Source: a bacterium
GTDB lineage: Bacteria > Zhuqueibacterota > Zhuqueibacteria > Oceanimicrobiales > Oceanimicrobiaceae
Length of the DNA stretch: 23,397 bases
Assembly: GCA_046757025.1 (NCBI GenBank)
Contig: JBHHXN010000077.1
Location: forward strand, 1-23,397
Direction of reading: 5' to 3'
The notes under the pieces were generated by a model. The model was not told the DNA's origin, did no database searches, and was given only the letters and a program-made list of their open reading frames with translations. The translations under genes and the position numbers were made by a program. Shown here one piece after another: positions 1 through 23,397 of this stretch (the first letter of the stretch is position 1; every line of letters starts with the position of its first letter).

Positions 1-198
1 TAAATTAATGGCTTCATTCTGCTATTTTGGAATTTTTCTAACGATAGTTATTATAGACGCCTCAGTAAAAAGTCAAGCTCGTCGTCTCAGGATACAACAT
101 AAAGTATGATGATTACAGACAAGCTACAATATGGTGTATGTCAAGCGAGCCGCGCCGACTTTTTACTAACGCGTCATTGTAAAAAAATAAAAAAAACC

Positions 199-227
199 TT
201 GACAAATAAAATAAAAGTGTTTATATT
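199..227 (+). promoter_or_regulatory. sigma70-type promoter for the DtxR-family gene
   Basis: TTGACA (199-204), 17-bp spacer, TATATT (222-227), upstream A-tract. Confidence 0.75.
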
Positions 228-234
228 GCATCCG

Positions 235-256
235 TTTGTTTGGCATATCAATCAAA
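235..256. promoter_or_regulatory. imperfect palindrome, candidate autoregulatory operator
   Basis: TTTGTTTGGCATATCAATCAAA is self-complementary at 16/22 positions and lies at the predicted TSS; DtxR/MntR repressors typically autoregulate. Confidence 0.45.
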
Positions 257-315
257 TTGATTTATAATAAATCTATTAAGCTGCTATTCATACATAAATA
301 TACTAAGTAATCATC

Positions 316-843
316 ATGAAAGTATGGAAAACCTTTGAACACAATATCATAACCCACAGCGCTGCGCATCACCTCATGACCATTGCCAGCTTACTCAACA
401 AAAATGGTTATGCCCGGGTGACGGACGTAGCCAAGAGTCTGGAAATCACCAGAGGCAGCGCTTCCATCACTTTGAAGGCACTCAAAGAAAAGGGCTACGT
501 GCAGGAAGATGAAAATAAATTCTTGAGATTATCTGACAAAGGAGCGTCGCTCTGCCATTCGATAAAATCCATGCGCATCATTCTCATCAAGTTCATGAAA
601 GACATCCTCAACGTGGACACGGAACAGGCTGAAATCGATGCCTGTAAAATCGAGCATCTGCTGAGCGCCGAAACCGGAGACAAACTGCTGAATTTTTTGA
701 AATTTTTGTTTTCCGAAGACAAACGCGTCAAAGCGTTCTTAAATGCTTACTGGTCAAATGAAAACGAATGCCAGGGACTGATCGAAGAGTGCCAGGTGTG
801 TGAATCCGAGTGTTTGCTGAATGAGAGCACTCACTCATCCTAA
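316..843 (+). CDS. DtxR/MntR-family metal-dependent transcriptional repressor with C-terminal 4-Cys tail
   Basis: wHTH ARVTDVAKSLEITRGSASITLKALKEKGYV; dimerisation motif AEIDACKIEHLLS; tail CQGLIEECQVCESEC. Confidence 0.9.
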   Translation: MKVWKTFEHNIITHSAAHHLMTIASLLNKNGYARVTDVAKSLEITRGSASITLKALKEKGYVQEDENKFLRLSDKGASLCHSIKSMRIILIKFMKDILNVDTEQAEIDACKIEHLLSAETGDKLLNFLKFLFSEDKRVKAFLNAYWSNENECQGLIEECQVCESECLLNESTHSS

Positions 844-858
844 AATTTGATGGACATT

Positions 859-990
859 AAAAAACGCGCTGCCGAGGCTCTGGTAAAGTATCGGGCAACG
901 CGTTTGAAAGCGCGAAAAAAGATGTAACATACTCAATCGGATGAGTATGTTTAATCGACTCTCATAACAGGAGTTGATGCATCCTTTTTC
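859..990 (-). ncRNA. candidate sRNA with own promoter and intrinsic terminator
   Basis: minus-strand TTGACT-17-TATCTT at 1025-997; perfect 10-bp hairpin 926-935/942-951; GC-rich stem 862-875/891-905 ending in U6 on the minus strand. Confidence 0.4.
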
Positions 991-1148
991 TTTTAAAAGA
1001 TAGACAATTTTAAATTGAAAGTCAAGCGGCTCCAACAGAATTTAACGCATGGGAAACCGAATTGGGTGTGGCAAAAACAAATTTGGTGATTTTAGTGACA
1101 TCCAAAAACACAGTAAATTTATCACCTATTTTATGGGGAGAAAGTATT

Positions 1149-1343
1149 ATGAGTGTCAACCAGATGGATTGCATCGCCTGTGGTCGTAACAGCGAGCAGG
1201 TGCCTTTGTTGAATTTACAATTCCGCGGTATGAAATTCTTTATATGTCCGCAGCATTTACCGGTTTTGATACACGACCCCTCTCAGTTGATCGGTAAATT
1301 GCCCGGCGCTGAAGATCTTTCACCGGCTGAACACCGCGACTGA
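1149..1343 (+). CDS. small (64 aa) putative metal-binding protein
   Basis: GGGGAG RBS at 1135-1140 before ATG 1149 (preferred to ORF-track start 1062); CIAC...CPQH motifs. Confidence 0.75.
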   Translation: MSVNQMDCIACGRNSEQVPLLNLQFRGMKFFICPQHLPVLIHDPSQLIGKLPGAEDLSPAEHRD

Positions 1344-1351
1344 ATAGATTC

Positions 1352-1508
1352 TTAACCTGAATTATTCATTCAAAAGAGAGTGAACGTGTTGGGTGTTCAG
1401 CCTTTAGGCTGCCAGAACACGCTGAAGCGTGAACACCGAACGGGCTCTTCAAAACTCAGTTTTTCGATTTTGAGCGTAAAATCCTGGTTTGTGAATAATC
1501 CAAGTTAA
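1352..1508. mobile_element. MITE-like element containing a REP-like doublet
   Basis: terminal IR TTAACCTGAATTATTCA / TGAATAATCCAAGTTAA (15/17); inverted pair GGTGTTCAGCCTTTAGGCTG (1392-1411) and CACGCTGAAGCGTGAACACC (1418-1437). Confidence 0.6.
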
Positions 1509-1547
1509 ATAAAAAATCACCTTTAACAAAAAAAGGAAGGTGTAAAG

Positions 1548-2849
1548 ATGAACAAATCTATTTTAATTTCTCTAATCCCCTTATTACTATGGCCCTTTGT
1601 TGATTTTGGCTTCGCACAACAATCAACTAAACAAGACACCCTCAAAGAATTGATGCGGCGCATGGAAATTCTAACCGAAGAAATTGAAAAAGTAAAATTG
1701 GGCGAAGTAGCTGAACCTGAGTATGAAAGTAAATATGGCATGGGGCCGGCAGCTTCACGGGTATATCATCTTTCCCGTCCAGGCGTTTCCATCGCTGGTT
1801 ACGGAGAAATCGTGTATAACAATTTTTCCGATGAAAGGGATAACAGCAGCGCTTCCGGGCTGACAAACCAGATCGATTTCCTGCGGCACATCACCTATTT
1901 TGGATTTCGATTTAACGACCGGCTGCTGTTCAATTCGGAAATCGAATTTGAGCACGCAAAAACCGCAGACGGGGCGCCCGGTGAAGTGGCCATCGAATTT
2001 GGTTACATCGAAGCCATGCTCCACCCTGCCGTTAATTTGCGGGCCGGTATGGTTTTAGTGCCGGTAGGCATCATCAACGAACTGCATGAACCACCGACTT
2101 TTCACGGTGCGCTGCGCCCGGAAACCACAAAACGAATCGTTCCGACTACCTGGCGCGCCAACGGCTTCGGTCTGGTTGGCGCCACCCAAAACGGTATCGG
2201 TTACAAGATTTACCTGGTGGAGAGTCTCAACGCTGCCAGGTTTTCTTCAAACGGTATCCGAAGCGGTCGCCAGAGCGGCGCCAAAGCCATTGCTGAAGAT
2301 CTGGCAGTTACTGGCCGATTGGAATTTACCGGCATCCCGGGCTTAAATCTTGGCGGGTCTTTCTTTGTGGGGAACACGGCGCAGGCTTTAACAGACAGCA
2401 GTGGCCGAGACTTCGATGCCCGCCTGGATCTCTTTGCTCTGCATTTCATCTTTGCCAGAAAAGGCTTTGAAATTCGCGGTCTGTTCGCACAATCAAAACT
2501 GAACGACGTTATTCAATTAAACAACGCTTTAGGCCTGGTTGGAAGCAACAGCATCGGCGAAAAACAGAACGGTTATTATGTCACCGTAGCGTATGATATC
2601 ATGCCGCTGATTTCCAAGGGAACTTCGAATTATCTGGCGCCATTTGTACAGTTTGAACAATTCGATACCCAAAAAGACATCCCAACGGGCTTTGCGAAAA
2701 ATCTGGCGCGCAAACGCAGCAATTTGACCCTGGGCTTGACTTTCAAACCGCATCCCAATGTGGCATTCAAGTTCGATTACATCAACCGCGACAGCGACGC
2801 TAACACCGCCATCGACCAATTTAACTTAGCGGTGAATTATTTATTTTAA
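1548..2849 (+). CDS. outer-membrane beta-barrel/porin-like protein
   Basis: signal peptide, short coiled coil, amphipathic beta strands, FNSEIEFEH and INELHEPPTF motifs, C-terminal YLF; RBS AGGAAGG. Confidence 0.75.
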   Translation: MNKSILISLIPLLLWPFVDFGFAQQSTKQDTLKELMRRMEILTEEIEKVKLGEVAEPEYESKYGMGPAASRVYHLSRPGVSIAGYGEIVYNNFSDERDNSSASGLTNQIDFLRHITYFGFRFNDRLLFNSEIEFEHAKTADGAPGEVAIEFGYIEAMLHPAVNLRAGMVLVPVGIINELHEPPTFHGALRPETTKRIVPTTWRANGFGLVGATQNGIGYKIYLVESLNAARFSSNGIRSGRQSGAKAIAEDLAVTGRLEFTGIPGLNLGGSFFVGNTAQALTDSSGRDFDARLDLFALHFIFARKGFEIRGLFAQSKLNDVIQLNNALGLVGSNSIGEKQNGYYVTVAYDIMPLISKGTSNYLAPFVQFEQFDTQKDIPTGFAKNLARKRSNLTLGLTFKPHPNVAFKFDYINRDSDANTAIDQFNLAVNYLF

Positions 2850-2856
2850 AAATGAA

Positions 2857-2965
2857 TTCGTGTCCATCCGTAACGAGCCTTTTTTTGTCATGCCCGCAAT
2901 CTTCAAATCAGGTAGGCAAGAGATTGCATACGGACTCGGGAATGACGATTACGGATGGACACGAA
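2857..2965. mobile_element. MITE family A, copy 1
   Basis: perfect 17-bp terminal IR TTCGTGTCCATCCGTAA / TTACGGATGGACACGAA; homologous in inverted orientation to 9279-9410. Confidence 0.75.
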
Positions 2966-2993
2966 AATCACTGAAAAATTCTCAGGTAAAAAA

Positions 2994-3545
2994 ATGCAGA
3001 AGTGTTTCAAAATAACTTTCATCATTTTAATAACTTTAATATATATTTCTTCCATTCATGGTCAATTGCTGAAAACCCAGAAGGAAGCGCTGCAGCAAGC
3101 TTTCCCGGAAAATGCCGAAGTGACTCGAAAAGTGCTTTTTCTGACTGACAAACAGGTAGAAAAGATCCAAAAATTAGCCCGGGTAAAAATAGAATCAAAA
3201 ATGCTAACCTATTATATTGGCAGCAAAAATGACACAATTATTGGTTATGCTTTTTTTGCAAGGGACATCGTGCGTACGAAATTAGCTGCCTTTCTGGTGG
3301 TAGTCAATCCCGACAGCTCTGTCAAGTATATCGACATTTTAGCGTTTCACGAGCCTTTTGATTATCTGCCAACCGCAAACTGGCTAAAACTGTTTGATAG
3401 CAAAAAGCTGAAATCCAGCCTCTGGCCAAATCGGGATATTCATGGTATCAGCGGCGCGACTTTAACGGTTCGAACCCTGACACTGGGCGTGAGAAAAATA
3501 TTAGCCGCATTTCAAATTGCTGTTACAAAGGAGGATCCAAAGTGA
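2994..3545 (+). CDS. exported FMN-binding domain protein (flavinylation target)
   Basis: N-terminal signal/TM; GISGATLT matches the [S/T]GA[S/T] flavinylation motif; AFHEPFDYLP; ORF-track ATG 2955 lies inside the MITE IR so 2994 preferred. Confidence 0.8.
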   Translation: MQKCFKITFIILITLIYISSIHGQLLKTQKEALQQAFPENAEVTRKVLFLTDKQVEKIQKLARVKIESKMLTYYIGSKNDTIIGYAFFARDIVRTKLAAFLVVVNPDSSVKYIDILAFHEPFDYLPTANWLKLFDSKKLKSSLWPNRDIHGISGATLTVRTLTLGVRKILAAFQIAVTKEDPK

Positions 3546-4084
3546 AATACCTGTTAAACGGAAGTTTTCAGAACCAGAATTTGATGAAACTGACGCTGAT
3601 ATTTACACTGATATTTCTGACAGGATTCGTGGCGACAAATTTCGCGCTCTATTTTTCCAAAATGAGCGTTACCGCCGAATCGGTGCGAAATTACTATTTG
3701 GGTTCGGAAGAAGCCTACACCATGCCGCGCACCTATCAATCCATGCTGGAAGTTACGCACTCGCATTTGCCGATGATGGCGCTGGTGGTTTTGCTTTTGA
3801 CGCATTTGCTGATCTTTGCCCCGTACAAACTCAACATCAAAGTCGCGATCATTATCAGCGGATTTTCACTGGCGCTGCTGAACGAATCCGCAGGCTGGCT
3901 CATTCGATTTGTGAGCCCGGAATTGGCCTGGCTAAAGGTCACGACCTTTTTGGGCCTGCAGGCGATTCTGGGATTTCTCATCGTGGCCCTGTCGGTTTTT
4001 TTAATTAAAGGTCGCGCTTTTACACCGTTTATGCCGTCGACTCATCTGAGACAAATGCCCGTAACGAAATCTGAAACTAAATAG
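3542..4084 (+). CDS. multi-pass membrane protein with His-rich helix, possibly heme b-binding
   Basis: GTG start overlaps upstream TGA, RBS GGAGG; about 4 hydrophobic segments; LEVTHSHLPMMALVVLLLTHLL. Confidence 0.75.
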   Translation: MKYLLNGSFQNQNLMKLTLIFTLIFLTGFVATNFALYFSKMSVTAESVRNYYLGSEEAYTMPRTYQSMLEVTHSHLPMMALVVLLLTHLLIFAPYKLNIKVAIIISGFSLALLNESAGWLIRFVSPELAWLKVTTFLGLQAILGFLIVALSVFLIKGRAFTPFMPSTHLRQMPVTKSETK

Positions 4085-4095
4085 CCGCAAATAAC

Positions 4096-6078
4096 ATGAA
4101 ACAAAAACTATTTTATCTTTTGATATTTTCGCCAATTTTGGTAACGATCTTTTTCCTCATTCAGTCCATTTCTCCGAATGAGATTGAGACACGCTCTGCT
4201 GAGCAGAAAAACACCAACCACCTCGAACCAGAACGATTGATATTTTTATTGCAGTACATCGCGGCGGATTATGATGGGGCCGTGAAAAACCGCGAAGTGA
4301 GCAACCCTTACGAATATCAGGAAATGTTGGAATTCATTGAAACTGTGATAAACGGTTATAAAGCTTACCAACAGATAAATGACCACCTGAGTCACCTGGC
4401 CAGTTTGCAAAAATTACAACGATCCATTGAAAAAAAAGCAGACTTCCTTCAGGTGCAGCGCCAGGCCAATGATCTGATAAAAGTTATTTCTGCCGAGTTG
4501 CAAGTGGTACCGTTTCCCCATAAAATGATCGATTTGAACGAAGGCAAAAAATTATATGCCAGTGCGTGTGCACCCTGCCACGGTTTGACCGGCGATGGCC
4601 GCGGCTTTGCAGCGGATAAGCAGAAGCCCAAACCGAACGATTTTCAAAATCCCGAATATATGAACACGCTCACGCCCTATCAGATTTTCAACGCGGTTAC
4701 GTTTGGAGTCACGGGCACCAGCATGCCTTCGTACGAGATTGCCTGTACCGATGCTCAGCGGTGGAATTTGGCTTTTCATGTCATGACCTTACGGGCTGAT
4801 TTCAATCCGGCTCAACAAATACGGAACCCCAAATTGACGGTGAAGGATCTGGCGACTCAATCAAATGCGGATTTGGTAGATCAGCTCTCTCTACAGGTTG
4901 GGGATCTACAAAATGCGTATCAGCTCGTAGATTATTTACGCCTCCATCCACCGCAATTGAGTGTGCAAGAACATCTGCAATTCACACAGCAGCGATTAAG
5001 TAAAAGCTTGGCCGCATTCAAGAAGGGCGAAACTGAACAAGCTGTGCGTTTGACTTTGGCAGCCTACCTCGAGGGGATCGAGCCGGTGGAACCCATGCTG
5101 GATCCGGCGTTTATCAGCCAGCTCGAAACCCAATTAGGCAGCTATCGCCACGCCCTTAAAACCCACGAGTCCGTTTATCAAATCGAAAAACGTTTTCAAG
5201 CGGTGAGCAATTTGTTGAACAATACGCCGGCGGCTGGGCGGTCATCAAGGCTGCAATGGGGATTCACGCTCATTCAGTCGTTGACAATTGTTCTCCGAGA
5301 AGGCGTGGAAGCGGCCCTGATCATCGCGCTGATTTTAACGTATCTCACCGCGCTGAATTTTACGCATTTGCGAAAATACGTTTTGGCTGGCGCGATTGCA
5401 GGTGTGGCCGCAGGATTAATCACCTGGTTTCTATCCAAACTATTTCTTAAAATTTCCCCGCTACAGCAGGGAGCACTGGAAGGTTTGACTTCTCTGTTAG
5501 CCGCGCTGGTGTTATTTTCCATCAGTTTCTGGCTGATTCATAAAGTGGACCTGGAGCGGTGGAAAAAATATATCAAGGTAAAAGCGGAACGAGCCCTGGT
5601 AAGCGGCAGCGGTTTTGCGCTGTCCCTGGTGGCGTTTGTGGCAGTTTACCGAGAGGCGTTTGAAACCGTGCTGTTTTATCAAGCACTGTGGCAAAAAAGT
5701 CTGGTGGTACAATCCGGCCTATTCCTTGGCTTTGCCGTGGGAGTGCTTTTGTTAACCCTGATCATTTTCTTGATCTTTAAAATTGGCTATAAAATTCCCC
5801 TCAAACCTTTTTTCGGCGTCAGCGGCGTTTTGCTGGCTATTTTAGCATTTGTTTTTACGGGTTACGGTGTGCGGGAATTACAGCAAATTGGTTTTCTGAA
5901 TGAAACGCTTCTGCCCTGGAATTTCAATTTGGATTTACTGGAAATCCATGCTACTATGGAAGGCATTTTACTGCAAATGGGCCTATTAATTTCTTTTATG
6001 ATGGGATGGTTTTCAATTTACGTGCAAAAAATCCGCTTAGCCAACCAGGTCAAACTCGATATGGCCCCGGCAAAATGA
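4096..6078 (+). CDS. cytochrome c / FTR1-family iron permease fusion (PbrT-like architecture)
   Basis: CAPCH heme c motif (4567-4581), GTSMP distal Met, two RExxE motifs (REGVE, REAFE), multi-TM C-terminal half. Confidence 0.9.
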   Translation: MKQKLFYLLIFSPILVTIFFLIQSISPNEIETRSAEQKNTNHLEPERLIFLLQYIAADYDGAVKNREVSNPYEYQEMLEFIETVINGYKAYQQINDHLSHLASLQKLQRSIEKKADFLQVQRQANDLIKVISAELQVVPFPHKMIDLNEGKKLYASACAPCHGLTGDGRGFAADKQKPKPNDFQNPEYMNTLTPYQIFNAVTFGVTGTSMPSYEIACTDAQRWNLAFHVMTLRADFNPAQQIRNPKLTVKDLATQSNADLVDQLSLQVGDLQNAYQLVDYLRLHPPQLSVQEHLQFTQQRLSKSLAAFKKGETEQAVRLTLAAYLEGIEPVEPMLDPAFISQLETQLGSYRHALKTHESVYQIEKRFQAVSNLLNNTPAAGRSSRLQWGFTLIQSLTIVLREGVEAALIIALILTYLTALNFTHLRKYVLAGAIAGVAAGLITWFLSKLFLKISPLQQGALEGLTSLLAALVLFSISFWLIHKVDLERWKKYIKVKAERALVSGSGFALSLVAFVAVYREAFETVLFYQALWQKSLVVQSGLFLGFAVGVLLLTLIIFLIFKIGYKIPLKPFFGVSGVLLAILAFVFTGYGVRELQQIGFLNETLLPWNFNLDLLEIHATMEGILLQMGLLISFMMGWFSIYVQKIRLANQVKLDMAPAK

Positions 6079-6081
6079 TTT

Positions 6082-6128
6082 AGAGCTGGCTTTTTTAAGC
6101 AGCTTGAAATTTGGGAAAAAGCTGCTCT
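6082..6128. terminator. possible terminator hairpin between convergent genes
   Basis: AGCAGCTT (6098-6105) / AAGCTGCT (6119-6126); alternative pairing of 6082-6095 with 6116-6128. Confidence 0.3.
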
Positions 6129-6141
6129 GGAAGACAAATCG

Positions 6142-8112
6142 TCAGACGTTTGAAATATCGTATTCTTTCATTTTGCGCCACAGAGTGGTTCGGCCAATGC
6201 CCAGTACTTTTGCCACCAGGTCGTAGTTCCAGTTGTGTACCTCCAGAGCCTCGGCGATATGAATTTTTTCCAGCTCTTTGAGTGTCAAAGTCTGTGATCG
6301 ATTGCGACTCAACGCCACAGCACGGCTGTTAACCACAGTGGGCGGCAGGTCTTCTCTGGTTAAGATTTTTTGAGTGGAAAGCGCCATGGCACGTTCGATG
6401 ACATTTTCCAGCTCCCGCACGTTGCCAGGCCAGGGGTATTTGCGCAGAAGCCGGGCAGCGTCGTCGTTCAATCCGTACACGGCTTTGTTGACTTTACTGG
6501 CATATTTCTTGATGAAAAACTCTGCCAGTGGAAGGATGTCTTCTGGCCGATCTTTTAGCGGTGGAATGGTAATCTGGATGACATTTAAACGATAATACAA
6601 GTCCTGTCGAAACGTGCCCTCTTCCACCATTTTTTCGAGATTTTTATTGGTAGCCGTGATGAGCCGTACATCCAGTTTGATTATCTGGTTGCTGCCAACC
6701 GGTTTAATTTCACCTTCCTGCAAAAAACGCAGCAATTTGACCTGCATGGCCAGGGAGGTTTCCCCGATCTCATCCAAAAAAATAGTGCCGTGATTGGCGG
6801 TTTCGAACAACCCTTTTTTGTTAGCAGTCGCCCCGGTAAAGGCTCCGCGCACGTGTCCGAACAGCTCGCTCTCTAACAAATTTTCGGGCATGGCGCCGCA
6901 GTTAACCACGATGAACGGATTGTCTGCACGAGTGCTGTGCTCATGAATGGCACACGCGACCATTTCTTTGCCGGTACCGCTCTCGCCATCGATGAGAACC
7001 GAAATATTGGTTTGAGCGATGCGGGCCACCAGCTCCAGAATTTTTTGCATGGATTCGCTTTTGCCGATAATATTTCCAAACCGATAGCGCTCATTGGACT
7101 GCACCCAGGAAATGAAATTCTGAATTTCCCGCTCCAGCAATTTGTCCACCACATCCGTGACTTTTTGATGCGCCTGCAAATTGGAATCAACGATTTTTTC
7201 CAGATCGCTTTTTTTGTAATAGTACATGTTGTAGATATTCAGACCGTTGCGTTTTTTGGTCTGTTCAGACAAAATTTCATCATAATACGAAACGTACAAA
7301 AACGGCGCATTTTTTCGCAGGTTCATCACTTTGACGATTTGCTCGTTATGGAAAACATTCTCGAAGTTTTCATCGAACAACAGCAACAGATCCACTTTCG
7401 GCATCACTTCATCCAGCCGGGAAACGGTGACTTTGGTTCCCCGGTACTGTTCACACAGTCGGTTGCCGCCGGTTTGGTCGAGATCCACAAAAATCAGCTC
7501 GCCAATATTTCTTTCATGCAATTTCTGAATAAATTTTTCACAGTCGGAATTGCGAGCCGCTATCAAGGCTTTGTTGTCCTGCAAATCGCCAAATATTTTC
7601 TGGGCTAAATCGGTGACCACCGTTTCTGGAGTGATGGCGTTTTTTTGCAGATTTAATTCGATTCTGACTTTTTCAGAAAGCCAAAGCCCCCGCTGATGCA
7701 GACGGCTAAAGTAGGCGCCGGTTGAACAAGCCTCCCGTGCTTCGGTTAATGCAGAATGGAATTCCGGTCCACGGTTATTGAATTCTCCTTTGCGGTTCAT
7801 GCCGATGGCTAATCTATAAAATTCTAAAATGGCGTCCGGCCCTTCCATTTTAAATTTCAGTTTTGCAATCGTGTCCTGACTAACATGCAGGTCCTTCTGC
7901 ACGAAATCGTAAAATGCCTTTTCCAGCGCGTCTCTCTTCTCTGTCACCGCAAAAACTTGTATCAAGCCCTCAGCTTGATACATGACAATTTCATCAAATA
8001 GTTTTATTGCAGAAATTTGATCGACAAATCTGGATGGCAAAGATGGCTTCTCGAGCACAACCTTTGGTTGATCTTTTTCTCTTAACTCGATTCCAAATGT
8101 AAAAATAGGCAT
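6142..8112 (-). CDS. sigma54-dependent enhancer-binding protein with N-terminal degenerate glutamyl-tRNA reductase (HemA)-like domain
   Basis: C-terminal: GESGTGKE, ESELFGH, GAFTGA, FLDEIGE, RQDLYYRL, WPGNVREL, Fis HTH. N-terminal ~336 aa collinear with HemA (LAQKIFGDL, RKNAPFL, DLEKIVDSNL...FISW) but lacking STCNR and GAGE. Confidence 0.85.
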   Translation of the reverse strand: MPIFTFGIELREKDQPKVVLEKPSLPSRFVDQISAIKLFDEIVMYQAEGLIQVFAVTEKRDALEKAFYDFVQKDLHVSQDTIAKLKFKMEGPDAILEFYRLAIGMNRKGEFNNRGPEFHSALTEAREACSTGAYFSRLHQRGLWLSEKVRIELNLQKNAITPETVVTDLAQKIFGDLQDNKALIAARNSDCEKFIQKLHERNIGELIFVDLDQTGGNRLCEQYRGTKVTVSRLDEVMPKVDLLLLFDENFENVFHNEQIVKVMNLRKNAPFLYVSYYDEILSEQTKKRNGLNIYNMYYYKKSDLEKIVDSNLQAHQKVTDVVDKLLEREIQNFISWVQSNERYRFGNIIGKSESMQKILELVARIAQTNISVLIDGESGTGKEMVACAIHEHSTRADNPFIVVNCGAMPENLLESELFGHVRGAFTGATANKKGLFETANHGTIFLDEIGETSLAMQVKLLRFLQEGEIKPVGSNQIIKLDVRLITATNKNLEKMVEEGTFRQDLYYRLNVIQITIPPLKDRPEDILPLAEFFIKKYASKVNKAVYGLNDDAARLLRKYPWPGNVRELENVIERAMALSTQKILTREDLPPTVVNSRAVALSRNRSQTLTLKELEKIHIAEALEVHNWNYDLVAKVLGIGRTTLWRKMKEYDISNV

Positions 8113-8118
8113 AACAGC

Positions 8119-8943
8119 TTACTGAAAATTATGAAATTTGGAAAAAAACAAATTGACGATGATGAACGAAAAAAGCAGCCAGTTAAAACCCACCACCGAT
8201 ATGACAGCCGCGCGACGCCCCTGCCACCCGATGGATTTGCGCGTGACAAAATGGGCCACGTAAATGGCCCAGGAAAAAATGACCGCAATCAATTTGGGAT
8301 CCCACGCCCAACTACCCTCCCAAACATTGATGCCCATGTAAAAACCCACTAAAATTCCCAGTGTCACCAGAACCAGCCCAATATTGACCGCGTGATTGCT
8401 GAGTTTGTCGATGAAATCGAGGGATGGCAGACGTTCAAAGAAAATGCCCAAATCCTTTGATTTCATCTCCCGCGCCAACAAAATGTACATGACGCTGGCA
8501 ATGAAAGAAATCGCAAATGCAGCGTACGCGGAAATTAAAACCACCACGTGCAGCTCGAACACAACATTGGTCAGCACATCGGCCAACGGCTTATCAATGT
8601 CGATAAAACCGCTGGAAATCGCATGTAAAATCAAAACAATCGGAATAAAGAAAACGCCCATTGTGCTCTCTTTTAAGCTGACTTCCAACGTCAAGTACAC
8701 CAGCACCGACAGCCAGGAGAAGGTCGTCAAAACCTGATATAAATCACCCACCGGTAAATGACCAAGCCGCAGACTGAGTAAAAGCAAATACAAAGAATGG
8801 AATAACACGGCGCTGCCCAGCCAAATTCGGATTTGTGACACCGACTGCTGTTCCTTTGCTGTGAAATACCGCAAGTAATAACCAAAACTCACCGCGTATA
8901 AAACAAAAATCAACCATCTAAGAAAAAACATGAGTTCTTTCAC
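8119..8943 (-). CDS. CcsA/HemX-like cytochrome c assembly family membrane protein
   Basis: about 8 TM helices, WWD-type motif WEGSWAWDPK, His residues (FELH, KFHNF), LPSLDFIDKL; position directly upstream of a hemA-like gene is the usual ccsA/hemX-hemA linkage. Confidence 0.85.
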   Translation of the reverse strand: MKELMFFLRWLIFVLYAVSFGYYLRYFTAKEQQSVSQIRIWLGSAVLFHSLYLLLLSLRLGHLPVGDLYQVLTTFSWLSVLVYLTLEVSLKESTMGVFFIPIVLILHAISSGFIDIDKPLADVLTNVVFELHVVVLISAYAAFAISFIASVMYILLAREMKSKDLGIFFERLPSLDFIDKLSNHAVNIGLVLVTLGILVGFYMGINVWEGSWAWDPKLIAVIFSWAIYVAHFVTRKSIGWQGRRAAVISVVGFNWLLFSFIIVNLFFSKFHNFQ

Positions 8944-8988
8944 TTTTCTTAGCTCTTTCTAATTTTTTAATATGGGGATTAAATCGTT

Positions 8989-9030
8989 TTTTCAATTTGA
9001 AAATTTAACACTTTCAATATTGAAAATCAA
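8989..9030 (-). promoter_or_regulatory. sigma70-type promoter for the ccsA-like gene overlapped by two palindromes
   Basis: minus-strand TTGATT (9030-9025)-17-TAAATT (9007-9002); TTTTCAA-T-TTGAAAA (8989-9003) and TTTCAATATTGAAA (9012-9025). Confidence 0.55.
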
Positions 9031-9278
9031 GGGGGAAAACGCGAAAGTAATAATAACAAGCGGGAACGGTATTAAGACAAATGGGCTCGATAGCATTCCC
9101 TCTGAGCCTGGGTATTTTTATGCAAATTATCCCTTAAACCTTATGAACAACTCAAAACACAAAGTGAAAAATGCAAATTTCAAAGTTGATAGTTTTTCTC
9201 AGCCTCACCGTTCCAGGCAGGGATTCCACCCTAGGCCAGGAGGCTTTCGGGAAGACAGGGTCGTTTTCGTTCAAACAC

Positions 9279-9410
9279 TAATTAGCGTCCATCCGTAATC
9301 GTCATTCCCGAGTGCTGTTATCGGGAATCTCGTACCTAATTGACCAATGGATTCCCGCTTAAGGATGCAGGAATGACAAAAAAAAGCTCTTTACGGATGG
9401 ACACTAATTA
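9279..9410. mobile_element. MITE family A, copy 2
   Basis: terminal IR TAATTAGCGTCCATCCGTAA / TTACGGATGGACACTAATTA (19/20); internal GTCATTCCCG..CGGGAATC and GATTCCCGC..GGAATGAC palindromes. Confidence 0.8.
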
Positions 9411-9428
9411 TTATCTTTTACCAGATTT

Positions 9429-11030
9429 TCAAATAGCTGCCGGCGCGCCAACTTCTTGATCGGATAATTTCTCGTTTTGGGATGATTGTTTATCGTCTTT
9501 CTTAGCCGACTCAGATTTCAGGTACGCATTGGGATCATGATAAAGGGCTCCCGGCGGTAGCCATTCCCACAAAGGTCCCAGATCCCGCTTGATCCATTCA
9601 TAATAAAATTCCGGCAACTCCGTGGTTTCTCTTTCGAAAAACGCTCGCACCTGTTTATCTTCATCCATTTTTCGACGGATGAGACTATATCGCTTAATTC
9701 GCCCAAAGCCTTCAGACGAGACGGCACGAATGACGTTCATCCAGCGAGGAATGGATTCGCGAACCGCAAAAAAGCGTCGAGAAATTGCTCGCCAGGAAAA
9801 AGTATATTTGCTTAAATCGATGACATGATCGTAAAACTCCGGCCAGGAATAATTCTTCGGCTTCACATTCATGGCATGATTGTTATTCAAAAAATGAAAT
9901 GGAAACGGCAGAACGCGATTCTCTCTCTGGTATTGGAGATTCAGCGGAGCCGCCTGACCAAACGCAGACAGCAAAGAGTAGCCGTTGAACACCCCCGGCG
10001 ACAGATCGACAAAACGCTTGGTGAGCTCAAACGGTTCCGGGCCTTCGTCTCCATCCAGACCGAGGACAAAATTCGCCTGTACGTAAGGAATATAATCCAT
10101 GATCATATTCACGTGGTCTGAAACGTGGCGCACTTTATCCAGTCCTTTGTTTTTGCCGCTTTTGGATTTGTTGCCCAGATCGTACCACGACTCGATTCCC
10201 GGCAGCAGCGCTTTAAAACCGTTTTTTTGCAATCGTTTCAAACGGTCTTCCGAAAGCAGCGACAGACTGCTCTCTGCAATAAAATCGATGCTGTTTGGCG
10301 GCACCGCCGCCTCGATGGCATCCAATTGATCGTCAAAACGCACGCCAAAATTCGGATCATGCCAGGCTACATGCGGTCGCTTGAATTTCTTCAACAGAAA
10401 CCGTAAGTCTTCTTTTAAAATTTCCGCATCCAAGGACTGATAAGGAATTTCCGAGTCGATACAAAAGCTGCAAGTATAAGGGCAGCCGATACTACTGATC
10501 ATGGGGACGATTTTGATCAAGGGCGCTTTTTGCAGAGTGAGCTCCACGAATTTCCATCGTTCTGCAATCCCGGGCAAAGTACTGGGTTGTTGCTGAACCG
10601 ACAGATGCAACCCCGTGGGACGGTGGGGCGCCCAATCGTGTAGAACGTCCTGAATGATGGACTTATTTGTGAAGCCCAGAACGTAATCAAAATATTTCTG
10701 AGCATCCTGCGGATAACAGCGAGCATGCGGCCCACCTAAAACAGTCACCGCTCCTTTTGATCTTAAAAAATTGCTCAACGCATAAGCCAGTTGTGCGGCT
10801 TGCGTAAACGCCCCGATGAAGGCGATATCGTACTTTTCGGAAAGTTCTTCGTTGAGCTTTTCACAACCGGTGTAGCAAACAAAATCGACTTCGTGCCCTG
10901 CCTCCTCACACCACAACGCCACCACCTGCGGCATGATGCTCACCAAATTCGCATGCATGATGCGCGCGTAGATTGATCGATTAAATCCTTTTGTAATGAG
11001 ATCTAAAACCGCTATCCGAAGTTTCCTCAT
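9429..11030 (-). CDS. radical SAM protein with N-terminal B12-binding-like domain
   Basis: CPYTCSFC (CxxxCxxC), VTVLGGPHA, GIES, NFVLGLDGD; RBS AGGAGGG. Confidence 0.85.
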   Translation of the reverse strand: MRKLRIAVLDLITKGFNRSIYARIMHANLVSIMPQVVALWCEEAGHEVDFVCYTGCEKLNEELSEKYDIAFIGAFTQAAQLAYALSNFLRSKGAVTVLGGPHARCYPQDAQKYFDYVLGFTNKSIIQDVLHDWAPHRPTGLHLSVQQQPSTLPGIAERWKFVELTLQKAPLIKIVPMISSIGCPYTCSFCIDSEIPYQSLDAEILKEDLRFLLKKFKRPHVAWHDPNFGVRFDDQLDAIEAAVPPNSIDFIAESSLSLLSEDRLKRLQKNGFKALLPGIESWYDLGNKSKSGKNKGLDKVRHVSDHVNMIMDYIPYVQANFVLGLDGDEGPEPFELTKRFVDLSPGVFNGYSLLSAFGQAAPLNLQYQRENRVLPFPFHFLNNNHAMNVKPKNYSWPEFYDHVIDLSKYTFSWRAISRRFFAVRESIPRWMNVIRAVSSEGFGRIKRYSLIRRKMDEDKQVRAFFERETTELPEFYYEWIKRDLGPLWEWLPPGALYHDPNAYLKSESAKKDDKQSSQNEKLSDQEVGAPAAI

Positions 11031-11709
11031 AGTCCCTCCTTTTTATGAACCTGTTTACATCATTTCCATCCGGCACCCTTGCCGAGCCAAAATTCCATCA
11101 GTTCAAAACCCGGCCCAAAATTAGATTCAGGAAATCCTGTGCTTCACAGCCCGGTTGTGACCCTCGCCGTTGAAGTGAATGGTATCAACTTGCGGTTGCT
11201 ACATAATCTATTTTTTATCAGTCACTCTATTCACAACATTCCATCAAAAAATACCAAAAATGAAAAACGCGAAATCCTTTTTGGTTATACTTTTATTGAA
11301 ATCGGATAGATCAATCCCACAGGCTTCAACCTGTCATTCACCTAATGTTCAAATTTATCCGAATTAATTGAATAAAAGTGAGTGCATACATACAGGGGAT
11401 AAGTGTATAAATTTAATAATCTGAAGACAATTGTCAAATAAAAAATACCTTTTTCCACTTTTTATGGTCAGAAAAATGGATTTTTTCCTATAATGTCAAT
11501 AATTACAAAGTTAAAACCAATTTTGTGCCTGCAATGCCTGGTTTCCCAATTCACTTAAAATTGTTATCAAAACGCAGGAATCGAAAATCAGTGCTGAAAC
11601 CACACAGCTTTTGGGGAATGAAGCTACGCGTTGAGCACCGCTTCATATTGGCGAACAATTTGAATTGGCACAGCAGCATATCGTCCCATAAAGTATCACC
11701 GCTTCTAAA

Positions 11710-11800
11710 TAGTGATTGACCGAAAACTCGATTCTTATTGTCATTCCTGCGATCTTTTATGCAGGAAAGACAGGTAATGGCTGTTTTCAGTCACTCACTA
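11710..11800. mobile_element. MITE family B, short copy
   Basis: terminal IR TAGTGATTGACCGAAAAC / GTTTTCAGTCACTCACTA (16/18); internal TTCCTGC..GCAGGAA; left end matches the right end of 17851-18053 at 19/20. Confidence 0.7.
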
Positions 11801-11981
11801 AATAAATTAAAATTCAATAGTCATATTATCAAAATAAATAATCATTTAAAAAAGTATTGGTTTTCCGCACAAGCTCCTGTAGGCGGCTATATTTATAGCA
11901 AACAAGCTGTTCCTTCCGGGTGAAATCCCAATAAATACAGATTCGCAATTTTGAATTTCAAACGACCGAGGAGTCATTTGC

Positions 11982-14201
11982 GTGAAAATCTTTTCCAACA
12001 TTAAAGGCGATATTATGGGGGGCATAACGACATCGGTGATAGCGCTGCCCCTGGCCATCGCCTTTGGTGTTGTGGCTTTCGCCCCTCTGGGCGAGGAGTA
12101 CATTGCCCAGGGTGCCCTGACCGGACTCTATGGCGTCATCGTGGCGGGGATTCTAACCAGCCTTTTCGGCGGCACGCCTGGACAAATTGCGGTGCCCACT
12201 GCGCCCATGTCGGTAATGGTCACCTCGATTATTGCCACGCTTTTGAAGGACCCGCAAATAGCCGCTATGAGGGATAATCAGGTAATGGTAATTCTGGTTT
12301 TGGTTTCCATGACGATCTTCATGGCGGGAGTGTTACAGCTCATCATGGGCGCGGTAGGCGGCGGTAAATTAGTCAAATTTATCCCTTACCCGGTTATCGC
12401 CGGCTTTATGAACGGCATCGCCATTATCATTTTTCTCGGGCAACTGCGGCCGTTGTTTGGCGTGGCGAAAGACACCAAATTGACTGCTCTTTTCCTGGGA
12501 CAGGCTGGCATTCGATATGAAACCCTCATTGTCGGAATGGTAACCATTCTCGCCATGATGTTCTCCAGGCGAATCATTAAAGCCATACCCGCCTCATTAG
12601 TCGGTCTGTTGTGCGGTGTGGCAGCTTACTTTTTCATCGGAAAAATATTCAATCCGACCCTTTTGCAAATGCAAGATAATCCGCTGATCATTGGCCACAT
12701 ACCAAGCGTCCTTCCGACGCCGAAGCAGGTGGTAAATTTCCTCAGTATCAGTGGCAGCATTCCTTTAAACAAATTGAGCAATTTAATTATCCCCGCGTTG
12801 ACTTTGAGTATTTTAGCGTCTATCGATACCTTGTTGACCTCTGTGGTGACCGACATGGTCACCAAATCCAAGCACAACAGCACGAAAGAACTGTTTGGTC
12901 AGGGCATCGGCAACATGGCTTCTGCCGCGTTCGGAGGCCTGCCGGTCGCCGGCTCCACGCTGGCCACCATGGTCAACGTCAACGCCGGCTCCCGCACTCC
13001 GCTGGGCGGCATTGTCAACAGCCTGACCGTCCTGTGCATCGTCCTGTTCATGGGCAGCCTGGTACAGTGGATTCCCATGGCCGTGCTCGCCGGAATTTTG
13101 CTGCTCACATCCATTTCCATGATCGAGTCTGAAAGCATCAACCTGTCGCTAAAAAAATCCGCTCTGGGAAATTTGTTAGTCATCGTGGCAGTTACCGTAA
13201 TAACCGTTGCCATCGATTTGATCATCGCGGTCATGATCGGATTGATCATCACGACTTTTTTGTTCATCAAAGAGCAGATCGGCAAATCCATCGTGCGCCG
13301 AATGTACACCGGCAATCTCGTGCACTCCAAAAAGATTCGAAGCCAGGAGGCGATGAATATTCTGGAACAAAAAGGCGACTTGATCAAAATCTATGAGCTC
13401 AACGGCTCGTTGTTTTTTGGCACCTGCGATAAACTGCTGGCTGAATTAGAAAAGGAGCTGGACAGTTTCAGCATCATTCTCGATTTCAAACGCGTGCACA
13501 CCATCGATTTGACCGGTGCGCAGCTTCTAAAACAAATCGTCGAAAGGGTAAAGGAAAAGGGCAACCATTTGCTCATCAGTTACCTGGACATGCCAGGCAA
13601 TGAAGACAAAGAGCGCATGGTGCGTCTCATGCGGGACGTCAGCGTCATCGAGGCCATCGGAACAGAATTCATTTTTCCCGACACCGACCAGGCGCAGGAA
13701 TGGGCAGAAGATGCGCTCATTCAAAGAGAGCTGGATGCCGCCAACATCCCCAAAGAAAGATTGACCGTAAAAAGCCTGAATGTATTCAAAGAATTGACTC
13801 GTGAACAATTGAAAATTGTCAAGAAACACATGCACCCCATGAAATATAAAAAGTCGGAGCTGGTTTTTAAAGAAGGCGATCCGGGCGATAAAATTTATTT
13901 CATTCTCTCAGGCGGAGTCAGTGTGCTGGCAAATATATCTGAGAACGGTCGCGCCCGCCGGCTGGCAACCTTCGGTGAGGGAGTGTTTTTTGGCGACATG
14001 GCGATTTTGGAAGAGCAGCCGCGTTCAGCATCAGTCCGGGCTGACTGCGATACCGAGCTTCTGTACATGACCGTCGATGATTTTCGCCATCTCGTTACCC
14101 ACGAGTCTTTGTTGGCTTCAAAAATGCTCCTGGGCATGGCCAGAGAATTGTCGTATCGCTTGCGCCTGACGACTATCGAAGTGCGGACGCTGGAAGAATA
14201 A
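11982..14201 (+). CDS. SulP/SLC26 anion transporter with STAS and cyclic-nucleotide-binding domains
   Basis: GDIMGGITTSVIALPLAIAFG, PYPVIAGFMNG, KELFGQGIGN; STAS NGSLFFG/IDLTG; cNMP FGDMAILEEQPRSASV; RBS GAGGAG. Confidence 0.92.
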   Translation: MKIFSNIKGDIMGGITTSVIALPLAIAFGVVAFAPLGEEYIAQGALTGLYGVIVAGILTSLFGGTPGQIAVPTAPMSVMVTSIIATLLKDPQIAAMRDNQVMVILVLVSMTIFMAGVLQLIMGAVGGGKLVKFIPYPVIAGFMNGIAIIIFLGQLRPLFGVAKDTKLTALFLGQAGIRYETLIVGMVTILAMMFSRRIIKAIPASLVGLLCGVAAYFFIGKIFNPTLLQMQDNPLIIGHIPSVLPTPKQVVNFLSISGSIPLNKLSNLIIPALTLSILASIDTLLTSVVTDMVTKSKHNSTKELFGQGIGNMASAAFGGLPVAGSTLATMVNVNAGSRTPLGGIVNSLTVLCIVLFMGSLVQWIPMAVLAGILLLTSISMIESESINLSLKKSALGNLLVIVAVTVITVAIDLIIAVMIGLIITTFLFIKEQIGKSIVRRMYTGNLVHSKKIRSQEAMNILEQKGDLIKIYELNGSLFFGTCDKLLAELEKELDSFSIILDFKRVHTIDLTGAQLLKQIVERVKEKGNHLLISYLDMPGNEDKERMVRLMRDVSVIEAIGTEFIFPDTDQAQEWAEDALIQRELDAANIPKERLTVKSLNVFKELTREQLKIVKKHMHPMKYKKSELVFKEGDPGDKIYFILSGGVSVLANISENGRARRLATFGEGVFFGDMAILEEQPRSASVRADCDTELLYMTVDDFRHLVTHESLLASKMLLGMARELSYRLRLTTIEVRTLEE

Positions 14202-14322
14202 GCGAATTATTTTCCCCTGCTGAAATCAAAAACACTTTCTGGTTGATCTTGTCTTGATTTCAATACGAATCATCATTAGTACGATTCCATCGAAACCTGC
14301 TATCAGCCCATCCATTTTTTAA

Positions 14323-14351
14323 TTGATTAAACTCCAAATATTTTGTAAAAT
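14323..14351 (+). promoter_or_regulatory. sigma70-type promoter candidate for the nucleotidyltransferase pair
   Basis: TTGATT-17-TAAAAT. Confidence 0.4.
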
Positions 14352-14378
14352 ACGAAAAAGACGATGGTATTTATTTAT

Positions 14379-14835
14379 ACCTAAACTGAGCGATTCTTCA
14401 TTGGTGGAAATTTCGGTGTCCAAGCTTTAGCTTGCAGGGGTGAGGGGGGAGGAACACGCTGAAGAGTCTGTGTGAATAGTACCCGTGCAACCCTTTTCAA
14501 CTTCGTTTTCCCTGGATGTCATTCTGGATGTATCTTTTAAATAAACATTATTTTACGTCCAAAATAAAAAGATTCCTACGGAATGACAAAATCGAGGATT
14601 TATAGTATTAACACTGAACTTTTGCATTTTTTTGCCAAGAAAAATAAAAATCGAAAACCGGAAACCGAAATTCGTCGTCTATAGATTTTGAAATAGACAA
14701 GCCAACTCTGGAATTCCTTTTTGCGAATTTCGCTTTTCGGTTTGCGGCTTTTCGCTGCATTAGGTTTTTTCACACAATCGCGAACGAATCAATTCACTTG
14801 TGTGTATAGTCAAGCTTAAATCACTCAACTCAGGT
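14379..14835. mobile_element. composite, apparently nested MITE/REP region
   Basis: outer IR 14379-14395/14819-14835 (13/17); REP unit 14415-14434; second unit broken after 14464; inner GTCATTC..GAATGAC pair and CGAAA-type repeats. Confidence 0.5.
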
Positions 14836-14887
14836 TCTACTATAAATGTTGCCATTTATTGATCTATCCAAAATATAAGGTGTTGTT

Positions 14888-15433
14888 TTGGATGACATTC
14901 TAAAAATTCTACTTGAAATTGTTTCAAAATTAGATACAATCCAGATACCATATTATGTCAGCGGCTCCATGGCAAGAAATCTGTACGCTGAACCGAGATT
15001 CACCAACGACATCGATATTGTAATTGAATTGCATCCAACACAAAGAGAAAAAATAGTAACCCTTTTTAAACAAGATTTTTATATCTCGGAGCAGCAAATG
15101 CAGGATGCCTTTGATAAAATAGGATTTTTTAACATAATTCATTTTGAAAAAAGCATCAAATGCGATTTTATTTTATGCAAATCTGATTCTTTCTCCAAAC
15201 AATGCTTTCAAAATCGAACCAAATCAATCATAGAAAACAAGGAAGTTTATTTCATTTCGAAAGAAGATTTGATTCTTCAAAAACTTCTCTGGCGCAAGGA
15301 AACTCTCTCAGAACAACAGCTAATGGATGTAAAAAGCGTCATTGAAAATCACCGCGAGGAATTAGATACTGAATATTTACTGGGATGGAGTCAAAACCTT
15401 AAAATTGAAAAGGACCTAAAAGATCTGTTATGA
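14888..15433 (+). CDS. nucleotidyltransferase-fold protein (DUF6036-like)
   Basis: YYVSGSMARNLYAEPRFTNDIDIVI (GS..DxD), EDLILQKL, QQLMDV, LDTEYLLGW; TTG start. Confidence 0.8.
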   Translation: MDDILKILLEIVSKLDTIQIPYYVSGSMARNLYAEPRFTNDIDIVIELHPTQREKIVTLFKQDFYISEQQMQDAFDKIGFFNIIHFEKSIKCDFILCKSDSFSKQCFQNRTKSIIENKEVYFISKEDLILQKLLWRKETLSEQQLMDVKSVIENHREELDTEYLLGWSQNLKIEKDLKDLL

Positions 15434-15699
15434 GCGATACAACTCCCGAAATTCGGGAAATGCTGGTTAAAAGATTTCGAGCCATGTCGGCCGAAGAGAA
15501 AATGAAAAAGACCAGCAACATGTTTGCCACCGCAAAAAAATTTGCTGAAATTGCGGTCAAGAGAAAAAATCCATCCCTGACGGGCGTCGATCTAAAAATG
15601 GCTATTTTTCGGTGGATTTATCAGAAAGAGTTAAGTACAGCAGAACTGGACAGGATTGAAAAGCGCATGCGGGAATTTTGCCAAAGCCACTTAAAATAG
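15430..15699 (+). CDS. small basic helical protein, partner of the nucleotidyltransferase
   Basis: ATGA overlap with upstream stop; MSDTTPE...RAMSAEEK N-terminus typical of partners of this nucleotidyltransferase group. Confidence 0.75.
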   Translation: MSDTTPEIREMLVKRFRAMSAEEKMKKTSNMFATAKKFAEIAVKRKNPSLTGVDLKMAIFRWIYQKELSTAELDRIEKRMREFCQSHLK

Positions 15700-15827
15700 T
15701 GAATTACATGCGTATTCAGTTGAGCGCTACCTATTTGCATTCTACCATTAAAATTTCAGGAATGCTTTGTTAAACTCAAACGACTGCATCTCGTCTTTTA
15801 CCCTCTTTTTTAATAAAGCATTTTCCC

Positions 15828-16238
15828 TCAACCTATCTTATACGACGTCACGATATCCGCAGTTTTCCCCACCATGCCGGCCACCGAACAGTATTTGTCC
15901 ATGGAGAGTTGAATGGCGCGTTCCACATTCTTCGGTTTGAGATTTTCGCCTTTGAAAAGATATTCCAAACTGACTTTCGTAAACACGCGCGGATGCTCCT
16001 CTGCCCTTTCAGCTTCCAGGTTGATTTGAAAGTCCGTGACCTGGGCGCGCATTTTCTTGAGCATGAGCCATACGTCGATGCCGGAGCAGCTTCCGAGCGC
16101 CATGAGTACCATCTCCATGGGACCGCTGGCGGCGCCCGCGCCGCCGTCCTTCTGCGAGGTGTCCAAAATAACCCAATGATTGGAGTCTGATCTGGCGACA
16201 AAGGCACTGCCCTGAATTTGCTTAATCGTCGCTTTCAT
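15828..16238 (-). CDS. OsmC/YhfA-family protein
   Basis: PMEMVLMALGSCSGIDV and LSMDKYCSV two-Cys signature. Confidence 0.9.
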   Translation of the reverse strand: MKATIKQIQGSAFVARSDSNHWVILDTSQKDGGAGAASGPMEMVLMALGSCSGIDVWLMLKKMRAQVTDFQINLEAERAEEHPRVFTKVSLEYLFKGENLKPKNVERAIQLSMDKYCSVAGMVGKTADIVTSYKIG

Positions 16239-16299
16239 ATTGGCTGTGTTCCTGTTATCTGTTAAATAAAGTTATCCAGTGAATACGCTTCTTTTTTCA

Positions 16300-17475
16300 T
16301 CAAATTAACTCTAACTGTTTACCCACTTTTTCAAATACGCCCACCGCAAAATCCAGATCATCTTTTGAATGCGTGGCAGAATTCATGATGCGGATGCGGT
16401 CTTTGCCTTTGGCCACGGTGGGAAAACTGATGGCCATGCCAAAGATACCGTTTTCGAATAGCGCTTTGCTGAAATCCTGTGCCATTTTGGCGTCGCCAAT
16501 CATCACCGGGGTGATGGGCGTGGTGCTCAGGCCGAGATCGAATCCCAATTCTTCTAGCTGCGATTTGAAGTATCGGGTGTTGTTCCACAACTGTTCCACC
16601 AAGTCGCCGGATTGGGTGAGAATATCCACGGCCTTGATGCAGGCAGCGACATCGGCGGGCGTAACCGCGCTGGAAAAAAGAAATGGCCGGGCGCGCTGGC
16701 GCAGGTAATCCACGATTTTCTTTTTGCCGGCGACGTAGCCGCCCACCACGCCAAAGGCTTTGGACAGGGTTCCCACTTCGATGTCCACTTTGCCGTGCAA
16801 GCCAAAATGGTCGGAGATACCGCGGCCGGCGTTGCCCAGTACTCCCTCGCCATGGGCATCGTCCACCATCACCATGGCGCCGAATTTCTCAGCGACTTCC
16901 ACGATATCCGGCACCGGCGCGATATCGCCATCCATGCTGAACACGCCGTCGGTAATGACCAATTTGCGTCGGGCCGCGACTTCGCTTTTTAAGTATTCCT
17001 CCAGAGAGGCCGCATCGCAGTGCTTGTAGCGCACCACTTTGGCTTTGGTCAGCCGGCAGCCATCGATGATGCTGGCATGATTGAGCTCATCCGAAAAGAT
17101 GATGTCCTCCGGCCCCATCAAGGTTGGGATAGTCGCCAGATTTGCGTTGAAACCTGATTGAAATGAAATGGCCGCTTCCACGTCTTTAAATTTAGCTAAC
17201 TTTTCCTCCAGTTCGTTGTGCAAAGTCATGGTGCCGGCGATAGTGCGAACAGCGGCCGGCCCCACGCCATACTTTTCAATGGCTTCCTGAGCGGCTTTTT
17301 TTAATTCGGGATGGTCCGCAAATCCCAGATAGTTATTCGCGCACATGTTCAGTACTTTGTGGCCATCCACTTCGATCCAGGCGCCTTGTGCAGTGTCAAT
17401 GGTACGAATGTTGATGAATAATCCCTGTTCCTGGAGATTTTTAATTTCAGAATCTAAGAAACTCAAATCAGCCAT
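16300..17475 (-). CDS. kbl: glycine C-acetyltransferase (2-amino-3-ketobutyrate CoA ligase)
   Basis: [42 protein letters not shown] lysine; adjacent to tdh. Confidence 0.88.
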
Positions 17476-17721
17476 ATTGAATCCTCCGCTATGTAAGGAA
17501 TATTTTAATTTCGCTGTTAATAACTCATGTTTCGCACTTAGATAATTTAAACAAAAACAAATAAGTTCAAGCTGATGAATTCGTATTTAAGTAATTAATA
17601 TTATAGATATTACATTAATATTCCAAAACCAGAGTAATTGAGTTGTTATTTGATAATCCTGCGGTCTGTAACAAAGACCCTTTCTACTAGTAAATCGAAA
17701 AGTCGATTTAAAAAGACTTTT

Positions 17722-17776
17722 TAAATAAATGGCTGCATTCTAACATTTTGGAATTCTTGTAACTTTAGTAATGATA
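17722..17776 (+). repeat. dispersed repeat also present at window positions 1-55
   Basis: 44/55 ungapped identity with 1-55. Confidence 0.65.
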
Positions 17777-17850
17777 ACGAATTATGTGAATTCAGGTTAA
17801 GAATAAAATATTAGAAACAATTGATTACATAACTGTGAAACTTGAGTTAA

Positions 17851-18053
17851 TAATTAGTGTCTGACCGAAAATGGTCATTCTGAGGGAGCCCGCAACCAAA
17901 GAAACTTTCCCAGCAGAGTCTATTTGTTCAGAGAAAGAACCCTATGCACGAATTCATCACTTATGCATTTTAGCAAATCAGGTTGCATGAGATTCTTCGT
18001 CGCTGCGCTCCTCAGAATGACAAAATAGGGAGTTTTCGGTCAATCAATAATTA
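17851..18053. mobile_element. MITE family B, long copy
   Basis: terminal IR TAATTAGTGTCTGACCGAAAA / TTTTCGGTCAATCAATAATTA (18/21); internal perfect IR GTCATTCTGAGG (17874-17885) / CCTCAGAATGAC (18010-18021). Confidence 0.75.
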
Positions 18054-18146
18054 AATCTGGAAAGTTTACATGAAATTTTCACTGCAAATTTACAGGCCAC
18101 CTCCGTCAGTTGAATAATAAAATTATCACTCATGAACCCGGTTTAT

Positions 18147-19190
18147 TTATTCAATCGCCCAGTCCAAAATAACCTTCCCAGAGTTCCCGGACCGCATCAC
18201 CTCAAACGCCAGCTCGTATTCTGTAAAATGGAATTTGTGTGTAATCACAGGCGAGATGTCGAGGCCGGTCTGAATCATGGACTGCATAAGATACCAGGTT
18301 TCGTACATTTCGCGGCCGTAGATGCCTTTGATGGTCAGCATATTAAAAATCACCGTGTTCCAATCGATCACCAAATCGCCGCTGGGAATGCCCAGCATGG
18401 CGATTTTGCCGCCGTGGCACATGTTGGCGATCATATCCTTGAACGCGGCCTCGCTGCCCGACATCTCTAACCCAACATCAAAGCCCTCTTTCATTCCGAG
18501 CTCTTTTTGAACCTGCTGCAGACTTTTCTCCCGCACATCCAACGCCATCGTGGCGCCCATTTTTTGGGCGAGCTGCAGCCGGTAGGGATTCAAATCGGTG
18601 GTGACGATGTAACGGGCGCCGGCGTGCCGCGCAATGGCCGTTGCCATCAAACCAATTGGGCCGGCGCCGGTGATCAGCACGTCTTCTCCCAGAACTTTGA
18701 AAGTGAGGGTGGTGTGAGTGGCGTTGCCAAACGGATCGAAAATACTCAGCAAATCCATGGGGATGGAAGGGTCCGCGCGCCAGATGTTGGCGACGGGGAT
18801 GCACAGATACTCGGCAAACGCGCCGGGCCGGTTCACGCCGATGCCCTGCGTGGCGTTACAGAGATGGCGACGGCCAGCCAGACAATTCCGGCATTTGCCA
18901 CAAACGATGTGCCCCTCGCCAGCCACCACGTCCCCAACCTGTAGGTCATGCACATTGCTGCCCATAGCGGCCACTTTCCCCACGAATTCATGTCCCACGG
19001 TCATGGGCACCGGAATGGTGGCTTGCGCCCAGGCGTCCCAATTCCAGATGTGCACATCGGTCCCGCAAACGGAAGTCTTACACACTTGAATCAACACGTC
19101 GTCCATCCCCATTTCAGGAATCGGCACATCCTGCATCCAAAGCCCCGGCCGGTCATGAGCTTTCACCAGCGCTTTCATGGTTTTCTTCAT
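18147..19190 (-). CDS. tdh: L-threonine 3-dehydrogenase
   Basis: [63 protein letters not shown]. Confidence 0.95.
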
Positions 19191-19295
19191 TCTGCTGAAT
19201 TCTCCTCGTAAAACATCAATTCATCTCGCACTAATAATGATCATTCGAAATCCAATTTGAAATTTAACATTTGAAGGTTAAACAGTCAAATAAAT

Positions 19296-20672
19296 TCACA
19301 GTTTCTTACGGGCGGCCTGCACCGCGACCAGTACCGGGTCCCATACCGGCGCAAACGGTGGCGCGTAACTCAAATCCAGATAAGCCATTTCATGCAGCGT
19401 CATTTTATTGCACAGCGCCGTGGCAAACACATCGATGCGCTTGCTCACACCCTCTTTGCCGACCATTTGCGCGCCCAGCAAGCGCGCGTTGCTATGGTCG
19501 AAAATCACTGAAATGGTAATTTCTCGGGCACCTGCGAAATAGGCCGCCTTTGCAGGAGCTGTGATAACCACGGCCGCTGGATTGAAACCAAACTGCCGAG
19601 CTGTTTGTAAATCCAGTCCGGTGCGGGCCACCTCCAGGCTGAATACTTTGAAAACCGACGTGCCCACCACGCCTTTAAACGCGCCGAATCCGCCGCCGAT
19701 ATTCTCACCCGCCACTCTCCCCTGTTTGTTCGCTGTGGAGCCCAGGGGAATATAGTCCGGTTTGCCTGTCACCAGATTTTTGACTTCGGCGCAATCGCCA
19801 GCCGCATAAATGTTGGCAACGTTGGTTTGCATTTTCCAGTCCACCGCAATGGCGCCGGTATTTCCCAGACGCACACCGGCCGATTCAGCCAGTGCCGTGT
19901 TTGGCAGCAGACCCATGCAGGACAAGACCAGATCTGCCGGGACAGGCGCGTCGAGGCCGGTTACCGTAACGGCTCGCACGTCACCGGTTTCATCACCGAC
20001 GAATTCTTCCACATTTTTTGAAGTCAAAATTCTCACGTCGTGCGCTTGCAATTCAGCTACCACCTGCGCTGTAAGTCGTTCGTCGAAACCCGGCAAAATT
20101 TGAGCTTCTTTTTCGATGATTGTAACTCCCAGGAAACGTTTACTAAAGGCTTCCGCCATTTCCATGGCGATGTAACCGCCGCCGATAATGACTGCCCGCT
20201 CGGGGCGTTTTTCATCCACGAAAGATTTTATGCGGATGCCATCCTGCAAGGTCTGAACGGTGAACACGTTTTTCAAATCCACGCCCGCGATGTTGGGTTT
20301 GGCAGGCAAACCGCCGGTGGAGAGTACCAGCCGGTCGTATTCAAAACATTTTTCATACAGCGATTCCAGGCTTCGGGCGATCACCGTTCGCTGCACGGGA
20401 TTCACGGCAAGGACCTCGTGCAGAGTCAGCATCTGAATGCCGCGCTGCTCCTCGAACTGTCGCGGGGTGATGGCTATCAATTCCGCAGGCTCGCGCACCA
20501 AATCTGAAATGTAGTACGGAATCCCGCAAGCGCTGTACGAAACATGCGGCGTACGTTCCAGAGCGATCACTTCTAATTGCGGATGGAGACGTTTGGCTTT
20601 GCTGGCCGCGCTCATGCCGGCGGCGTTACCTCCCACTACGATGAGACGTTCCTTGCGAGATTTGTTAGACAT
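19296..20672 (-). CDS. CoA-disulfide reductase / NADH oxidase-like flavoprotein
   Basis: GGNAAGMSAA, SYSACGIPY single redox Cys, GGGYIA, IYAAGDC, LSYAPPF; ATG 20672 preferred to TTG 20690. Confidence 0.9.
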   Translation of the reverse strand: MSNKSRKERLIVVGGNAAGMSAASKAKRLHPQLEVIALERTPHVSYSACGIPYYISDLVREPAELIAITPRQFEEQRGIQMLTLHEVLAVNPVQRTVIARSLESLYEKCFEYDRLVLSTGGLPAKPNIAGVDLKNVFTVQTLQDGIRIKSFVDEKRPERAVIIGGGYIAMEMAEAFSKRFLGVTIIEKEAQILPGFDERLTAQVVAELQAHDVRILTSKNVEEFVGDETGDVRAVTVTGLDAPVPADLVLSCMGLLPNTALAESAGVRLGNTGAIAVDWKMQTNVANIYAAGDCAEVKNLVTGKPDYIPLGSTANKQGRVAGENIGGGFGAFKGVVGTSVFKVFSLEVARTGLDLQTARQFGFNPAAVVITAPAKAAYFAGAREITISVIFDHSNARLLGAQMVGKEGVSKRIDVFATALCNKMTLHEMAYLDLSYAPPFAPVWDPVLVAVQAARKKL

Positions 20673-20686
20673 GTTTCTCAATTCCT

Positions 20687-21568
20687 TCAACCACTCTGTT
20701 GCTCTTTCTTATGCCTGTAGAGCTGAATCAAACCATGCGAACCGAGCTCACCCAATCCCTGTTCTTTAGCTTTTGTAAATAATTGAAAAGCCAACTCAAT
20801 TCCTTTGAAATCTTCAGAAAATTGTTGCGCGGTGTGAAACGCAATGCGTAAGTCTTTTTGCTGCATGCCGAGCTTAAAACCAGGACGCAAATCGTTTTGC
20901 AGCAGCCGCGGCCCGTAGTTGTCCAGCGCCCAGGAACCTGCGGCGCCGCTTGCAACCACCCAATGCACCAACTCCGGCTCCAGACCCACTTTTTCTGCCA
21001 GCACAAAAGCTTCTGACAAAGCCACCGCGTGCAATCCGCAAAAAATCTGATTGATCATTTTCATCCGCTGGCCAGCTCCGTGTCCGCCGCACAGGGTGAT
21101 GTTCTTCCCCATGGTTTCAAAGACAGGCCGACATTTTTCGAATACCGCTTTTTTGCCGCCAACCATGATGGTGAGCGTGCCCTGACGCGCGCCGGCGTCC
21201 CCGCCCGAAACCGGGGCGTCCAACATTTCACACCCGCGGCTCGCTAACTTTTGGGCGATTTCCTCGGTGGCCTCCGGACTGATGGTGCTCATATCGATGA
21301 CGATTTTACCGGGGCTGAGTGCGTGCAGCAAACCGTGTTCACCACAAACAACCTCTTCCACGTCCGGCGTATCGTTGACCATGGTGATGACTATCTCAGT
21401 GACTTGCGCCAACGCCGGCAAAGAATCGGCAACTTTCGCACCCAATTCTCGCAGCGGTTTCGTCTTTTCCGGCGTGCGATTCCACACGGTCAAATCAAAG
21501 CCGGCTTTAAGCAAATTGCTGGACATGGATTTCCCCATGATGCCCAGACCCACAAAACCCATTTTCAT
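20687..21568 (-). CDS. NAD(P)-dependent beta-hydroxyacid dehydrogenase (GarR/HIBADH family)
   Basis: GFVGLGIMG, DMSTISP, LDAPVSGG, KMINQ, QKDL; start may be TTG 21571. Confidence 0.9.
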   Translation of the reverse strand: MKMGFVGLGIMGKSMSSNLLKAGFDLTVWNRTPEKTKPLRELGAKVADSLPALAQVTEIVITMVNDTPDVEEVVCGEHGLLHALSPGKIVIDMSTISPEATEEIAQKLASRGCEMLDAPVSGGDAGARQGTLTIMVGGKKAVFEKCRPVFETMGKNITLCGGHGAGQRMKMINQIFCGLHAVALSEAFVLAEKVGLEPELVHWVVASGAAGSWALDNYGPRLLQNDLRPGFKLGMQQKDLRIAFHTAQQFSEDFKGIELAFQLFTKAKEQGLGELGSHGLIQLYRHKKEQQSG

Positions 21569-21587
21569 CAAAGGCTGTTCCTTTCAT

Positions 21588-22502
21588 TCAAATGATCACT
21601 TCGGCTAATTCTGATATGCGGGGCTTTTGAGAATGAAATTTTAGATCATCCAGCTGAAAACGATTTTCAGCAAAGGCCCTTTCAAATTGCCGCCGATAAA
21701 ACGGCGCTTCAAAATACTGTTTGAGACTTTCCTCGATTGCCAGCACTTGCCAATCGATGAACCAGTTAAAATATTCCTTTTTGCGCAGGTCTTTAATACA
21801 GTTCAATTCCACCGCCCAGGAAGCCATGGTTAAAGGATAACCGTGCAAATCTCTCTGCAGCGCGGCCAACCGGCCCTGACTGGCGGGATCTAAATATTGA
21901 AAAGCCTTTGAAAAAATCACGGCGTTATGATAATGTCCGGGGACCGCCATCAGACCGTCTAAATGGCCTTTTTCGCATAAATAACAGAGCACTTGCATCA
22001 TGGTTCTGGCCAAACCCAGCCCTGAAAAATGCTGACCTGGCAGCCGCTTTTCGTTTACTGTAAAAGATTTAGTGGGATTTTGCAGTAAGAGCCATTCTAT
22101 GAATAACAATTTTCGCTCAGGTGATTTATTTATTGAACCCTGCAAATATTTTGAAGGTAAGCTGCTCTTGTACACCACCAATTCCACCAGCAAATTGACC
22201 TGTGCCTTTTCTCTCGCTAACAAACGCACTTGGTGGCGAGGTGGGCTTGTGAGATCGATTTGCAGCTCGATATCGTGAAATCCTTGTCCGGCTAATTTTT
22301 GCCAGACTTGATATTTTTGAAACAGGGTGAACAGCTCCTGCTTGTCGAAGATGCCCAGAAACCGATTTTCAGCCGTGTGTTTAAAAAGCTGAATTTGGAG
22401 ATCCCGCTCATCGATGAGGATTTCCAGCGATTCTGGCTGTGAGCCCCCTTTAAATTTGTTGAAGTTGAATATTGGGCGACTTGAACTGAATTTTACTGGC
22501 AT
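21588..22502 (-). CDS. conserved hypothetical protein, possible GNAT-like fold
   Basis: long ORF; IEWLLLQNP...LPGQHFSGLGLA...DGLMAVPGHYHNA; ATG 22502 chosen because ORF-track TTG 22541 abuts the -10 box. Confidence 0.65.
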   Translation of the reverse strand: MPVKFSSSRPIFNFNKFKGGSQPESLEILIDERDLQIQLFKHTAENRFLGIFDKQELFTLFQKYQVWQKLAGQGFHDIELQIDLTSPPRHQVRLLAREKAQVNLLVELVVYKSSLPSKYLQGSINKSPERKLLFIEWLLLQNPTKSFTVNEKRLPGQHFSGLGLARTMMQVLCYLCEKGHLDGLMAVPGHYHNAVIFSKAFQYLDPASQGRLAALQRDLHGYPLTMASWAVELNCIKDLRKKEYFNWFIDWQVLAIEESLKQYFEAPFYRRQFERAFAENRFQLDDLKFHSQKPRISELAEVII

Positions 22503-22544
22503 TGGAGCTAATGTTTTTGATGGCGTTTCAATTTCAACCAATGC

Positions 22545-22573
22545 AGTATAAAAATGTTAAACTAAATTGTCAA
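22545..22573 (-). promoter_or_regulatory. sigma70-type promoter heading the minus-strand gene run toward tdh
   Basis: minus-strand TTGACA (22573-22568)-17-TATACT (22550-22545). Confidence 0.75.
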
Positions 22574-22585
22574 CGACTTTTTACC

Positions 22586-22620
22586 AAATAAAAAAGGCTC
22601 GGAAATGAATCCGAGCCTTT
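22586..22620 (-). terminator. intrinsic terminator
   Basis: 11-bp stem AAAGGCTCGGA / TCCGAGCCTTT with U-tract on the minus strand. Confidence 0.85.
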
Positions 22621-22655
22621 GAGGAGGTTACCATGAAAAACATGGAAACGAATAT

Positions 22656-23078
22656 CTAATGCCCGTCTGCGGACTGATACTTTTGCGATGATAAAAAATT
22701 AAAGATAAATTGGTAATTTTGAGTCAACGATTTTTTAATTTCATAACAATGATGATCGGGATTACTGGGCGAAGTATTGTATTTGAATAATTTTGAATCC
22801 GGCGCTGTGAGCTGTGGTTTCGGTTTCAGGCTGAATGACGCCACCTGCTCGACGTCAAATAACAAGTAGCTCAAGCTGCTTTCCTGTAAATCGGATGTGG
22901 CCGAATCGGATGAAGCCGAACCACGGACGTCACTGGAGGCTTTTGCACGAAGATCGCTCTTCACGCTGTTGGACGGAACCTTTTTCCCTCCACCCTCCGA
23001 AAACGCAGAAACCGTGGGTAGATTCATCGTCCAATTGATGAGCAAAAGCGCGGCAGAAAGTTTGAATAATTTTTGCAT
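22656..23078 (-). CDS. hypothetical secreted Ser-rich protein
   Basis: signal-peptide-like N-terminus (MQKLFKLSAALLLINW...VSA), followed by a terminator; no family recognised. Confidence 0.5.
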   Translation of the reverse strand: MQKLFKLSAALLLINWTMNLPTVSAFSEGGGKKVPSNSVKSDLRAKASSDVRGSASSDSATSDLQESSLSYLLFDVEQVASFSLKPKPQLTAPDSKLFKYNTSPSNPDHHCYEIKKSLTQNYQFIFNFLSSQKYQSADGH

Positions 23079-23351
23079 TTTATGACCGTCCTGTTACATC
23101 CTACTTTCCATAACCAATTAAAGTGCGATTTCATTCCTGATTTTTTACATTCCACACGATTTACTTTTCAAATCCAGAAAACAAAGTTGGACTTAAAAGG
23201 CCTTTCACCCGCAGTAAATTCACAGGACTATCCCAAAAGATTTCTTTTCCTGCCAGCCACGTGACCGCGAATTTGCCGCGCTATGCTTTTCATGACAGCC
23301 CAACAAACGGTTGATACACGAAAACTGAAGAATGAAAAATACATTTTTTTA

Positions 23352-23380
23352 TTGATTTTCCAGAATGGATTGTGTATAAT
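23352..23380 (+). promoter_or_regulatory. sigma70-type promoter for a gene beyond the window
   Basis: TTGATT-17-TATAAT. Confidence 0.6.
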
Positions 23381-23397
23381 AACTTATCCAACTGGTG

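Follow-up and report, generated by a model that had tools for sequence, protein, structure and literature searches.

The closest described relatives of the system reported here are the HemX–GtrR pairs of Bacillus subtilis and Staphylococcus aureus, in which a PF01578 membrane protein is encoded beside a hemA-type gene, is tied to heme synthesis and exerts post-transcriptional control over an active enzyme (PMC5801465, PMC10991733). It has been reported that HemX adjoins gtrR in 106 of 113 genomes and that its effect in heme-proficient S. aureus is a lower level of GtrR; in heme-deficient cells GtrR falls on loss of HemX, which is needed for the full GtrR rise, so the sign of control may be less simple, and in the accessible part of that study neither direct HemX–GtrR contact nor heme binding by HemX is shown (PMC5801465). 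The mechanism is called unresolved in the corresponding parts of this 2018 study and of a 2024 review (PMC5801465, PMC10991733). Sigma54 activators such as NtrC1, PrpR, AtoC, DmpR, PspF and NifA are built from an AAA+ core with a GAFTGA motif and a Fis-type helix-turn-helix (HTH) and use tandem upstream sites, and control in trans by a partner protein has been reported for PspA–PspF and NifL–NifA. Enzyme scaffolds are reused as regulatory inputs in GabR/MocR, PyrR, the ROK repressors and DhaR–DhaK/L. Enzyme folds as regulator inputs and partner control of sigma54 activators are therefore of a known kind, and we know of no enzyme-fold regulator that involves HemA, a membrane heme-handling partner or a regulon of heme genes such as that predicted below.

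The window analysed here is the whole stretch of 23,397 nucleotides of contig JBHHXN010000077.1 (assembly GCA_046757025.1), and the features of interest within it are collected in Table 1.

Table 1. Coordinates within the window of the fusion gene, its domains, the partner gene and the predicted DNA sites.
Feature	Position	Strand	Description
Pseudo-HemA/sigma54 activator fusion gene (P0001)	6142..8112	-	656 aa, one open frame
Input domain, residues 1–340	7093..8112	-	GluTR catalytic-domain fold + Rossmann fold + long spinal helix
AAA+ sigma54-activation domain, residues 348–598	6319..7071	-	Walker A/B, GAFTGA
Fis-type HTH, residues 610–651	6160..6285	-	HTH_8; recognition helix GRTTLWRK
HemX-like (PF01578) membrane protein	8119..8943	-	274 aa; stops 6 bases ahead of fusion start
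Palindromic site TTTTCA-N3-TGAAAA	8989..9003	.	21.7 bits; roughly 50 bases ahead of hemX; adjoining sigma54-like promoter absent
Second, weaker copy of palindromic site	9012..9026	.	16.0 bits

The original prediction described a single uninterrupted frame that joins an inactive HemA to a sigma54 activator, and this is borne out, the strand, which it left unstated, being minus. The activator part, which it placed at residues ~345–656 and regarded as complete, is indeed intact: PF00158 matches residues 348–514 (E 2.1e-74), followed by the AAA lid at 520–598 and HTH_8 (Pfam), while Walker A (GESGTGKE, 376–383), GAFTGA (423–428) and the DE of Walker B (447–448) are recognizable by eye. Together with the Arg finger, which is likewise present, these are the elements by which a sigma54 enhancer-binding protein is identified; among the best 25 of 33 NCBIfam matches, no activator family reached its own cut-off. 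Residues 1–336 had been aligned with HemA by eye, and the profile agrees, with residues 16–340 matching positions 12–336 of 416 in TIGR01035 (hemA) at E 4.9e-21, although the score of this N-terminal part lies far below the curated cut-off of 209.55 bits. The single fusion protein matches 1GPJ with E 3.3e-4, and a profile of 38 fusion members searched against the PDB gave 1GPJ (E 6e-37) and 4N7R (E 7e-23) as its sole matches, both solved glutamyl-tRNA reductases (GluTRs), so that sequence and structure matches to GluTR span both N-terminal domains. The structural comparison proposed together with the HMM search points the same way: the AlphaFold model of the whole fusion (mean pLDDT 78.8, pTM 0.60) aligns with 1GPJ over 336 residues (Z 20.6, rmsd 9.1) and with 4N7R over 321 residues (Z 17.3, rmsd 16.7), the high rmsd values indicating that the domains are arranged differently or that their arrangement is uncertain. 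Helix 301–339 of this model leads straight into the AAA+ domain, at the point that the dimerisation domain occupies in HemA. Since the Pfam matches listed include no GlutR dimerisation domain and the HemA match stops at profile position 336, with AAA+ beginning at residue 348, the AAA+ domain takes the place of the dimerisation domain, as had been claimed. The genome also carries the two separate genes whose presence had been put forward as a check, rpoN (C61, TIGR02395 above cut-off) and an intact hemA (C156), the latter as the first gene of a full hem operon.

Compared with HemA/GtrR (TIGR01035; 1GPJ, 4N7R), the input domain has the same fold and the same succession of parts (catalytic domain, then NADPH domain, then spinal helix), but it lacks the catalytic Cys, GxGxxG, DIAVPRD and the dimerisation domain and is joined to AAA+/HTH. 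In the alignment, the catalytic Cys is present in 0 of 38 fusion members versus 87 of 87 true HemAs, and the second Gly of GxG in 4/38 versus 86/87; TCNR, GExQI, GxG, NR and DIAVPRD are all scrambled in the family relative to the 87 true HemAs. In P0001 itself, the NADPH-binding GxGxxG/A and the NR motif are absent and read ARNSDC (186–191) and DLD. Of the motif losses originally listed, those of DIAVPRD and the catalytic Cys stand, as does ARNS at the GxGxxS position; the STCNR site reads QAEGL (46–50), one residue off the YQAEG given earlier, with the Cys absent either way, and the replacement of GEPQI by GEFNN falls where the alignment register is ambiguous and HMMER keeps GE on GE. A residual HemA enzyme is ruled out because the catalytic Cys is gone and the substrate and NADPH motifs are scrambled. 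The positions retained by the family are mostly structural (E41, G104, KIFG 172–175, R266, F333 and W336), and a family-specific W144 occurs in 32/38 members. In 32 of 38 members, EKVR stands where HemA has the basic KRVR motif, a change of K to E which would argue against tRNA-Glu as the ligand, and no Cys or His column of the dead domain is conserved above 15/38, leaving nothing for direct heme ligation by this domain to rest on. Two other HemA relatives depart from the usual form: a second hemA in genome G007 (C58:28382-29578, L101) has one internal TAG within its match, and in P0082, a relative of 491 aa, STTNR replaces STCNR.

Of the 24 matches returned by a protein search, 23 are of the fusion type and 1 is an ordinary HemA. 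Within the phylum, homologues of the same architecture, which the original prediction suggested seeking, were counted by hand in about 64 of 167 genomes; 43 of these were checked on fetched DNA and the others by frame length and score. Two further genomes (G069 and G073) hold a strongly diverged fusion with the same HTH in both; that of G073 (L084:6484-8418), whose input domain is beyond HMM search, is matched with an hhalign probability of 97.7% and sits between hemX and sirC-hemA. A search of the genome contigs with the single fusion protein gave 1 locus, none was found in viral contigs, and spread beyond the phylum is weakly tested. The relatives carry the labels KSB1, Calditrichota, Caldithrix and, in one case, Bacteroidota, while the databases label the fusion proteins as glutamyl-tRNA reductase or as a generic activator, the former of which can make hemA-less genomes seem able to begin heme synthesis. 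Among genomes with an intact hemA, 41/49 have the fusion; conversely, 23 of the 64 fusion genomes have no hemA above the cut-off, several of them being 97–100% complete. No HemA-fold input with a HemX partner was found in the freely accessible literature that was searched. As for KSB1, one paper notes hem genes, with neither 'sigma' nor 'glutamyl' in the available portion of its text (PMC9012183), and the available portion of another yielded nothing on the fusion system (PMC6299221).

The family is under purifying selection, with input-domain dN/dS values, a measure that had been proposed at the outset, of 0.12–0.28 in 9 pairs above 55% identity. In a quick, midpoint-rooted tree that omits 20 of 45 outside HemAs, a branch with SH-aLRT 100 separates the 38 input domains from 67 true HemAs, a topology with which one origin of the fusion family would be compatible. 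The junction near 7090, at which a misjoin had been considered, is spanned within one contig in 3 of 4 runs (X1, X2 and X4, all from one study, of which X1 may be the source). An assembly artefact or a decaying pseudogene is ruled out by the homologue family, the dN/dS values and the junction-bridging contigs. Comparison of sequences supports the reading of a dead GluTR scaffold as the input domain of a sigma54 activator, which would set the fusion apart from NtrC1, PrpR, AtoC, DmpR, PspF and NifA. The earlier idea of a repurposed enzyme scaffold holds in so far as this domain is conserved and selected, and of the three ligands then offered (heme, tRNA-Glu or a partner protein) the partner is favoured by way of a HemX-like gene that had gone unmentioned. 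It may be that hemA was duplicated once and that one copy lost catalysis, exchanged its dimerisation domain for AAA+/HTH and took HemX as its partner.

The protein encoded ahead of the fusion matches PF01578 with E 1.8e-31 and is recognized as HemX-like because it is a PF01578 membrane protein adjoining a hemA-type gene; three other PF01578 genes are present in the genome. In 42/43 loci, a count that omits L002 and duplicate loci, hemX is immediately upstream of the fusion, the lone miss being truncated by a contig end, and it stays there even in the fusion genomes without hemA above the cut-off. The intact hemA is preceded by hemX in 0 of 17 fusion genomes viewed, whereas G075, G084 and G085, which are without the fusion, show the classic hemX-hemA-hemC order, and hemX therefore appears to have gone with the dead copy. 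This differs from B. subtilis and S. aureus in that hemX adjoins a dead copy carried on a transcription activator while the active hemA is without hemX. With CcsA/CcsBA (7S9Y), the HemX-like protein has in common the fold family and both periplasmic histidines, since His132 and His271, invariant in 38/38 sequences, align with H761 and H897 of CcsBA, reported as the histidines of the periplasmic heme site (PMC11322641). It is unlike them in its degenerate WWD motif, in having no CcsB/ResB gene adjoining at the loci viewed and no in-register counterpart of the transmembrane His858 (TM-His1) in the alignment, and in its extra conserved loop. A CcsA cytochrome c synthase is ruled out by the first three of these differences, and a true ccsB-ccsA pair in L104 offers a contrast to the hemX locus. 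The extra loop, residues 150–182, is highly conserved and for this reason is a candidate docking site, the candidate interface being formed by this loop with the LYQRGLWLAEKVR helix or the KIFG patch of the fusion. HemX probably binds heme via His132/His271 and contacts the dead domain by this conserved cytoplasmic loop.

A TTTCA-N3-TGAAA palindrome, mostly paired at a distance of 20–21 bases, precedes the hem operon in 26/30 hemA loci, and a sigma54-like TGGCA-type motif is found at promoter distance in 22/30. When the matrices were trained without the source genome, 3 tandem matches above 20 bits were obtained in its 5.96 Mb, two of them with a promoter, namely hemA (C156) and an operon of a lipoprotein and a TonB receptor (C120); among NCBIfam families this receptor scores highest with TonB-hemin, reaching 190 bits where the cut-off is 316.85. 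The same operon lies behind a tandem site in G149, G155, G166 and G009, which have the fusion and no intact hemA, and also in G163; in G139, another fusion genome of this kind, the tandem site leads to a different TonB receptor, and in 5/10 fusion-only genomes, scanned at one spacing, no tandem site with promoter leading to any receptor was found. Among 9 further hem operons of fusion genomes, 8 have a tandem score above 30 and that of G144 has one strong half, and the target operons include siroheme-route genes (sirC, ahb-type). Ahead of hemX, one strong site lacking a promoter is found in 18/19 loci of the two nearest families sampled versus 0/25 others, and this site is likely to serve a predicted autoregulation restricted to this branch. 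Hem genes lie in the fetched region around the fusion in 9/19 genomes, several of which were picked because both matches shared a contig, and in G051 and G055 the hem operon and the fusion are separated by 5–10 kb; C156 and the left end of the window show no overlap, both ends matching repeats.

The tandem motif occurs in 47/66 fusion genomes versus 27/101 genomes without a detected fusion. Of 18 sites fetched from the latter, 2 adjoin receiver-type TTLWRK activators with other targets, 1 belongs to the lipoprotein/receptor operon in a genome 75% complete, and most have no clear link; as the motif also accompanies activators of the receiver type that carry this TTLWRK helix, it goes with the type of helix and not with the fusion. 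In G076, where no fusion was found, a tandem site precedes sirC-hemA, together with an orphan hemX and a receiver-type TTLWRK activator, while G067 and G142 have hemA and neither fusion nor site. The motif could be that of a different activator whose helix is similar, and the targets of the fusion could lie elsewhere, a reading to which the 27/101 genomes, the G076 site and a TTLYRK activator on C54 lend some weight. It is nevertheless very unlikely, given that the fusion is the only one of 46 activators of the genome with the TTLWRK helix, that the hemX site is confined to the nearest families, that in G009 a perfect tandem site follows the fusion gene itself, and that the three classic hemX-hemA operons (G075, G084 and G085) have no site or promoter (pair score <0, promoter score about 2). 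It is likely that the HTH of the fusion binds the tandem TTTCA-N3-TGAAA, 100–220 bases upstream of the sigma54 promoters of the hem and lipoprotein/TonB-receptor operons, as well as the autoregulatory site of hemX.

The -12 element of these promoters is TTGT or TTGA in most loci and the canonical TTGC in some (G144, G145, G146 and G009). Many sigma54-like sites across the genome likewise read TGGCA-N6-TTG(T/A) and not TTGC, for example at C156:985, and TTG(T/A) may be a form of the -12 element particular to this lineage. Of 46 sigma54-like matches, 5 lie near activator genes, against 6.3% of the genome, and enrichment there is not shown. The lipoprotein (C120:14413-15003, minus strand, and L113:3414-4004) belongs to no Pfam or NCBIfam family and is Pro/Trp-rich; it always stands ahead of the TonB receptor, is doubled in G166 and is a candidate heme-binding partner. 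In L142 and L152 (G120 and G107), receiver-type TTLWRK activators are accompanied by a tandem site and a sigma54-like promoter before genes labelled by eye as pilin-like.

It appears moderately likely that heme-loaded HemX holds the activator in check by way of the dead HemA domain, forming a heme-feedback switch. Under such a switch, shortage of heme would lift the restraint, which might take the form of membrane tethering or destabilisation, and the spinal helix would let the AAA+ ring assemble; the assembled activator, placed on the tandem sites, would then open the sigma54 promoters from which genes for synthesis and uptake are transcribed. With the same parts and targets, HemX could instead act positively or read another signal, such as siroheme, a porphyrin precursor, periplasmic heme or redox. 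The match of its conserved histidines to the periplasm-facing CcsBA site, the receptor target kept in fusion-only genomes and the siroheme-route operons among the targets are all consistent with this, as is the part played by HemX in the full GtrR rise of heme-deficient S. aureus (PMC5801465). A site common to synthesis and uptake would fit a response to shortage better, however, and a positive or differently tuned HemX is regarded as unlikely; the same holds for the example in which loaded HemX turns the activator on and induces uptake when outside heme is present.

Binding of the signal (heme, NADP(H), glutamyl-tRNA or a pathway intermediate) by the dead HemA domain, with a co-transcribed HemX acting on the genuine HemA or on the movement of heme, would explain why the whole two-domain fold is retained, and some true GtrRs have been reported to bind heme (PMC5801465, PMC10991733). 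Against the low conservation of Cys and His columns, the scrambled substrate and NADPH residues, the K to E change in KRVR and the persistence of hemX beside the fusion in genomes without hemA above the cut-off, direct sensing by the domain seems quite improbable. It is extremely improbable that the activator gauges the amount of real HemA through pairing, with HemX doing no more than set the HemA level, since the dimerisation domain is missing and more than a third of the fusion genomes (23/64) have no hemA above the cut-off, although the frequency of the fusion among intact-hemA genomes would agree with such counting. Returning to restraint by heme-loaded HemX, we tentatively propose that this lineage may have rewired the post-translational control of HemA by HemX into a one-step transcriptional sensor of heme, in which a HemX that binds heme in the membrane would dock the decoy HemA of a sigma54 activator and rule both synthesis and an undescribed heme-uptake system, the lipoprotein with the TonB receptor. 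If this is true, the rewired pair would be direct evidence for HemX binding the HemA fold and would provide a reporter read-out of HemX action: with the HemA fold as a transcription switch, HemX control of HemA becomes testable by a promoter reporter, and the residues retained in HemX and the fusion point to the contact surface. The fusion would also add a new input domain of sigma54 activators, a new route of heme feedback and a candidate heme-uptake operon.

Several other genes and elements of the window were observed. An iron-related cluster (316-6078, plus strand) is convergent on the fusion and comprises a DtxR-type repressor, a small CxxC protein, a 433-aa porin-like protein without Pfam match, an FMN-binding protein, a 180-aa membrane protein and a cytochrome c-FTR1 fusion, of which the last four genes lie between hemA and the fusion in G055. 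Upstream of hemX is a B12-binding radical SAM protein (9429-11030, minus strand), similarly placed in G051, and a SulP-STAS-cNMP transporter (11982-14201, plus strand) is near the hemX-fusion pair also in G051, G055 and G066. A short repeated element at 9246-9283 is matched by other contigs in 4/4 runs. A nucleotidyltransferase-like gene with a small overlapping partner (14888-15699, plus strand) has a toxin-antitoxin-like layout, the matches being weak. An aminotransferase class II gene and a zinc dehydrogenase gene occupy 16300-19190 on the minus strand, and these presumably resemble kbl and tdh of threonine breakdown.

Follow-up and report, generated by a model that had tools for sequence, protein, structure and literature searches.

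A conserved operon pairing a HemX-like membrane protein with a dead GluTR fused to a sigma54 activator, and its likely heme-supply regulon

The closest described relatives of the gene pair analysed here are HemX and HemA (GtrR) of Bacillus subtilis and Staphylococcus aureus, in which the gene for a PF01578 eight-helix protein likewise lies beside the gene for a GluTR-fold protein, with a predicted link to heme. HemX lowers GtrR post-transcriptionally and its gene adjoins gtrR in 106 of 113 genomes, according to Choby et al. 2018, who describe direct HemX–GtrR contact as not established and few HemX regions as predicted to be cytoplasmic (PMC5801465). Parts of a 2024 review add that HemX does not alter the gtrR transcript, and call the mechanism by which it lowers HemA, open since 1994, still undiscovered (PMC10991733). 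Heme binding is putative even for canonical HemX, as it is for the protein described below.

Sigma54 enhancer-binding proteins that are regulated by partners include PspF, with PspA and PspBC, and NifA, with NifL. These resemble our activator in combining an AAA+ GAFTGA module with an HTH, in upstream tandem sites and in having no receiver domain or kinase. In the present case, however, a complete pseudo-enzyme takes the place of a REC, GAF or PAS domain as the input, and the protein presumed to be its partner resides in the membrane itself, in an operon without a soluble adaptor. The CcsA/CcsBA synthase of H. hepaticus (PDB 7s9y) shares the fold, aligned histidines and D-x-K of our membrane protein, whose family differs in having no equivalents of W828 and E843, with no CcsB/ResB found and System I present. 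In corynebacteria, HrrSA and ChrSA also couple a membrane sensor to a transcription factor that controls hemA by heme, as outlined in part of PMC10991733; those systems use a kinase and phosphorylation, whereas the present pair is kinase-free, has a sigma54 output and is built from unrelated parts.

Components of the pair

On the minus strand of the 23,397-nucleotide stretch of DNA analysed (the window), the gene for a 274-residue HemX-like eight-helix membrane protein, a predicted heme sensor with a PF01578 domain, a GTG start and a degenerate WWD loop (8119–8943), is followed after 6 bp (8113–8118), likely with translational coupling, by the gene for a 656-residue fusion of a pseudo-GluTR to a sigma54 enhancer-binding protein (6142–8112). 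The initial annotation had described both reading frames and the gap, and had reported no hemB, hemC, hemD, hemL or ResB in the window; all of this was confirmed.

Residues 1–343 of the fusion (7084–8112, minus strand) comprise catalytic and NADPH-binding domains. They match PDB 1gpj in phmmer (E 3e-4), and the top seven Foldseek matches of their AlphaFold model (pLDDT 84) are all GluTR (best E 3.9e-16). Judged by sequence and model, this region derives from GluTR. Its catalytic Cys (STCNR or TCNR) is absent from 55 of 55 fusion domains, including that of the window, which also lacks the GxG loop. The second Gly of this NADPH loop occurs in 9% of fusions against 98% of HemA, the substrate-binding stretch S/G-E-x-Q-I-x-x-Q is eroded, and the C-terminal dimerisation domain of HemA is absent, with the AAA+ domain in its place. 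Read from these residues, the GluTR copy is catalytically dead. In a FastTree tree of 148 rows (support values not printed), the pseudo-GluTR domains group together on one side of a split, opposite HemA.

The sigma54 activator part is intact and is predicted to function in ATP-dependent activation. The AAA+ domain with its lid (residues 348–598; 6319–7071, minus strand) carries Walker A, GAFTGA (6829–6846, minus strand), Walker B and the R-finger; the Sigma54_activat match spans residues 348–514, and a Fis-type HTH (HTH_8, residues 610–651; 6160–6285, minus strand) follows the lid. Across 55 fusions, Walker A is present in 54 and GAFTGA in 50 (four are incomplete loci), and the recognition helix I[GS]R[TA]TLWRK occurs in all 51 complete sequences. 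The genome encodes rpoN. No NCBIfam activator family reached its cut-off for the fusion, and no relative was found in viral contigs. Because the dead partner is joined to a sigma54 activator, transcription is the predicted output; the known HemX, by contrast, acts on enzyme abundance.

The membrane protein matches PF01578 (E 1.8e-31), falls below the TIGR03144 cut-off (129.5 versus 187.6 bits) and is modelled as eight long helices (pLDDT 86) resembling CcsBA 7s9y (Foldseek TM 0.73 over the query). Five WWD residues of CcsBA, W828, A829, W833, K842 and E843, are reported as essential in part of PMC6299221. Aligned to CcsBA, the window protein retains two of the five (W833 and K842), keeping the D-x-K of the loop, and equivalents of W828 and E843 occur in 0 of 56 fusion-linked homologues. 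Given this degenerate motif, and with no ResB (PF05140) found in the window's genome (94.8% complete), we rejected a role as cytochrome c synthase. The same genome encodes CcmC and two CcmF/NrfE-like genes.

The histidines fared better. Those of the membrane protein align with H761, H858 and H897 of CcsBA, and among the fusion-linked homologues H132 and H271 are invariant (56/56 each), with H49 in 52/56 and H231 in 43/56. His132 (8548–8550, minus strand; aligned with H761) and His271 (8131–8133, minus strand; aligned with H897) lie on either side of the WWD loop and are candidate heme ligands on the outer face. Thus, of the earlier statement that the WWD motif and histidines are intact, the part on histidines holds and the part on the synthase site does not. 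Two cytoplasmic loops, RLPSL and WQGRR, are also conserved. These proteins bear generic names in databases, the Atlas label for both the membrane protein and the lipoprotein of the regulon being only 'hypothetical protein'.

Linkage and origin by duplication

The fusion is found in two groups of uncultured bacteria: KSB1, where 53 of 133 genomes have it, and Calditrichota. Within the window's family it is present in 18 of 20 genomes; the search matched 19, and the match in G002, a plain hemA, was excluded. The membrane gene lies upstream of the fusion in 25 of 26 loci, the remaining locus ending at a contig edge. In the reverse search, the fusion lies directly 3' of the membrane gene in 41 of 43 loci, the two exceptions being a contig end and an Acidobacteria hemX-hemA outgroup; the forward and reverse sets share some genomes. 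All six Calditrichota fusion loci checked have their own hemX-like gene. The neighbourhood check proposed by the initial annotation therefore found the membrane gene at every fusion locus with upstream sequence. Neither observation named there as refuting a functional pair was made, these being fusions that mostly lack the ccsA-like gene, or a membrane protein that works only as a cytochrome c synthase with no interaction.

Relatives of the membrane protein scoring 130–207 bits on the same profile adjoin live hemA, and the window's gene adjoins the dead fusion instead. Plain hemX-hemA pairs, the evident ancestor, occur in the same phyla, including the fusion-less KSB1 genomes G074, G081 and G082. 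In Calditrichota, 13 of 14 fusion-bearing genomes retain an intact hemX-hemA pair alongside hemX-fusion, so that the duplication is directly visible, with the states before and after it in one genome. The pair descends from a duplicated hemX-hemA, as had been proposed. The canonical operon of the window's genome, hemA-C-D-E-N-H-Y-B-L, lies on another contig (C156) without ccsA or hemX upstream; the second ccsA-hemA-hemC operon that had been suggested as a check was thus found in its hem part only.

Predicted operators and sigma54 elements at hem and TonB-receptor operons

The likely target set of the pair, predicted from sequence patterns, is new in this analysis. Upstream of the separate hem operon we identified a tandem palindrome, TTTTCA-N3-TGAAAA, together with a sigma54 -24/-12 element; a version of the operator whose spacer had 4 bases matched less well and was replaced. 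Pairs of this palindrome, 20–22 bp apart and about 90–220 bp ahead of TGGCAY-N5-TTG, are very probably bound by the fusion, which would thereby activate transcription by sigma54 at these promoters. In fusion-bearing KSB1 genomes, the region upstream of the hem operon has the sigma54 element in 37 of 37 cases, the palindrome in 35 and the tandem in 30, as compared with 6.9%, 1.8% and 0.09% of dinucleotide shuffles. The patterns were drawn from 12 of these genomes; in the other 25 the counts are 25, 24 and 23. Related genomes are not independent. Left out of the counts were G006 and G090, where the hemA upstream region is off the contig, and a second hemA of G046, which has no motifs. The -12 base of the 37 promoters is A in 20, T in 12, C in 4 and G in 1, and because it is usually A or T, a strict scan for the canonical GG-N10-GC missed the hemA promoters. 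G002, congeneric with the fusion-bearing G018, has hemA and lacks the fusion, the membrane partner and both motifs.

Comparison outside the phylum gave a similar picture. Upstream of Calditrichota hem operons, the sigma54 element occurs in 12 of 14 genomes that have the fusion and in 0 of 20 that lack it, and a tandem 13-bp core, chosen after the result for the strict 15-bp operator (5/14 versus 1/20) was known, in 11 of 14 and 0 of 20. Here the positives were assigned by ORF length, with six fusion loci verified, and the negatives are 20 of 29 hemA-only genomes, one with just 83 bp upstream.

Operator and sigma54 elements also precede TonB-receptor operons, some with HmuY. In 14 fusion-bearing genomes neither the hemA dimer domain nor hemC was found; 11 of these have the elements before a TonB-receptor operon, which is of the lipoprotein type in 10 and includes HmuY in 1, and in 3 no match to the elements was found. 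G141 has the pair and TonB receptor-HmuY in divergent orientation, with the elements in between. One of seven receptor orthologues (G009) is without elements. The lipoprotein-type receptor of the window's genome has TonB-hemin as its best NCBIfam match, below the cut-off (190 versus 317 bits). In this genome of 5.96 Mb there are only three tandem sites: before the pair's own operon, before hemA and before the lipoprotein-TonB receptor operon. Heme is the likely common thread of a regulon predicted to join heme synthesis and heme-uptake genes.

Within the window, the predicted operator TTTTCAATTTGAAAA (8989–9003) lies 46–60 bp upstream of the hemX-like start and forms a tandem site with a second palindrome, TTTCAATATTGAAA (9012–9025). 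It is the sole operator match with at most one mismatch in the whole window and is likely autoregulatory. Only 19 of 54 loci, mostly of one family, have an operator ahead of the operon of the pair itself; in the window's family the fusion is probably a repressor of this operon as well. A comparison with Rfam returned no match for the window, the hem operon or the receptor locus.

The initial annotation had proposed a heme role for the pair and had noted its convergence on an iron-uptake operon, whose FTR1 and cytochrome c gene lies at 4096–6078 on the plus strand. The convergence is as described. Regulation of that operon by the pair was rejected, as the window holds neither operator nor sigma54 element for it (none at 1–315 or 843–1547). 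The FTR1 and cytochrome c gene adjoins the pair in 3 of 26 loci only. The heme role is supported by the predicted regulon of heme synthesis and uptake operons, targets that the initial annotation had missed.

A proposed heme-gated activator and its rivals

We suggest that the conserved operon encodes an activator, the fusion, that likely switches on heme synthesis and uptake operons, and a HemX-like partner predicted to bind heme and, by acting on the dead HemA domain, to silence the activator. We assign this reading a probability of roughly two in three. That heme is bound, that the proteins touch each other directly, and which way the control runs are what we infer here. When heme is plentiful, the membrane protein would hold it between His132 and His271 and, thus loaded, would grip the pseudo-GluTR domain through RLPSL and WQGRR; the activator would be sequestered or turned over, much as HemA is reduced by HemX in the ancestral pair. 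Under heme shortage, the activator would be freed. This model of hold and release is, as a whole, probable. We lean, if only slightly, towards a broader view in which the pair is a kinase-free transmembrane device: HemX-HemA was duplicated, the dead enzyme was kept as a docking handle on a sigma54 ATPase, and membrane heme directly gates the heme-supply regulon, which would have switched from synthesis to uptake in lineages where hem genes were lost.

The most serious alternative, though still unlikely, accepts the regulon and has the pseudo-GluTR itself sense a soluble signal, be it glutamyl-tRNA, free heme or real HemA; the membrane protein would then be only a co-expressed heme exporter or chaperone that makes no direct contact. 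GluTRs of Salmonella and S. aureus do bind heme, according to parts of PMC5801465 and PMC10991733, and the membrane protein retains a CcsA transport fold, with a transmembrane His in 43 of 56 homologues. Against this, no Cys or His is at least 50% conserved in the pseudo-GluTR (only M263, Y293 and Y298 are), its substrate residues and dimerisation domain are lost, and the pair is kept in genomes where hemA was not found. Moreover, the KSB1 membrane gene stayed beside the dead copy, not live hemA.

Reversal of the sign, such that the fusion is switched on by heme bound at the outer face of its membrane partner and uptake is induced when heme is available, seems improbable. Substrate-induced uptake systems exist, homology with CcsBA places the invariant His on the outer side, and in hemA-less genomes it is uptake operons that are targeted. 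Yet the elements precede biosynthesis operons in 37 genomes, where heme induction would be positive feedback, and ancestral HemX is a negative factor (PMC5801465).

It is very improbable that the palindromes and sigma54 promoters belong to another activator and that the fusion has different targets. Of the 46 activator-like ORFs in the window's genome, one has a recognition helix, LGIGRTTLYRK, that is almost the same, and one exact palindrome with a sigma54 element can be found somewhere in 28 of 80 fusion-lacking as well as 41 of 53 fusion-bearing KSB1 genomes, so the operator is not exclusive to the latter. Among eleven such fusion-negative sites, nine precede unrelated or unannotated genes, one is followed by no ORF within the sequence examined, and one, in G118 (90% complete, pair not found), precedes TonB receptor-HmuY. 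Counter to this, the hem-operon elements track the fusion in two phyla, the recognition helix is conserved as much as the operator, elements flank the pair's own operon, and target operons directly adjoin the pair in G041–G045, G039, G073, G048, G123 and G141.

A role for the membrane protein as a conventional System II synthase serving the neighbouring cytochrome c/FTR1 gene product, with the fusion a chance neighbour, is largely refuted already: the PF01578 and sub-threshold TIGR03144 matches and the cytochrome c domain next door are outweighed by the missing W828/E843 equivalents, a genome with System I genes and no ResB found, and a neighbour that is rarely cytochrome c/FTR1 and almost always the fusion.

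If the broader view of a docking handle is true, HemX would be a heme receptor that directly recognises the GluTR fold. The chimera predicts that HemX acts on this fold independently of catalysis, draws attention to two invariant His and two cytoplasmic loops for work on HemX, and would offer a transcriptional read-out of its activity in a laboratory strain. With this pair, sigma54 activators gain an undescribed input domain, and two little-studied phyla a predicted sigma54-controlled heme regulon; no description of the pair was found in the open full-text literature. As a separate observation, the 'KIF' helix end (residues 172–174) reads KIFG in 46 of 64 fusions, is present in all four HemX-adjacent HemAs and is lost in 27 of 44 local HemAs; among these related sequences, it may mark a HemX contact.

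Architecture and linkage of the pair

The window covers all of contig C77 of G000, the source genome. The fusion gene (6142-8112, minus strand; 656 aa) encodes Sigma54_activat, AAA lid and HTH_8 domains after an amino-terminal region (aa 1-343) for which Pfam gives only Shikimate_DH, below cut-off. This region matches M. kandleri GluTR in sequence (E 3e-4), and its predicted model (pLDDT 84) has GluTR as its top seven Foldseek hits. In alignment with HemA, the similarity begins at residue 1 and runs as far as the helix leading into the dimerisation domain, from where the AAA+ domain takes over. We reject membership of the fusion in HemA because the catalytic Cys is missing in 55/55 fusion domains and the GxG loop and substrate residues are eroded. 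The protein belongs to the sigma54 enhancer-binding proteins; its activator motifs are intact, and rpoN was found in G000. All 51 complete fusions share the recognition helix I[GS]R[TA]TLWRK, a conservation that matches that of the operator described below.

Six bp separate the fusion from the HemX-like membrane gene (8119-8943, minus strand; 274 aa, PF01578). The predicted model of the membrane protein has eight long helices in a CcsA fold, and its H132, H231 and H271 align with H761, H858 and H897 of CcsBA, the System II cytochrome c synthase. For CcsBA, a periplasmic His has been described on either side of the WWD domain, as has a requirement for W828, A829, W833, K842 and E843 in synthase function (PMC6299221). 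Among 56 homologues H132 and H271 are invariant, and none retains the equivalents of W828 and E843; the WWD motif, intact according to the initial annotation, is thus degenerate. Given these losses, the failure to find ResB in G000 and the presence there of CcmC and CcmF/NrfE-like genes, we reject a role as CcsA cytochrome c synthase. We call the protein HemX-like, as full membership in HemX is less certain. Further invariant residues (E87, E159, F168, R171-L175, R235-G242) are grouped in loops that, by analogy with CcsA topology, would face the cytoplasm; they are candidate contacts for the pseudo-enzyme.

Linkage of the two genes is obligate. The membrane gene lies upstream of the fusion in 25 of the 26 first loci (the remaining locus is at a contig edge) and in 6/6 Calditrichota loci; in the reverse direction, the fusion follows in 41 of 43 membrane-gene loci. 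Mean column identity is 68% for the membrane protein versus 44% for the pseudo-enzyme. The fusion occurs in 18/20 genomes of the same family and 53/133 of the KSB1 phylum. Of 86 genomes from the phylum of a Calditrichia record, about 25 have matches of the length of the fusion. Single fusion records are also labelled Kapaibacterium and Ignavibacteria; judged by ORF length only, the fusion is apparently rare in 201 genomes of the latter record's class. A small Rieske-type ferredoxin gene, absent from the window, directly follows the fusion in eight loci (L029, L034, L035, L036, L039-L042).

Origin and decay

The pair derives from a duplicated hemX-hemA. Plain hemX-hemA is carried by three fusion-less KSB1 genomes (G074, G081, G082), one Acidobacteria record and 20/20 fusion-less Calditrichota, and both arrangements occur together in 13/14 fusion-bearing Calditrichota. 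In KSB1, hemX was lost beside the live hemA and kept beside the dead copy. The separate hem operon of G000 (hemA-C-D-E-N-H-Y-B-L, contig C156) has no membrane gene upstream. In a tree, pseudo-GluTR domains cluster against HemA, possibly by long-branch attraction.

One genome looks like a case of decay or loss of the regulator. In G075 (C19; L145 / L152:3189-4415) the HemX-like gene is followed by a 76-aa fusion remnant, with leftover palindromes and a sigma54 element short by one base; the gene overlapping the remnant from the other side is presumably Mg/Co-transporter-like. Separately, an 837-aa protein (P0087) carries a catalytically intact HemA in a fusion, whose extra part we take, by the appearance of the sequence, to be two Lrp/AsnC-like siroheme decarboxylase domains.

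The predicted regulon

Going beyond the initial annotation, we can now predict target operons of the fusion. At hem promoters (ahead of hemA, or of a siroheme-synthase gene where one leads the operon), the sigma54 element TGGCAY-N5-TTG occurs in 37/37 fusion-bearing KSB1 genomes, in 35 of them no more than 100 bp from the start. The predicted operator, the palindrome TTTTCA-N3-TGAAAA, occurs in 35/37, and in tandem 20-22 bp apart in 30/37; rates in shuffled sequence are 6.9% (sigma54 element), 1.8% (palindrome) and 0.09% (tandem). These patterns were derived from 12 genomes, and the other 25 alone give 25/25, 24/25 and 23/25, respectively. Across seven comparison loci without an intact fusion, the palindrome is found only in G075 and a sigma54-like site only in G120. 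The consensus C at -12 is present in 4/37 predicted hem sigma54 promoters; at the predicted hem and receptor promoters the base is mostly A or T, which may tune basal activity.

With the first patterns fixed in KSB1, we compared 14 fusion-bearing with 20 fusion-less Calditrichota. The sigma54 element is found in 12/14 versus 0/20, the strict operator in 5/14 versus 1/20, and a tandem with a 13-bp core, picked after the strict-operator outcome, in 11/14 versus 0/20. Related genomes are not independent, and we therefore claim no p-value.

In the 5.96 Mb of G000 the tandem occurs three times, always on the upstream side: at the pair's own operon (8989-9025), at hemA and at a lipoprotein-TonB receptor operon on contig C120, where a sigma54 element lies 186 bp downstream of it. 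Both elements hold the same position in 6/7 receptor orthologues, and the arrangement was found at 0/23 paralogous receptor loci. The best NCBIfam match of the C120 receptor is TonB-hemin, below cut-off. The hemA dimer domain and hemC were both not found in 14 fusion-bearing genomes (completeness 87-100%); the elements precede the lipoprotein-TonB receptor operon in 10 of these (one cut after the lipoprotein) and a receptor-HmuY operon in one, with no match in three. G119, G118 and G141 likewise have the elements at receptor-HmuY operons, that of G141 being divergent from the pair. Heme synthesis and heme uptake genes thus very probably make up the regulon.

The lipoprotein-TonB receptor operon is conserved (L151:9126-12004, minus strand, on C120; L184-L191, L215-L219), comprising an unannotated lipoprotein, the receptor and an unannotated membrane protein of ~240 aa; it may represent a new kind of heme-uptake system, one that lacks HmuY. 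In G141, where hemA was not found, a lone HemX-type gene (C10; L241:652-1470, minus strand) has the operator and sigma54 element upstream.

Some results run against this picture. The pattern of a single palindrome plus sigma54 element matches in 41/53 fusion-bearing genomes, yet also in 28/80 lacking the fusion (a reversed control pattern gave 2 matches); matches in the latter lie mostly before unrelated genes, and activators other than the fusion may recognise such sites. The elements are present in G118, in whose genome the pair was not found. The operator lies upstream of the pair itself in only 19/54 loci. A sigma70-like TTGAAA-17-TATTAA over the window operator hints at autorepression, faintly, since it was seen by eye and not reported by the promoter scan. 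In G041, G043 and G044 (L195, L196, L198), a second operator-like pair (~23 bp spacing) with a sigma54 element lies ahead of tatC and of genes for a response regulator and a lytic transglycosylase; it may belong to another activator.

Proposed heme sensing, and neighbouring genes

Taken together, the pair is real and conserved, a very probable heme-supply regulator that seems to be undescribed: we found no account of it in the open-access literature. The core of the initial proposal, a heme-sensing HemX/pseudo-HemA pair, stands, with predicted targets added and two details put right (the WWD motif and the iron operon). We infer with high confidence that the fusion acts through sigma54 to switch on genes for heme synthesis and heme uptake. 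More moderately, the HemX-like protein would be the heme input, inhibiting the activator through the pseudo-GluTR domain by sequestration or triggered proteolysis. Arguing for this role, the predicted targets are heme-supply genes, no conserved Cys or His was found in the dead domain, and the ancestral HemX lowers GtrR (GluTR) when heme is sufficient (PMC5801465; PMC10991733). The working logic would be that of the HemX-HemA feedback pair, but with the output converted to transcription. Alternatively, the pair might sense HemA itself; its persistence in genomes where hemA was not found argues against this. For the full mechanism, a fusion activator held in check by a heme-bound HemX-like inhibitor, we estimate a probability of roughly two in three. 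The Psp and NifL systems may be analogous.

The convergent iron operon (316-6078, plus strand) encodes a DtxR/MntR-like repressor, ORFs of 93 aa (Cys-containing) and 433 aa (no Pfam match), an FMN_bind protein, a membrane protein of 180 aa and a fusion of cytochrome c with FTR1. A place for it under the pair's control is not borne out: neither operator nor sigma54 element was found there, and the cytochrome c/FTR1 gene adjoins the pair in only 3/26 loci. Operons homologous to it, some of which carry feoB instead, lie divergent from hemA in G004, G010 and G011 and adjoin the pair in G010, G013 and G018; in this family, iron-uptake and heme loci thus cluster. Elsewhere in the window, a SulP-STAS-cNMP-binding protein (11982-14201, plus strand) has homologues near the pair or a hem operon in 10 loci, and at 14888-15699 (plus strand) a nucleotidyltransferase-like ORF is followed by a small partner, the two possibly being a toxin-antitoxin-like pair.
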